From: Bacteroidota bacterium
Lineage (GTDB): Bacteria; Bacteroidota; Rhodothermia; JANXDC01
Assembly: GCA_025998875.1 (NCBI GenBank)
Contig: AP024675.1
Span: 1,641,077-1,705,076, forward strand
Direction of reading: 5' to 3'
DNA length: 64,000 nt
Shown here: positions 1 to 64,000 of the stretch, one piece after another
Layout of the letters: the number at the start of each line of letters is the position of its first letter
Position numbering within the stretch: position 1 is the first letter of the stretch
Notes under the pieces: generated by a model
The model's database searches: none
Told to the model about the DNA's origin: nothing
What the model saw: only the letters and a program-made list of their open reading frames with translations
Translations under genes and position numbers: made by a program

Positions 1-239
1 CCTTCGCCGTGCTCGGCGGCAAGAAAGATGAGCTCCGGTTCGACCTCCAGCAGAGCTTCCTCCTGGCAGAACCGAAGTTCACTCAAGCCGCGCAGTTCCG
101 GATGTGCAGACCAGATCGGTTTTCCGGCCGCATGACGGCTGCTGACGGCCTGCAGGCATACGCCGGGATGGTGCAACAGGAGCCGGATGAGCTCTCGGCC
201 CACGTATCCAGCCCCGTGAAGCAGGGCCACGCGTTTCAT
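1..239 (-). CDS. argC: N-acetyl-gamma-glutamyl-phosphate reductase, 5' part (runs off the left edge; not in ORF track)
   Basis: Manual translation from ATG at 239: MKRVALLHGAGYVGRELIRLLLHHPGVCLQAVSSRHAAGKPIWSAHPELRG..., a typical ArgC N-terminus (GxxGYxGxELxRLLxxHP; HPxLRG). ATGA overlap with the stop of the upstream gene. Confidence 0.9.
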   Translation of the reverse strand, partial: MKRVALLHGAGYVGRELIRLLLHHPGVCLQAVSSRHAAGKPIWSAHPELRGLSELRFCQEEALLEVEPELIFLAAEHGE

Positions 240-1312
240 CCGACCGCCTCCATCGAAACATGCCCGTTGCTGGGCCATCCGCTCATGCTCAGCGCGCGCA
301 TCACGCAGTTCACAAGCGCATCGGGCTCTTGCTGGGCGTTATAGGCCGGAATGCCCAGGGCGTTCTGAATGTAGCGTTTGCCCACGGCGTTGTCCGTTAC
401 GGGACCGACTATGGCCGTAATAGGGCTCCGGTATCGGGTGCGGAACAGGTAATCGGCCGCCCAGGCCCCGGCCAGATCCGTTGCCGCCACCACGTGCGCG
501 GCGGTCAGGGCGCGCAATTCCTTGTCCATGAGTAGCTCGTCCACCCCGTAATAGCCGATGAATCCGTCGCCCAGCTCCAGGACGAGCACGTCCGGCCGGG
601 AGGCGTTGAGTTCCTGAATGATCCCTTTAGCGATAGGCACCATGTCCTTGTTCACCGAGGAGACCACACCGGCGTCGATGAAGGTCAGACAGGAGATGGC
701 TCCGGCCTCCTGCATGGCGCGCACGTCGCGCAGCAGGGCGGCTCCGGTGAGCTTGGCTGCCGCTACACGAAGGCCCCGTGCGCTGAGGCCGCGCACGATC
801 TGCGCGGCTGCATAGGTTTTGCCCGTGTTCATGGCCGTGCCGCTGAGCATCACCAGCGGCGCCGAATGGGTCAGCGTGTAGACCGGCTCCAGGGCGTGGT
901 CCTGAATACGGGCATGTCGCTTGAGCCCGTGTACCTCGTAGAGCACCGCGCCCAGCACTTCAACGGGGAGGGCCGGACCCAGATCGGGGTGGTCGGAGGT
1001 GCACTGGCCGAGGATACCGCCCATATTGAGCACATGCAGCACGTCTCCGACCTGGATGCGACGGGGGATTCGGCCGCTGTAGCCCTTGAGGGCCTGCCGT
1101 TCGCCCAGCGCTCCGATGAGCAGATGGCCTTTCCGGAGGGTGTGAAAACGGCCGTCGGTGGTTTCCAGCTGGTTGTATCGATCCTTATCGGCCAACACGC
1201 GTACGACGATGCAGTAGCCCTCCTCGGCGACGATATACGGGCTGATCTCCACTTCATGGGTCAGGTTGCAGGGGCTGGTGCTGGAGGCGATCCAGTCTAC
1301 CGAGATGCGCAT
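236..1312 (-). CDS. DUF1611-like P-loop NTPase-fold protein within the arg operon
   Basis: 358 aa ORF with Walker-A-like SGTAMNTGKT, RVAAAKLTG and VLELGDG motifs. Starts 3 nt after the argG stop and overlaps the argC start. Confidence 0.7.
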   Translation of the reverse strand: MRISVDWIASSTSPCNLTHEVEISPYIVAEEGYCIVVRVLADKDRYNQLETTDGRFHTLRKGHLLIGALGERQALKGYSGRIPRRIQVGDVLHVLNMGGILGQCTSDHPDLGPALPVEVLGAVLYEVHGLKRHARIQDHALEPVYTLTHSAPLVMLSGTAMNTGKTYAAAQIVRGLSARGLRVAAAKLTGAALLRDVRAMQEAGAISCLTFIDAGVVSSVNKDMVPIAKGIIQELNASRPDVLVLELGDGFIGYYGVDELLMDKELRALTAAHVVAATDLAGAWAADYLFRTRYRSPITAIVGPVTDNAVGKRYIQNALGIPAYNAQQEPDALVNCVMRALSMSGWPSNGHVSMEAVG

Positions 1313-1315
1313 GGG

Positions 1316-2530
1316 CTAGCCCTCCGCGCTTGTGGGTTGACGGGTGCGGGCCCGGTGAGCCAAGAGCGAGGATACGCCCCAGATGCGAGCAAACCCCTCT
1401 GCATCCCGACCATTCCAGAGCGTGTTCGTCTCGCCATAGGTGGCCAGATCCGGGGCCAGAAGCCCGTAGGAGCTTTCACAGCCCAGTACCTCGATACGAC
1501 CCCGGTGCAGCCGCAGGCGCACAGATCCCGTCACGGTCTGCTGGGAAGAGTCCAGAAAAGCCTCTATATCCCGCATGACGGGATCGAAATACAGGCCTTC
1601 GTGCAGGAGCATGCCGTAAAAGTCGGCCAGGTGATCTTTCTGGAAACGCTGCCATTTGGTGAGCACGAGCTTCTCCAGTTCCCGATGGGCCGTGATGAGG
1701 ATGAGCGCGGCCGGGGCCTCAAAGCCGATTCGGCCTTTGATCCCCAGGATTGTATCGCCCAGATGCATGCCGCGCCCGACCCCATGTTCAGCGCCGATGC
1801 GGTTGAGCTCCTCGATCAGGGCGACCGGATCCATGGGGGCATCGTTGAGCGCTACGGGAACGCCCTGCTCGAAGGCAATGCGTAGCTCGGCGGGCGTTTC
1901 GGGCGCCCGCTCGGGATCCCGCGTCTGAAGCCATGCCTCTGGTGGCAGGGGCAGGTGGGAGGTGAGCGTCTCGCCTCCACCAATGGTCGTGCCCCACAGC
2001 CCCCGATTGATGGAGTAGGTGGCCTTCTGCTCCGATACGGGCAGGCCGCGCTCCCGCAGGTAAGCCGCTGTCTGCGTGCGGCTCCAGCCCAGATCCCGGA
2101 TAGGGGTCAGGATTTGCAGGTCCCCGGCGAGCACGCGCAAGGCCACATCGAAGCGAATCTGGTCATTTCCAGCCCCCGTGGAACCGTGCGCGATGGCCCG
2201 GGCGCCGATCTGGCGCGCTATCTCGACGACCTTGCGCGCCTGCACAACGCGTTCCGGACCCACGCACAGGGGGTAGACGCCCCCACGCAGGATGTTGCCC
2301 TTGATCAGGTAGCTCAGGTGATCCTCAAAGAGTTCTCGCCTGCCGTCTACGGTCCAGTGTCCCGAGGCGCCCAGCCGGGCCGACCAGTCAGCCAGCCGTC
2401 GGGCCTCGGCCTCGTCAATGCCCCCGGTGTTGACCGTGACCGTGTAGACAGGCTCCCGATAGGTTTCCTGGAGATACGGGACGCAGAAGGAGGTGTCCAG
2501 TCCCCCGCTGAAGGCCAGTACGATTGCCAT
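1316..2530 (-). CDS. argG: Argininosuccinate synthase
   Basis: IVLAFSGGLDTS PP-loop, HGSTGAGNDQIRF, GIKGRIGFEAPAA. RBS AGGAG upstream. Confidence 0.96.
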   Translation of the reverse strand: MAIVLAFSGGLDTSFCVPYLQETYREPVYTVTVNTGGIDEAEARRLADWSARLGASGHWTVDGRRELFEDHLSYLIKGNILRGGVYPLCVGPERVVQARKVVEIARQIGARAIAHGSTGAGNDQIRFDVALRVLAGDLQILTPIRDLGWSRTQTAAYLRERGLPVSEQKATYSINRGLWGTTIGGGETLTSHLPLPPEAWLQTRDPERAPETPAELRIAFEQGVPVALNDAPMDPVALIEELNRIGAEHGVGRGMHLGDTILGIKGRIGFEAPAALILITAHRELEKLVLTKWQRFQKDHLADFYGMLLHEGLYFDPVMRDIEAFLDSSQQTVTGSVRLRLHRGRIEVLGCESSYGLLAPDLATYGETNTLWNGRDAEGFARIWGVSSLLAHRARTRQPTSAEG

Positions 2531-2558
2531 TTTTGATTCCGGCTCCTATCGCTAGAGG

Positions 2559-2590
2559 AAACAAAAACGCCGGTTCGGGTGAACCGGCGT
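2559..2590 (-). terminator. Intrinsic terminator (attenuator 3:4 hairpin) in the argG 5' leader
   Basis: Minus strand ACGCCGGTTC-ACCC-GAACCGGCGT followed by TTTTGTTT: a 10-bp perfect stem plus U-tract, about 30 nt upstream of the argG ATG. Confidence 0.85.
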
Positions 2591-2619
2591 CTTTTCTTTC
2601 TTCGGGGTGGCTTCTACGT

Positions 2620-2721
2620 TCAAGACGGCGCCCATCCCATACGACGCCCGTTCACCCATCGGGGAACCTTTCCTCGTCGGGATCGTCGGAGGGCCGTCAT
2701 ATGGGACGAGACCTGCACCAT
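2620..2721 (-). CDS. Putative arginine-rich leader peptide of the arg operon
   Basis: Manual translation: MVQVSSHMTALRRSRRGKVPRWVNGRRMGWAPS* (33 aa, 7 Arg: 5 CGA + 2 CGT). Alternative start at 2700 gives 26 aa. Lies between the promoter and the terminator upstream of argG. Confidence 0.75.
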   Translation of the reverse strand: MVQVSSHMTALRRSRRGKVPRWVNGRRMGWAPS

Positions 2722-2730
2722 GCGGGCGCA

Positions 2731-2759
2731 AGTGTACGGAATCCCACGGGGAATGTCAA
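2731..2759 (-). promoter_or_regulatory. Sigma70-type promoter of the arg leader/operon
   Basis: Minus strand TTGACA (2759-2754), 17-nt spacer, TACACT (2736-2731). The leader ATG begins 10 nt downstream of the -10 box. Confidence 0.75.
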
Positions 2760-2848
2760 GAGGTAAGCCAATTTTTTTGCAGGAGATCTTGCTCGGGGTG
2801 CGGAGAAAAGCGGATTTTTTGTCGCCTTACAGTGGGGAGGATAGAGCC

Positions 2849-4117
2849 ATGCACCTCAAAATGGGATGCGGGGTGTTCCTGCTGGGTTGGGCCATTACCG
2901 CATGGGCCCAGGCGGATCGATTGGCCAATTCCCGTTTCGATCCCCGGATGCTGCAGGAGCCCGCTATCCGGGCCGCGCTGGAGTGGGTCGATGCGCACCG
3001 ACGGGAGCACGTCGAGGAATGGATCCGACTGACGGAAATCCCTGCCCCCTCGGGCCGGGAGGCGCGCCGCGCCGCCTACATAAAGGCCGAAATGGAGCGC
3101 ATGGGGCTGGATTCCGTCCACATCGATGCCGCGGGCAATGTGGTGGGTATTCTGCGGGGGCGTTCCCGGCATCCGGCCATCGCCATAGCGGCACATATGG
3201 ATACCGTGCATCCTCTTGAAGAGATCCGGGTGCGCCAGGAGGGGGATACGCTGTATGCGCCCGGTGTGCTTGATGATACAGGGGGGCTGGTGGTCATGCT
3301 GCAGGCGGCTCGGGCCCTGCGGGCGGCCCGTGTGCCCCTGGCCGGGGACGTCATCTTTATCGCCACCGTACAGGAAGAGGTAGGCCTCAAGGGTATGGCA
3401 CACTGGCTGGAACACAATCCCCGTCGGGCCGACATGGTCATCGCCGTAGATGGCAACCTGGGGGATGTGCCTTACGGGGCGCTCGGCATCCGGTGGTTTC
3501 GCTTTCACTATCGCGCCTATGGGGCGCATACTATGCAGAGCCTGGGGCGTCCGAACCCCAACCGGGCCGTGGCGCGGGCCATCGAGGATATCTACCGACT
3601 CCCCCTGCCCCATCCATCGGGCACGTTTGTGATCTACAACATCGGGGTGATCGGGGGCGGGACGGTGCCCAACGCGGTCTCCCAGCACTCCTTTTTCACC
3701 GTGGATCTGCGTTCGCCCAGCGCCCGACTGCTTGCCGAATATGCCGACTCCATTCTGGCGCGCGCCCGCCGGGCGGCTGAGCGGGAGCGTGTACGTTTCG
3801 AGGTGGAAATCCTCAACGATACCCCGGCCGGAGGCACGGAAGAGGAGCTGGCCGATCGAAGAGAGCATCCGCTTGTGCAGACGGCCGTGCACATCCTCAA
3901 CCACCTGGGCGTGGGGCAACAGCTGGGCCGGCCCGTTCGACCCCTGGCCAGCGGATCGACGGATGCGAACATGGCCGTTGCGCGCGGCATTCCGGCCATC
4001 GCCTTCGGGAGGGGCTTTGGACGGGATCAACATACCCTCCAGGAGGCCGCACATATTCCAAGCGCCTTCCTGGCCACCAGAGGCCTTATCCTGCTTATCG
4101 CCTCCCTGCTGCGCTAG
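2849..4117 (+). CDS. Secreted M20/M25/M40-family metallopeptidase
   Basis: Signal peptide ending AWA-Q; motifs AHMDTV, PGVLDD, QEEVGLKG, GSTDAN, HTLQE. GGAGG RBS before ATG 2849; the ORF-track start at 2579 is rejected. Confidence 0.85.
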   Translation: MHLKMGCGVFLLGWAITAWAQADRLANSRFDPRMLQEPAIRAALEWVDAHRREHVEEWIRLTEIPAPSGREARRAAYIKAEMERMGLDSVHIDAAGNVVGILRGRSRHPAIAIAAHMDTVHPLEEIRVRQEGDTLYAPGVLDDTGGLVVMLQAARALRAARVPLAGDVIFIATVQEEVGLKGMAHWLEHNPRRADMVIAVDGNLGDVPYGALGIRWFRFHYRAYGAHTMQSLGRPNPNRAVARAIEDIYRLPLPHPSGTFVIYNIGVIGGGTVPNAVSQHSFFTVDLRSPSARLLAEYADSILARARRAAERERVRFEVEILNDTPAGGTEEELADRREHPLVQTAVHILNHLGVGQQLGRPVRPLASGSTDANMAVARGIPAIAFGRGFGRDQHTLQEAAHIPSAFLATRGLILLIASLLR

Positions 4118-5025
4118 CGGCCCCCTGTGCGCCACCAGGCCAACAGAAGCCCGCTCAGGGTGAGCCCCATGCCGAGCGCGCTTATGGGGGAAGGAACCTC
4201 ACCCCAGAGCATGTACGCCCCCCAGGAGGCCAGCAGGGGCTCGCCCAGTACCAGCAAGGCCACCACAGCCGGGGATATAAAGCGCACCACGTAGTTGAGC
4301 GTGCCGTGGCCGATGATCTGGGGACCCAGGGCCATGAGCAGGCAGAGCCCGTAGAAGCGCCATGTGCGGGCCTCCCACCCCGGCCCGGAAAGGAGAAACC
4401 ATAACCCCACCACGAGCGCCGTCGCGCCGTAGAGCATCCCCACATACGGTAGCCAGGAGAGTCGCTGTCGAAGCAGGCGACCCAGCAGCAGGTAGCCCGT
4501 AAAGCAGAGCGCCGAGCTCACAGCAAGCGCGTTGCCCCACGAGGCAGCGGGAAATGCTTCCGAGCCGATCTGCGCATCCCCCCAGCCGATGAGCATGCCC
4601 CCCACCGTGGCCAGGAGGATGCCCACGATCGTGGGCCTGGAGAGCCGCTCCCGGAGCCACCAGTAGCCCAGCAGAGCGAGAAAAATCGGGTGTATGGAAA
4701 CCAGCACCGAGGCGCTGGCCACAGACGTATGCCGCAGCGCCTCGATCCAGAGCACAAAATGCAGGGCCAGAAAAAGGCCCGCCGCACCGATCCGGACCAG
4801 ATCATCCCGCCCCAGCCGACGTACCTCCTGCCGCCGCCAGAGCAGCATCGGGAGGCTCAGAAGCAGGGCTGCCCAGCCCGTGCGCCAGAAGGCGATCTCC
4901 AGCGCCGGCGCCCCGGGCTCTGTGCTCATGGCCAGCCGGACCAGAAGGGGGCTTGAGGCAAAAGCCACCATGGAAACGGGCAACAGCAACAGCGCGCCTG
5001 GTCGGGATAGGAGCGGCCGATTCAT
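4114..5025 (-). CDS. DMT/EamA-family transporter
   Basis: About 10 hydrophobic segments; AGLFLALHFVLWIEALRHTSVASASVLV and PQIIGHG motifs. Confidence 0.88.
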   Translation of the reverse strand: MNRPLLSRPGALLLLPVSMVAFASSPLLVRLAMSTEPGAPALEIAFWRTGWAALLLSLPMLLWRRQEVRRLGRDDLVRIGAAGLFLALHFVLWIEALRHTSVASASVLVSIHPIFLALLGYWWLRERLSRPTIVGILLATVGGMLIGWGDAQIGSEAFPAASWGNALAVSSALCFTGYLLLGRLLRQRLSWLPYVGMLYGATALVVGLWFLLSGPGWEARTWRFYGLCLLMALGPQIIGHGTLNYVVRFISPAVVALLVLGEPLLASWGAYMLWGEVPSPISALGMGLTLSGLLLAWWRTGGR

Positions 5026-5092
5026 GTTGCTTTTTGGACGACTTTAGTTTACCTTTAGGCTCGTTTCAAGAGGCTGAGCGGGGGAGCCGTAC

Positions 5093-5599
5093 ATGGCCCT
5101 TTTTGCGCAGAGCCCCGTTGCCGTCCCGGCCAACAGGGGTGATTGTTTTTTCCTGTACCGGGCAGCAGCCGACGAGGGCGCACTATCTGCATCTTCTTCT
5201 TCTCCATCGCATCTGACCTCGGAGGATCGAGGACCTCTTCCTGTGGTGCTGGTAGTAGAGGACAACCCGGATGTGCGGCGTCTGTTCCGGCTGTACTTAA
5301 AAGGCAGCTACCGGCTTCTGGAAGCCACTACCGGGGAAGAGGCTTTTCGAATCGTTCAGCAGGAGCGCGTCGATCTCATCCTTATGGACATCAATCTGCC
5401 CGGAGAATGGGACGGACTCCAGACGGCGCGGCTTATTCGCTCGTTGCCCGGCATGGCGCATGTGCCCATTATCGCCCAGACGGCCTATGCCTCGGTTTTT
5501 GATGCCCGACAGGCCCTGGAGGCGGGTTGCGCCTATTATATGACCAAGCCTATTTACCGGCATGAGCTGCTCAGTGTGCTCAAGCGCTTTCTGCCGTAG
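5093..5599 (+). CDS. Single-domain response regulator (receiver)
   Basis: VLVVEDN...DLILMDINLP...DG...IIAQTA...AGC..YMTKP receiver motifs. GGGGAG RBS. Confidence 0.88.
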   Translation: MALFAQSPVAVPANRGDCFFLYRAAADEGALSASSSSPSHLTSEDRGPLPVVLVVEDNPDVRRLFRLYLKGSYRLLEATTGEEAFRIVQQERVDLILMDINLPGEWDGLQTARLIRSLPGMAHVPIIAQTAYASVFDARQALEAGCAYYMTKPIYRHELLSVLKRFLP

Positions 5600-6719
5600 C
5601 CTGTCCGGGGCTGGACAATGCCGCCCATAGAGCCCGATGGCGGGCGATGATGCGGCTCCAGCTGTAATGGGTCTCTACATGCCGGCGGGCTTCTGCCCCC
5701 TTCTGGTGCAGCGCAGACCGATCAGCCAGCAGTTCGCTGAGGCGCTCGATCCATATCGGGGCTTCTCCTGGAGGCAGCATCCAGCCCATCTCCGGCTCCT
5801 GTATGGCGTCCTGGATACCCTCCAGCCGGGAGGCCAACACGGGGGTGCTGCACAACGCCGCCTCGAGCAGGACGATCCCGAAGCCCTCCATATCGCCCGG
5901 AACAGGTATGTTCGGCATCACAAATAGATCTGCGGCCGCGTAGGCGGTGCCCAGAATCGCCTCCGGGATTTTACCGGGCATCCAGATGCGTGTTGAAAAA
6001 GGCCGGGCTGCCTCCCGTATGGCCTCTCGCTCCGGTCCATCCCCGATGAGCGCATAGTGCGTCTGCGGGGGAAGGTGAGGGAAGACCTTCTGCAGAAACC
6101 AGGCAAACCCTTTGCGGCGCACCCAGCGTCCCAGGCTGAGCAGAAGCGGGGCCTCATCGGGGGCCTGGTAGCCCAGCTCACGCAGGATCCTGCGGGCTTG
6201 CGGACGGGGGGGAACCCCGGCAAAGCGCTGTAGGTCGATTCCGTTAGGGACAAAAGCTCCTTTCTGCGCCGGAAGCCCCCGGGCCTGACAGGCCTGGATG
6301 GTGGCCCGACTCGGGGCCACGACTAGATCCAAGGAAGCGAACACACGTCTGATCCAGCGCTGGTAGGCGAACAGGGGCATGGTTACATCCAGCCCGTGCG
6401 CGATGGCCACACAGGGTACGGGTATCCGAGGGCGCAGAAGAGGCAGGATGGAGGCGGTGACCATGGAGGTGAACAACACCAGATCGGCCCGTTGGCCCTT
6501 GACCAGCCCGGGGAGGGTCCACAGCAGGCGGGCCAGAAAGCGGGCCGTGGCCGGACCGATACGGCTCCAGGGCACCTGTAGCAGCAGGGGTATGACCTCC
6601 AGATCTGCCTCTTGGTGCAGCGCGCAGAGCAATTCCCCGCTCACACGCTGCATGCCCCCCACACTCTGGGTAATATCGCCCTCGGGGGGATGAATGTGGG
6701 AGACGAACAGGATCCGCAT
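5580..6719 (-). CDS. Glycosyltransferase family 4
   Basis: GGMQRV, HGLDVT, RKGF, EGFGIVLLEAA motifs. Confidence 0.9.
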   Translation of the reverse strand: MRILFVSHIHPPEGDITQSVGGMQRVSGELLCALHQEADLEVIPLLLQVPWSRIGPATARFLARLLWTLPGLVKGQRADLVLFTSMVTASILPLLRPRIPVPCVAIAHGLDVTMPLFAYQRWIRRVFASLDLVVAPSRATIQACQARGLPAQKGAFVPNGIDLQRFAGVPPRPQARRILRELGYQAPDEAPLLLSLGRWVRRKGFAWFLQKVFPHLPPQTHYALIGDGPEREAIREAARPFSTRIWMPGKIPEAILGTAYAAADLFVMPNIPVPGDMEGFGIVLLEAALCSTPVLASRLEGIQDAIQEPEMGWMLPPGEAPIWIERLSELLADRSALHQKGAEARRHVETHYSWSRIIARHRALWAALSSPGQATAESA

Positions 6720-6728
6720 GGTGCAGGA

Positions 6729-9070
<2,342 letters not shown>

Positions 9071-9202
9071 CTATCGGGGCCGGAATGCGCAAATGGGGGG
9101 ATTCGCGTTTGCGAAAGGACGAGCCTCCTGGCCGGGAGGAGCGGAGAATAGAGAAGTTGCACGAGCCGGTCGGGCGGCGTATTTTCGCGGTGTGTTCTTT
9201 AC

Positions 9203-9420
9203 CTGTCTGCGCGGTCGGTGCCGCCCTTGGGCGGTGAAAAGGGAATCCGGTGCAAATCCGGAGCTGTCCCCGCAACTGTGAGCCGTCCCCCGCAAGAGCC
9301 GGGGGTAGTGCGCCGGAAGCCACTGGTCCGACGGGTTCTTTCAGAAAGGGCTATCGGACCGGGAAGGTCTTCCTCTGCAGGCGCCACGGCGAGCCAGGAG
9401 ACCTGCCGACCGTGCGCAGG
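9203..9420 (+). ncRNA. Cobalamin (B12) riboswitch
   Basis: Conserved blocks AAAAGGGAATCCGGTGCAAATCCGGAGCTGTCCCCGCAACTGT, GCCACTGG, GGGAAGG and B12-box GAGCCAGGAGACCTGCC. Closing helix GCGCGGTCGG/CCGACCGTGC. Directly upstream of a TonB-dependent receptor. Confidence 0.95.
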
Positions 9421-9564
9421 CTGCCGACCTTCGGGGGATAGGGTCCGGTGGTCCAGATGGTTTGCGCCTGTTGCGTCGTATTGTGCCCGTAGAGGCCCCT
9501 TCGAGCGCGCATCCCTTTCTGGAGACCCCGGACCTTGTGAACACCGGTGAGGTTCGGGGGAGAT

Positions 9565-11472
9565 ATGATCGGTTTTCTGCTGCTTTTCTGGATGGGTGGA
9601 CCCGTACGGGGGATGCTTCCGGATTCCGGCGGGGCGGATACGCTTCGCCTCCGGCTTCCGGAGGTGACCGTGGTGGCCACCCGTACCCCAATCGAACCCC
9701 ATACGGCTCCAGGCCGACTGGAGCGCATTCGCCCCGCGGAGACGGTTTCGCCTCTCGGTTCGGTGGCGGAGCTGCTCCGCGATCAGACGAACCTGTCCAT
9801 GCGCGCCTACGGTCCGGGTGCCATGGCCACCCTGAGCTGGCGGGGTACGGATGGGGCGCACACCCTGGTCCTGCTCGATGGGCTACCCCTGGGCAATGCC
9901 CAGAACGCCGTCGTGGACCTGGAGCTGTTGCCCGCCGCGCTCTGGGACGTCGTGGAGCTGGCCTATGGATCGGGATCGGCCCTGTATGGATCCTCGGCCC
10001 TGGGAGGTGTGCTGCGCCTGGTGCCGCCCGATCCCCCCATGGCCCCCTGGAGCGCCCGCTTCTGGGGTCAGGCGAACGACTACGGGCTCCGGGAAGGGGG
10101 GCTGGGGCTTGCAAGCCGATCGGGTGCGTTCTGGGTGCAGGTCATCGGATACGGTGCCTGGAGCGCCAACCGGTATCGATATCAGGACAACACCGTTTAT
10201 CCTCCCGTATGGCGCCGTCGGCAGAATGCCGACTACGAGCAGATCGGAGGGTGGATCCGTTCCGGATACGAGCGCGGCCCCTGGCGGTTCCGGCTTTCCT
10301 ACTGGGGGCACGGGGCAGATCGTGGACTGCCCGGTCCGATCATAGCCGGCGTCGGACGCGCCCGCCAGGAAGATGTCCTCTCCTACGGGTGGGCGGAGCT
10401 GGCCTACAGGCCTGCGGGCCTGGAGCAGAGGTTGCTTGTAGCCCTTCAACGGGATGCACTTCGCTATAGCGATCCGGATGCCGATCTCCTGGCCCATCAT
10501 CGCAACCGGAGTTGGGCCTTCTGGTATGAGGGCACTGCGCTCCCGAGTCCGGAGGCGCATCTGGCCTGGGGGCTGTGGTACCGTCATCAGAGCGTCGAGA
10601 GCGCGAACCTGGCGCGATTCCGGGGCCGACATCTGCTCTCTCTCTATGGATCGGCTCTCTGGAGGCTCCGACCGGGCTGGCTGGTATATCCCGCTCTGCG
10701 GGCGGATTTCTACAGCGACGCATCCGATGCCATAAGCCCCCGGCTTGGCATGAACCTGGTCATCCGTGACGGGGTGGCCTTCAAGGCCCAGGTGGGACGC
10801 AACTACCGGGTGCCCACGTTCAACGACCTGTACTGGATCGGGGGAGGAAATCCGGAGCTGAAGCCGGAGCGGAGCTGGGCTGTAGATGGAGGGCTACGCT
10901 ATCAGGCTCCGCGCGGGGAGGGCGAGCTTACGCTCTTCTGGAACGATATCCGGCAACGAATCGTCTGGTTGCCCGGTCCAGATGGCCGCTGGCGGGCTCA
11001 GAATCAGGGGCATGTGCGCATACGGGGCCTGGAGGCCAGCCTGCGCGGGCAGGTGAGCTCCGGGCTGGAGCTCGGGGTGCTGTATACGGGCCTGGATGCG
11101 CGCAAGCAGGATCGATCCGGGCCCGGGGACCGAACCCATGGTCGGGTGCTCATGTACGTGCCCCCGCATATGGCCCGCCTCACTGCGCGCATAATGCGGG
11201 GGAGCTGGCTTATCGAGGCCCGCGCCCTCCTGTCCAGCTATCGCTACACAACGGCCGACAACACGGCCTGGCTTCCGGGGTATGGGTTGCTCACCCTCGC
11301 CGGAGCCTACAGCGGATTCTGGCAGGGGATCCGGATCCGAGCACGGGTCGCGCTAGAGAACCTGTTCGATACGCCCTATCAGATCATGCCCTATTACCCT
11401 ATGCCGGGTCGGGCTCTCCGGGTAGGGGTGGAGTTCAGTTGGCCCGTCGAAACCAGGACACCACGGCAATGA
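9565..11472 (+). CDS. btuB: TonB-dependent receptor, BtuB-like cobalamin transporter
   Basis: EVTVVATR TonB-box region, plug motif GSGSALYGSSALGGV, YRVPTFNDLYW...GNPELKPE, C-terminal ENLFD...YPMPGR. Follows a B12 riboswitch. Confidence 0.85.
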   Translation: MIGFLLLFWMGGPVRGMLPDSGGADTLRLRLPEVTVVATRTPIEPHTAPGRLERIRPAETVSPLGSVAELLRDQTNLSMRAYGPGAMATLSWRGTDGAHTLVLLDGLPLGNAQNAVVDLELLPAALWDVVELAYGSGSALYGSSALGGVLRLVPPDPPMAPWSARFWGQANDYGLREGGLGLASRSGAFWVQVIGYGAWSANRYRYQDNTVYPPVWRRRQNADYEQIGGWIRSGYERGPWRFRLSYWGHGADRGLPGPIIAGVGRARQEDVLSYGWAELAYRPAGLEQRLLVALQRDALRYSDPDADLLAHHRNRSWAFWYEGTALPSPEAHLAWGLWYRHQSVESANLARFRGRHLLSLYGSALWRLRPGWLVYPALRADFYSDASDAISPRLGMNLVIRDGVAFKAQVGRNYRVPTFNDLYWIGGGNPELKPERSWAVDGGLRYQAPRGEGELTLFWNDIRQRIVWLPGPDGRWRAQNQGHVRIRGLEASLRGQVSSGLELGVLYTGLDARKQDRSGPGDRTHGRVLMYVPPHMARLTARIMRGSWLIEARALLSSYRYTTADNTAWLPGYGLLTLAGAYSGFWQGIRIRARVALENLFDTPYQIMPYYPMPGRALRVGVEFSWPVETRTPRQ

Positions 11473-11487
11473 AAAGGAGGAAGGCGT

Positions 11488-12561
11488 ATGCGGAGTAAGC
11501 CGATTGGGTATTTGATCGGGATTCTGCTTCTGGCCCTCTGGACCGGCTGTGGGCCGGAGGCCGAAGAAGGCCAGCTGGTTACCCGAGGCGTGTATGTGCT
11601 CAACCAGGGTAACTTCCAGCGGGGCAACGCGGAGATTACCATTTATGATCCGCAGACAGGCGCAGTGCAGCAGAACGCCTTTCAGAGCCGAAACGGCCGG
11701 CCGCTGGGCGATATCGCCCAGAGCATGACCATCATCGACACACGGGGTTATATCGTGGTCAACAACTCCCACCGCATCGAGGTGGTCGATCTGGAAGACG
11801 GTCTTCGGAGCCTGGGCACGATCACGATCTCCAATAATGCCAGTCCCCGCTATCTGGTCCCGGTCGGCCCCACGCGGGCGTATGTGACGAATCTGTTCGG
11901 CAACAGCGTCTCGGTAGTGGATCTGACGCAGAATCGGGAGATCAAGACCATACCCGTGGGGCGCAACCCCAACGGCATCGCCGTAGCCCAGGGCAAAGCC
12001 TATGTGGCCAACACGGGGTTCGGATCCAGCCGCACGGTGAGCGTGATCGATATTTCGAAAGACGAGGTGGTGCGCACGCTGGAGATGCCTTTCGATGGGC
12101 CCACGCATGTCTTCGTAGACGATGACGGGCAGGTATGGGTGGTCTGCTCGGGCCGCACGGATTATCAGAATCCCGCGAACAGTACGCCCGGCGGGTTTGT
12201 GGTCTTGGATCCCCGCACCGATGCGATCGTCTCCACGATCGCGGCCAACAGAGGCCTGGGCGGCAAGGCGTTCGGGGGGGATGTAGCCGTGGGCCCCGGC
12301 GTGGCCTTTGTGCTGCACGGCGAGGGCCTGATGCGGCTGAATACGCGCACCAACACACTGGAAAACGCCACGCTGATCGGGGGCGCCTTTGGCGCCGTGG
12401 GCTATGATCCCGTCCGAGAAGAAATATACCTCACGGACGTAAAGGACTTTGTCCAGTCCGGAGAGGTGTTCATCTATACCCTCTCCGGGGTCCGGCGCGG
12501 CAGTTTTCCCGCCGGGATCATTCCCGGGGCCGTTGTGGTGAATGTGGTGCGGGAATCGTAG
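11488..12561 (+). CDS. BtuG/YncE-like beta-propeller lipoprotein (surface cobalamin-binding)
   Basis: Lipobox WTGC; VYVLNQGNF...N...LGDIAQSM...YIVVNNS...SPRY repeats typical of this family. Confidence 0.8.
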   Translation: MRSKPIGYLIGILLLALWTGCGPEAEEGQLVTRGVYVLNQGNFQRGNAEITIYDPQTGAVQQNAFQSRNGRPLGDIAQSMTIIDTRGYIVVNNSHRIEVVDLEDGLRSLGTITISNNASPRYLVPVGPTRAYVTNLFGNSVSVVDLTQNREIKTIPVGRNPNGIAVAQGKAYVANTGFGSSRTVSVIDISKDEVVRTLEMPFDGPTHVFVDDDGQVWVVCSGRTDYQNPANSTPGGFVVLDPRTDAIVSTIAANRGLGGKAFGGDVAVGPGVAFVLHGEGLMRLNTRTNTLENATLIGGAFGAVGYDPVREEIYLTDVKDFVQSGEVFIYTLSGVRRGSFPAGIIPGAVVVNVVRES

Positions 12562-12562
12562 T

Positions 12563-12778
12563 ATGGGCGAACCCGTAGTGGATCGGTGTGTCTGTTTCAA
12601 CTGCACGTTTGCCGAGTTGTGGCAGGTTGCGCAAACTTCCGGAGCCCGAAGCATCGAAGCTCTCCAACGGCATATTCCGTTCGGTCATCGATGCGGGCTC
12701 TGTCATCCCTATGTGGCGCGCATGTTGCAGACCGGAGAAACCCGTTTCCCTGTAGACAGGAAGGAGGAGGCCTCATGA
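12563..12778 (+). CDS. BFD-like [2Fe-2S]-binding small protein
   Basis: 71 aa with CxC (CVC) ... CxxC (RCGLCHPY). Starts 1 nt after the previous stop and overlaps the next gene by ATGA. Confidence 0.75.
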   Translation: MGEPVVDRCVCFNCTFAELWQVAQTSGARSIEALQRHIPFGHRCGLCHPYVARMLQTGETRFPVDRKEEAS

Positions 12779-13296
12779 ATCGGACCTGGATACGCTGGTC
12801 GGCCTGGAGCGCGCTCATCGCGCTGGCCGCGCTGAGTCGGCTTCTACCTCATCCCCCGAACTTCACCCCCATTGGCGCTATGGCGCTTTTCTCGGGCGCC
12901 CATATGGGGTTGAGGCCGGGGGCTTTTGCGGTTCCCCTCCTGGCTCTGCTGGTGAGCGATCTCCTGATCGGCACCCATCCCCTCATGCCCTTTGTCTATG
13001 GCAGCTTTGCCCTGATCACCGTGCTCGGCTATGTGCTCTTGCACACCCGGCGCACGCTCTGGCGCCTGGGCGGATCGGCCCTGCTGGCCTCGACGCTCTT
13101 TTACCTGATCACAAACTTCGGCGTATGGGCTGTGGGTAGCTGGTATCCGAAGACCCCGGAGGGGCTTTTGAGCTGCTACATAGCCGCTATCCCCTTCTTC
13201 GGCAACACGCTGGCAGGGGATCTGTTCTTTACCGCCGTGCTCTTCGGCCTTTGGGCCTGGCTGGAGCGGCGGGTGCCGGCGCTCGAGACCGCCTGA
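12775..13296 (+). CDS. DUF6580-like membrane protein (putative ECF S-component-like transporter)
   Basis: SRLLPHPPNFTPIGAMALFSG, FYLITNFGVW, CYIAAIPFFGNT motifs; about 6 TM segments; AGGAGG RBS. Confidence 0.75.
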   Translation: MNRTWIRWSAWSALIALAALSRLLPHPPNFTPIGAMALFSGAHMGLRPGAFAVPLLALLVSDLLIGTHPLMPFVYGSFALITVLGYVLLHTRRTLWRLGGSALLASTLFYLITNFGVWAVGSWYPKTPEGLLSCYIAAIPFFGNTLAGDLFFTAVLFGLWAWLERRVPALETA

Positions 13297-13305
13297 ACAG
13301 CAGTA

Positions 13306-13340
13306 GGGGGGCGGGGTTGGCTCGCCCCCCGGCTGCTTCT
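13306..13340. terminator. GC-rich hairpin between convergent genes
   Basis: GGGGGGCGGG-GTTG-GCTCGCCCCCC-like inverted repeat after the stop at 13296; U-tract is weak. Confidence 0.45.
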
Positions 13341-14677
13341 TAGAAGGCGCGTGTGTTCAGCTCATCCCAGATGGGCGTAAGCAGCCGGTAGTCGCCAAAT
13401 CCGCTCTGGTCGACGAAAATAAAGCGTCGATTGAGGCTGTAGTAGTACCAGATCTGATACGGTTTGGCGTTGTATTCGAAGGGATGGTGATCGATCGCAT
13501 CGGGTTGGCCGAAGAGGATGTATACCATGCCCCGATCCGTCTTCCAGCCCGGTTGCGGACCGGAGAACTGGCGGTTGGCGTACCAGACGCGCTGGTAGTA
13601 TTCCTCCATCAGCTCGTTGCGTTCCGTGCCCGGGGTGGGATCGCGTTTTTTCCAGAAAGCCCGGAACCGATCCAGTCGCTCGGTCTGGGTGGGGGCTTCC
13701 TGGATGAAACGGATTTCGGCCGGTTTGGCGATGTAGACCAGCTGGGCGATGGCCTGGTCCAGATCAGCGATGAAGGCGGCCAGCCCGGTCCAGCGTATCC
13801 GTAGGGGTTTTTCCCGACGGAGGAGCTCCTGGCCTGTTTCATCGCGCACGATGAGCCGGATGAGGTAGCGATCCGGGCGCAGATCCCGTAGAGGGATGCG
13901 TACCACGAACTGGTTGCGAATCGGGCTGAGCAGCCGGGTTTCGATATTCTGGAATCCCACTTCGGGCTCCGAGGGGGGTTGCCGACCCAGCAGTCCGCGT
14001 ACGGTGGGGCGAACAGGCGGGCGGGGCCGCACGAGTTCATAGCGCAGCTGCACCCGTCGGGGCCAGCGTGTGTAGAGCTCGAAAAAGACGAGGAATTCCT
14101 CCTGGTCATGTCCGATTTCGCCCACCACGTTCGGATAGAGCACCTGCTGGGCTTCATCGAAGCGATCCAACACCAGCAGATCGCTCGCTGCAAAAGCTAA
14201 GGAGGCCAGGTCCGGGACCGTGACCTCCAGCTGGCGCAGCTGCTGTTGCCCTGTATGCCGATCTTCAAGGCGCACCTGTACGGCGTAGCGTCCGGGGGAG
14301 GGAAAGAGCATCAGCTGCAGGTAGTCGTAGGCCGCCTCCTGCTGGGTCTGCTCATAGGAAGAGACCGTGAGGGTGCGTTCCTGAAGACGGCTTTCCAGGA
14401 GGCCCTGAGGCTGTCCGCGTCCGTTGAGCGCGTATAGCTCGACCCCCACCTCATAGCGTGCCTGAAAGCCCCTGCCCTGTCGGATAAAACTCAGCTGATT
14501 AAGGGGTACGCGGAGAAAGAGGTCGAGCCGGACCCGTCCGTCGTTGTGGCGAATGGTAAAGGGCTCAACATCAAAGCCCGCCTGCTGGGCGGTGGCGGGT
14601 GCAGAGGAAAGCCCCAGTAGGCAAATGCCCAGCCACCTCAGAAGCTGACCGGATAGCCGGGCCAGGTGCCTGCGCAT
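13340..14677 (-). CDS. GWxTD domain-containing protein
   Basis: FWKKRDPTPGTERNELMEEYYQRV and GWKTDRGMVYILFG; signal peptide. Confidence 0.9.
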   Translation of the reverse strand: MRRHLARLSGQLLRWLGICLLGLSSAPATAQQAGFDVEPFTIRHNDGRVRLDLFLRVPLNQLSFIRQGRGFQARYEVGVELYALNGRGQPQGLLESRLQERTLTVSSYEQTQQEAAYDYLQLMLFPSPGRYAVQVRLEDRHTGQQQLRQLEVTVPDLASLAFAASDLLVLDRFDEAQQVLYPNVVGEIGHDQEEFLVFFELYTRWPRRVQLRYELVRPRPPVRPTVRGLLGRQPPSEPEVGFQNIETRLLSPIRNQFVVRIPLRDLRPDRYLIRLIVRDETGQELLRREKPLRIRWTGLAAFIADLDQAIAQLVYIAKPAEIRFIQEAPTQTERLDRFRAFWKKRDPTPGTERNELMEEYYQRVWYANRQFSGPQPGWKTDRGMVYILFGQPDAIDHHPFEYNAKPYQIWYYYSLNRRFIFVDQSGFGDYRLLTPIWDELNTRAF

Positions 14678-14688
14678 AATAACCCTCC

Positions 14689-15996
14689 TCAGGCGGGGCC
14701 GTATGCCTCGCCGAAGAGATCATACGCTTCGGCATCGCGAATGTCAACCCAGTAAAAATGCCCTATCTGCAGATCGGGGTTGGCCACGTAGACCTCGTTG
14801 TCCACCTCGGGGGCGTCGTGTTCGGTGCGACCCACCGCAAAACGCCCTTCAAGGCGGTCGATGAGCACACGCAGCCGGCTGCCCACAAGGGACTGGTTGC
14901 GCTCCAGGCTGATCTCCTGTTGCAGGGCCATGACCCTGGCCGCGCGCGCCTCTTTCTCCTCCTGGGGGATCGGATCTCCCAGCGGGTAGGCGGCCGTGTT
15001 TTCTTCCTGCGAGTACGTAAAGACCCCGAGCCGGTCGAAGCGGATCCGGCTGAGGCCTTCGAGCAGCCGTTCGAAGTCCGCTTCTGTTTCCGTCGGATAG
15101 CCCACGATCAACGTGGTGCGCAGGGCGATGCCCGGAACGCGTTCTCGGATGGTCTCGATGAGCCTTTCAAGCTCCGCACCCGTAATGCCGCGTCGCATGG
15201 AGCGCAGGACCTCATCGGAAAGATGCTGTACGGGCAGGTCCAGGTACTTGCAGATGTTCTCTCGCTCGGCCATGACCTCGAGCACCTCCAGGGGAAACTT
15301 GGCCGGATAGGCATACATGAGCCGGATCCAGCGCAGGTGCTCGAGGTCCGAGATTCGGCGCAGCAGCTCGGCCAGCATGCGCCTGCCGTAGAGGTCCAGG
15401 CCGTAGTAGGTCAGGTCCTGGGCGATCAGGATGAGTTCACGCACGCCTCTGGAGGCCAGCCTTTGGGCCTCGAGCAGGATCTCCTCCATGGGTCGGGACC
15501 GATGTCGGCCCCGCATAAGCGGTATGGCGCAGAAGGAGCAGGGGTGATTACAGCCCTCGGAGATCTTCAGGTAGGCGTAATGGGAGGGGGTGCTCAGCAG
15601 CCGTTCCCCGAGCAGGTGCTCTTTATAGTCGGCCCCCAGGGCGGCCAGGAGCCCGGGCAGCTCCATGGTGCCGAAGAAGCCGTCCACCTCGGGCAGCTCC
15701 TGGCGCAGCTCTTCCCGGTAACGCTCCGAGAGGCACCCGGCCACGTAGACTTTCTGCACCCGCCCGGTCGCTTTGAGCTCCAGCGCCTCCAGGATGGCCT
15801 GGATGGATTCGACTTTGGCGGCTTCGATAAACCCGCACGTGTTCAGAATCACGATGTCGGCCTGCTCCGGATCCGGGCTGATCCGGTACCGGTTTCCGGC
15901 CAGCTGGCCGAGCAGGACTTCGGAGTCCACCAGGTTTTTGGCGCATCCGAGCGTGACCACGCTTACGCGCGGGGGCTGAAAGCGCTTGGTATGCAT
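14689..15996 (-). CDS. rimO: Ribosomal protein S12 methylthiotransferase
   Basis: TLGCAKNLVDSE, NTCGFI, radical-SAM CNHPCSFC, C-terminal DAPEVD TRAM domain. Confidence 0.95.
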   Translation of the reverse strand: MHTKRFQPPRVSVVTLGCAKNLVDSEVLLGQLAGNRYRISPDPEQADIVILNTCGFIEAAKVESIQAILEALELKATGRVQKVYVAGCLSERYREELRQELPEVDGFFGTMELPGLLAALGADYKEHLLGERLLSTPSHYAYLKISEGCNHPCSFCAIPLMRGRHRSRPMEEILLEAQRLASRGVRELILIAQDLTYYGLDLYGRRMLAELLRRISDLEHLRWIRLMYAYPAKFPLEVLEVMAERENICKYLDLPVQHLSDEVLRSMRRGITGAELERLIETIRERVPGIALRTTLIVGYPTETEADFERLLEGLSRIRFDRLGVFTYSQEENTAAYPLGDPIPQEEKEARAARVMALQQEISLERNQSLVGSRLRVLIDRLEGRFAVGRTEHDAPEVDNEVYVANPDLQIGHFYWVDIRDAEAYDLFGEAYGPA

Positions 15997-15997
15997 G

Positions 15998-16975
15998 CTA
16001 CCTCTGCCTGAGGCTCAGTTGGGCGAAGAGCGCCTCCACAAAGGCGTGGGGATCGAAGGGGATCAGGTCTTCGAGTCGTTCCCCCACGCCCAGATAGCGC
16101 ACGGGAAGTCCGAATTCATGGGCGATGCCGAGCACCACGCCGCCCCGGGCCGTGCCGTCGAGTTTGGTCACCACCAGTCCTGTTACCGCCGTGGCCCGGG
16201 TGAATTCCTCGGCCTGTCGGAGGGCATTCTGGCCGGTGGTCGCATCGAGCACGAGCAGGACCTCATCGGGCGCTGTGGGCAGGGCCTTGGCGATGGCGCG
16301 GCGGACCTTGGCCAGCTCCTCCATGAGCCCTCCGCGCGTATGCAGGCGGCCGGCTGTATCGATGATGGCCACATCGATATCCCGCGCCCGGGCGGCCGAA
16401 ACCGTATCGAAAGCCACCGCGGCCGGATCGGCCCCGGGATGCTGTTTGATCAGATGGGCGCCGGCGCGCTGTGCCCAGACCTCCAGCTGTTCAATGGCCG
16501 CGGCCCGGAACGTATCGGCGGCGCCGATGAGCACCGATCGCCCGGCCTGTCGGTATCGCCATGCCAGCTTGCCGATCGTGGTGGTTTTGCCCACCCCGTT
16601 TACCCCGACCACCATGATCACGTATGGCCGATGCGGCAGGGGGGCGGACCAATCCGGGGTCGGCGGCTCGTCCCGTATCCCGAGCAGGGCCAGCGTTTCC
16701 TCCCGTAGCAGGTTCCAGAGCTCTTCCGCATGGGTGTATCGCTCCCTGCGCACGCGGGCCTGGAGTCGGTCAATGAGCGCCAGGGTGGCCTTGACCCCCA
16801 CGTCGCTGAGGATGAGCACTTCCTCGAGTTCGTCCAGGAGCTCATCATCGATCCGGTCGCGGCCGCGCAGCACCTTCTCCAGACGCGCCCAGAGTGTACT
16901 GCGCGTTTTCTCAAGCCCGGACTGGAGTTCATCGCGAGCCTGGGCGGTGCGCGAGCGATCAAACCATTTCAACAT
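15998..16975 (-). CDS. ftsY: Signal recognition particle receptor
   Basis: GVNGVGKTTTIGKLA, DTFRAAA, DTAGRLH, TKLDGTARGG. Confidence 0.95.
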   Translation of the reverse strand: MLKWFDRSRTAQARDELQSGLEKTRSTLWARLEKVLRGRDRIDDELLDELEEVLILSDVGVKATLALIDRLQARVRRERYTHAEELWNLLREETLALLGIRDEPPTPDWSAPLPHRPYVIMVVGVNGVGKTTTIGKLAWRYRQAGRSVLIGAADTFRAAAIEQLEVWAQRAGAHLIKQHPGADPAAVAFDTVSAARARDIDVAIIDTAGRLHTRGGLMEELAKVRRAIAKALPTAPDEVLLVLDATTGQNALRQAEEFTRATAVTGLVVTKLDGTARGGVVLGIAHEFGLPVRYLGVGERLEDLIPFDPHAFVEALFAQLSLRQR

Positions 16976-16986
16976 AGCGGTATCCT

Positions 16987-17541
16987 TCAGTTCCGACTCC
17001 TCCGGGCCCCCCAGGCCCGGCGGGTATAATCAAGAAGCGCCATAAGGAGCGCAAAAGCGCTCAGCGGCAGGAGCACGTCGGTGAGGCGTAAACGTCCAAG
17101 CCAGGGCTCGGTTTCCGCGGTGGCCGTGATGAGCGCGAGCGCAACGAGCGCGGCGGCGATTTTGCCGGGAAGGGCGGAAGCCGGCAGGTGACCCAGCCAA
17201 CGCTTGACCCCCAGGGCGCCGAGCAAGATGAGCCCGTCGCGGCCCAGCACAAGCACGGCAAACCAGAGCGGAAGCCGCCCCTGAAGGGTAAGGATCAGGG
17301 TGACCACCCCGATGCAGATCTTGTCCGCAAGGGGGTCGAGCACTTTGCCCCATTCGGTCACCTCGTTGCGGCGACGGGCCAGATGGCCGTCGAAGGCGTC
17401 CGTTACGATGGCGGCGAGCATGAGCGTGAGGACGCCCACCGGCTCTGCTTCGTTCCAGAGGGCGATGCCGAGGGGAAGGGCCAGTATGAGTCGGAACAGA
17501 CTCAGCACATTCGACGGAGTCCAGAACCGACCCAGGGACAT
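16987..17541 (-). CDS. CDP-alcohol phosphatidyltransferase (PgsA-like)
   Basis: SNVLSLFR and DAFDGHLARRRNEVTEWGKVLDPLADK signature. Start set at MSLGRF. Confidence 0.9.
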   Translation of the reverse strand: MSLGRFWTPSNVLSLFRLILALPLGIALWNEAEPVGVLTLMLAAIVTDAFDGHLARRRNEVTEWGKVLDPLADKICIGVVTLILTLQGRLPLWFAVLVLGRDGLILLGALGVKRWLGHLPASALPGKIAAALVALALITATAETEPWLGRLRLTDVLLPLSAFALLMALLDYTRRAWGARRSRN

Positions 17542-17542
17542 C

Positions 17543-19027
17543 TTAGTCGTTTTCCTCCTTGAGCACGCCCAGCTCGACGGGGACGGGATAGCGCTCCGTA
17601 AAGCAGGCATTGCAGAACCCATCCGGGCCGTTTGTGGCCGACCGCACTGCACGCATCAATCCCTCCACGGAAAGGTACCCCAGGCTGTCGACGCCAAGAA
17701 AATCCCGGATGCGCTCGATATCCCGCTCGAATCGATTGGCAACCAGTTCCTCCAGGCTCGGAAAATCCATGCCGTAAAAGCAGGGGGCGATAATGGGCGG
17801 TGAGCTCACGCGGAAATGCACCTCTCGTGCCCCGGCCTCCCGGATCATCTGCACCAGATAGCGCGATGTGGTGCCCCGGACGATGGAGTCATCCACGAGC
17901 ACCACGATCCGATCCCTGAGCAGGCTGCGAACCGGGTTGAACTTGAGCTTGACCTTGAGCTCCCGAGCCCCCTGGCCGGGCTGAATGAAGGTGCGGCCCA
18001 CGTAGTGGTTGCGGATCAGCCCGATGTCCAGTTTGCAGGGATAGCCCAGCTTGTTGCACTCGGAGGCATATCCGATGGTGGCCGTGTTGGAAGAGTCCGG
18101 CACGCTGATGACCAACGGCGGGCGCTCTCCGGGCGGCACGCGGGGCACTGGATGTTCATGGGCCAGCGCCTTGCCCAGTCGGCGGCGAACCTTATCGACC
18201 TGTTCACCAAAGATCCAGCTGTCGGGGCGGGCGAAGTAGATGAATTCAAAGATGCACTGGGCTATGGGCAGATCGGGGCTCTGGCGCAGGGAGTAGCGCT
18301 GAAAACGGCCCGTACGGCAGGCCTCTCGATCGATGAGGAGCACTTCGCCCGGTTCGATGTCCCGGATGAAATGGGCCCCGATGAGGTCGAAGGCGCACGT
18401 CTCGCTGGCCACACAATAGCCTTCCCCGATCCGTCCCAGGGCCAGGGGGCGGAATCCATGGGGGTCGCGGATGGCCAGCAGGGCCTCATCGGTCAGGATG
18501 AGCAGGGCATAGGCACCCTGGATCTGGTGCAGGGCATCGAGCACCTGTCCAAGCACCGTTGGTTGCGGGCTGCGGGCGATCAGGTGCAGGATGAGCTCCG
18601 AATCCGAGGTGCTCATAAACAGGACCCCTTCCTGGCTCAGCCGCTGTCGGAGCTGGCGGGCGTTGGAGAGGTTGCCGTTATGCGCCAGAGCCAGGTTGCC
18701 GTTTCGATAGTGGACGGCGAAGGGCTGCACGTTGGCCGGGTTGCCGGAGGCCCCGGTCGTGGAGTAGCGGTTGTGCCCGATGGCCGAATCCCCATGCAGG
18801 TAGGTGTCGAAAAGCTCGGGGCTGGCGAATACGTCGGTTACAAGACCCAGGCCTTTATGCTGTAGCAGGACCTTGCGCCCCCGGCGCTCGTCGTACGTGA
18901 GGGTAACGATACCGGCCGATTCCTGGCCTCGATGCTGCAGGGCGTGAAGTCCGTAATAGGTCAGACGGGCCGCGTCAGGATGATTGAAAACACCGAATAT
19001 GCCGCAGTATTCATGCGGTCTGTCCAT
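17543..19027 (-). CDS. purF: Amidophosphoribosyltransferase
   Basis: Propeptide + CGIFG, LQHRGQESAG, HNRYST, VLVDDSIVRGTT, CFYGMD. Confidence 0.96.
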   Translation of the reverse strand: MDRPHEYCGIFGVFNHPDAARLTYYGLHALQHRGQESAGIVTLTYDERRGRKVLLQHKGLGLVTDVFASPELFDTYLHGDSAIGHNRYSTTGASGNPANVQPFAVHYRNGNLALAHNGNLSNARQLRQRLSQEGVLFMSTSDSELILHLIARSPQPTVLGQVLDALHQIQGAYALLILTDEALLAIRDPHGFRPLALGRIGEGYCVASETCAFDLIGAHFIRDIEPGEVLLIDREACRTGRFQRYSLRQSPDLPIAQCIFEFIYFARPDSWIFGEQVDKVRRRLGKALAHEHPVPRVPPGERPPLVISVPDSSNTATIGYASECNKLGYPCKLDIGLIRNHYVGRTFIQPGQGARELKVKLKFNPVRSLLRDRIVVLVDDSIVRGTTSRYLVQMIREAGAREVHFRVSSPPIIAPCFYGMDFPSLEELVANRFERDIERIRDFLGVDSLGYLSVEGLMRAVRSATNGPDGFCNACFTERYPVPVELGVLKEEND

Positions 19028-19103
19028 GGGGTTGGCTTTCGATGGAAGCAAGTCGCCATAAAGATACACCCCTTTCCCCTGCCATCCAAGCCCTCTAGCG
19101 GGG

Positions 19104-20210
19104 TCAGAAGCGCTGCTCTTTCCAGTACACCCGGGGGAAAAGAAGCAGGCTTACGGGTATCCAGAGCAGAAAAGGCAGCATGAAGAGCTCCAGAAGGAGA
19201 GAATACCGCATAAGGCCCCGTAGCTTGAGCCGATACCGGAAATGCCACAGGAGTTGAAAATCGGCTCCGAGCTTCATGCCCCAGGCCAGGGCGGTGGTTC
19301 CGGGACTCCACAGCCATCCCAGCAGGAGCCCCAGATGCAGCAGCCACCCCAGGGTGAGGCTCAGTATCAGGAGCCTGCGCTCCGAAGGCGGGGCCTCTAT
19401 GCCGCCTCTGGCCCAGCGGCGCAGCTGGCGCCACAGATCGCCCAGCGAGCCAACCGGACGGGCGGTAATGACCGTATCGGGGTCGGCAAACCAGCTGATC
19501 TGCCATCCGTGCTTGCGCACAGCGCGCAGGAGGGCGTAGTCTTCCGTCACGCTAAAGGGGATATGTTCATAGCCGCCGGTCTCCCAGTAGGCGGAGCGGC
19601 GCACGGCCAGGTTGTTGCCGATGGCCGTAAAACGCCATCCCCATCCGGCCATCCCGGCGGTAAAGGGGATGAGAAAAGCCCAGATGACGCGTTCCAGCCG
19701 TCCTACGAAGGTTTCCGGCGCGATGACCGTGATCCCGCAGAGCATGCCCGTGCGCTCCTGGGCACAGCTGAGCGCCCCGCGGATCCATCCCGGCGGGGGG
19801 ATGCAATCGGCGTCCGTGAAGAAGAGCCATTCTCCCCGTGCCCGGCGGGCGCCCTGGGCCAGCGCGTTAACCTTGCCCTTCAGGTTGGGCCAGATTTCCG
19901 TAATCCGCAGGTAGTGGATGTGCTCTTCGGCACGGGCCAGTTCCTGGCACAGCTCCGGGGTCCGGTCCGTGGATCGGTCGTCGATGAGCCAGATCTCCAG
20001 TCGGTCCTTCGGATAATCGAGCCGGCGCAGGGCCTCGAGCAGGGGGCCAATGCGTCGTTCCTCGTTGCGCGCCGCGATGAGCACGGAGACCGAGGGTAGA
20101 TCGGTCCGCTGCAAAGGGCCCGATCGAGGAAGGCGATGGAGCCCCAGAGCGATCATCACGAGCGCGGAAAAATACAAAGAGGCCAGTCCGATCAGGATCC
20201 CATCCAGCAT
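19104..20210 (-). CDS. Glycosyltransferase family 2, membrane-bound
   Basis: AARNEE, DDRSTD, FTDAD, TED, QLRRW motifs with flanking TM segments. Confidence 0.88.
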   Translation of the reverse strand: MLDGILIGLASLYFSALVMIALGLHRLPRSGPLQRTDLPSVSVLIAARNEERRIGPLLEALRRLDYPKDRLEIWLIDDRSTDRTPELCQELARAEEHIHYLRITEIWPNLKGKVNALAQGARRARGEWLFFTDADCIPPPGWIRGALSCAQERTGMLCGITVIAPETFVGRLERVIWAFLIPFTAGMAGWGWRFTAIGNNLAVRRSAYWETGGYEHIPFSVTEDYALLRAVRKHGWQISWFADPDTVITARPVGSLGDLWRQLRRWARGGIEAPPSERRLLILSLTLGWLLHLGLLLGWLWSPGTTALAWGMKLGADFQLLWHFRYRLKLRGLMRYSLLLELFMLPFLLWIPVSLLLFPRVYWKEQRF

Positions 20211-20308
20211 AGGGCGTCTATGCTCCGTTCGGGTCCGTAGATCAACATAACGCGGGGGGTGAGTGTAACACAAAGAAACCTCTGGTTGTGCTTCCGAGGA
20301 CGGGAGCG

Positions 20309-20316
20309 TATCTTTG
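20309..20316 (+). promoter_or_regulatory. Bacteroidota-type -7 promoter element of the rpsF operon
   Basis: TATCTTTG about 95 nt upstream of the rpsF start. Confidence 0.55.
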
Positions 20317-20409
20317 CGACCGCTTGTGCGCCCTGCCCTGCTCTTTTCCCGGTAGGGGAAGAGGGCTGTTTGGGGGTATAACCCAGAACAACCAGAGGGA
20401 GACATAGGG

Positions 20410-20775
20410 ATGGACGAACGCGTGCATACCTACGAGGTCATGTTCATTGTCAATCCCCTGCTGGAGGAAAAAGCCCTGCGGGAGGAGATGGACCGGATCA
20501 AAACCTTTCTCCAGGAGAACGGTGCCGAAATCGAAGAGTGGGAAGAGTGGGGGGTTCGGAGGCTGGCCTATCCGATCGAGAAGAAGCGCAGCGGATTTTA
20601 TGTGAACTTTTTCTTCAAAGCCCCCGCCTCGCTGGCTCCCATGCTGGAGAGGCAGTTTCTCCTGACCGAGAACATCATGCGTTTTCTGATCATCAAGCTG
20701 GACGCCAAAGCCCTGCGGCACCGGGAGAAGATCAAGGCCCAGAAGCAGGCGGAGGCCGGCGGAACGGCCATCTGA
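20410..20775 (+). CDS. rpsF: 30S ribosomal protein S6
   Basis: YEVMFIVNP...EEWGVRRLAYPIEKKRSGFY. Confidence 0.95.
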   Translation: MDERVHTYEVMFIVNPLLEEKALREEMDRIKTFLQENGAEIEEWEEWGVRRLAYPIEKKRSGFYVNFFFKAPASLAPMLERQFLLTENIMRFLIIKLDAKALRHREKIKAQKQAEAGGTAI

Positions 20776-20801
20776 GGCAAGCAAAGGAGGAGGCGCGGGT
20801 T

Positions 20802-21281
20802 ATGGCCGAGCTGAAGATGCCCGAGATCAACACGGTTTTGATCGCCGGGAACCTGACCCGGGATCCTGTTTACCGGACGACGAGCAACGGCACGCCTGTG
20901 GTAAATTTCTACATCGCCTCCAATCGTCGCTATCGCGATGGGCAGGGTCAGTGGCAGGAGGATGTCTGCTACGTCGGTGTAGTGGCCTGGAATCGCCTGG
21001 CCGAGGACTGCCGCAACAACCTGCGCAAGGGCAGCGCTGTGCTCGTGGACGGAGAATTGCAGAGCCGTACCCTGCGTCTGGAGGACGGCTCCCTGCGCAC
21101 GATCGTGGAGATCAAGGCGCATCGGATCCAGTTTCTCAATAAGGTGCGATCGGCAAACGGTCGATCCACTTCCCCGGCGCCTAACGTGGATGAGATGCGC
21201 GAGGAGAGTTCCTTCGAAGAACGCCTTGAGGACGAATTCCCCCCGCTGCGGGCTGACGGGGAAGAAGGGGTAAACGTATAA
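20802..21281 (+). CDS. ssb: Single-stranded DNA-binding protein
   Basis: NTVLIAGNLTRDP...VVAWNRLAE...LRKGSAVLVDGEL OB-fold. AGGAGG RBS; rpsF-ssb-rpsR synteny. Confidence 0.9.
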   Translation: MAELKMPEINTVLIAGNLTRDPVYRTTSNGTPVVNFYIASNRRYRDGQGQWQEDVCYVGVVAWNRLAEDCRNNLRKGSAVLVDGELQSRTLRLEDGSLRTIVEIKAHRIQFLNKVRSANGRSTSPAPNVDEMREESSFEERLEDEFPPLRADGEEGVNV

Positions 21282-21299
21282 GAAGAAGGCGAAACCGCG

Positions 21300-21533
21300 A
21301 TGGCTAGTCGGAAACCAAAGCGCATTCGTACATGCAAGTTCTGTGAGATGAACCTGGAGTACATCGATTATCGGGATGTGAAGCTGCTCCAGCGTTTCAT
21401 CAATGAGCAGGGCAAGATCATTCCGCGTCGGATTACGGGCACCTGCGCGCTGCATCAGCGCAAGCTGGCTTGCGCTATCAAGCGCGCCCGGCATATGGCC
21501 CTTTTGCCCTTCGTAGCCGAAGTGCTCAAGTAA
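21300..21533 (+). CDS. rpsR: 30S ribosomal protein S18 (Zn-motif form)
   Basis: CKFC...[40 protein letters not shown]. Confidence 0.96.
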
Positions 21534-21546
21534 GGAAGCTCGGGCT

Positions 21547-22014
21547 ATGGGATTGATGCGAGTTATCCTGACGCAGGACGTCGAAAAGCTGGGTAAGGCC
21601 GGAGATGTGGTTCGGGTCCGGGGTGGGTATGGACGCAACTACCTCATTCCGCGGGGGCTGGCCCTCGTGGCCACGCCGGGCAACCTGAAGCGCGCCGAGG
21701 AGATTCGCCGGCGTCAGCTCCAGCGCGAGGCCCGCAACCGGCAGGAGGCTATGGAGCTGGCCGCCCGCCTGGCCGACGTGGTTGTCACCATCCCGGCTAG
21801 GGTTGGCGAAGAGAACCGCATTTTTGGCACGGTCACCAATCAGCAGCTCGCCGAGGCGCTGGCCGAAAAGGGCTTTCAGATCGATCGGCGCAAGATCGAG
21901 CTCCCCGACGAGATTCGCACCCTCGGCCAGTACCAGGCCACCATTCGGCTCTATCAGGACATCACGGCCACCGTTACGGTCTGGGTGGTGCGCGCCGGAG
22001 AAGAAGAGGGCTGA
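21547..22014 (+). CDS. rplI: 50S ribosomal protein L9
   Basis: MRVILTQDVEKLGKAGDVVRVRGGYGRNYLIPRGLA. Start could be 21556. Confidence 0.95.
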   Translation: MGLMRVILTQDVEKLGKAGDVVRVRGGYGRNYLIPRGLALVATPGNLKRAEEIRRRQLQREARNRQEAMELAARLADVVVTIPARVGEENRIFGTVTNQQLAEALAEKGFQIDRRKIELPDEIRTLGQYQATIRLYQDITATVTVWVVRAGEEEG

Positions 22015-22069
22015 AACCAAACCCGCCGGCCAGGGGTTTACCTGCTGACGTAGCAGGCGGGATGGTCGG

Positions 22070-24559
22070 GTGATGCGAATTATGCGGCCATATCGGCGGG
22101 GGATGCGCGCAAGGGGAGCCGCATCCCTTTTTCTGTTCTTGTGGGTCGGTCTGCTCTCTTCTCCGGCGTGGGCGCAGCTCTCGGAGGCTCCCCGGCCGGT
22201 AGCCTGGAGGCTCACGCTGGAGCCGGCTCGAGCCCGTCCGGGAGAGGCGGTGCAGGCGGTGGTAGTGGCTCGTATTGCAGAACCCTGGCATCTATACAGC
22301 ATGCATCTGCCTGCGGGTGGGCCGGTGCCGACGAGTTTTGCTCTGGAAGGCGGGGTGGCCGAGCTGGCCGGGCCCGTGATAGAGCCCGAGCCGAAGCGCG
22401 TCTACGATCCTAACTTCAAAATGGAGGTGGGCTGGCATACCGGAACGGTGACGTTCCGGTTGCCGCTTCGACTGCGTCCGGGTCTGGGGCCGGGTCCCCA
22501 GCCCATTCGGGTACGGGTGCGCTACATGCTCTGTAGCGATCGGATGTGCCTGCCTCCGAGTACGGAAGTGCTGGAGGGGAGGATCCTCCTCGAACCCGCC
22601 GCGGTGGTCCCCTCTGAGCAGGAAGCGGGCCCCTCCTCGCCTCTTGGCTCTGCACAGCCAGAAGAGCCCCTCTACGGATCGCTGGCCCGGGTGCGCTGGG
22701 AGGCCCGGTTGGAGCCCGAAGCGCTTCGTCCAGGGCAGGAGGCTCGCCTGCTTCTGCAGGGGCGCATCGATCCGGGGTGGCATCTGTACGCCATAAGCAG
22801 TCCCCCGGGGGCGGGCCTGCCTCTGGAGATTACGCTTCCGGCCGCCTATCGGTTGCTGGGGACCTGGGAGGAGCAGGATCCCGTTGAGGCCTATGATCCG
22901 AATTTTCAGACGCAGGTGCGTTTCTTCAAAGATCAGGCCCGTATTGCGGGGCGGATCCAGATCCCCGAAGATCTCCAGGAGGGGGAGCAGACCCTCGTAG
23001 TGGGGCTGCGGTTTATGGTCTGCAACGAGCAGATGTGCCTGCCGCCGGCGCAGACGAGCCTTTCGGTTTCCTTCCGGGTTGTGGGGCCTCCTGTGGAGCG
23101 AGCCGAGGAGGCCGGGGTGTTTACTGCCGGGGCATCCACGGCTAACCCGCTGGGGGTGGGCTTCTGGGCGTTTCTCTGGCTGGCCGTGCTGGCCGGCATA
23201 GCGGCGCTGCTTACCCCGTGTGTCTTCCCGATGATCCCGCTCACGGTGAGCTTTTTCGCCAAACAGAGCGAGGGCAATCGTAGGCGGGCGGTGCGCATGG
23301 CCCTGGAGTACGGGCTGGCGATCGTGGTCACGTTCACCGGTCTGGGCGTGCTTATGGCCCTTCTGCTGGGTGCGGCTGGGGCCGCTCGTGTGGCCACAAA
23401 TCCGTGGGTAAATCTGTTCATCGGGCTGGTTTTTGTGGTTTTCGGGCTGAGCCTGCTGGGGCTCTACGAGTTCCAGGCGCCGGCTCGTCTGCTCAACGCG
23501 GTCAACCGCATCGGATCCACGCGCACGGACTGGGTGGGTATCTGGTTCATGGGGCTGACGCTCACGCTCGTCTCCTTCAGCTGTACGGTTCCGTTTGTGG
23601 GCGCGCTCCTGGCGGCTACGGCCCTCGGGGAGTGGTTCTGGCCCATCGTGGGGATGCTCGCCTTCAGCCTTACCTTTGCCGCCCCGTTTGTGCTGTTCGC
23701 CCTTTTCCCCCGGATCCTGCAGCGACTTCCCCGAAGCGGGCAGTGGATGAACACGCTCAAGGTGGTGCTGGGCTTTGTGGAGCTGGCGGCGGCGATCAAG
23801 TTTCTCTCCAACGCCGATCTGGTCTGGGGATGGGGGATGATCCCTCGCCCGCTGGCCATTGCGCTCTGGATTGCGCTCTTCAGCGCCGCGGGACTGTACC
23901 TGCTGGGCAAAATCCGCCTGCCGCACGAAGAGCCCCTGGAGCATATCGGACCTGTGCGCTTGCTCTTCGGGGTGGGCTTTTTCGCCCTGGCGCTCTATCT
24001 TATGCCCGGTCTCCTGGGGGCCCCGCTGGGCCGACTGGATGCCTGGTTGCCGCCGCGGCAGGGAACGGACGTGAGCCTGCTAAGCGCGCTACAGGCGGCC
24101 TCGGGAGGGGGACAGCGGGCCGGAGATGCCGGGCTGGATCCCTTTAGCTGGCACCATGAGCTGGATCCGGCTATCGCAGAGGCTCGGCGTACGGGCAAGC
24201 CCATTCTGATCGATTTTACGGGCTATACCTGTACGAACTGCCGGGATATGGAGGCCAACGTTTTCCCCCGGCCCCCGGTGGCCGAACGTCTGGGGCGCGA
24301 TTTCGTGCTTGTGCGCCTGTATACAGACGATATGACGCGGGGTCCGGAGTGGCAGCGCCTGCAGTTTGCCCTTACCGGCACGGTGGCTCTGCCCACGTAT
24401 GTCATCATGACCGCGGATCGCCGCGTGCTGGCCGTGCACAGCGGTATGGCTTCCGTAGAAGAATTTGTCGCTTTCCTGGACCGGGGACTGAGCATGGCCC
24501 GCCAGATGGCCTCTGGAAGGGATGAGGGGGCAACAAAACCCGCCGTATGGCGGTTTTAA
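22070..24559 (+). CDS. dsbD: Protein-disulfide reductase DsbD with two N-terminal domains
   Basis: Two WHLY...DPNF...CxxxxCLPP domains, TM domain with TPCVFPMIP and FSCT, C-terminal thioredoxin DFTGYTCTNC. Start uncertain (22070-22103). Confidence 0.88.
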   Translation: MMRIMRPYRRGMRARGAASLFLFLWVGLLSSPAWAQLSEAPRPVAWRLTLEPARARPGEAVQAVVVARIAEPWHLYSMHLPAGGPVPTSFALEGGVAELAGPVIEPEPKRVYDPNFKMEVGWHTGTVTFRLPLRLRPGLGPGPQPIRVRVRYMLCSDRMCLPPSTEVLEGRILLEPAAVVPSEQEAGPSSPLGSAQPEEPLYGSLARVRWEARLEPEALRPGQEARLLLQGRIDPGWHLYAISSPPGAGLPLEITLPAAYRLLGTWEEQDPVEAYDPNFQTQVRFFKDQARIAGRIQIPEDLQEGEQTLVVGLRFMVCNEQMCLPPAQTSLSVSFRVVGPPVERAEEAGVFTAGASTANPLGVGFWAFLWLAVLAGIAALLTPCVFPMIPLTVSFFAKQSEGNRRRAVRMALEYGLAIVVTFTGLGVLMALLLGAAGAARVATNPWVNLFIGLVFVVFGLSLLGLYEFQAPARLLNAVNRIGSTRTDWVGIWFMGLTLTLVSFSCTVPFVGALLAATALGEWFWPIVGMLAFSLTFAAPFVLFALFPRILQRLPRSGQWMNTLKVVLGFVELAAAIKFLSNADLVWGWGMIPRPLAIALWIALFSAAGLYLLGKIRLPHEEPLEHIGPVRLLFGVGFFALALYLMPGLLGAPLGRLDAWLPPRQGTDVSLLSALQAASGGGQRAGDAGLDPFSWHHELDPAIAEARRTGKPILIDFTGYTCTNCRDMEANVFPRPPVAERLGRDFVLVRLYTDDMTRGPEWQRLQFALTGTVALPTYVIMTADRRVLAVHSGMASVEEFVAFLDRGLSMARQMASGRDEGATKPAVWRF
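24535..24557 (+). terminator. Terminator-like hairpin at the dsbD 3' end
   Basis: AAAACCCGCC-GTAT-GGCGGTTTT; overlaps the last codons of dsbD. Confidence 0.4.
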
Positions 24560-24593
24560 AGTAACGGCTCAACAGGCACACGGACAGAACACT

Positions 24594-26468
24594 ATGGCGA
24601 GATCCGATGTACGCATCGTAGAGCTACCCGAAGTCACCGTGCGTATTGCCGGTGATTCCGGCGATGGCATGCAGCTTACCGGCAGTCAGTTTACCTCGGT
24701 GACCGCGCTGGTGGGCAACGATCTATCCACCCTGCCGGATTTTCCGGCCGAGATCCGGGCGCCGGCCGGAACGACCTACGGGGTATCGGCCTTTCAGATC
24801 CGGTTTGCCAGCTCCGATATCCTCACGCCCGGCGATGAGTGCGATGCCCTGGTGGCGATGAACCCGGCCGCGCTGAAGACGAACATCGCCCGGCTGCGTA
24901 AGGGAGGCATTTTGATCGTCAACGAGGACGCCTTCACGGAGCGCGACCTGCAGTTGGCCGGATATACGGGCAATCCCCTCGAGGACGGGAGTCTTTCGGA
25001 ATATGAGCTCTACCGGGTGCCCATCACCCGGCTCACCCAGGAGGCGCTTGCGGAGCTCAAGCTTCCCTTCAAGGTCGTGGAGCGCTCCAAAAACATGTTT
25101 GCCCTGGGCCTGTTGCTCTGGCTCTATGATCGGCCCATGGATTACACGATCCGGTGGCTTGAGCAGCGCTTCGCCAAGCAGCCGGATATCTTGGAGGCGA
25201 ACCTGCGTGCCCTGCGCGCTGGATATCACTATGGGGACACGGTGGAGGCCTTCAGCACCCGGTACCGCGTAGCGCCGGCCAAGCTGCCACCGGGTACATA
25301 CCGGAACATCACAGGCAACCAGGCCACGGCGCTGGGGCTGATCGCCGCCTCTCAGCGGGCCGGTTTGGAGCTCTTCTACGGCAGCTATCCCATCACGCCC
25401 GCCTCCGATGTGCTGCATGAGCTGGCCAAGTACAAGCATTTTCGCGTCTTCACCTTCCAGGCCGAGGACGAAATCGCCGCGGTCACGGCCGTGATCGGGG
25501 CCGCCTACGGGGGGAAGCTCGCCGTCACGGGCACCTCGGGTCCGGGGTTGGCGCTCAAAACCGAGGCCATCGGGCTGGGCGTGATGCTCGAGCTCCCGTT
25601 GGTGATCCTGGATATCCAGCGCGCCGGTCCCTCCACAGGCATGCCCACGAAAACCGAACAGGCCGATTTGCTCCAGGCCATGTTCGGCCGTAACGGAGAA
25701 GCGCCCGTGCCCATCGTAGCCCCGGCTACGCCGGGAGAGTGTTTCTGGATGGTGCTGGAGGCCTGTCGGATTGCGCTCAAGTACATGACCCCGGTTTTCT
25801 TCCTCTCCGACGGCTATCTGGCCAATGGTTCTGAACCCTGGCGCATTCCGGAGCCAGAAGAGCTTCCCGATCTGCGCGTGCGCTTTGCCACTGAGCCCAA
25901 CGCCAACGGGCGATTCCTGCCCTACAAGCGGGATCCGGACACGCTGGCCCGTCCCTGGGCCCTGCCCGGCACCCCGGGCCTCATGCACCGGATCGGGGGA
26001 CTGGAGAAGCAGCACGAGACGGGCAACGTCTCCTATGATCCGGACAACCACGATTTCATGGTCCGGCTCCGGGCTGAAAAGATCCAGCGCATCGCCGAGG
26101 ATATCCCTCCGGCGGAGCTGGAGGGAGATCCCGAGGCCCGGCTGCTCGTCGTGGGCTGGGGATCCACCTACGGGGCGATCAAGACAGCGGTGCAGCGGCT
26201 CCGCCAGAAGGGCTACAAGGTGGCGCAGGTGCATCTGCGCTATCTCAACCCCTTCCCCAAAAACCTGGGGGAGATCCTCACCCGCTTCGAGCGCATTCTG
26301 GTGCCGGAGATCAACCTGGGGCAACTCGTTCGTCTGCTCCGGGATCGGTATCTTGTGCCGGCCGAAGGCTACAACCGGGTACGCGGATTGCCTTTCACCG
26401 CTGCGGAGCTGGAGGCCAGAATGCAGGACATCCTCACAGAGGGCAACGGACATCCGGAAGGAAACTGA
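24594..26468 (+). CDS. korA: 2-oxoacid:ferredoxin oxidoreductase, alpha subunit
   Basis: AGDSGDGMQLTG, GSYPITPAS, QAEDEIA, SGPGLALKTE, QRAGPSTGMPTK. Confidence 0.9.
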   Translation: MARSDVRIVELPEVTVRIAGDSGDGMQLTGSQFTSVTALVGNDLSTLPDFPAEIRAPAGTTYGVSAFQIRFASSDILTPGDECDALVAMNPAALKTNIARLRKGGILIVNEDAFTERDLQLAGYTGNPLEDGSLSEYELYRVPITRLTQEALAELKLPFKVVERSKNMFALGLLLWLYDRPMDYTIRWLEQRFAKQPDILEANLRALRAGYHYGDTVEAFSTRYRVAPAKLPPGTYRNITGNQATALGLIAASQRAGLELFYGSYPITPASDVLHELAKYKHFRVFTFQAEDEIAAVTAVIGAAYGGKLAVTGTSGPGLALKTEAIGLGVMLELPLVILDIQRAGPSTGMPTKTEQADLLQAMFGRNGEAPVPIVAPATPGECFWMVLEACRIALKYMTPVFFLSDGYLANGSEPWRIPEPEELPDLRVRFATEPNANGRFLPYKRDPDTLARPWALPGTPGLMHRIGGLEKQHETGNVSYDPDNHDFMVRLRAEKIQRIAEDIPPAELEGDPEARLLVVGWGSTYGAIKTAVQRLRQKGYKVAQVHLRYLNPFPKNLGEILTRFERILVPEINLGQLVRLLRDRYLVPAEGYNRVRGLPFTAAELEARMQDILTEGNGHPEGN

Positions 26469-26471
26469 GCT

Positions 26472-27587
<1,116 letters not shown>

Positions 27588-27631
27588 CCGTTTCGAGAGG
27601 GGGAGCGCTCTTCTGCTCCCCGGGAGGGGAT

Positions 27632-28216
27632 ATGGCGATTTTGCCCATTTACGCATATGGCCATCCGATCCTGCGCGCGCCGGCTCGCCCCGTAGAAGGG
27701 GATAGTCCGGAGCTGCAGCAGCTCATCGAGGACATGCTCGAGACCATGTATCAGGCCGCGGGCATCGGATTGGCCGCTCCTCAGGTGGGCCACAGCCTGC
27801 GTCTGTTTGTGGCCGATCTGGCCCAGCCCTCCGGGGGGGAAGGGCATCGCGGACGGCCCGGAAAGCCCGAGGTGTTCATCAACCCAGAGATCCTCGCCGT
27901 CTCCGATGTGGAGGTGGAATACGAAGAGGGCTGTCTGAGCATACCCGAGGTACGGGAGCGCATCTGGCGGCCGGAGGTGATCCGGGTCCGCTATCAGGAC
28001 CGGGATTTTCGCTGGCACGAAGAGGAGATGGGTGGGCTGCGGGCGCGCGTTTTCCAGCATGAATACGACCATCTGGAGGGGATACTGCTCATCGACCGCA
28101 TCAGCGCTTTTCGGCGTCGTCTGCTGCGTCGCAAATTGGAGGACATTGCTCAGGGCCGCGTGCAGGTCGATTACCTGCTGGCCATTGCCTCACCGGCTCC
28201 TCAGGTGGTGCGCTAA
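27632..28216 (+). CDS. def: Peptide deformylase
   Basis: GIGLAAPQVG, EGCLS, QHEYDHLEG. Confidence 0.96.
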   Translation: MAILPIYAYGHPILRAPARPVEGDSPELQQLIEDMLETMYQAAGIGLAAPQVGHSLRLFVADLAQPSGGEGHRGRPGKPEVFINPEILAVSDVEVEYEEGCLSIPEVRERIWRPEVIRVRYQDRDFRWHEEEMGGLRARVFQHEYDHLEGILLIDRISAFRRRLLRRKLEDIAQGRVQVDYLLAIASPAPQVVR

Positions 28217-29140
28217 ATGGGCCTGCGCATCGTCTTTATGGGGACGCCCCAGTTCGCTGTCCCCAGCCTGGAAGCTTTGCTCCGCTCCGGACACGATGTG
28301 GTGGGTGTGGTCACAGGGCCGGATAAGCCCCGGGGGCGAGGTCTAAGGCCGCAGCCCACCCCGGTCAAGGTTGCTGCCTTGAAGGCCGGCAAGCCCATAC
28401 GAGAGCCGGCCTCCCTCCGGGATTCGGATTTTCTGGAGACGCTCCGGGCCTGGAGACCGGATGTGATCGTTGTGGTCGCCTTTCGCATCTTGCCCCCCGA
28501 GGTGTTTCGTCTCCCTCCGTACGGGAGTATCAACCTGCACGCCTCGCTATTGCCCCGCTATCGGGGGCCGGCTCCCATTCACTGGGCCATTATCCGGGGG
28601 GAGCAGGAGACGGGCGTGACCACGTTTCTCCTGGAAGAAACGGTGGATACGGGGATGATCCTCGTGCAGAAACGCTGTCCGATCGGGCCGGAGGAGACCG
28701 CCGGCGAGCTGCATGATCGGCTTATGTATCTGGGGGCCGAGGCCGTGCTGGAGACCGTCGAGGGGCTCCAGGGGGGCTGGCTCGTCCCCAAGCCGCAGAA
28801 TCCCGCAGAGGCCAGTTATGCCCCTAAGGTGGATCGGGACATGGCCCGCATACCCTGGCATGAGCCCGCCTCCGTGGTGCACAACTGGATCCGGGGCCTT
28901 TCCCCGTATCCAGGGGCCTGGACCTCCCACAACGGGGAGGTGCTGACTTTCTACCGGTCCCGGCCTGTAGAGGGCGATGGTCGGCCCGGGGAAGTGCTGC
29001 GGGCAGATCGATGTCTGGTCGTGGCTTGCGCACAGGGGGCGGTGGAAATTCTGGAACTGCAACGACCCAATCGGAAACGGCTCCCAGCTGAGGCTTTCCT
29101 GCGCGGCTATCGGATACAGCCCGGGACCATACTGGGCTAG
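28217..29140 (+). CDS. fmt: Methionyl-tRNA formyltransferase
   Basis: IVFMGTPQFA, NLHASLLPRYRGPAPI; adjacent to def. Confidence 0.96.
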   Translation: MGLRIVFMGTPQFAVPSLEALLRSGHDVVGVVTGPDKPRGRGLRPQPTPVKVAALKAGKPIREPASLRDSDFLETLRAWRPDVIVVVAFRILPPEVFRLPPYGSINLHASLLPRYRGPAPIHWAIIRGEQETGVTTFLLEETVDTGMILVQKRCPIGPEETAGELHDRLMYLGAEAVLETVEGLQGGWLVPKPQNPAEASYAPKVDRDMARIPWHEPASVVHNWIRGLSPYPGAWTSHNGEVLTFYRSRPVEGDGRPGEVLRADRCLVVACAQGAVEILELQRPNRKRLPAEAFLRGYRIQPGTILG

Positions 29141-29175
29141 CCGGTACGGGAATTGCCCATCGGACACGCAGCGTC

Positions 29176-31290
29176 ATGGCCCTTAAGCGGAAAGAGGAGC
29201 CGATGAGCTCGACGATCGATCGTATGCGCAGATATCTGCGGGAACTGGCCTACAACCTGTGGTGGAGCTGGAATCCAGAGGCACAGGCCCTCTTTGAGGC
29301 GCTCAATCCCTTGCTCTGGCAGGCCAGCCGCCACAACCCGGTGGCCGTCTGGCGCGCTCTGGATGAGGCCCTGCTCAGGGATCGCGCCGAGAGCCCGGCC
29401 TTCCGGGAGCATCTCGAAAGCGTTTACGAGCGATTCCGGGCCTATATGGACAGAGAGGCGGAAAATGGCCATGAGCAGGGGCTGGTGGCGTATTTCTGCA
29501 TGGAATTCGGTCTGCACGAGAGCCTGCCCCTATATGCGGGCGGGTTGGGCGTGCTGGCTGGCGATCATCTGAAGTCGGCCAGCGATCTGGGCATCCCCAT
29601 GGTGGCCGTGGGGATCTTGTGGCGCGAGGGGTACGGTAGCCAGCGCTTTACCCCGGAGGGGTGGCAGCTGGAGCACTACGAGCCTCTGGATCCCTATTTG
29701 GGGCCCTTTGTGCCACTTACGTATCCGGATGGGGCGCCGATTCTGGTCTCCGTACCGCTGCAGGGACGTCGGGTCTGGATACGGGGCTGGCGCCTGCAGG
29801 TGGGCCGAGTGCCCCTGTACCTACTGGATACGGATTTCGAAACGAATTCGGAGCCGGACCGCGCGCTCACCCGTCGGCTCTACGCTGATGGGGCGGATCT
29901 GCGTATCCGACAGGAGGCCGTCCTCGGCATCGGGGGGGTGCGCCTGCTCCGCGCCCTCGGGATCAGACCCACCACCTTTCACCTCAACGAGGGGCACAGC
30001 GCCTTGCTACTGCTGGAACTGCTCCGTGAAGCGCGCGCGGAGGGATACGGCTGGCAAGAGGCATGGGAGCGCGTCCGTCAGCAGTGTGTCTTTACCACGC
30101 ACACCCCTGTGCCCGCCGGGCATGATCGCTTCGAACCCGAGCTCATGGAGCGCGTTCTGGACAGCTATCGCCTTGAGCTGGGCCTCAGTCAGGAACAGTT
30201 CCTCGCCCTGGGGCGCGTCTATACGGGCGATGCGCGGGAGCCTTTCTGCATGACCGTGCTAGCCCTGAAGGGATCCCGCTGGGCCAACGGGGTAAGCCGC
30301 CTGCACGCGGAGGTGTCGCGCAACATGTGGCAGGAGCTCTACCCGGATCACCCGGTACAGGAGGTGCCCATCACGCACGTAACCAACGGCGTACACCTGC
30401 CCGGTTGGGCCAGCAGAACGGCTCGAGAATTCCTTCGTCGGTACTTCGGCCCGGACTGGGAAGAGCACCAGATTGAGCCGGATTTCTGGGCCCGGATTGA
30501 TGAGGTGCCGGATGAAGTCCTGTGGGCCTATAGAAACACCCTACGTCGGGAACTGATCGGTTTCATCGCCGAGTACGTGCGCACCCAGTCGCTTTCGGTC
30601 CCCGCACCGGCGCTCAATCCGGAGGCGCTCACGATCGGTTTTGCGCGGCGTTTTGCCCCCTACAAGCGGCCCACCCTTCTGTTCCGGGATCCGGATCGCC
30701 TGGCGCGGTTGCTCAGCGATCCCGACCGCCCGGTGCAGATCTTCTTTGCCGGAAAAGCCCACCCCCGGGATGACTGGGGGAAGCGGCTGCTGCAGGAGAT
30801 ATATCAGCTGAGCCTGCGTCCGGAGTTCGCCGGCAAGATCATACTGCTGGAAGATTACGATCTGCACATCGCCCGTCAGCTGGTGGCGGGCTGTGATGTG
30901 TGGCTCAACACCCCGCGTCGGCCTTATGAGGCCAGCGGCACCAGCGGCATGAAGGTTACCCTCCATGCCGGTTTGAACGCAAGCGTGCTCGATGGGTGGT
31001 GGTGCGAGGGCTTCAACGGCCGCAACGGATGGGCCATAGGTGACGGGACCGAGGAGCGCGACCCCCAGCTACAGGATGCGCGGGATGCGGAGGCCCTGTA
31101 TGCCGTGCTGGAGGGGGAGATTCTTCCCCTTTTCTTCGAACGCGATGAACAGGGCATACCTCGCCGCTGGTTGGAGCGGGTCCGGGAGGCGTGGAAGACG
31201 CTTCTGGCTTCCTTCAACACCTGCCGCATGCTCCAGGAATATTGGCAAAAAGCCTACCGGCACGCGGATTGGTCCACCGTCGGCCGTTAG
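29176..31290 (+). CDS. glgP: Alpha-glucan phosphorylase
   Basis: YFCMEFGLHESLPLYAGGLGVLAGDHLK, HLNEGH, EASGTSGMK. Start may be 29203 (GAGGAG RBS). Confidence 0.93.
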   Translation: MALKRKEEPMSSTIDRMRRYLRELAYNLWWSWNPEAQALFEALNPLLWQASRHNPVAVWRALDEALLRDRAESPAFREHLESVYERFRAYMDREAENGHEQGLVAYFCMEFGLHESLPLYAGGLGVLAGDHLKSASDLGIPMVAVGILWREGYGSQRFTPEGWQLEHYEPLDPYLGPFVPLTYPDGAPILVSVPLQGRRVWIRGWRLQVGRVPLYLLDTDFETNSEPDRALTRRLYADGADLRIRQEAVLGIGGVRLLRALGIRPTTFHLNEGHSALLLLELLREARAEGYGWQEAWERVRQQCVFTTHTPVPAGHDRFEPELMERVLDSYRLELGLSQEQFLALGRVYTGDAREPFCMTVLALKGSRWANGVSRLHAEVSRNMWQELYPDHPVQEVPITHVTNGVHLPGWASRTAREFLRRYFGPDWEEHQIEPDFWARIDEVPDEVLWAYRNTLRRELIGFIAEYVRTQSLSVPAPALNPEALTIGFARRFAPYKRPTLLFRDPDRLARLLSDPDRPVQIFFAGKAHPRDDWGKRLLQEIYQLSLRPEFAGKIILLEDYDLHIARQLVAGCDVWLNTPRRPYEASGTSGMKVTLHAGLNASVLDGWWCEGFNGRNGWAIGDGTEERDPQLQDARDAEALYAVLEGEILPLFFERDEQGIPRRWLERVREAWKTLLASFNTCRMLQEYWQKAYRHADWSTVGR

Positions 31291-32330
31291 CCCAGCTCTA
31301 GCACCCGATCGGCAGCCCGTCTGAGGCGATCCCGTATAGCCAGCCCCAGACCATGGCCGCCGAAGTCACGGGCCAGCAGCCGCTCTGCCGGGGATTGGTC
31401 CAGCCGCCTCAGGGCCGCATACAGGTTGCGTGCCACCCCAGCAAGGTCCTTCAGGGACCCGACCACCTCCAGCAGGTGGGGGCCCGGATCGGCAAGATGG
31501 GCCAGGTCTTCTTCGGCGATCAGCAACCCCAGGCGGAATGGGCTGGAGCGCATCTGCTCACGCAGATGGGCGCGCACGGACTCCGGGGGGCCGATGATTA
31601 GCTCCAGGGGTTTATGGGGAGCATAATGCCGTTCCAGCAACCCCGGTGATCGGAGGGGGCCCTCCGGAGGGGTGTGATCTCGTATCAGCACAGGCCCCAG
31701 TACTTCCTGAAGCGCTTCGGGCGTGATTCCGCCGGGCCGCAGCACCACGGGTGGCTGTCTGGTGAGGTCGAGCACGGTCGATTCCACCCCCAGCGGGGTC
31801 GGACCTGCGTCCAGGATCATATCGATGCGTCCATCTAGATCGGCGCGCACGTGTTCGGCCGTGGTGGGGCTTGTGTGGCCGAACAGGTTGGCGCTGGGCG
31901 CAACCAGGGGGCGGTCGGCCGCCCGCAGCAGGGCCAGCGCCACGGGATGGGCCGGAATGCGTATGGCCACGGTATCGGCTCCACCGGTGACAAGAGGGGA
32001 GAGCAGGTGTAGCCGGGGCAGGACCACGGTCAGGGGCCCCGGCCAGAACCGCCGGGCCAGCCGGTAGACGGCGTCCGGCACGTAGGCGGCCACATAGGAG
32101 ATCATGGCCAGATTGGGCACGTGCACGATCAGCGGATCGCTGAGCGGTCTTTCCTTGGCCTCGAATACCCGGCGGACCGCTTCCTCATTGAGCGCGTCTG
32201 CGCCCAGACCGTAGACCGTCTCCGTGGGAAAGGCCACCAGCCCTCCCCGTCGGATGATCTGCGCGGCCTCGGAGATCAGGCGCCGTTCCGGTTTTTCGGG
32301 GTGCACTTTGCGTATGAGGGTCTTCTGCAT
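31287..32330 (-). CDS. sua5: L-threonylcarbamoyladenylate synthase (Sua5 type)
   Basis: AFPTETVYGLGA, FWPGPLT, APSAN, GVESTVLD, SPG...HYAP, DRLRRAA. Confidence 0.92.
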   Translation of the reverse strand: MQKTLIRKVHPEKPERRLISEAAQIIRRGGLVAFPTETVYGLGADALNEEAVRRVFEAKERPLSDPLIVHVPNLAMISYVAAYVPDAVYRLARRFWPGPLTVVLPRLHLLSPLVTGGADTVAIRIPAHPVALALLRAADRPLVAPSANLFGHTSPTTAEHVRADLDGRIDMILDAGPTPLGVESTVLDLTRQPPVVLRPGGITPEALQEVLGPVLIRDHTPPEGPLRSPGLLERHYAPHKPLELIIGPPESVRAHLREQMRSSPFRLGLLIAEEDLAHLADPGPHLLEVVGSLKDLAGVARNLYAALRRLDQSPAERLLARDFGGHGLGLAIRDRLRRAADRVLELG

Positions 32331-32366
32331 AGGCCGCTGTGGGGTGCATGAGGAAGCCGTTTGGCC

Positions 32367-33671
32367 TCAGGAAATCACCGATTCCGGGATGGCCTCCAGG
32401 GCGGCCTCCAGATCCCGGATGAGGTCTTCAGGTTCCTCCAATCCGATGGAGAGCCGGATACCCCCCGCGGGAATGCCGATGGATTCCTGCACCTCGGGCG
32501 GAATGGCCGCATGCGTCATGGAGCTCGGATGCTCGATGAGCGTGCGCACGTTGCCCAGACTCACGGCCAGCGTAATGGTGTAGGCATGTCGGGCGATGTG
32601 GTTCATAAAGGCGCTGGCCAGCAGTTGCCGTTCCTCGGGACTGTTTCCGGCAAGTTCGAAAAACAGAATAGTGCCCGGGGCGAAGCGGTTCCGGTAGTCG
32701 CGCATCTGCCGCTGGGCCAGCTCGTACTGGGGAAATGTGGGCAGTCCGGGATAGACCACGCGGGCCACCCGCGGGTGCTGGCTTAGGTATTCGGCCACGA
32801 TTCGGGCCGTCTCCTGCTGGCGTTCTACCCGCACAGCCAGGCTGGGAAGCCCGTAGGCCAGGATGCTCCAGGCCGAGCGAGGGGAAAGGGCGCCCCCAAA
32901 GTCTTTGCGATACAGCAGCAGGTCGTCCCGAAACGACCACGGACAGATGACCGCGCCCCCCATGTCTGTGCCGAAGCCACCGATGTTCTTCGTCAGACTG
33001 TGGACCACGAAATCAGCCCCGAGCTCCAGCGGCCGCTGACAGTACGGGGTCGCAAACGTGTTGTCCACCACGACATAGATGCGCTCCTCGGGGGGGCGTC
33101 GGCTGTTATGGCGTTTTACCTGTTCCGATACGGCCCGGATGTCGATGAGCTCCAGAGTCGGGTTGACCGGTGTTTCGAAGTACACCACCCGCGTTTGGGG
33201 CAGCAGATTGGCCTCTAGCGCCTCTGGATCGGTCAGGTCCACCGGCGTGGCGCGGATACCGTAACGGGGAAGCCAGTTGTACAGCAGGCTGTGCGTGCAG
33301 CCATAGAGCGTTTTATGCGCCACGATGTGTTGGCCCTGCTGCAGGAGCACACCCAGAATAGCCGAGATAGCGGCCATACCTGTGGCAAAAGTCACGGCCG
33401 TCTCCCCGCCCTCGGCGATGGCCAGATGTTCTTCCAGGAGCTCCTTGTTGGGCTCCCCGAGCCGATCGTAGATGTAGATGGGTTTTTCGCGCAGGTGTTC
33501 TTCACGGGCGAAGTGCTGAAACCCCTCCGCGCCCCGATAGGTGGAGTCCAGCCGAAACGTCGTCGAAGTCGATATCGGGGGCACAACGTGGTGGCTGTAG
33601 TCCCAGGCCTTGGAGTGGAATTTGCCATGTATGAGCTGGCTGGGCACCTGGTAGCGTTTTCGGGAGGCCAT
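32367..33671 (-). CDS. Cys/Met-metabolism PLP-dependent enzyme (methionine gamma-lyase-like)
   Basis: YDRLGEPN, GMAAIS, TLYGCT, ETPVNP, DNTFATP, HSLTKNIGG (PLP Lys), AVSLG, IRLSIGLE. Confidence 0.85.
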   Translation of the reverse strand: MASRKRYQVPSQLIHGKFHSKAWDYSHHVVPPISTSTTFRLDSTYRGAEGFQHFAREEHLREKPIYIYDRLGEPNKELLEEHLAIAEGGETAVTFATGMAAISAILGVLLQQGQHIVAHKTLYGCTHSLLYNWLPRYGIRATPVDLTDPEALEANLLPQTRVVYFETPVNPTLELIDIRAVSEQVKRHNSRRPPEERIYVVVDNTFATPYCQRPLELGADFVVHSLTKNIGGFGTDMGGAVICPWSFRDDLLLYRKDFGGALSPRSAWSILAYGLPSLAVRVERQQETARIVAEYLSQHPRVARVVYPGLPTFPQYELAQRQMRDYRNRFAPGTILFFELAGNSPEERQLLASAFMNHIARHAYTITLAVSLGNVRTLIEHPSSMTHAAIPPEVQESIGIPAGGIRLSIGLEEPEDLIRDLEAALEAIPESVIS

Positions 33672-33687
33672 GACGTGTTTCTCCTCT

Positions 33688-34347
33688 TCAGCGTTCCGCT
33701 TTGAAGTATGTGGATATGATCTCCGGACCCGGTCGGGGGAGCTCGAAGACGTCCGTGCGCACCCGCACGTAGGCCGAGCCCCCCAGGCGGCCGATCGGGT
33801 CGTAGGCCTCCAGCCGGATGCGCCCCTCTTCGTAGAGCTCCTCCCGGACGTGGGCCACCAGAACCTGGCCCACCACGAGTGTGCCGCTCAGCGGGCCTTC
33901 CCCGATGGGAAGCAGATGCAGCAGCTGGCACTCGAATTGGATGGGGGATTCGGCAACTCGGGGAGGGCGGACCCGAAGGCTCTCGATCGGGGTCAGTCCG
34001 GAGACCGCGAACTCATCGACCTCTTGAGGCCAGTCGGCCGAGGCGCGGTTCATGGCCTCAGCCAGCGCGAAGGAAATGCAGTTGACCACGAATTGCCCGG
34101 TTTCCTCGATGTTGCGCAGGGTATCCTTCCGGCTTCCGTCCCCGCGCCGCATGGGGGAGATGGCCACGGCCGGGGGATTGGCCCCGACGCCCATGAAAAA
34201 GCTGAAGGGGGCCAGGTTCGGTTGGCCTTCCCGGTTTACGGTCGAGACCAGCGCGATCGGGCGGGGCACGATGGAGCCGATGAGGAGCTTGTAGCGCTCC
34301 TGCACGTCCATCCGGCTCAGCTCGAGCAGGCGATGGGTTTGCGGCAT
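33688..34347 (-). CDS. Flavin reductase family protein
   Basis: VPRPIALVST...NLAPFSFF...KDTLRNI...GRLGG. Confidence 0.88.
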   Translation of the reverse strand: MPQTHRLLELSRMDVQERYKLLIGSIVPRPIALVSTVNREGQPNLAPFSFFMGVGANPPAVAISPMRRGDGSRKDTLRNIEETGQFVVNCISFALAEAMNRASADWPQEVDEFAVSGLTPIESLRVRPPRVAESPIQFECQLLHLLPIGEGPLSGTLVVGQVLVAHVREELYEEGRIRLEAYDPIGRLGGSAYVRVRTDVFELPRPGPEIISTYFKAER

Positions 34348-34358
34348 CGTTGCTTCCC

Positions 34359-35528
34359 TTAGGCGTTTACGGGTTTTTCCAGCCAGGAATAGGCATACTG
34401 CTCATCCTCCAGGGCCAGGGCCTGCCTGGTGAGCGCAAGCGGCCGGAAGGTATCGATCATCACGGCCAGCTCCCGCGTTTCCTTGGCTCCGATGCTGGCC
34501 TCTACTGTGCCCGGATGGGGGCCGTGCGGGATGCCCCCCGGATGCAGAGTAATGGAGCCTATCTCGATCCCGCGCCGGCTCATGAAGTTCCCATCGACGT
34601 AGTAGAGCACCTCATCGGAGTCGATGTTGGAGTGGTTGTAGGGGGCCGGTATGGCCAGCGGATGGTAGTCAAAAAGCCGGGGCACGAAGGAGCAGACGAC
34701 CAGATTGGGACCGGCGAACATCTGGTGTACGGGCGGCGGCTGGTGTATGCGCCCGGTGATGGGCTCGAAGTCGTGAATGGAAATGGCCCACGGATAGTTG
34801 TATCCATCCCATCCCACCACATCGAAGGGGTGATGGGGATAGATGAACCGATACAGGAAGCCCTGTTTTTTGACCCGCACCTCGAATTCCCCGGCCTCAT
34901 CGTAGGTGTGCAATTCCGTCGGGGGACGCATGTCCCGCTCGCAGTACGGGGCGTGCTCCTCCATCTGACCGTAGGCGTTGCGGTACTTGCGGGGGATCTC
35001 GATGGCTCCGCGCATTTCGGCAATGAAGAGCCGCACCGGGGTGCCGGTAAGCCGGTAGCGGTGGATGGTGCCGCGCGGGATGATGAGATAATCGCCCGCC
35101 CCGAAAGGCACGTCGCCGAAGATCGTCTCCAGCACCCCTTCACCCTGGTGCACGAAGATCAGCTCATCGCCTTCGGCGTTTTTATAGAAGAAGCCCGTTT
35201 CCCTTTCGGTCGGACGGGCCACGGAGATCACCACATCCGCATTGACCAGGAGCGGTACCCGGGAGGAGAGGAAATCGCCGCCTTCCGGGGCGTTCCAGGT
35301 GCGCAGATGCCGCGGCCGGAGGTCGGTGGGGATCACCTCCGGTTGCCAGGGTATGGGATCCAGAATGCGGGCGATGCGGGTCGGCGGGTAGAGATGATAC
35401 AGGATGGCCGATACGCCGGAGAATCCCTCGGTGCCGAAGACCTCTTCGGCATACAAGGATCCGTCGGGTTTACGGAATTGCGTATGCCGCTTATGCGGCA
35501 CCTCTCCCAGACGCACGTAGTACGGCAT
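34359..35528 (-). CDS. hmgA: Homogentisate 1,2-dioxygenase
   Basis: HPFDVVGWDG, GRIHQPPP, PYNHSNIDSDE, HPGGIPHGP. Confidence 0.92.
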   Translation of the reverse strand: MPYYVRLGEVPHKRHTQFRKPDGSLYAEEVFGTEGFSGVSAILYHLYPPTRIARILDPIPWQPEVIPTDLRPRHLRTWNAPEGGDFLSSRVPLLVNADVVISVARPTERETGFFYKNAEGDELIFVHQGEGVLETIFGDVPFGAGDYLIIPRGTIHRYRLTGTPVRLFIAEMRGAIEIPRKYRNAYGQMEEHAPYCERDMRPPTELHTYDEAGEFEVRVKKQGFLYRFIYPHHPFDVVGWDGYNYPWAISIHDFEPITGRIHQPPPVHQMFAGPNLVVCSFVPRLFDYHPLAIPAPYNHSNIDSDEVLYYVDGNFMSRRGIEIGSITLHPGGIPHGPHPGTVEASIGAKETRELAVMIDTFRPLALTRQALALEDEQYAYSWLEKPVNA

Positions 35529-35539
35529 GGCTTCTCCTC

Positions 35540-36535
35540 CTATGCAGGGCTGTCAACGATTCGATTCTGCAACCTGCCCAGCCGTTCGATTTCTAGCACG
35601 ACCTCGTCTCCCGGTTGCAGCCAGGGCAGGGTCTCTGGAGCTCCGAGTTCGAGCAGGCATCCGGAGCCCACGGTGCCGGAGCCGATGAGCGTACCCGGGC
35701 TCAGGCGCACAGCCTGGCTGGCCCAGGAGAGGAGCTCACCGAAGTCGTAGTGCATGTCCGCCGCGTTGCCTTCGCTCAGGAGGCGGCCGTTCACATAGGC
35801 GCGCATGAGCAAATCATATCGGCCCCGACCTCGGCGGCGATCGCGCAGCGCATCGGCCGTGACCAGGCAGGGCCCGATGCTGGTGGCGAAGTCTTTGCTC
35901 TTCGACGGGCCCAGACCCACGGCCATTTCGCGACGCTGCAGATCGCGCGCACTCCAGTCGTTGAGGATGGTAAAACCCAGGATGGCCCCTTCGGCCTCTT
36001 CCGGGGAGGCATTCTGCAGAGGCCATCCCAGCACCGCCCCCAGCTCCAGCTCATAGTCCAGCGCCCGGGTATAGGGAGGGCGCACGATGGCGTCCCCGGG
36101 TCCGCAGATGGCCTCGTGGTTGGAGAAGTAGAACACGGGGATCTCGTACCATTCCGGGGGCACTTGCAGCCCCCTCCGAGCCCGAGCGGCGCGCACGTGC
36201 GCCTCAAAGGCGTAAAAATCCCGGAACGCCGGAGGGCGGGGCACAGGGGGCAGAAGCCGCACCGAGCGAAGCGGGAAAAGGAGCTCGCCGGTGAGCTCCG
36301 GATCCGCCTGCCATAGCTCCAGGGCCTCCTGGGCGGTCTCCAGAAGCCGGCGGCTGTCCCGCAACCAGAACTCCATGCGGTTCTGCGCCAGACGTAGGCG
36401 CCATTCGGTGTGTCCGATCTGACCCCGTCGATAGGCGGACAGGGCCACGGCGGCGAGGCTGAGGACGTGTTCTTCCGCGATCCAGATCCCCACCTGCTCC
36501 CCGTAGCCCGGGTGCCGAAAGCTGACCAGGCGCAT
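35540..36535 (-). CDS. fahA: Fumarylacetoacetate hydrolase family protein
   Basis: RDFYAFEAH, LDYELELG, NDWSARDLQ, SKDFATSIGP, GSGT; lies between hppD and hmgA. Confidence 0.85.
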   Translation of the reverse strand: MRLVSFRHPGYGEQVGIWIAEEHVLSLAAVALSAYRRGQIGHTEWRLRLAQNRMEFWLRDSRRLLETAQEALELWQADPELTGELLFPLRSVRLLPPVPRPPAFRDFYAFEAHVRAARARRGLQVPPEWYEIPVFYFSNHEAICGPGDAIVRPPYTRALDYELELGAVLGWPLQNASPEEAEGAILGFTILNDWSARDLQRREMAVGLGPSKSKDFATSIGPCLVTADALRDRRRGRGRYDLLMRAYVNGRLLSEGNAADMHYDFGELLSWASQAVRLSPGTLIGSGTVGSGCLLELGAPETLPWLQPGDEVVLEIERLGRLQNRIVDSPA

Positions 36536-36543
36536 GATGGCGC

Positions 36544-37677
36544 CTACAGGTTACCTCTTAGGGCCTGCTCGCGTTCAATGGCTTCAAAGAGCGCTTTAAA
36601 GTTGCCTTTCCCAAAAGATCGAGCCCCCTTGCGCTGGATGACCTCATAAAAGAGCGTGGGCCGATCCTGCACGGGTTTGGTGAAGATCTGCAGCAGGTAG
36701 CCCTCATCATCCCGGTCAACGAGGATGCCCAGATCGCGCAGCTCCTCTACGGGTTCGTCGATTTTGCCCACACGGGCCTGCAGATCATCATAGTACGTGG
36801 TGGGCACGTAGAGGAACTCCACACCCCGATTCCGGAGGGCGCGAACCGTCTCCAGGATATTGGACGTGTGCAGGGCGATATGCTGCACTCCGGGTCCGTG
36901 GTAGTACTCCAGATACTCCTCGATCTGGGATTTGCGCTTGCCCTGCGCGGGCTCGTTGATCGGAAACTTGATCCGTCCGTTGCCGTTGGCCATGACTTTG
37001 GACATGAGGGCGGAGTATTCGGTGGAGATGTCCTTATCGTCGAAGGAGATCAGTTGTTTGAACCCCATCACGTCCCGGTAGAAGGCCACCCAGTGCTGCA
37101 TCTTGCCCAGTTCTACGTTGCCGACGCAGTGGTCGACATACTCAAACCCCACAGGGGGCGGGTTGTAGGGTTTCTGCACGGGCTTGTAGCCGGGCAGAAA
37201 GGGGCCGTGGTATTCGTGGCGCTCCACAAAGGTGTGGATCGTATCCCCATAGGTGCGGATGGCCGAAAGGCGGACGCGGCCGAACTCATCTTCCAGCACC
37301 TCCGGGGCGCGCACGGGCTCGGCCCCGCGCCGTACGGTCTCCTCGAAGGCGCGGGCCGCATCGTCGACCCACAGCGCGATATCCCGCACCCCGTCGCCGT
37401 GTCTGCGGACATGATCCCAGATCGGATGCTCCGGATGATAGGCCGAGGTGAGCACAAGGCGCACTTTGCCCTGTTGCAGGCAGTAAGAGACGATATCCCG
37501 CGATCCGGTCTCCAGTCCCCGATAGGCGATGAGCTGGAAACCAAAGGCCGTCTGGTAAAAATAGGCGGCCTGACGGGCGTTGCCGACGTAGAATTCGATG
37601 TAGTCCGTGCCGTTGATGGGCAGAAAATCCGCCTCGGCGGCCTCGGGGTGGGCCTGCGGAAGCATGGCGTCAGACAT
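36544..37677 (-). CDS. hppD: 4-hydroxyphenylpyruvate dioxygenase
   Basis: [47 protein letters not shown]. Confidence 0.96.
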
Positions 37678-37692
37678 GACGGACCTCCTCCT

Positions 37693-38202
37693 TTATTTGC
37701 CTCTGGACTCGCGCTCGGATTCCGTAAGCGGAAACCGGGTTTCCTGCTTGAGCGCGCGTAGTACGAAGCGCGTCTCGATCTGCCGAATCGGGGCGGCGGG
37801 GGTGAGCTTGTGCAGGACGAAATCCTCGTATTCGGCGATGTCCCGTACGGCCACCTTGAGCAGGAAGTCGGTCTGCCCCGCGATATGATAACACTCCAGC
37901 ACCTCGGGCATGGTTTCCACGGCGCGCTGGAGCTGCGCGATCGCCTCCAGGGTGTGTTCGCGCAGGGATACGGAGACAAAGGCCAGCGTGCCGCGCCCGA
38001 TTTTGGCCGGATCCAGCAGGGCCACGTATTTGCGGATGTATCCGGCCTGTTCCAGTTTGCGCACCCGGCGCAGGGTGGGAGGGGGGGTCAGCCCCACCCG
38101 TTCGGCCAACTCGGCATTGCTGAGCCGGCCGTTTTCCTGAAGCAGATCCAGGATGCGTCGGTCGATAAAATCCAGCGGAAGCTTGTCCATAGAAGCACGC
38201 AA
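37693..38202 (-). CDS. Lrp/AsnC family transcriptional regulator
   Basis: LDFIDRRILDLLQENGRLSNAELA HTH; EVLECYHIAG..DFLLK. Start 38202 or 38190. Confidence 0.92.
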   Translation of the reverse strand: MRASMDKLPLDFIDRRILDLLQENGRLSNAELAERVGLTPPPTLRRVRKLEQAGYIRKYVALLDPAKIGRGTLAFVSVSLREHTLEAIAQLQRAVETMPEVLECYHIAGQTDFLLKVAVRDIAEYEDFVLHKLTPAAPIRQIETRFVLRALKQETRFPLTESERESRGK

Positions 38203-38342
38203 GATTGCGAAAAACAGGATGTATTCGGTCGGAATATAACACCTATTCCCGTAATCCGGAAATTCTCGAATGCCCGAACCAGCGGGGGAACCCGCCTCCT
38301 CCTGGTCCGGGTTGAATGCCCCGGCAGGATACGGAGGAATCG

Positions 38343-39329
38343 ATGCGCATCGGTGCGCTCGAGCTGGGGCTCAGGCCCGTTGTGCTGGCGCCCATGGAGG
38401 ATGTGACCGACTCCGGGTTTCGCCAGCTGTGCCGACGGATGGGGGCCGATATGGTGTATACGGAGTTCATCAGCGCAGACGGGTTGTTGCGGGCTCCGGA
38501 TCGTCTGCGGCCCAAGATCGAATTCGCCCCCGAGGAACGCCCGATCGCCATTCAGCTCTTCGGCGATGATCCCGAGGCGATGGCCGAAGCGGCCCGTTTT
38601 GCCGAGTCCTTCGATCCGGATGTGATCGACATCAACTTCGGTTGTCCTGTGACGAAGATCGTCTGTCAGGGCGCCGGAGCGGCCGTACTGCGCGATCTGC
38701 CCCGGATGCAGGCCATCGCCCGCGCCGTGGTGCGGGCCACAAGCAAGCCCGTTACCGTGAAAACCCGGCTGGGATGGGATGAGAACTCGATCCGTATTCT
38801 CGAGGTGGCGTGCATGCTCCAGGATGTGGGCGTGCAGGCCCTCACCGTGCATGCGCGCACGCGGCATCAGTTTCATCAGGGTCCGGCCCGATGGGACTGG
38901 TTGCGGCGTCTGAAGGAGGATCCCGGGATCCAGATCCCCATCATCGGCAACGGGGATGTCTGCACGCCCGAAGACGCCCGACGCATGTTCGAGGAAACCG
39001 GCGTCGACGGGGTTATGATCGGGCGCGCCGCCATAGGCAATCCTTGGATTTTTCGGGACGTCAAGTACTATCTGCAGACCGGAGGCCTGCCCCCTCCGCC
39101 TACGTTTGCTGAACGGTTGGCCTTGTGCGCCGAACACCTGCGGCTCTCGGCCCGGGTCAAAGGGGAGCGCAGAGCCGTACTGGAGATGCGCAAGCACTAC
39201 GGCAACTATTTCAAGGGATTTCCCAGCGCCCGGCGCATACGACAGCGCCTCATGGAGCCGGATACCCTGGAAGGGGTGCTGGAGGTGCTCGCCGCTCTGG
39301 AGTCTATGGAGGAAGTTCCCCTGGCCTGA
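38343..39329 (+). CDS. dusB: tRNA-dihydrouridine synthase
   Basis: LAPMEDVTD, DINFGCP, HART, IGNGD, MIGRAAIGNPWIF. Confidence 0.92.
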   Translation: MRIGALELGLRPVVLAPMEDVTDSGFRQLCRRMGADMVYTEFISADGLLRAPDRLRPKIEFAPEERPIAIQLFGDDPEAMAEAARFAESFDPDVIDINFGCPVTKIVCQGAGAAVLRDLPRMQAIARAVVRATSKPVTVKTRLGWDENSIRILEVACMLQDVGVQALTVHARTRHQFHQGPARWDWLRRLKEDPGIQIPIIGNGDVCTPEDARRMFEETGVDGVMIGRAAIGNPWIFRDVKYYLQTGGLPPPPTFAERLALCAEHLRLSARVKGERRAVLEMRKHYGNYFKGFPSARRIRQRLMEPDTLEGVLEVLAALESMEEVPLA

Positions 39330-39344
39330 GCCCGGAGGGCCTGC

Positions 39345-40658
39345 GTGACCCGGATCCGATCCTACGAGGAGGCGCTGGGCTACCTGGAACGCTTGCCCGC
39401 TTTTCACCAGCAGGGTTCCGGGGCGCTCAAGCCCGGCCTGGAGCGCATCGCGGCTTTGCTTGATGCCCTGGGGCATCCCGAACGCCTCTATCGGAGCGTG
39501 CACATCGGGGGCACCAACGGCAAAGGTTCCACGAGCGCGATGCTGGCGGCCATCTTCCAGGCGGCCGGTTACCGGGTGGGACTGCACACCTCACCGCATC
39601 TGCTGGAAATAGGGGAACGGATGCGCGTGCAGGGGAAGGCCGCCCCGCACGCCTGGATCCGGGACTTCGTCTCGCGTACCATTTCGCTCCTGGAGCAGGT
39701 ACAGCCCAGCTACTTCGAGTATACCGTGGCCATGAGTCTGGCCTATTTCGCCGAGGCGGGTGTAGAGGTGGCCGTAGTCGAGGTGGGACTGGGAGGGCGT
39801 TGGGATGCGACGAACATCCTGGAGCCGGAGCTGAGCATCGTCACCAACGTGGGGACCGATCATGCCGATATCCTCGGACCTACCGTAGCGGATATCGCGC
39901 GCGAGAAGGCGGGTATTTTTAAATCCGGCCGATCCGCTCTGACCGCCGCCCGGGATCCCATCGCCCGGGCTGTGCTGCAGGAAGAGGCCCGCCGAAGGGG
40001 CTGCGCCCTCGAATACGTGCCCGATCAGGTGCGTTGGGAAGAAGTCCAGCTGGACTGGACAGGCATGCAGGCCGACCTCTATACCCCGCAGCGGGCTTAT
40101 CGGAAGCTGCATCTGGGGCTTGTGGGCTGGCATCAACTGGAAAACGCGGCGCTGGCCGTGCGCGCCGCCGAACGGCTCGGGGCCTGTTTCCCCCGCCTCG
40201 ATGAGGCGGCTATCCGCGCCGGCCTGGCTCAGGTGCGTACGCTCTCGGGACTGCGGGGGCGCCTGGAGGTTATCCCGGGATCTCCCCCCATGGTTCTGGA
40301 TGTGGCCCATAACCCGGAGGGCGTCGAGGCTCTGCTCCACACCTTGCGATCCCTTCCCCCCGTGCCGGGGAAACGCCTTCTGCTCTTCGGGGTGCTGGCC
40401 GATAAGGCTTATGAGGCCATGGTGGCCGCGCTGGCCTCCTGGGCCGATGTCGTTGTCGTAACCGGGCTTCCTACCCCGCGGGCGCTTCCTCCCCATCGCC
40501 TGCAGGAGGCTTTCTCCGCCTTCGGCCTTCCCGTTGCGGCATGCGCTTCGGTAAAGGAAGCCCTCCGGGTTATGCGCAGCCAGGCGGATCCGGAAGATCT
40601 CCTGCTTGTCTGTGGCTCGACGTATCTGGTGGCGGAATTGCTCCGCACGTTCGGCTGA
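39345..40658 (+). CDS. folC: Folylpolyglutamate/dihydrofolate synthase
   Basis: HIGGTNGKGS, TSPHL, EVGLGGRWDATN, DVAHN, CGSTYLV. Confidence 0.93.
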   Translation: MTRIRSYEEALGYLERLPAFHQQGSGALKPGLERIAALLDALGHPERLYRSVHIGGTNGKGSTSAMLAAIFQAAGYRVGLHTSPHLLEIGERMRVQGKAAPHAWIRDFVSRTISLLEQVQPSYFEYTVAMSLAYFAEAGVEVAVVEVGLGGRWDATNILEPELSIVTNVGTDHADILGPTVADIAREKAGIFKSGRSALTAARDPIARAVLQEEARRRGCALEYVPDQVRWEEVQLDWTGMQADLYTPQRAYRKLHLGLVGWHQLENAALAVRAAERLGACFPRLDEAAIRAGLAQVRTLSGLRGRLEVIPGSPPMVLDVAHNPEGVEALLHTLRSLPPVPGKRLLLFGVLADKAYEAMVAALASWADVVVVTGLPTPRALPPHRLQEAFSAFGLPVAACASVKEALRVMRSQADPEDLLLVCGSTYLVAELLRTFG

Positions 40659-40738
40659 ACAACGGCACTTCAACCCCCGGCGCCTTGCTCCTGAGGCGGG
40701 GGGCGGACTACCTTGTGTGCGCGTTTATCGAGACGGAT

Positions 40739-41656
40739 ATGTCCGTGCGATTCAAGCAGGTCGACGCCTTTACGCGTGCCCCTTTTTCCGGTAATCCGGC
40801 CGGCGTGGTGCTCGACGCCGATGGGCTTTCCGAGCGCGCCATGCAGCTGATCGCGCGCGAGGTGAACGCCTCAGAAACCGTCTTCGTACTCCCCCCGAGC
40901 GAACCGGGGGCCGATCTTCGGCTACGCTGGTTTACGCCCACCACGGAGGTGCCCCTTTGCGGACACGCCACGATCGCCGCCTTCTACGCGCTGGCTGAGG
41001 AGCGGCGTATGGGCCTGAAGCCGGGCCAGCAGCGCCGGTTCCGCGTACAGACGCTCTCCGGCCCCCTTGAGGTAGAAGTAGAATGGCAGCAGGATAGCCC
41101 CTATGTGTGGATGGAGCTTCCCCTTCCGAGCTTTTTCCCCTATCCGGGGGACTACGAGGCCCTCTGCGGCGCGCTCGGGCTAGCCGAGGTCGAGATCGAT
41201 TGGCAGTGGCCTGTTCAGATCACGCAGAACGGGTATGTCTATATCCCCGTGGTGCACCTGGAAAGCCTGCGCACGATGCAACCCAACGCATTGCTTCTGG
41301 AGCGCATCGAGAAACGTTTCGCCGTGCACGGGTTTGCCGTCTTCACCCGCGAGGTTGTTCAGGAGGGAGACGACTGGTTCATGCGCTTTTTCGCCCCCGG
41401 CTGGGGGGTCTTCGAAGATCCCGTAACGGGCACCGCGCAGGGGCCCCTGGGCGTTTATCGGTATTATCGGAGCCGCGAGCAGGGGGAGTCGCCCGCCCTG
41501 CGGTATCGCGGTGAGCAGGGGGACCTCATGGGACGGCAGGGCAGGGTGGAGGTCCGTCTGGAGGTGGATGAGCAAGGGGAGCCCATGCGCCTCTGGATCG
41601 GAGGGAGCGCCGTGACGGTTTTCGAGGGACGGTTTGTCATCCGGGATGGGAGGTAG
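40739..41656 (+). CDS. PhzF-family isomerase
   Basis: VDAFT..PFSGNPAGVV, SETVF, RWFTPTTEVPLCGHAT, EDPVTG. Confidence 0.92.
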   Translation: MSVRFKQVDAFTRAPFSGNPAGVVLDADGLSERAMQLIAREVNASETVFVLPPSEPGADLRLRWFTPTTEVPLCGHATIAAFYALAEERRMGLKPGQQRRFRVQTLSGPLEVEVEWQQDSPYVWMELPLPSFFPYPGDYEALCGALGLAEVEIDWQWPVQITQNGYVYIPVVHLESLRTMQPNALLLERIEKRFAVHGFAVFTREVVQEGDDWFMRFFAPGWGVFEDPVTGTAQGPLGVYRYYRSREQGESPALRYRGEQGDLMGRQGRVEVRLEVDEQGEPMRLWIGGSAVTVFEGRFVIRDGR

Positions 41657-41679
41657 GGTATCTGGGGGGAGTCGATGAT

Positions 41680-42450
41680 ATGGTCCCTTTCGACGCCCTG
41701 GGATTTCATTTCCTCAACGAAGACGAGTTCGTCGACACGCTCGGCCTCCTCGTCGATGAAGGGCAACGCCGGCCGTGCCGATCCGGGTTTTACATATGCT
41801 GGGAACGCGAGGGCATAGAGCTCTGGTATGGATTTTACGACGAGAGCCGTTTTGGGGGATCGATAACCCCGTTTTTCTATACAGAGGGGCAACCGATCTC
41901 GTTTCGGGTCACGGACGTGCACGAAGATCCCGAATACCCCTTCGATGGATTTCTGGTGGGAGATGTAAACGCCCTCATCGATGTCGAAGGGGTGCGTTCG
42001 GGGGATTACCCCATGTGTGTGCAGATGGTGGATTTTCGGTGCGCCCTGGATCGATTGGAGCAGTCCGGTTTGCTATCCATTCGCGCGGTCGCTTTCGCCG
42101 GGGATCTGGTGCTCTTCGAGGGGCTTGAGGAACTGCGCCGTTATACGAAGGGCATCGATCCGGTCCTGGCCGAAATCGCTCCGCGGACGTTTCTTCCCGT
42201 GGGCCTGTTTCCGGATCCTGAGGAGGAGTCCTCCGCCCCACAGCCCGTGGCCCTGCTCACCGGATACCTGCGGCGCATACATCCCCGGCGCAATCCCCTC
42301 ACGGGGCATCCGTTTTACCACATGATCGTCGATACCCAGGGGCAACGGCTCGATGTGTTGAGCGCAGATCCCGCCCTGGCGGAGGCCAGGCCAAACCAGC
42401 TTCTTTTTTGTACCGCCTGGATGGCGGCCCGGATGACGCATGAGCCCTGA
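41680..42450 (+). CDS. Hypothetical protein
   Basis: 256 aa ORF with GGGGAG RBS, co-directional and tightly packed; no family recognised. Confidence 0.7.
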   Translation: MVPFDALGFHFLNEDEFVDTLGLLVDEGQRRPCRSGFYICWEREGIELWYGFYDESRFGGSITPFFYTEGQPISFRVTDVHEDPEYPFDGFLVGDVNALIDVEGVRSGDYPMCVQMVDFRCALDRLEQSGLLSIRAVAFAGDLVLFEGLEELRRYTKGIDPVLAEIAPRTFLPVGLFPDPEEESSAPQPVALLTGYLRRIHPRRNPLTGHPFYHMIVDTQGQRLDVLSADPALAEARPNQLLFCTAWMAARMTHEP

Positions 42451-43027
42451 ACGCACGCTACGACCGGATCCCCTGGGCCAGCTCTGGTTGTGGGGGCTGG
42501 CCGGAGGATTCCTGTTGCTGGCCGTTTTCGTGCCCTCGCTGTCGGGTTTTTTCAGCCTGATGGCCTCCTTGCTTGCCCTAGGGGGATGGATAGCGCACCG
42601 GGGAGCGGTATTCCGCATCGAGCCGGATCGACTCCGGGCACGCACCGGATGGTTTGGAGCCGCATGGGTGGTGGGGCGTGGAGAGGTGGAGTCCATTGGA
42701 GTAGAACGCACCCCTATGCAGCGCCGGTTCGGGCTTGGCGATGTGGTGCTCCGGTTGCGCGATGGTCGGATGCTCCGTCTGTGGGATCTGCGCGACCCGG
42801 ATCGATGGGCCCAATGGTTCAAAGAGCACCTGGGATCCCCGCCCGATTCCCCCTCCCCGTCAGCCCGAGCTGAAGCGGTCCTCTCCCCCTATCTGGGCAC
42901 CGAGCTGCTGGAACGTATGCAGGTTCTCGTGGGCCTGTGGGCCCAGGGCTTGCTTTCCGAAGAGGAATTTCAGCGCGAGCGGGCCCGGCTGGAATCCCCC
43001 GACAGACCATCCGAAGACAAGCCATGA
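42440..43027 (+). CDS. Membrane protein with bacterial PH-like domain and C-terminal SHOCT-like motif
   Basis: Two TM segments, VESIGVERTPMQRRFGLGDV (bPH-like), QGLLSEEEFQRERARL (SHOCT-like). Confidence 0.7.
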   Translation: MSPERTLRPDPLGQLWLWGLAGGFLLLAVFVPSLSGFFSLMASLLALGGWIAHRGAVFRIEPDRLRARTGWFGAAWVVGRGEVESIGVERTPMQRRFGLGDVVLRLRDGRMLRLWDLRDPDRWAQWFKEHLGSPPDSPSPSARAEAVLSPYLGTELLERMQVLVGLWAQGLLSEEEFQRERARLESPDRPSEDKP

Positions 43028-44250
43028 TCGGCCAGGCATGGGAGCGGTGGCTGGCCTGGGTTTTCTGGGCTCGGCAGGGCAGGCGCAGTTTTCTGCGCTT
43101 TGTGACCCTGCTGGCCATTGTGGGGGTGGCGGTGGGGGTGGCCGCCTTGGAGGTGGCGCTTTTTCTGTCGCGGGGCTTCAGCCGTGAGATCACCGCCAAG
43201 ATCATGGGTTTCGGGGCGCACGTGCAGGTGATGCGCTACGGGGAGGGCCCGCTTACCGGAGCCGATAGCTTGCTTGGCCTCCTCGAGCGGGTCGATGCGC
43301 GCATCCGAACCGTGGCTCCGGTTATCTCCGGGCAGGCCATCGCGCAGGGTCCGAAAGACCTCGATGGGGTGTTGCTCTACGGGGTAGATCCGGAGCGGGA
43401 TGCCTCCTTTCTCCGGGATCGAATCGTAGCGGGAACGTATCTGTTGCGTCGGAACCCGGAGCCCACGGTGGTGCTCTCAGGCGCCCTGGCCCGCCGCTTG
43501 GGGGTAGAGCTGGGGGATGTGCTCTGGGTGTACGTGGCCCACGGGGTGCCCTCGCCCTTCTCCCCGCCTCGAATGGCCCGGCTCCGGATAGCCGGGCTGT
43601 ACGAGACAGGGCTTACGGAGTTTGACGAGGCCTTCGTGGTGCTGCACCTGGAGCAGGCCCGCGCCCTGCTGGGGTATCCGCCGGATACGGTGAGTCGTTT
43701 TGAGCTTACCCTTACCGATCCCCGGCAGGCCGATGAGGTGGCTGCCCGTATAGAAGATCGTCTGGGCTTTCCCGTGGCGGCGCGCTCGATTTTCCAGATC
43801 TATCGGAGCCTGTTCGCCTGGGTGGAGCTACAAGAGGGTACCATTCCGCTCGTGGTGGCCATCCTGGTGGTGGTAGCGGCTTTCAATCTGGTGGGCACCC
43901 TGCTCATGGTCGTTCTGGAGAAGAGCGCGCACATCGGGGTGCTCAAAACGCTCGGAGCCACCGATCGGGCCATAGCCCGGATTTTTCTCTTCGAGGGCGC
44001 TCTCTTCGGGGCCGCCGGCATTCTGCTGGGAAACGGGATGGCGCTGGGGCTCGGATGGCTGGAGAGGCGCTATGCGCTATTGCCGCTCCCCGTGGAGGTG
44101 TACTATGTGGATCGCGCCCCCGTGCACATGGTGGCCTCCGATTTCCTGATCGTCTCCACGCTGGCTTTTGCGCTCTGCCTGCTGAGCACGTATTTCCCGG
44201 CCCGCGTGGCCAGGCGGATCCACCCCGTAGAGGCCCTGCGCTTCCTTTAG
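43024..44250 (+). CDS. LolC/E-type ABC transporter permease
   Basis: VGVAVGVAAL, VAAFNLVGTLLMVVLEK..HIGVLKTLGA, PA...RIHPVEALR. Confidence 0.88.
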   Translation: MIGQAWERWLAWVFWARQGRRSFLRFVTLLAIVGVAVGVAALEVALFLSRGFSREITAKIMGFGAHVQVMRYGEGPLTGADSLLGLLERVDARIRTVAPVISGQAIAQGPKDLDGVLLYGVDPERDASFLRDRIVAGTYLLRRNPEPTVVLSGALARRLGVELGDVLWVYVAHGVPSPFSPPRMARLRIAGLYETGLTEFDEAFVVLHLEQARALLGYPPDTVSRFELTLTDPRQADEVAARIEDRLGFPVAARSIFQIYRSLFAWVELQEGTIPLVVAILVVVAAFNLVGTLLMVVLEKSAHIGVLKTLGATDRAIARIFLFEGALFGAAGILLGNGMALGLGWLERRYALLPLPVEVYYVDRAPVHMVASDFLIVSTLAFALCLLSTYFPARVARRIHPVEALRFL

Positions 44251-45860
44251 CGCAGATCCAGTATCAGGCCCGCCTGCTCCCAGCGGGCGCGCAGCAGCAG
44301 GGGATCGCTCCAGAGAGCGGCTTCGGCCGGCTCCCCGAAAGCTTCCCCCCCATCCCAGCGGCCGTTGTCGTTTCGGTCTTCGAATACAAAGATCCGGTAC
44401 CGGCCAGGGCGCAGGTTTTCAAATCGAAATTGGCCATTTCCCCGAAAGCGCAACCGACGCACGGGTTCCGGTGTATCGGAGCAGAAAAGCCAGATCTCGA
44501 CGGGATGCGTTCGGTTCGTGAGCACCTGACCGGATAGCTCGGCCCCTTCATCAGCGCGCAGAATCCGATAGGTGCGCTCCGAAAGGCCCAGGGTATCGGA
44601 GCGAATGCGCAACCCGGCTCCCGCGGGCCATCGAGTCCGAGGATGCACCCACCAGATGCGGGGGAGGCGGCCGCAGCGGGTCGGCTCTCCAGGGCGCAGG
44701 ATATACGGGAGGGGCTCGTTTTCGGCCCATATCTGCAGCAGTGGGGGGGACTCCCGGGGAAGGGGAACGGAGAGTTCTAGACGCAGGGAGTCTGTGGGGA
44801 GCAGGGAAAGCGTATCTGCCGGGCTCAGGCGCGCCGAGGCGGGGGCAGAAGCGCCGGATCCAGCCGGAGGAGGGCGCAGCAGAAAGGTGCCGGAAAGCTC
44901 CTCGACCGGATTGTCCAGGCTATCGCGCAAACCCCGGACAGTGATTCGATACGATCCTGCCGGTAGCGGACGTGCGCTCTGCAGGTGGGCCAGGGTAGAA
45001 CCGCTCCGGTACCAACCGGTCAGTTCATATCGGGTACCGGATGGCTCCTCCAGGATCCAGGAGGGACACGCCGCCTGCCAGGGGGCGGAGAAGCGCACCT
45101 CGATCCTGTCCGGGCCGCGCAGGGCCGCCCCCGCAAGGCGTAGAGGGGGCGGAGGGGGCAAAACCCCCAGCAGGGGCCGGGGAAGGCTGTCTCCGGGTAC
45201 CACGATCCGGGCTCGATCCGGAACGGCAATGGGCTCCCCGCGGTCCGGGCGCCGGTTGCGGTTGCGATCTTCGAAGGCGATGATCCGGTATGTGCCCGGG
45301 CTGAGAAAACGGAGGCGGAAGGAGCCCTCCAGCCCCGTCTGGGAAAGATAATCGGCCCGTTCCCCCAGGGGCGATTCCCCGTTGTGGCGGAACAGGGCCA
45401 CTGTCCAGCTCGATGGGGGCGCCTGGCCTGTGCTGGCCATGCGCACGCTTCCGAAGAGCGTGAGCGTATCCAGGTTCGTACCCGTAGAGAAAGCCAGCTC
45501 AATGGGGGACTGCAGCCGGTTTCCACGCAGATCGCGCAGGTCCGTGGTGAGGATGAGCACGTAGGTGCGTTCCGGCTCCAGTCCGGGCATACGAACGCGT
45601 ATGCGGCGTCCGGAGACCTGAATCCGGAGGGGAGAGGGCGGATAGGGCACAAGCTCCAGCGCCTGTTCCACGCTTGCCGGATCGACCCATTCGTCGAACC
45701 AAAGCTGGATCTCCGCTCTGCGGATGCCTGTGGCGCCGTCTGGGGGGTCCGTCCGCAACAGCCGGGGGGGATGGCGGTCTTCCGGCCCACCGGTGGGAGG
45801 CTGGGGGGTGGCGCAGCCGAGCAAGAGGCCTGCGGTGGCTATGAGACAGACCCGTTTCAT
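44247..45860 (-). CDS. Ig-like (Big_5-type) domain lipoprotein
   Basis: Lipobox LLGC followed by ATPQPPTGGPED.PP; repeated GxYRI..FEDRN.N..D motifs. Confidence 0.8.
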   Translation of the reverse strand: MKRVCLIATAGLLLGCATPQPPTGGPEDRHPPRLLRTDPPDGATGIRRAEIQLWFDEWVDPASVEQALELVPYPPSPLRIQVSGRRIRVRMPGLEPERTYVLILTTDLRDLRGNRLQSPIELAFSTGTNLDTLTLFGSVRMASTGQAPPSSWTVALFRHNGESPLGERADYLSQTGLEGSFRLRFLSPGTYRIIAFEDRNRNRRPDRGEPIAVPDRARIVVPGDSLPRPLLGVLPPPPPLRLAGAALRGPDRIEVRFSAPWQAACPSWILEEPSGTRYELTGWYRSGSTLAHLQSARPLPAGSYRITVRGLRDSLDNPVEELSGTFLLRPPPAGSGASAPASARLSPADTLSLLPTDSLRLELSVPLPRESPPLLQIWAENEPLPYILRPGEPTRCGRLPRIWWVHPRTRWPAGAGLRIRSDTLGLSERTYRILRADEGAELSGQVLTNRTHPVEIWLFCSDTPEPVRRLRFRGNGQFRFENLRPGRYRIFVFEDRNDNGRWDGGEAFGEPAEAALWSDPLLLRARWEQAGLILDLR

Positions 45861-46480
45861 CAGGAGGAGCCTGCGCTGCGGACTGTGAAGAGCAGATACA
45901 GGAGTACGGCTGTGGAGCCCGCCAGCAGGAGGGGCTGAAGGTAGCGCTCCCACCAGCTCGGAGGAGAAGAAATCTCCTCCCGCTCCAGGGGCCAGCCGTT
46001 GGGAATCGGTTCCGGCTGGCTCAGGCGGGACAGGGTATCGATGAGGCCGCTTGAGCACCGTCCGGCCGTGAGTACCCGATCGTCCGGACTCAGGATGCGA
46101 TACGTGATGAAAAGGGAGATGGCGCGTTCCAACCCTTTGCGGCCGAGCCGGCGGTACCGCACCCGGCCCTCGGCGCCCAGGACCTCCAGACGAGGCACCT
46201 CAGCTCCGACGGCCAGTTCCCAGCCGGCGCTCCGCAGGGCGCGCATCCATTCCGGGTAGGCGGTGGGAGGAAAGAAGCGATCCCGAAGTTCGATCGCCCG
46301 CAGGGAATCCGGTCTGGGGATCTGCGCCGCACATCGGAAAAGCACCTCCTGTAGGCGCTCCTCCAGCGTCAGTCCGGATTGCCCCCGTGCGGGGGTAAGG
46401 AGGGCGAGGCTCAGCACCAGACCGGCCAGACCGCGCCGGAGGAAGTCCCGGTACGGCCTGGCCAGCCTTCTCTCACGCAT
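45860..46480 (-). CDS. Hypothetical exported protein with C-terminal membrane anchor
   Basis: Signal-like N-terminus, C-terminal ..[12 protein letters not shown]. Overlaps the gdhA stop and the next start. Confidence 0.65.
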
Positions 46481-47774
46481 AGATGCCGCGCAGCTTGAGC
46501 GTGGTGGCCACTTTGTCAACGGCCAGGATATAGGCGCCGATCCGCAGCGAAACGTTGTAGCGCTGGGCCGTGTGGAAGACCTTCTCAAAGGCGTTGCGCA
46601 TAGCCCGGTTCAGGCGTCGGTTGACGCGCTCTTCGGACCAGAAATACCCCTGGCGGTCCTGCACCCATTCAAAATAAGACACCGTCACCCCGCCGGCATT
46701 GGCCAGGATATCTGGCACCACCATGACGCCTTTCTCGTTGAGGATCGGGTCGGCCTTGGCCGTGGTGGGACCATTGGCTCCCTCGACGATCAGCCTGGCC
46801 TGCATGCGCTGGGCGATGGAAGGGGTGATCTGATCTTCCCGGGCGGCCGGGATGAGCACGTCCACGTCGAGTGTCAGCAGCTCCTCGTTGGTGATTCGGT
46901 CCCCCCCGGTGAAGCCTTCCAGGGTGCGGTGCTGGCGGACGTATTCGATCGCGGCCGGGATGTCGATGCCCGCTTCGTTGTAGTATCCCCCCGTTATGTC
47001 GCTGATGGCCACGATTTTGCATCCCTGCTGGTGCAGGAGCAGGGCGGACACCGAGCCCACGTTGCCAAATCCCTGCACGGCGACCCGGCTCTGATGGGCA
47101 CGGAGGCCCAGTTTCTCCATAGCGGCCAGCGTAACGGTCATGACCCCGCGTCCGGTGGCCTCGCGCCGTCCTCGAGATCCTCCCAGCACCAAGGGTTTGC
47201 CTGTGACGACGGCCGTGACCGTGCGCCGGGCGTGCATGGAGTAGGTATCCATGATCCAGGCCATGATCTGTTCGTTGGTGTTCAGATCCGGAGCGGGGAT
47301 GTCCGTGTCCGGACCGAAGACGTCGATCAGGTTGGCCGTATATCGTCGGGTAAGACGCTCAATCTCCCCGGGGCTCATCTTCGAGGGATCACACCGGACC
47401 GCGCCCTTGGCTCCGCCAAAGGGGATATCCATAATGGCACACTTCCACGTCATCCACGCGGCCAGGGCCTTGACCTCATCGAGGGTAACATCTGGCGCGT
47501 AGCGAATACCCCCCTTGGAGGGACCCAGGATGTCGCTGTGAATGACCCGATAGCCTTCAAAGACCTTCAGCGAGCCGTCGTCCATGATGACGGGCACGGC
47601 GGTGATGACGATCTTCGTCGGGGTTTTGAGAAACTCGTAGATGCCTGGCTCTAGGTTGAGGATCTGTGCGGCCACGTCAAAACGCCGCATCATGGATTCA
47701 AAGGGGTTTTCCCGATCCAGAGGAGGGCCAGGTTCCTGATAGACGGAAGGTTTGTAGACGTCGTGCGTGCTCAT
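46473..47774 (-). CDS. gdhA: Glutamate dehydrogenase (Glu/Leu/Phe/Val family)
   Basis: [53 protein letters not shown]. Confidence 0.93.
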
Positions 47775-47920
47775 CGCCTCTACTCGTTATGTGTTGCGGA
47801 AGATTCAGCCCACAACCCTCGGCGGGGGCAGGGCCCTCAAAGGCGGCCAGGGGCGCCGGCTTGTGTGGCGAGTCCCGCTTGATCTGCTCTGGAGAAAAGA
47901 GAGGGCCCCGTTCGGGGAAT

Positions 47921-48010
47921 TTACTTCTTCTTGTGCCGCATCTTGCGCAGGCGCTTTTTGCGCTTGTGGGTGTTGATCTTTTTGCGCTTGCGTTTACGTC
48001 CGCAGGGCAT
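47921..48010 (-). CDS. Small basic protein, bS22 / AURKAIP1-COX24-like ribosomal protein (not in ORF track)
   Basis: Manual translation MPCGRKRKRKKINTHKRKKRLRKMRHKKK* (29 aa), with AAGGGAG RBS. Confidence 0.85.
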   Translation of the reverse strand: MPCGRKRKRKKINTHKRKKRLRKMRHKKK

Positions 48011-48025
48011 GGTACATGCTCCCTT

Positions 48026-48961
48026 TTAGTTTGCCGGTTGTGATCGGTTTATGGCTTCTCGGCGAAGCATTTCCGCCTGGGTGTAGAGTTCCGAACCCCG
48101 TTCAGCGCGGAGAAGCACTCTATCGAAGGCTTCTGCGGCCTCCCGGAAGCGGCCGATCTGCATACGCAACAGCCCTAGTAGCAGGTTGGCCCGCGCGTGC
48201 AGGGAATCGCGCTCGAGCACCGCGTTCAGCTCCGCTACGGCCTGCATGGGGTTCTCTGGGCTCTGGGCGTAGCAGAAGGCCAGATCCACGCGCACGTCCA
48301 GATCTTCCGGGTTGAGCTCCAGCGCTTTCCGGTAGGCCTCTACGGCCTGTTGCAGAGCCTCTTGGCGCAACCCGGGATCGGATTGCCGAAGCATCCAGTC
48401 CGTATACAGGTCTCCGGCCCGGCGCCAGAGCGCTGCGGAGGCTTCTATCTCCGCTTGCGCGCTCAGGGCGCGGGCACCCAGATCCGGTCTTCCGGCTTCC
48501 TGGTACAGATGCAGGAGATCCTCCAGCAGACGAAGGCGCCTCTGGGCATCGGGGGTTTCCGCCAGGGTGCGCTCCAGTTCGGCGGCCCGGGCCTGCTGGG
48601 CTTCGGTAAGCGGGGGTAGGAGGGCGCCGGCTTCAGGACGGGCGCCCGTGCGCAGGCCACCGGGGCCCGCGATCAGCAGGATCGACCACAGCAGGGCGGC
48701 GCCGATGAGCACGAGCCCTTGCTTGCGGCGCAGGCGCCCGAGCCCGGAATCCGGGTCAGATCCCCCCAGCCGCAGGCCGCAGTGGATGCAGAACCGAGCC
48801 CCCTCGGAGGTGGGGTGCTGGCAACGCGGACAGCGCTGTTCCCGCTCCGGGGCGGCTTCGGAAAGCAGCTCTTCCCCCTTCCAGCCGCAGATCGGGCACG
48901 GCTCCGTGGGCAGAACCCGGGCGCCGCAGGAGGGACAGCTCTGAATAATTGTGGCGAACAT
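48026..48961 (-). CDS. Double zinc-ribbon + TM + TPR protein
   Basis: CPSC/CPIC/CPRC/CIHC pairs, one TM helix, TPR repeats (YRKALELNPED). Confidence 0.8.
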   Translation of the reverse strand: MFATIIQSCPSCGARVLPTEPCPICGWKGEELLSEAAPEREQRCPRCQHPTSEGARFCIHCGLRLGGSDPDSGLGRLRRKQGLVLIGAALLWSILLIAGPGGLRTGARPEAGALLPPLTEAQQARAAELERTLAETPDAQRRLRLLEDLLHLYQEAGRPDLGARALSAQAEIEASAALWRRAGDLYTDWMLRQSDPGLRQEALQQAVEAYRKALELNPEDLDVRVDLAFCYAQSPENPMQAVAELNAVLERDSLHARANLLLGLLRMQIGRFREAAEAFDRVLLRAERGSELYTQAEMLRREAINRSQPAN

Positions 48962-49039
48962 AGGCAGAAAGCCCCCGTTTTTCGGGGGCGGCCCTACAAA
49001 GGTAACGCCCCGTAATCCCCGCAGGCAATTGGGCTCCGT

Positions 49040-49447
49040 TCAGCGCAGTCGGTGCATGCGACGTACGGCCTCTTCATCTCGCTCAATGGCCCTGCGGGCC
49101 CGGACAAGCAACACATAGGCCAGCAGGGGAAGCAGAACCAGCCCGAGCGCTATGGTCAGATGGGATCGGACAAGCCCCGTATTGATGACGAGGGCCATCG
49201 AGAGGCCAAGCGATCCCGCCGTAAGCAGGGCGGCCAGTCGTACCAGGCGCATCTGCAGGGGACGGTTCCGGAAGAGCGCCACGGCCGCCGTGCTTAGCAC
49301 GGAAGCGCAGACAGGCAGGCCCAGCCACAGCCAGCCCAGCCACGGCAGGGAGGAAAAAGCCCCTCGGAGCGTGGGCCAGAACAAGAGCAGGGTCAGAAGG
49401 CAGAAGTCTGCCACAAGCAGGTAGAGCGTCTGAACGCGTTGCCACAT
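49040..49447 (-). CDS. DUF4293-family membrane protein
   Basis: MWQRVQTLYLL...LFRNRPLQMRL...ARRAIERDEEAVRRMHRLR pattern. Confidence 0.8.
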   Translation of the reverse strand: MWQRVQTLYLLVADFCLLTLLLFWPTLRGAFSSLPWLGWLWLGLPVCASVLSTAAVALFRNRPLQMRLVRLAALLTAGSLGLSMALVINTGLVRSHLTIALGLVLLPLLAYVLLVRARRAIERDEEAVRRMHRLR

Positions 49448-49458
49448 CGGGCGCCTCC

Positions 49459-50469
49459 TTACTTCGTCAGCCGTTCGGCGATGGCCTCGGCGAATTGCAT
49501 GGTGCTGGCCGTTCCTCCCAGATCCGGGGTGCGTATGCGGCCCTCCCGGAGCACGTCGTGCAAAGCGTTTTGGATGCGGCAGGCCAGCTCCCTTTCGCCC
49601 AGATGTTCGAGCATCATCGTGGCCGAGAGCAAAAGCGCCGTGGGGTTGGCCCGATTCTGCCCGGCGATGTCGGGTGCCGATCCGTGTACGGCCTCGAAGA
49701 TGGCCACCTCATCGCCAATGTTCGCCCCGGGAACCAATCCCAGCCCGCCCACCAGGCCGGCGCAGAGGTCGGAGAGGATATCCCCGAAAAGGTTTGTGGT
49801 CACAATGCAGTCGAATGTCTCCGGACGCATAACCAGCTGCATGCACAGATTGTCGATGATCTTGTCCTCAAAGGCGATGTCCGGATACTCCCGGGCGATC
49901 TGGCGTCCGACCTCGAGGAACAGGCCGGAGGTTTTCTTCAGGATATTGGCCTTGTGGGCGAGTGTGATCTTGCGCCGTCCGTGCTGGCGGGCGTACTCGA
50001 AGGCGAAACGGATGATGCGTTCCGAGCCGCGTCGGGATATCCGGGCCACGGCCTCGGCCAGTTCCAGGTTCTCGTCGTAGGACTCAATTCCTGCATAGAG
50101 CCCCTCGGTGTTTTCGCGAAACAGCACGATGTCCACCTCAGGAAAGCGCGTCAAGACGCCGGGGAGCGTGCGGCTGGGACGGACGTTTGCGTACAGATCA
50201 AACGTCTGCCGCAGGGTGACGTTGACGCTGCGAAAGCCCGTGCTTACGGGCGTACTTACGGGCCCTTTCAGGGCCACCCGGTTGCGGCGGATGGACTCCA
50301 GAAGGGAGTCGGGAAGCGGGGTTCCGTGCGTTTCCAGAGCAGCGGAACCGGCCTGCTGCCAGTCCCAGTCGATCTCCGCCCCGGCCGCTTCCAGAACGTG
50401 CAGCACGGCGCGGGTGACTTCTGGACCAATGCCATCTCCGGGAATGAGCGTGACGCGATGGCGAGCCAT
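49459..50469 (-). CDS. Isocitrate/isopropylmalate dehydrogenase family (NAD-IDH-like)
   Basis: IPGDGIGPEV, ALKGP..TP...GFRSVNV, RENTEGLY, HKANILK, NLFGDILSD, EAVHGSAPDIAG. Confidence 0.9.
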   Translation of the reverse strand: MARHRVTLIPGDGIGPEVTRAVLHVLEAAGAEIDWDWQQAGSAALETHGTPLPDSLLESIRRNRVALKGPVSTPVSTGFRSVNVTLRQTFDLYANVRPSRTLPGVLTRFPEVDIVLFRENTEGLYAGIESYDENLELAEAVARISRRGSERIIRFAFEYARQHGRRKITLAHKANILKKTSGLFLEVGRQIAREYPDIAFEDKIIDNLCMQLVMRPETFDCIVTTNLFGDILSDLCAGLVGGLGLVPGANIGDEVAIFEAVHGSAPDIAGQNRANPTALLLSATMMLEHLGERELACRIQNALHDVLREGRIRTPDLGGTASTMQFAEAIAERLTK

Positions 50470-50524
50470 ACATACCTCGTCGTGCGTGGTCTGGATCAAG
50501 AACGGGGCAAAGGTACGAACGAGC

Positions 50525-51583
50525 TCAGGTGTTCAACCATCGGGCTGCTGGATGCAGGCGACGGAACGTCGTCTGCCAGGAGAGCGCGGCCTTCCGGGGT
50601 ACCTGTTCGATGAGCGCGGCCCAGGAGCGTTCCAGGTAGAAGCGCATGACGTAGTGGGTGAGTTGGGACCGATCCCAGAGCTCGGTCCAGGCAAGCCACC
50701 AGGATCGGCCATCGGGACAGGCGGACAGGGAGGCTGTGGCGTGGGCCAGAGCCAGGAGGAGCTCTTCGATGCGCCGCTCATGTCCCTCCAGGAGGCTGCG
50801 TCCGTTTCGAAAGCCCGGAAGGGAATCATAGAAGTCGTCCCATTCCGCGTGATTGGCGGCGAAAAGCCGGCGTAGCGCCTCCAGAAGCGCCAGCAGCTCC
50901 TCCTGGGCCCGTTGGGCGTCCTGATAGAGCAGGCCTACCTGAAAGCGGAAGAAACTTTCCTGTGCCTCCAGCTGTATGCGCTCCCGTAACTGGGAACCAT
51001 CCAGGGGCGTCTCCCACCACCAGCTTAGCTCTGGGGTCTGGAAAGCGGGCGGGACGGGCCGTGCTTTGGGGGGATGGGCGGACCAGGGAAGAGCCGGAAG
51101 CGGCACATCCCACAGGGCCTCTTCGATGTGGTGGTGCAGGAAGCGTAGCTCCTCCTCCTGAAGCTCCGCTTCCAGGGCCGGGCTCAGATGATGCAGCAGG
51201 CGCAGGAAGTGATGCTCCAGATAGTCGCGAAACGCCGACAGGTCGGCAAAGTAGGCGACGAGAAACCGGCTTCGGGCGGGCTCCTCCGGGGGAAGGAGTT
51301 CAAGCTTACGGTCGAAGACGGCCAGATTGGCCGTGGCCGTCCGGGTTTCGGTCTGAAAATAGCTCGCCTGGCCTCCCGGACGGGGCCGAATACGCTCTGC
51401 ATACGGAGGCAACAGCCAGACGGCCTCCAGGTAAAACCACCGGAGCAACCGGGCCCGGAAGCGCTCATATGTGGTTTGCGCCGCATCGTCGTCCCCGAGA
51501 GCCAGCAGGGCCTGATGGGCGGCCAGCGCTTCCAGTAGCTCCTCCCATCGGGTCTTGACCAGCAAAGAGAGCGTATCGGGCAT
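50525..51583 (-). CDS. Hypothetical all-helical protein, possibly tandem degenerate hemerythrin-like
   Basis: 352 aa ORF co-directional with the GT cluster; two similar helical halves joined by a Pro-rich linker. Confidence 0.55.
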   Translation of the reverse strand: MPDTLSLLVKTRWEELLEALAAHQALLALGDDDAAQTTYERFRARLLRWFYLEAVWLLPPYAERIRPRPGGQASYFQTETRTATANLAVFDRKLELLPPEEPARSRFLVAYFADLSAFRDYLEHHFLRLLHHLSPALEAELQEEELRFLHHHIEEALWDVPLPALPWSAHPPKARPVPPAFQTPELSWWWETPLDGSQLRERIQLEAQESFFRFQVGLLYQDAQRAQEELLALLEALRRLFAANHAEWDDFYDSLPGFRNGRSLLEGHERRIEELLLALAHATASLSACPDGRSWWLAWTELWDRSQLTHYVMRFYLERSWAALIEQVPRKAALSWQTTFRRLHPAARWLNT

Positions 51584-51585
51584 CT

Positions 51586-52764
51586 TTACTGTACCGCAAG
51601 ATCCACAGGAGCCGGCTTCCACGCACGCCAACGTCCGCTCACCTCCTCGTAGAGGAGGGTAAGCAGGCCGGCGTAGAAAAGATCGTCCTGCGTCTGAATG
51701 AGCGTCCGGTTATGGTGGCCGTATCGGGTCAGCGTGCTCGGCTCGAGCGCGAGTTCCCAGAGCGCCCGGCTCAGCGCGTAGGGGTCGTCTACGGGGATCA
51801 GAACCCCGTTGTAGCCGGGTTGTACGATATCCGGTATGCCCCCTACGGGGGTGGCTACGATGGCCATGCCGGCCGCCATGGCCTCCATGAGCACCATGGG
51901 CATGCCCTCGGCCCGGGAGGGGAGGACGAGCACGTGATGGGACCGGAAGGCGCGGTATTTTGCTTCGCCGAAGATCCAGCCCAGATCCTCGCACCAATCC
52001 TCAAGCCCCATCTGGCGCAACCGTTCTCGGTAGAGATCCGACAGGGCGGCCAGGCTGAAGCGGACCGGGGCCTGCTCTTTTTTGAGTATCCGAGCGGCCT
52101 CAAGCACCGTGTCGATGCCCTTGCGAGGTAGCTCTTTACCCCCGACGAAGAGCACGCGCAGCGGGGGGGCGGGAGGGCGTTCTCCCGCTCGGGGCGAGAA
52201 GGCTTCAACGCGCAGGCTGGGAGGCAGGACCAGTATATGGCGATAGCCGCGTTCCTCCAGCAGCCGATGGTCTTTCTCCGAGAGCACCACGAAGCGATCC
52301 ACGCGCTCAATCACCCGCCAGATCAAGGGGCGTAGAAAGGGGAGCTCGTTGCGATAGTAGGTTTCCAGATCGTAGTGAAAGTGCAGAATAACGGGTAACC
52401 CCCTGCTTTTGGCCATCCACACGTACAGGGCCGATTCCCAGAACGGGGCGAAGGGCGGTGTGTGTACGTGCACCACGTCGGGCCGGACGCTTCGAAGCAC
52501 GCCGGGAAAGGCGGCCAGATGTTGCAGGGTAACCCAGGCCCCTTTGAGCAGTCGGCCCAGGCCGTCGCTCAGCAGGGCCCGGTAGCCCGGATCTCCCACG
52601 CCCCGCTTCTTTGGAGGGCGGCTGGTGTTGAATGGGATAAGGTCTACTCGCTGAGCCAGCGGGCCCTCGAGCATTTGCACGAGCTGAGCCGTGATACCCC
52701 CCACGGTGGGAGGGAAAAGCCCTACGAGGAGTACGCGTAGAGGGCGGGCAGATGGCGTCGGCAT
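51586..52764 (-). CDS. Glycosyltransferase family 4
   Basis: PPTVGGI, RKG, PSRAEGMPMVLMEAMAAG, VGGIPD. Confidence 0.9.
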   Translation of the reverse strand: MPTPSARPLRVLLVGLFPPTVGGITAQLVQMLEGPLAQRVDLIPFNTSRPPKKRGVGDPGYRALLSDGLGRLLKGAWVTLQHLAAFPGVLRSVRPDVVHVHTPPFAPFWESALYVWMAKSRGLPVILHFHYDLETYYRNELPFLRPLIWRVIERVDRFVVLSEKDHRLLEERGYRHILVLPPSLRVEAFSPRAGERPPAPPLRVLFVGGKELPRKGIDTVLEAARILKKEQAPVRFSLAALSDLYRERLRQMGLEDWCEDLGWIFGEAKYRAFRSHHVLVLPSRAEGMPMVLMEAMAAGMAIVATPVGGIPDIVQPGYNGVLIPVDDPYALSRALWELALEPSTLTRYGHHNRTLIQTQDDLFYAGLLTLLYEEVSGRWRAWKPAPVDLAVQ

Positions 52765-53873
52765 AGGCGTTCGTATAACGCTATGGTGGATTGGGCGATA
52801 CGGTCCCAGTTGAGCGGACCGGCCACCTGTTCGGCTATGGCGGCCTGCATGCGCTGCCGGGCGGCCGGATCGGTGAGCACTTCGGCCAGCGCCCGGGCCA
52901 GGGCGCGCACGTCGCGGGGGGGCACGATGCGTCCTGTCCGTCCGTCGAGCACCAGCTCCGGAAGGCCCCCCACGGCCGTGGCCACCACGGGTTTCCCGAA
53001 GGCGTAGGCCACCGCGGCCACACCGCTCTGGGAGGCTTCTATGTACGGCAGGGCCACCACATCGGCGGCCTCAAAATAAGCTCCCACATGCTCGATGGGA
53101 ATATACCGGTTGTGCACCAGATAATTTTTCCCCTCCGCATCATAGCGGGCGATCAAGGCCTCTACGTCCTCTCCGGATCCGGCGATGACCAGGCGCACGT
53201 TCGGTATCCAGGCCCTCAGGAGCCGGTTGGCTTCCAGGAGCAGGGGTAATCCCTTGTAAGGCATGATCCGACCAAAAAACAGCACCGTAGGTCCTTCGTG
53301 GTCCGGCAACCGAAATCCGCCATCGTAGGCCTGACGATAGAGCTCATGGACTCCATGGGGACGCACATGCACGCGCTGCGGATCCAGCGCGTATTTATCG
53401 ATGGCCCACCGGCGCAGGCTCTCCCCATGGACGATAATCAGATCGGATCGGCGCACCTGATAGCGCCGGACCAGGGGCAGGGTTTTGCGCGACTGCCAGT
53501 CCCCGGGATGGTGTTCGACATCATGGAGCGTGGTCACCACGGGGATCGAGCGTACCCGGGGCAGGATGAGCGGCAACCAGAGGTCGATATGCTGCAGGTG
53601 CAACACGTCGGGTCGTTGCTCAAGCACCCAGCGGGCCAATTTGCGCATGAAGAACGGGTTGCGCAGGCTGCGAAACCGGGGCCAGTCCGGAAAGCTGACC
53701 AGCTCCACCGCCGGGGATACCCACCTACCCAGGGAGCCAAACTTATTGGCCGGCACCCCCAGCACGACCTCCAGACCCTGGCGCGCCAGGGCGTTCGACA
53801 GGGGTACGGCGTAATCGAAGGTGCCCGTAACCAGCATGACGATGCGCAGAGGTCGACTCATGGTATCAACCAC
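52722..53873 (-). CDS. Glycosyltransferase family 4
   Basis: FFGRIMPYKGL, LPYIEASQSGV, GKPVVATAVGGLPE. Confidence 0.9.
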   Translation of the reverse strand: MVDTMSRPLRIVMLVTGTFDYAVPLSNALARQGLEVVLGVPANKFGSLGRWVSPAVELVSFPDWPRFRSLRNPFFMRKLARWVLEQRPDVLHLQHIDLWLPLILPRVRSIPVVTTLHDVEHHPGDWQSRKTLPLVRRYQVRRSDLIIVHGESLRRWAIDKYALDPQRVHVRPHGVHELYRQAYDGGFRLPDHEGPTVLFFGRIMPYKGLPLLLEANRLLRAWIPNVRLVIAGSGEDVEALIARYDAEGKNYLVHNRYIPIEHVGAYFEAADVVALPYIEASQSGVAAVAYAFGKPVVATAVGGLPELVLDGRTGRIVPPRDVRALARALAEVLTDPAARQRMQAAIAEQVAGPLNWDRIAQSTIALYERLCRRHLPALYAYSS

Positions 53874-55273
53874 CGGCTATAGCGTGTGATCTGTATGAAG
53901 GCCCACACCCCGAGCGGGATTCCATAGCTCACCGCCCCGATGGCCATCAGGAAGGGAATGGAGCTGAGGCCCTTTGATAGGGCGGTCCACAGGTTGAGCG
54001 TCAGCACCCCGTTGGCCAGCAAAAGCGGTATGGGGACGAGCTTGCGCAGTTGCCACTGAAACAGATGCCGACGCAGGAAGCTGTATTCAACCACGAAGAA
54101 GAACGCAATCCCGATCAGCACGGCACTGGCCGCCCCGAGGGGGCCATAAAGGGGCGTGAGCACGATACCGAGCACGGCTAGCAGCCCCAGGGAAAGCAGG
54201 TTGGCGATCATATCGAGCCGCTCCAGGCCGGCGGCCACAAGGGCGTTGGCCTGGATGAGATTCCAGCTGTTGAAGAACAGCACCCCCAGCCACAGGCGCA
54301 GCAGGGGCACGGTATCGGCAAATTCCGGTCCGTACAGGGTCATCAAGATGGGTTCGGCGGCCAGTATGCCGCCGATCACGATCGGCAGCAACAGGAGTGC
54401 CAGCACACGCGCCGTATGATGGCACAGTTCGGTGAAGCTGATCATCTGGGCTGGATAGAGCTTGCTCAGCGCGGGCTGCAGGGAGGTGGTATAGCTGAGC
54501 GCGATCAGGATCAGGGCATCAAAAAAGCGCTGCGCGGCATAGAAGTGCCCGGCCTGTATGGGGGTCGTGAAGGCGCCCAGGAGCAGGATGGGTAGTTGCC
54601 AGAACAGGATCGAGGCCGTCGAGATGACGGCAAACACCCAGTAGGTTCGGATGATCTGATGAAGCAGGGAGCTGTCCAGTGCGGTCCAGCGGATCCGGAG
54701 CTGCCTCCGAGCGCCCTCAAAGAGCAATACTGCGCTTCCCAGGCGCGCAGCGATCACAGCCATGATGGCGCCTTCTAAGGGTTGTCGGCTCAAGATAGCC
54801 CAGCCGACTCCGGCCAGCTTGAGCAGGCCATCGAGCAGGGAGGCCAGCGCGGGCAGCAGCTGACGCTCATAGGCCGTAAAGAGCCCCTCCAGAATATGCG
54901 CCTTTACGCCCACTGCCACCCACAGAAGCAGCATGCAGAGCCCGTAGCGCAGAGAGAGGACGTCAAGCACCTGCGCTCCCAGGCCGAGCAGGAGGGCCAG
55001 CAGGAGGGACAGGCCCAATCCGAGGAGGAGACTGTGGGTGAAGTAAGCGCTTGCCCGTTCCGGTGAGCGCGCGATATCCCGGGAGAGCAGGGGTTTGAGG
55101 CCTGATCCGGCTCCGGTAAAGGCGATCAGGTATAGGGCGGAGAATAGTCCAAACATCCCCAGGCCCTCGGCCCCATAGGATCGGCCCAGCGCAACGGCCA
55201 CCGCAAATCCGGAGCTCACGCGAAGGCCATGGGCGATAAGCAGAAGCAAGGCGTTGCGGTGTAGTGTTCCCAT
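53858..55273 (-). CDS. Wzx-type oligosaccharide flippase
   Basis: 12-14 TM segments, N-terminal RNA..L, LGRSYGAEGLG, PLYGPLGAA; polysaccharide cluster context. Confidence 0.85.
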   Translation of the reverse strand: MGTLHRNALLLLIAHGLRVSSGFAVAVALGRSYGAEGLGMFGLFSALYLIAFTGAGSGLKPLLSRDIARSPERASAYFTHSLLLGLGLSLLLALLLGLGAQVLDVLSLRYGLCMLLLWVAVGVKAHILEGLFTAYERQLLPALASLLDGLLKLAGVGWAILSRQPLEGAIMAVIAARLGSAVLLFEGARRQLRIRWTALDSSLLHQIIRTYWVFAVISTASILFWQLPILLLGAFTTPIQAGHFYAAQRFFDALILIALSYTTSLQPALSKLYPAQMISFTELCHHTARVLALLLLPIVIGGILAAEPILMTLYGPEFADTVPLLRLWLGVLFFNSWNLIQANALVAAGLERLDMIANLLSLGLLAVLGIVLTPLYGPLGAASAVLIGIAFFFVVEYSFLRRHLFQWQLRKLVPIPLLLANGVLTLNLWTALSKGLSSIPFLMAIGAVSYGIPLGVWAFIQITRYSRWLIP

Positions 55274-55286
55274 CGTTTGGCACCGG

Positions 55287-56777
55287 TCATGGAGCCTGCA
55301 GCTTCAGCCGCCGTAGCGCCAGCAGCACACCCAGGGCGAACCAGAGATAGACCATGTACGGTACCCCCAGCGTGCCGGGCTCTTTAAGCCCTACAATTAG
55401 GTTGGCCACTACTCCGCTGAGCAAGCCCAGTGCCAGGGCCGCAAATCGGGGTTCTGGCTCCAGTGCGACCTGCAGACCGATCAACATGGCATAAAAAACG
55501 AGACTCAACCACAGAAACAGACCCGGCAGGCCGATCTCGGAGGCCAGGTGCAGGTAGACGTTGTGTACGGGATAGCGGAAGCGTCGGGTTACACGCTCTG
55601 AGGTGTCGTCGTAGTTGTCCATGACGTAAATGTAGTTGCCCAGCCCGATGCCCAACCAGGGATGATCCCGGATGATGTTCTGGGAAATCTGAATGAGCGG
55701 GATGCGGGTCTGTGCGGCGCCTTGGTCGTCACCCGTGATCCGGCTGTAGATATAGTTCCAGGCCGGCACGACCAGAATGAGCGAGGCGATAAGCAGGGGC
55801 ACGAAACGTCGCAACAGGTTTACCGGATAGCGCGGCTGGGCCAGCCCGCGAAGCCCGAGCAAAAACAGGAAGGCCACCAGCCCAACCAGGAGGGCAAACC
55901 AGGCACCGCGGGAAAAGGTGGCGATGAGCGCTCCGGTGGCCAAGGCGAGCGTGAGATACTGTACGGGGCGCTCCCAGCGCTTCTCCCGATACGGCCAGGC
56001 CAGTACCAGGGGCATGAAGGTCACCAGATACCAGGAATAGTTGTTCGGCGATCCCAGTAGCCCCACCACGCGCGCAATGCGCGGGTCCGTGGGCAGCGGG
56101 GAAAGCAACCACGGCGGCACACCGCCCAGCTGCGGGATGAGCAGCAGACGGGGTACAAAGAACTGCAGGATGCCGAAAGTGCTCATGATGAGCATCCAGA
56201 CCATGAGGGCGCGAAGCAGGAATTTCAGATGCGCGATGTCCTCTAGGCCCGCGATGAGGTAGAAGAACATGAGCATCTGCAGCAGAAAACCAAACAGGGC
56301 GTAGAAGCTGAACTGGGGCTGGGGGGCAAAGGTGGCGCTGGCCAGACCAATAATAAACAAGGAGGCCACCACGACGAAGGGGAACAGAGCCTGATAAATC
56401 GGAAACGGTCTGCGTTCCCGACGCAGGCCGTACGTAATCCAGAGCAAAATGGCTGTAAAGCCCGTCAGCGTCAGCGGAAGGCCGGGTGGACTGCCTACGT
56501 GGCCGGGCTGGAACTGGGGATGGATGTCAATCTCGGCCGATACGCTCAGGGCCAGCAGGATCAACAGCGCCCGATCCAGGTATTGGGAGGCCACCAGCAG
56601 ACCGCTCAGCACAAGCGGTAAGATGGCCGAAACGACGAGCCAGCGGGGGTGCACGGGAAGACCCGGAAGGGCCGTAACGAACAGCCCCACCAGCAGGGCG
56701 AGCAGGCCAATGGCGAAGAGAAAACCATATCCGGCCGGTGGACCGGTCCGAAGAGCGGGTTCGCGCAGCCCGTTCAT
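55287..56777 (-). CDS. O-antigen ligase / Wzy_C family protein
   Basis: G..GSPN, TFSRGAW, HPWLGIGLGNY, VHNVYLHLASEIGLPG. Confidence 0.85.
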   Translation of the reverse strand: MNGLREPALRTGPPAGYGFLFAIGLLALLVGLFVTALPGLPVHPRWLVVSAILPLVLSGLLVASQYLDRALLILLALSVSAEIDIHPQFQPGHVGSPPGLPLTLTGFTAILLWITYGLRRERRPFPIYQALFPFVVVASLFIIGLASATFAPQPQFSFYALFGFLLQMLMFFYLIAGLEDIAHLKFLLRALMVWMLIMSTFGILQFFVPRLLLIPQLGGVPPWLLSPLPTDPRIARVVGLLGSPNNYSWYLVTFMPLVLAWPYREKRWERPVQYLTLALATGALIATFSRGAWFALLVGLVAFLFLLGLRGLAQPRYPVNLLRRFVPLLIASLILVVPAWNYIYSRITGDDQGAAQTRIPLIQISQNIIRDHPWLGIGLGNYIYVMDNYDDTSERVTRRFRYPVHNVYLHLASEIGLPGLFLWLSLVFYAMLIGLQVALEPEPRFAALALGLLSGVVANLIVGLKEPGTLGVPYMVYLWFALGVLLALRRLKLQAP

Positions 56778-57622
56778 GGCAATACCTTTCTTTTACCGAT
56801 CCGCGTATGCATTACATCCCACAGCAAGAGGGGCAAAAAGAGCGTAGCTCTGGCGTAGCGGCGCCCCAAGCGTCGGGGTTCCTGCACGAGTCGGGCCAGC
56901 CATTCCAGGCCCATGCGTTGCATCCAGCGCGGCGGCCTGCGCCAACGTCCGGCCTCGGCGTCCAGGGCGGCACCGATGCCGATGGCAAGAGGTACGGTGA
57001 GGCGATCGAAGTGCTCCGCGATCCAGAAATCCTGCTTGGGTGCGCTCAGGCTCACCCACAGCACGTCCGGGCGCGCCGCTTCGATGCGCTCCAGCATATA
57101 CGCGTTTTCCCGATCCGTGAAACGCTCTCGAAACGGGGGGCTGTATGCGTCCACGATCTGCAGGCCCGGATAGCGCAGGGGCAACTGCTTGCGCAGGGTG
57201 TCGAGCACCTCGGGCCGGGAGCCGAGCAAAAAGAACCGAAAACCCTCCCGGGCGGACCGGGCACAAAAGGCGGGAAACAGATCCAGCCCGGTTACCCGCT
57301 CCGGGATCGGCTCTCCATACAGGCGGCTTGCCCACACCAGGGGCATGCCGTCGGGCAGCACCAGATCGGCTGTGTTGTAGATCTGTCGCAGCGCCGCATT
57401 CCGATAAGCGTCCAGCACCCCGTTGGTGGGCACCACGCAGATCCGACGGCGCTGCCCGGACCGAATCCAGCGCACCATGCGCTCGATGGTCTCTTGGAGG
57501 GTGATGCGCGACAGGCGTACGCCCAGAATCCGGACCCAGGATACGGGACCCGTCTCTGCGATGGCCGCTTGCGGGATCTCGAGAGCGTCTTTGTTCATGA
57601 TCCTTTCTCCGGCAGCCGCCAC
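56774..57622 (-). CDS. WecB/TagA/CpsF family glycosyltransferase (GT26)
   Basis: PDGMPLVWA, RVTGLDL, SAPKQD, GLEWLARL..EPRRL.RRY. Start 57622 or 57598. Confidence 0.9.
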   Translation of the reverse strand: MAAAGERIMNKDALEIPQAAIAETGPVSWVRILGVRLSRITLQETIERMVRWIRSGQRRRICVVPTNGVLDAYRNAALRQIYNTADLVLPDGMPLVWASRLYGEPIPERVTGLDLFPAFCARSAREGFRFFLLGSRPEVLDTLRKQLPLRYPGLQIVDAYSPPFRERFTDRENAYMLERIEAARPDVLWVSLSAPKQDFWIAEHFDRLTVPLAIGIGAALDAEAGRWRRPPRWMQRMGLEWLARLVQEPRRLGRRYARATLFLPLLLWDVMHTRIGKRKVLP

Positions 57623-59568
57623 AGCTCAAGCACGAAACGCGCCTTGGGGGGCAATCCGTACGCATAAAGCACAAAGCTTTGGATCAGCTCGCTGCCGCGG
57701 GGTACGAAAACCATATACTGGCCGATTTCGGGGGCGATGATGGCCTCCTGGGCATAACGCCAGTCTGGCCTTCTGCCATACGGTACGACCACGGGGGCCT
57801 GTCCCCGGGCCAGCAGGCTGTCCGGATCGATCGGAGGCCAGGATCGAATGCGCGGCCAGTCCGGTACGGCGAAGTCCTCATCATAGCGGAGGGCCAGCGC
57901 ATATCCGCGCTGAAACACCTCGGGCTGGTAATTGTAGCGGATTGAGGGGCGTAGCACAGGCGCCCGGGTTTCGGCCAGGGGCAGGTTGTAATGGGCCACA
58001 ACGGGATCTGCGCCGACGATCCCGGCTATGGCGCGGCCCGCATCCCGGAAGGCGTAGGAGGGGGGAAGCCAGGTGAGCAGATAGGGGAGCTCGATCGCCA
58101 CCAAAAGTCCCACCACGGCGGGTCGCATCCTGAGCCCTTCGAGTAGCCGTTCAAGGAAGGTTTCCTCTCGGCCCAGCGTCCAGATCAGCACAAGACCAAG
58201 GGCACCTCCCAGGGCGATCAGGGCCCAGGCCGGTCCGTGCAGGAATCGGACCCCATACCCCAGCAGGGGCATCCCGATGAGCACAAAGCTGCTCATGCGG
58301 GCTCGGCGCCAGAAGCTCAGATCCGGTTCCCGACCTCGCAGCAGGGCCAGCAGGAGGGCATGCGTCAGGTATCCGGTGAAGCTGAGCAGGGATACGCCCA
58401 CCACGTTCAGTCCGGGCTCCTGACCGATCCCAATGGGTAGCCGCTCCCCTATTTGCAGCCCTATTCCGTGCAGTACGCTCCAGGGTATCCACAGGGCCCC
58501 GAGCCAGCGCAGGAGCCGGCCCCCGCTCGAACCCCCGGAGGGGGCCGCCTGCCAGCTCCAGCGTCTTCCGGCCAGATACAGGGCTGCCAGGTAGGCCAGC
58601 GCAGGAAAAGCGGGCAGAAACCGCCGTTCGGGCTGATAGGAAGAGGTGGCAAAAAGCGCCATGTTGCCCACAAGCAGAATGAGGGCGAAGGCTTCCGTCT
58701 CCTCCAGTCGGTTCAGGGTCTCTCGGAAGCGTGTGAGCGCGTTCTGCAGTAGGGGCAGAAGGTTCCACAGGGCCAGCAGGGCCACCAGGGGGATGAGTCC
58801 CACAAACGGGTTTACCCAGAAGTTCAACCAGAAGTAGGGGCGAATGTAGATCGGCGCGCTCGACCGATTTCGGGCAATCCAGCCCGCATAGTCCGGATGG
58901 ATGACGAAAAACCCATAGGGCACGGCCACCAGGGCGCCGCCCAGGCAGAACAGGCCCAGAGCGCGCCAGGACCACCGGCCCCGATAGGCCTCCCAGAGCA
59001 AAAGCAGGGCGTAAATGGGAAAGAAGTAAAAAGTAGAGGTCTTCAGCAGAGCCGTCAGGCCAAGCAGGACGCCGGAGAGGAAAAACCGGCCCCGCCGCCA
59101 GGCCAGCAGGCTCAAAAGCAGGCTCAACACCAGGGTCGACTCGATAAACCCCACGCGGCTGTAGAGCAGGGGGCCGGCCGAGATGGCGTACAACACCGTG
59201 ACGTAAAGGGCCACCTGCGGGCGGGTGCGTTCATAAAAGAGCCCGTACACGACCGGGAGCGTGAGCGTGCCGGCCAGCGCCGAGAGCACCCGCATGGTTT
59301 CGATACTCACGCCCAGCCAGGAGAAAATCACCCCCTGCAGCACGGTGAAGAGCCAGGCGCTCACCCAGGCCTGATAGAAACCATCCAGATGCCAGGTGCC
59401 GAAAAGCGCATAATGCCGTCCGTTATGGGCCCACCACAGCTCGTCTGTGATAAACCCCCGATCGATGAGCCAGGGGGGATCGGCGCCGAGGAAAATCCAT
59501 CTCAGCAGGATCCCCGCCCCCAGAAGCAGGCCCAGGAGGGAAAATATGTGCTTCCCCTTCTGCGGCAT
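57595..59568 (-). CDS. ArnT/PMT-like (GT-C fold) membrane glycosyltransferase
   Basis: N-terminal TM, then the TDE..W acidic loop, R..SAL.G, many TM segments, PERRFLP. Confidence 0.7.
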   Translation of the reverse strand: MPQKGKHIFSLLGLLLGAGILLRWIFLGADPPWLIDRGFITDELWWAHNGRHYALFGTWHLDGFYQAWVSAWLFTVLQGVIFSWLGVSIETMRVLSALAGTLTLPVVYGLFYERTRPQVALYVTVLYAISAGPLLYSRVGFIESTLVLSLLLSLLAWRRGRFFLSGVLLGLTALLKTSTFYFFPIYALLLLWEAYRGRWSWRALGLFCLGGALVAVPYGFFVIHPDYAGWIARNRSSAPIYIRPYFWLNFWVNPFVGLIPLVALLALWNLLPLLQNALTRFRETLNRLEETEAFALILLVGNMALFATSSYQPERRFLPAFPALAYLAALYLAGRRWSWQAAPSGGSSGGRLLRWLGALWIPWSVLHGIGLQIGERLPIGIGQEPGLNVVGVSLLSFTGYLTHALLLALLRGREPDLSFWRRARMSSFVLIGMPLLGYGVRFLHGPAWALIALGGALGLVLIWTLGREETFLERLLEGLRMRPAVVGLLVAIELPYLLTWLPPSYAFRDAGRAIAGIVGADPVVAHYNLPLAETRAPVLRPSIRYNYQPEVFQRGYALALRYDEDFAVPDWPRIRSWPPIDPDSLLARGQAPVVVPYGRRPDWRYAQEAIIAPEIGQYMVFVPRGSELIQSFVLYAYGLPPKARFVLELWRLPEKGS

Positions 59569-61001
59569 CAGTAGGCTCCTTTTCCAAACAGCACCACGGG
59601 GATCGTTTTGAGCAGGATCCGAAAATCCAGGCCCAGCGACCAGTTGTCGATGTAGGCCAGGTCCAGCCGGATCCATTCTTCAAAGCGCAGGTCGCTGCGT
59701 CCGGAAATCTGCCACAGGCACGTGAGCCCCGGTTTTACCGCAAACCGGCGTTTGTAGCGCGGATCGGTAAAGCGCTGGTAGTCCCGGAGCGGCAGGGGCC
59801 TGGGGCCGACCAGGCTCATATCGCCCAGAAGCACGTTGATGAGCTGGGGTAGCTCATCGAGGCTATGCTTGCGCAGAAAGCGCCCGATCGGGGTTACGCG
59901 GGGGTCGTTGCGGATCTTGAACACGGGCCCATCGGCCTCGTTGAGCTCTTCGAGGGCGTCCTGCATCCGGTCTGCGCCCGGCACCATGGTGCGGAACTTG
60001 TAAAGCCGAAAGATTCGTTTGTGATACCCCACGCGCTCCTGTACGTACAACGCCGGCGCTCCGGGCGAAGTGAGGCGGATAAGCAGGGCGATGCCGAGCA
60101 TGAAGGGGAGCAAGAGGATGAGCCCGGTGAGCGCCCCGACGATATCGATTGCGCGTTTCAGGGTGCGCCGCCAGCCGCGGATGGGCTCGGCGATCAGGGT
60201 AAAATCCTCTTCCGTCTGCAGGAGCCGGGAAGGGATCCGAAGCGGGACCCCCAGCTCCTGGCACAGCCGGGTCAGGCGGCTGACTTCGTCGTAGTGTTCC
60301 AGGGGAAACCCGATCAGTACCTCGTCAACCACATGCTGATCGAGCAACCGGGGTAAGTCTTCCAGTGTGCCCAGAACAGGCACCTCTGTTCGCGGGAGAA
60401 CGGGTGCCAGTGTAGTGCTCGGCCCGTAGGGTACTTCGCTGTGATATACCTCCTCGTACCGAACAGGGAGTTCAAACGGCATGCGCACCATGCCCAGCAC
60501 CTCTGTTCCCCAGTCTGTGCGCTCCCTCAGGGTGCGGGCGATCCATTGAGCGGGTAAGCCCGTGCCGACGATCAGCACGCGCCAGCGATGCCGTTTCAGA
60601 TGCTCGTAATACAGCTCGGCCAGCAAGCGGAGCAGAGCCCTGGCCCCGATGCTGCCCAGGGAGAGGAAGGCTCCGAAGGCGACCGCCTGCCGTAAGGACA
60701 GGCGCCAGCTGGGGCCGATCAGTCCGAGCAGGCCGAGCAGGGAAATAAGGGAAAAAGCGGCGCCCAGCAGGCGGACCCACTCTTGGCGCAAAGGACCCGC
60801 GGCCGGACCCAGACGGTACGTATCCCACCAGCGCAGGAGCACCATCCAGGCCCCCGACAGCAGCAAGATCCCCATGAGCTCTGAGGCGCCCAGCCCGATC
60901 GCAGTGGGCCGATAGAAGAGCGCGCTCAGCAGCCAGGCACCCAACACAACGGCCAGGTCCACAACCACGGTGGCCTGATATATGGGATCGCGGGGTTTCA
61001 T
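59568..61001 (-). CDS. Priming polyprenyl-phosphate sugar-phosphotransferase (WcaJ/WbaP-like)
   Basis: KRAIDI, YKFRTM, NDPRVTPIGRFLRKHSLDELPQL.NVL.GDMSLVGPRP, KPGLTCLWQ. Confidence 0.93.
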   Translation of the reverse strand: MKPRDPIYQATVVVDLAVVLGAWLLSALFYRPTAIGLGASELMGILLLSGAWMVLLRWWDTYRLGPAAGPLRQEWVRLLGAAFSLISLLGLLGLIGPSWRLSLRQAVAFGAFLSLGSIGARALLRLLAELYYEHLKRHRWRVLIVGTGLPAQWIARTLRERTDWGTEVLGMVRMPFELPVRYEEVYHSEVPYGPSTTLAPVLPRTEVPVLGTLEDLPRLLDQHVVDEVLIGFPLEHYDEVSRLTRLCQELGVPLRIPSRLLQTEEDFTLIAEPIRGWRRTLKRAIDIVGALTGLILLLPFMLGIALLIRLTSPGAPALYVQERVGYHKRIFRLYKFRTMVPGADRMQDALEELNEADGPVFKIRNDPRVTPIGRFLRKHSLDELPQLINVLLGDMSLVGPRPLPLRDYQRFTDPRYKRRFAVKPGLTCLWQISGRSDLRFEEWIRLDLAYIDNWSLGLDFRILLKTIPVVLFGKGAY

Positions 61002-61005
61002 GGCC

Positions 61006-61938
61006 TCAGGCCGCCTGAGAACGCATTCGGTTCAATACCACGCCTACAAGGGGCAGTCCATGGGTCTCCAGGAAGCGACGTACGGCCAGGATCTCCGATC
61101 GCCGCGTTCTGGCCCGCTGGGCCACACAGAGCGCCGCGGCGCGGACCCCCTCAAGCCAGTGTGCCCCGGTGGGGCTGGAGCCCACATCAAGTAGAACCCA
61201 GCGGAAGCGAAGCTTCATCTCGCCTAGCAGTACCCGCAGCCGATCGATGGCCTGGGGATTGAAGAGCGCCTCCTGCAGCCGCCTCCCGGCCGGTAACACC
61301 CAGAGGGGGTAGGAGCCGATGCGGTGAAAGTAGGCGGCGCTGAGCTCTTTCCCGGCCAGATAATCCGTCAGGCCCGAGGAGCTCCGAATCCCGAAGAGGC
61401 GATCCAGGCTCGGGTTTTCGAGATGAAAGTCGATCAGCAACACGGGGGCAGGGTCATGCCGGCCCTCCATGCCGGAGGCCAGGGTGAGGGCCAGTCCCGC
61501 CGCAATGGTCGTGGCTCCTGCGGCCCGATGGGGAGCGAGCACGGCCAGCGCGTTGTCCAGGTGGGCCTCTGGGGTTGTCTGCACCCGTTCGAGGATTTTC
61601 ACGAATGCGGGCCGGTGCTCCGCAAAGCGGACAAGCGGTCGGTACTGACCCAACACGATGCCCGGCACAGAGGCGCTGTGGGCGAGGTCCACTCCGGAAA
61701 TGGCCGGCAGGGTGGGATTCGGCACAAGGATCGGGTTCCGATCCGGCAAGACCGACTCCTGCGCCACCGCCGGGATCGCCACCTGTTCCGAAGCCACTAC
61801 GACTGCCGTTCGGGCTGATTTGGAGACGTCCTTCCGAGTCTCCGCTCCGCGGCTGTGGTAGTAGACCCATCCGAGCAAGGCCCCGATCAGGAAGGCCACC
61901 CCGACAAACAGGGCCACGACAACAGGAAGGCTCATCAC
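61006..61938 (-). CDS. CpsD/CapB-like tyrosine-kinase-fold protein with degenerate motifs
   Basis: BY-kinase layout (..GATTIAAGLA, VLLIDFHLENPSL, GLTDYL, VLPAG, VLLDVG, GVVLN) plus an N-terminal TM. Confidence 0.7.
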   Translation of the reverse strand: MMSLPVVVALFVGVAFLIGALLGWVYYHSRGAETRKDVSKSARTAVVVASEQVAIPAVAQESVLPDRNPILVPNPTLPAISGVDLAHSASVPGIVLGQYRPLVRFAEHRPAFVKILERVQTTPEAHLDNALAVLAPHRAAGATTIAAGLALTLASGMEGRHDPAPVLLIDFHLENPSLDRLFGIRSSSGLTDYLAGKELSAAYFHRIGSYPLWVLPAGRRLQEALFNPQAIDRLRVLLGEMKLRFRWVLLDVGSSPTGAHWLEGVRAAALCVAQRARTRRSEILAVRRFLETHGLPLVGVVLNRMRSQAA

Positions 61939-63332
61939 GTCGTCTCCCGTATTTCGCCGACAACGGGAATCCCCGTGCGCGAGATATCCGCCGGAGCCAG
62001 GATCACCTCATCCCGGTAAGCGCGAGCCAGGGCCACGGCGATACCCCCGCTCAGACCGAAAAGGAAAGCCAGGCCCAGGTTGAGCAACCAGTTCGGGCTT
62101 GAGGGCAGTCCGGGCACGTTCGGCGAGCTGATCGTGTTGATGGCGATCTCCTGTTGCAGACGCAACATGGCGATGCGCGCCTCTTCCCGCTGCCGCAGGA
62201 GGGCGTTGTAGACCTGATCGTTTTCCCCGATGGCCCGGCGCAGCCGCTCGTAGGTGGTCTCCTGGTCGATCAGGCCAGAGATCTGCCCCCGGAGCCGATC
62301 CAGTTCGGCCTGTAGCTGGCGTTCGGCCGCGGCAAGTCCGGCGATGCCCACGCGTTCCTGCTCAATGGACTGGTTGATTTCGGTGAGCAACTGCTGGCGG
62401 GTTTCCCGGATCTGCTGCTCGATCTGCCGCATCTCCGGGTACTGAGGCGTGTAGGTTTCGGCCAGTTTAGCGCGCTGGATAAGCAGCTCAGCGAGTCGAT
62501 TCCTCAGACTTACCAGCGTTCCCGTTTGGCTCAGGCTGTTGGTCACATCCGTAGAGGGTATGCTGGTGAGTTGACCGCTCTGGATGGCCTGTTCCAGCTC
62601 GCGCAGGCGGGTTTCCCGCTCCAGACGCTGGGCTCGAATTTCGGTCAGCCGCTGAGCCAGGGCCAAGATCTGGTCAGCCAGCAGGCGTCGCTGCACCTCG
62701 GGAGAGATGAAGTTGCGCGACTTCTGGAACTCCAGCTGCTGGGCCTCCAGATCGCGCAGCTTCTGCTCTGCCTCCCGCACCTGGGCCTCGAAGAACTGAT
62801 ACGTGCGGGTCCGGTTGTAGAGCCGGGAGCGGAAGTCGCGGTACGTATCGATGAGGGCCTGCAGAACGGCCGCCGCGCGCTCCGGGTTGGTGTCCGAATA
62901 CTGCAGCCGGATCACCCCCGCGTCGCGGAGGGGTTCGGTTTTGAGCCGAGACCAGAATCGCTTGATCACCCGGTCCAGGTGCTCCCGTTCATTGGCCGCA
63001 CCGGTGGAGATGGCCCGGTCCAGACCGGTTTTGCGTACCACTTCTTCCGCGATGGGCCGACTGCGCATGATCTCGATGTCGGCCATCACGATCTGTTCGA
63101 TATTCCGGGGCTGAACCGTAGTGCCCAGGAGCGTGGCGATCTCCGACTGGGGATCGCGCTCCAGGAGGATTCGGGCCTCCGAGGTATATAGCTTGGGCAA
63201 CAGCGCCGTTACCAGCGCGACTGTGCCGACTACGGCCAGCAGGAAGAATACGATCAGGTACCAGTACCGCCGGAAAGCGGTCTGTACTGTGTACCCGAGG
63301 GCCTGATAGGGCGTCGTTTCCATGGCGCTCAC
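61935..63332 (-). CDS. GumC/Wzz-type polysaccharide co-polymerase
   Basis: TM - PKLYTSEARIL - long coiled coil with YTPQYP - PSSP - TM. Confidence 0.88.
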   Translation of the reverse strand: MSAMETTPYQALGYTVQTAFRRYWYLIVFFLLAVVGTVALVTALLPKLYTSEARILLERDPQSEIATLLGTTVQPRNIEQIVMADIEIMRSRPIAEEVVRKTGLDRAISTGAANEREHLDRVIKRFWSRLKTEPLRDAGVIRLQYSDTNPERAAAVLQALIDTYRDFRSRLYNRTRTYQFFEAQVREAEQKLRDLEAQQLEFQKSRNFISPEVQRRLLADQILALAQRLTEIRAQRLERETRLRELEQAIQSGQLTSIPSTDVTNSLSQTGTLVSLRNRLAELLIQRAKLAETYTPQYPEMRQIEQQIRETRQQLLTEINQSIEQERVGIAGLAAAERQLQAELDRLRGQISGLIDQETTYERLRRAIGENDQVYNALLRQREEARIAMLRLQQEIAINTISSPNVPGLPSSPNWLLNLGLAFLFGLSGGIAVALARAYRDEVILAPADISRTGIPVVGEIRETT

Positions 63333-64000
63333 CTCGTTGTGACCTGGTACAGAATCAAAGCCTGGATAGCCGCATTGATCGGCGGGATCAAGCTATTATA
63401 AACCCGGGTCATAAAGTTTTCGATGTCATAGATCACGGTAGTGGGCACGTAGATGATATCCCCCGCCTCCAGCGGCACGTTCAGTTCCGGTCTTCGGCTC
63501 ACCGAACCGGCGCGCAGGTCGAGCCGATAGGCGCGGTACCGGCCGTCTTCGCCGCGGCGCAAGAGCATAACGCTCTGGCGTTTGGCGGAGGGCCGGAAGC
63601 TTCCCGCCATCGCAATGGCCTTGAGCACGGTCATGTTCGGTTGCATGATCTGAAGGCCGGGCTCGTTGACCTCCCCGACCACGAAAACGGCCTGGTTGGC
63701 GGCGATATGCACGATCACCGTCACCTCCGGATTGCGGAGGATGACGCTGTAGGCCTCCTCAACCCGCCGTTTGAGGTCGTTGGGTGTAAGCCCGGCCGCG
63801 ACCACATCGCCCAGGTAGGGAAGCGAGATGCGCCCATCGGGCCGGACCGTGACAGTTTGGTTGAACTGATCCGTCTCCTGGAACTTGAATTCGAGCACAT
63901 CACCGACGTTGATCCGGTAATTGCCCGGGGATAAGGTAGGCAGCTCCTGAGCCGATCCCTGCGCGCTCTGCTCCGCAACGCGGCGCGAAGAGCCGCATCC
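63329..64000 (-). CDS. Wza-like polysaccharide export lipoprotein (5' end outside window)
   Basis: Frame stays open to the window edge: GCGSSRR...YRINVGDVLEFKF...VRPDGRISLPYLG...VVGEV..PG...L.AGDIIYVP. Confidence 0.9.
   Translation of the reverse strand, partial: GCGSSRRVAEQSAQGSAQELPTLSPGNYRINVGDVLEFKFQETDQFNQTVTVRPDGRISLPYLGDVVAAGLTPNDLKRRVEEAYSVILRNPEVTVIVHIAANQAVFVVGEVNEPGLQIMQPNMTVLKAIAMAGSFRPSAKRQSVMLLRRGEDGRYRAYRLDLRAGSVSRRPELNVPLEAGDIIYVPTTVIYDIENFMTRVYNSLIPPINAAIQALILYQVTTR

Follow-up and report, generated by a model that had tools for sequence, protein, structure and literature searches.

A probable leader-peptide attenuator responsive to arginine upstream of an arginine biosynthesis operon in Rhodothermia

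In the textbook case, feedback control of arginine biosynthesis genes is exerted by the ArgR/AhrC repressor acting with ARG boxes. The present locus raises the question of how an arginine operon is controlled in a genome in which this repressor is not detected. The initial annotation had left the presence of argR as a point to be verified, and profile searches (in which control genomes matched) gave no PF01316 match in the genome under study and no PF02863 match (ArgR C-terminal domain) in any of 41 genomes of the class, the present one included. PF01316 was found in one of the 41 genomes, as five identical partial copies, and the pair of PF01316 and PF02863 by which ArgR/AhrC repression would be recognised was not encoded in the genomes searched. 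Furthermore, Rfam models, T-box included, gave no match at E <= 10 over positions 2300-3000 and none at E <= 1 on the leader L032; the specifier loop and T-box sequence of a T-box leader were likewise not recovered by covariance model.

The window is the whole 64,000-nt stretch of DNA that was analysed, with positions counted from its first nucleotide, and all elements described below lie on its minus strand. The operon comprises six genes in the order argG, a 358-aa ORF, argC, argD, an N-acetylornithine carbamoyltransferase gene and argB, of which the last three lie beyond the left window edge and are followed by a convergent gene. We consider it likely, with a probability of roughly 0.85, that this operon is controlled by a ribosome-mediated (leader-peptide) transcription attenuator responding to arginine. 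The features of the locus are as follows.

2754-2759, minus strand: -35 hexamer TTGACA (sigma70-like site scan)
2731-2736, minus strand: -10 hexamer TACACT (sigma70-like site scan), 9 nt before the uORF ATG
2620-2721, minus strand: leader uORF MVQVSSHMTALRRSRRGKVPRWVNGRRMGWAPS, 33 codons plus TGA, with 7 Arg (ORF reading)
2691-2713, minus strand: segment 1, 5' strand of the anti-antiterminator (1:2) helix (minimum free energy helices)
2674-2688, minus strand: putative regulatory Arg codon cluster CGA CGA TCC CGA CGA (codons 12-16, RRSRR; sequence)
2650-2667, minus strand: inner hairpin GUUCCCC/GGG.GAAC (2667-2661 with 2657-2650), sequestering the 5' part of the antiterminator strand (fold)
2643-2657, minus strand: segment 2, antiterminator strand GGGUGAACGGGCGUC, partner 2591-2577 (duplex energy, covariation, constrained folds)
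2627-2649, minus strand: 3' strand of the 1:2 helix, with a 7-nt overlap with segment 2 (fold)
2577-2594, minus strand: segment 3, 5' arm and loop of the terminator, pairing with the antiterminator strand
2558-2576, minus strand: segment 4, terminator 3' arm and U-tract
1316-2530, minus strand: argG (argininosuccinate synthase), first structural gene of the putatively controlled operon, ATG at 2530
236-1312, minus strand: 358-aa ORF, next operon gene after argG
up to 278, minus strand: argC start, operon gene after the 358-aa ORF, reaching the left window edge

The promoter, uORF, CGA cluster, 1:2 helix, antiterminator and terminator had each been claimed in the initial annotation, and all were recovered where it had placed them. 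The promoter TTGACA-N17-TACACT (2759-2731) is the sole sigma70-like site between positions 1000 and 4500 of the window (shuffled sequences carry 0.8 sites on average). As the neighbouring gene is divergent, the leader terminator does not mark the 3' end of some other gene. Transcript data on the stretch are sparse: three hot-spring metatranscriptome runs yielded no reads in the sampled part (about 3-5% of each), and one sediment metatranscriptome, available as contigs, yielded one contig of 189 nt, which lies inside argG.

The region 2730-2540 folds with a minimum free energy of -81.2 kcal/mol (z = -3.35; none of 200 shuffles as good). In this fold, the 1:2 helix pairs 2713-2695 with 2646-2627 and, in addition, CCC at 2693-2691 with GGG at 2649-2647. 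The alternative antiterminator duplex (2657-2643 with 2591-2577) has an energy of -28.8 kcal/mol against -16.5 +/- 2.3 kcal/mol for shuffled upstream sequence, with none of 200 shuffles as good, while the terminator stem (2594-2581 with 2576-2563) consists of 14 pairs followed by the U-tract. The uORF with codons for the end product, the intrinsic terminator before the first gene and the mutually exclusive antiterminator, which together characterise attenuators, are therefore all present. The effect of a stalled ribosome was assessed in folds of a transcript ending at the terminator loop, the A-site being set at codon 12, 13, 15 or 16. A 14-bp antiterminator appeared in the minimum free energy structure for all four ribosome positions; without a ribosome, the 1:2 helix formed instead.

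These structures are consistent with the following mechanism. Transcription would begin at or near the uORF AUG, and the uORF would be read as a leaderless message, on which the first ribosome would load at the 5'-terminal AUG once that codon leaves the polymerase. When charged tRNA-Arg is plentiful, the ribosome would pass codons 12-16 and run to the stop codon; segment 1 (2713-2691) and the inner hairpin would tie up the antiterminator strand (2657-2643). The terminator (2594-2563) would form, and RNA polymerase would stop short of argG. Under a shortage of charged tRNA-Arg, the ribosome would stall on the CGA cluster and cover segment 1 together with the 5' strand of the hairpin. The antiterminator strand, about 16 nt downstream, would be left free to pair with the emerging terminator 5' arm, and the polymerase would read through into argG. 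For this attenuator, the start site, uORF translation, kinetic coupling and a response to arginine are inferences from the sequence. Two aspects of its layout call for comment. The uORF stop lies about 20 nt past the antiterminator strand, so a terminating ribosome would leave that strand uncovered, and for termination the 1:2 helix has to close again once the ribosome has passed. Three more Arg codons sit in or beside segment 2, which counts against the attenuator model.

A scan of the same genome for short ORFs accompanied by terminators gave 26 candidates, seven of them of the Arg type. An Arg-rich short ORF near a terminator is thus not rare in a G+C-rich genome, and the case rests on conservation rather than on the single sequence. 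Of the 30 loci examined in relatives, 16-17 had an Arg-rich uORF and a terminator ahead of argG. A covariance model (R1) built from 16 leaders was matched over its full length in 41 of 151 genomes of the class, spread over 12 of 20 families. In all 41, the element lies 7-78 nt from a downstream argG and carries an Arg-clustered uORF with the same model start position and a frame open through the cluster. The genome has one copy of the element, always linked to argG. Outside the examined set of R1 matches lie weaker full-length ones (E 7e-7 to 2.5e-5: G110, G069 twice, second hits in G045, G015 and G005, G131 and G053) and 30 further matches. One leader (L016, genome G023) was left uncounted: it has the Arg-cluster uORF without a perfect terminator or an R1 match, and an imperfect terminator can be discerned by eye.

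A point against the attenuator model is that the R1 scan gave no verified element in the 67 genomes of the largest family sampled, nor in the 17 genomes of a second family. In 114 genomes from families of the phylum outside the class sample, R1 had no match at E <= 1e-6. When 80 argG loci from many phyla were filtered for an Arg uORF plus terminator, nine passed, all labelled Rhodothermales, Salinibacter, Salinivenus, Rubrivirga, Balneolales or unclassified Bacteroidota. None of the other 71 passed; 14 of them have an ORF with at least four Arg in eight residues and no terminator. Both R1 and the filter are tuned to the present design, and a differently built Arg leader elsewhere could escape both. 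Partial R1 matches in other genomes were also inspected as candidate Ala/Val-rich leader peptides and rejected: they turned out to be 3' ends of genes for Gly-rich RNA-binding proteins, the C-terminal coding end of another gene, or a tRNA followed by a terminator. Partial matches are thus generic terminators, and the tally of 94 of 151 genomes that includes them is unusable.

Conservation extends to base pairing. In a MAFFT alignment of 16 leaders (A1), 82.7% of the antiterminator cells are paired, against 29-43% in slid controls, and both sides have changed in 7 of 13 pairs. The R1 model alignment of 41 leaders gives 75.3% paired cells, against 29-48% in slid controls, with changes on both sides in 9 of 13 pairs. 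None of 500 shuffles reached the score in either alignment. A trimmed MAFFT alignment (A2) was set aside, as it aligned the antiterminator region worse than A1. Moreover, in each of the 41 leaders the strand that pairs best with the terminator 5' arm is found downstream of the Arg cluster, and the terminator itself shows changes on both sides in 7 of 12 pairs. The initial annotation had proposed a trp/his-type architecture before argG, with an antiterminator expected under ribosome-constrained folding and with a conserved Arg-rich uORF and compensatory changes expected in relatives; each of these expectations was borne out, and the architecture is conserved and covarying over 41 genomes of the class.

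The equivalent of the 1:2 helix in another genus has 45 predicted pairs, with compensatory changes in two. The disruption of this helix by a stalled ribosome, clear in all four folds of the window, is modest across the family: ribosome masking raised the mean unpaired fraction of the antiterminator strand from 0.26 to 0.35, with an increase in 33 of 41 leaders, and in one genus the strand stayed paired. In equilibrium folds that include the full terminator, the terminator wins in most of 17 leaders. A clear loss of the terminator with a ribosome on the Arg codons was seen in only three of them (L002, L008 and L010); in L001 the terminator dips briefly at codons 11-12, and in L009 it is lost at codons upstream of and overlapping the first Arg codons. 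Given this dominance of the terminator at equilibrium, the attenuator model depends on kinetics, and folds of the nascent transcript were used as the test instead.

The promoter recurs as well: 35 of the 41 leaders have a sigma70-like -35/-10 pair at the same place, and in most the start codon follows the -10 box by 6-11 nt. With the start codon so close to the -10 box, the transcript should begin on the uORF ATG itself or only a few nucleotides away, and the uORF is probably leaderless or nearly so.

Counted over 29 non-redundant leaders, the Arg clusters are made up of CGA (78), CGT (38), CGC (22), CGG (1) and AGA (1), such that CGA, CGU and CGC account for 138 of 140. In long genomic ORFs, of which a crude set was taken, CGG reaches about 32% of the Arg codons, as against 1 of 140 in the clusters. 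CGA, CGU and CGC are the codons read by the tRNA-Arg with anticodon ACG (inosine, ICG). The uORF frame holds 219 Arg codons among 969 (22.6% of residues, making the peptides strongly basic), compared with 102 and 104 in the other two frames. Across the 41 leaders, the peptides have no more in common than the Arg cluster and a His close to position 7, and the number and spacing of Arg differ (RRSRR, RRRRR, RPIRPVRRPRRPR, RR...RLRR).

The same region can be read at the nucleotide level. Many leaders repeat CGACG every 9 nt, and within one genus the Arg region is nucleotide-identical while its flanks vary, as would be expected if, as with TRAP, a trans-acting RNA-binding factor set the switch by recognising the CGACG repeats, the ORF being incidental. 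We regard this as quite unlikely, since in all 41 leaders the frame from a fixed, promoter-adjacent start runs uninterrupted to the end of the cluster, and the Arg codons differ in number and spacing between leaders; furthermore, a third position that is A, U or C and almost never G fits the codon set of one tRNA-Arg better than a binding site, and no candidate protein was found. Very unlikely, too, is an arrest of the ribosome by the Arg-rich nascent peptide itself, either constitutive and polybasic or triggered by free arginine as in fungal AAP or SpeFL, independently of tRNA-Arg charging. The strong basicity of the peptides would suit it, as would the slow decoding of CGA-CGA pairs known from yeast, but the peptides are unconserved apart from Arg and the His, and no conserved sensing or arrest module of the kind seen in fungal AAP, SpeFL and TnaC was found in the aligned peptides. 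In its free-arginine form, regulation would also run in the wrong direction, because the antiterminator is freed when a ribosome stalls on the cluster, and synthesis would be turned on when arginine is plentiful. Hardly credible is an independent small gene or small RNA made of the uORF and hairpin, with argG served by a separate promoter: the leader does have its own strong promoter and strong terminator, but argG follows closely in every one of the 41 genomes, no second promoter-like site exists between 1000 and 4500, the single genomic copy is always tied to argG, and the covarying strand complementary to the terminator 5' arm would have no role in a plain terminator.

The arginine attenuator may be set beside known systems. 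Leader-peptide attenuators are known for the enterobacterial trp, his, leu, thr, ilv and pheA operons, with which the Arg leader has in common a uORF with end-product codons, exclusive 1:2, 2:3 and 3:4 helices, a terminator before the first gene and, as modelled, termination by default. It differs in its amino acid, in a uORF that has no room for a Shine-Dalgarno sequence, and in a stop codon beyond segment 2 rather than within its reach; in the E. coli trp leader the terminating ribosome covers the antiterminator strand, whereas here it would not. The leaderless polycysteine uORFs of mycobacteria, where a run of codons for one amino acid serves as the sensor that controls the operon downstream, resemble the Arg leader as leaderless short ORFs with a sensing codon run, but belong to another amino acid and phylum and, to our knowledge, have not been described as a classical intrinsic terminator/antiterminator switch. 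The mechanism of leuL attenuation is described in one report (PMC5314783). In Salmonella, according to another, low arginine makes ribosomes pause at consecutive Arg codons of orf34 (speFL) upstream of speF and the downstream mRNA refolds (PMC6386406). This likeness in Arg-codon pausing is accompanied by differences: the target is ornithine decarboxylase, control involves Rho termination, RBS masking and RNase G decay instead of an intrinsic terminator, and the peptide has a conserved domain (PMC6386406), whereas Arg leader peptides share little besides their Arg cluster and His. Arginine genes of Firmicutes are T-box-regulated (PMC1262725). An arginine T-box is similar in exerting RNA-level control of termination through tRNA-Arg charging, but it binds uncharged tRNA directly and without translation, whereas the present model needs a ribosome. 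ArgR/AhrC, lastly, shares the target pathway and differs as a DNA-binding protein that senses free arginine. A search of freely accessible texts found no leader-peptide attenuator of arginine biosynthesis, nor is one mentioned in the accessible parts of PMC9723704, PMC2965389, PMC8632094, PMC1262725, PMC5314783 and PMC6386406.

The comparative evidence from the genomes supports the assignment of the element, at the sequence level, to the classical ribosome-mediated attenuators, with a new amino-acid specificity. If this is true, arginine joins trp, his, leu, thr, ilv and phe in leader-peptide attenuation, and pathway regulation is accounted for in a whole class without ArgR. It would also provide a natural system in which leaderless initiation is coupled to attenuation and codon choice is tied to one tRNA isoacceptor, with 41 natural sequence variants open to study. 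Genome annotation would improve as well, since Rfam has no family that matches the uORF or the RNA element. A broader reading, which we hold tentatively and at slightly less than even odds, is that arginine biosynthesis in this class without ArgR senses arginine mainly, perhaps solely, through the attenuator, which would read the charging of one isoacceptor family (with CGA favoured, presumably for its slow decoding) on a leaderless message, and that it belongs to a modular cassette of promoter, leaderless uORF and switch that is reused for different amino acids in this lineage.

Three observations go beyond the initial annotation, namely the probably leaderless uORF, the restriction to CGA, CGU and CGC, and a Trp leader of like design in the same genome, the one to which the cassette reading refers. 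This leader (G000:C1:1392296-1392210, minus strand) has no Rfam family match and carries a WWWRW run before a trpE-like gene. It differs from the Arg leader in having Trp codons and a trpE-like target in place of Arg codons and argG, while the two share TTGACN-17-TAYACT, a 9-nt spacer TGCGCCSGC, the ATG, a codon run, a strand complementary to the terminator 5' arm (by eye) and a terminator.

The Arg leader precedes argG, the first structural gene of its operon, and the locus comprises the following features:

2530-1316, minus strand: argG
2849-4117, plus strand: M20-family metallohydrolase gene (ArgE/DapE type), divergent to argG
2759-2731, minus strand: sigma70-like promoter TTGACA-N17-TACACT
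from 2721 (ATG, 9 nt past the -10 box), minus strand: uORF of 33 codons, MVQVSSHMTALRRSRRGKVPRWVNGRRMGWAPS
2688-2674, minus strand: Arg codon cluster CGA CGA TCC CGA CGA
2713-2695 with 2646-2627, minus strand: long (1:2) helix of the MFE fold
2667-2650, minus strand: inner hairpin of the MFE fold
2657-2643, minus strand: antiterminator strand, complementary to the terminator 5' arm and loop (2591-2577)
2594-2563, minus strand: terminator, a 14-pair stem followed by a U-tract
236-1312, minus strand: 358-aa ORF between argG and argC

Since the M20-family gene diverges from argG, 2531-2848 constitutes a divergent promoter region, and therefore the terminator within it cannot serve as the 3' end of a neighbouring gene. 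The initial annotation had proposed the promoter, the Arg-rich uORF, the 1:2 helix with its small inner stem, the complementarity of segment 2 and the terminator before argG, and all of these are present; the promoter is the single sigma70-like site detected by a promoter scan of window positions 1000-4500. The MFE of 2730-2540 (minus strand) is -81.2 kcal/mol (z = -3.35; equalled by 0/200 shuffles), and this one fold holds the long helix, the inner hairpin and the terminator together. Furthermore, the duplex of 2657-2643 with 2591-2577 amounts to -28.8 kcal/mol versus -16.5 +/- 2.3 kcal/mol for shuffled upstream sequence, a value equalled by 0/200 shuffles.

One sequence is insufficient against chance, and the case is decided by comparison among relatives. 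When the whole genome was scanned for short ORFs that contain an amino-acid run and are followed by a terminator and a gene, 26 candidates emerged, of which 7 were Arg-type (as expected from the 63% G+C of the genome), and only two look clean, namely the Arg leader and a WWWRW leader before a trpE-like gene. In a first sample of 30 argG loci out of 41 class genomes, an Arg-rich uORF (~-200 to -90) and a terminator (~-68 to -15) occur at L001-L015, L018 and L020, while L016 carries the uORF and lacks a perfect terminator. The 10 loci of the largest family have neither element upstream of argG; their argG is ~50% identical, and in several of them an open frame of ~95-115 residues fills the upstream region.

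A covariance model (R1), built from a structure-blind MAFFT alignment of 16 leaders (A1), finds one full-length copy in the organism's own genome; 41 of the 151 class genomes (12/20 sampled families) yield a full-length match, each located 7-78 nt upstream of the argG start. Partial R1 matches were rejected as leaders, being ordinary terminators. The conserved uORF that the initial annotation suggested looking for among relatives is present in every full-length match: from the aligned start (ATG 40 times, GTG once) a frame runs through the Arg cluster in 41/41, and the stop falls 88-121 nt into the aligned element (start codon at nt 4). The cluster motifs are diverse (RRSRR, RPIRPVRRPRRPR, RRVRRARR, RRLPTRRIRR, RRRRR, RRRARRVRR), and the leader peptides are not conserved outside the cluster. 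R1 has no match in 114 genomes from other families of the phylum. When 80 argG loci drawn from a wide range of phyla are filtered for an Arg uORF plus terminator, 9 pass, and these are labelled, without exception, as Rhodothermales, Salinibacter, Salinivenus, Rubrivirga, Balneolales or unclassified Bacteroidota.

The switch helices covary, with both-side changes in 7 of 12 terminator pairs. For the antiterminator, 82.7% of cells are paired in A1 versus 29-43% in slid controls (partner moved by 1-3 columns), and 75.3% versus 29-48% in the 41-leader alignment, for which the underlying model contains terminator pairs only. Both sides change in 7/13 antiterminator pairs of A1 (25 such cells versus 11.0 +/- 2.5 shuffled) and in 9/13 of the larger alignment (57 versus 26.6 +/- 6.5), the kind of change that the initial annotation had suggested looking for; 0/500 shuffles reach either count, and these shuffle tests are inflated by relatedness, which the slid controls preserve. 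In 41/41 leaders, the Arg cluster is followed, mostly after ~10-30 nt, by the best partner of the terminator 5' arm. Per-sequence folds share one topology in most leaders, the stretch 5' of the cluster being paired to the antiterminator region and the Arg codons lying in the enclosed part; in one genus, 2 of the 45 predicted 1:2 pairs show compensatory changes. The Arg leader is a real, conserved cis-regulatory element.

Translation of the uORF is addressed by 29 leaders with <75% mutual identity, after removal of 12 near-duplicates from the 41. Arg accounts for 219 of 969 codons (22.6%) in the uORF frame, the other two frames holding 102 and 104. The clustered Arg codons are CGA (78), CGT (38), CGC (22), CGG (1) and AGA (1), while the genomic shares are ~32% for CGG and ~10% for CGA in a crude long-ORF set that includes some spurious frames. 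The genome encodes five tRNA-Arg genes (anticodons ACG, CCG, UCG, UCU and CCU), so that CGA is readable by two tRNAs; the inosine-bearing ACG species reads CGA, CGU and CGC. Avoidance of CGG and AGR would be expected if a particular tRNA pool is sensed, and a nucleotide motif alone would not easily account for it. A sigma70-like promoter (at least 7 of 12 matches) precedes 35/41 leaders, with 6-11 nt between its end and the start codon in 29 of these and 14-15 nt in the remaining 6. As a Shine-Dalgarno sequence would not fit into this gap in most leaders, the uORF appears to be leaderless or nearly so, the transcription start being placed from the promoter position.

The proposal that a ribosome stalled on the CGA cluster frees the antiterminator agrees with modelled folds of a nascent transcript ending at the terminator loop: when a 28-nt ribosome footprint occupies codon 12, 13, 15 or 16, the 14-bp antiterminator is predicted in 4/4 folds of the window leader, while the ribosome-free fold has the 1:2 helix and lacks the antiterminator. 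When the full terminator is included, equilibrium folding prefers it in most leaders, and a ribosome on the Arg codons gives clear terminator loss in 3/17 (L002, L008 and L010). Under the same conditions, L001 shows a brief dip at codons 11-12, and L009 loses the terminator at codons upstream of and overlapping the first Arg codons. The antiterminator would have to form before the terminator 3' arm is made, as in other attenuators. When the ribosome masks its footprint, the unpaired share of the antiterminator strand grows from 0.26 to only 0.35, with an increase in 33/41 leaders. Since the uORF stop codon lies ~20 nt past this strand, termination at high arginine must rely on the 1:2 helix, which would re-form behind the ribosome when arginine is plentiful.

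The operon reads argG, the 358-aa ORF, argC, argD, an N-acetylornithine carbamoyltransferase gene and argB, followed by a convergent gene. The carbamoyltransferase (L031 8088-9101, minus strand, left of the window) scores 425.6 bits against the N-acetylornithine carbamoyltransferase model (cut-off 288), which suggests an arginine pathway running through acetylcitrulline. The 358-aa ORF, a possible uncharacterised enzyme of the arginine pathway, has no NCBIfam match; against the DUF1611 P-loop domain it scores only weakly and below threshold (E 1.6e-4). The M20-family protein has a hydrophobic N-terminus and matches only under curated cut-offs, and may be a deacetylase of the acetylated pathway or an unrelated peptidase.

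Apart from the leader itself, known modes of control were considered. The Arg leader is neither a T-box (no Rfam family matches 2300-3000 at E <= 10) nor a conserved arrest peptide, nor is it an ArgR system: the argR check put forward with the attenuator gave no match to the ArgR C-terminal domain (PF02863) in 41 class genomes, with control genomes matched. PF01316 has hits in 1/41, five identical partial ones of 45 residues; in that genome (G009:C1), five identical 127-aa frames show a partial match to the ArgR N-terminal domain and lack the C-terminal domain, and probably represent a repeated element rather than ArgR. The mechanism type is that of the classical leader-peptide attenuator, four of whose five defining features are found in the Arg leader; the fifth, translation with a response to the amino acid, is predicted. 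T-boxes are the RNA-level control described for arginine in PMC1262725, and arginine goes unmentioned in PMC2965389. Pausing at Arg codons is described for orf34 upstream of speF in PMC6386406, with outputs and target differing from those of the Arg leader. A search of freely available full-text papers found no leader-peptide attenuator for arginine biosynthesis. With a probability of roughly 0.85, the element senses arginine through a leaderless leader peptide and attenuates the arg operon of Rhodothermia-type bacteria, its response to arginine being predicted.

The second clean scan candidate indicates that leader-peptide attenuation is in use in this organism:

G000:C1:1392296-1392210 (own genome, outside the window), minus strand: Trp leader (L169) before a 476-aa trpE-like gene

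Its peptide (..CLHTAHGWWWRWSDARTGGRDGRA) is MDMMCLHTAHGWWWRWSDARTGGRDGRA, or a shorter version beginning at an internal ATG, and a terminator follows, to the 5' arm of which an antiterminator strand is complementary by eye; no Rfam family matches it. As counted from the sequence, a TTGACT-N18-TATACT promoter is followed by the spacer TGCGCCGGC and then the ATG. This spacer is almost the same as that of the Arg leader (TGCGCCCGC), and the promoter-to-ATG layouts are nearly identical. As a separate observation, a CAYAT motif is conserved at window 2703-2695 (minus strand; columns 20-28 of A1/A4), corresponding to His at position 6-8 of the uORF (HM, HI, HN, HS) in most Arg leaders across families and lying within the 1:2 helix in some leaders and in a loop in others; a His motif akin to it, HTAH, occurs in the Trp leader.
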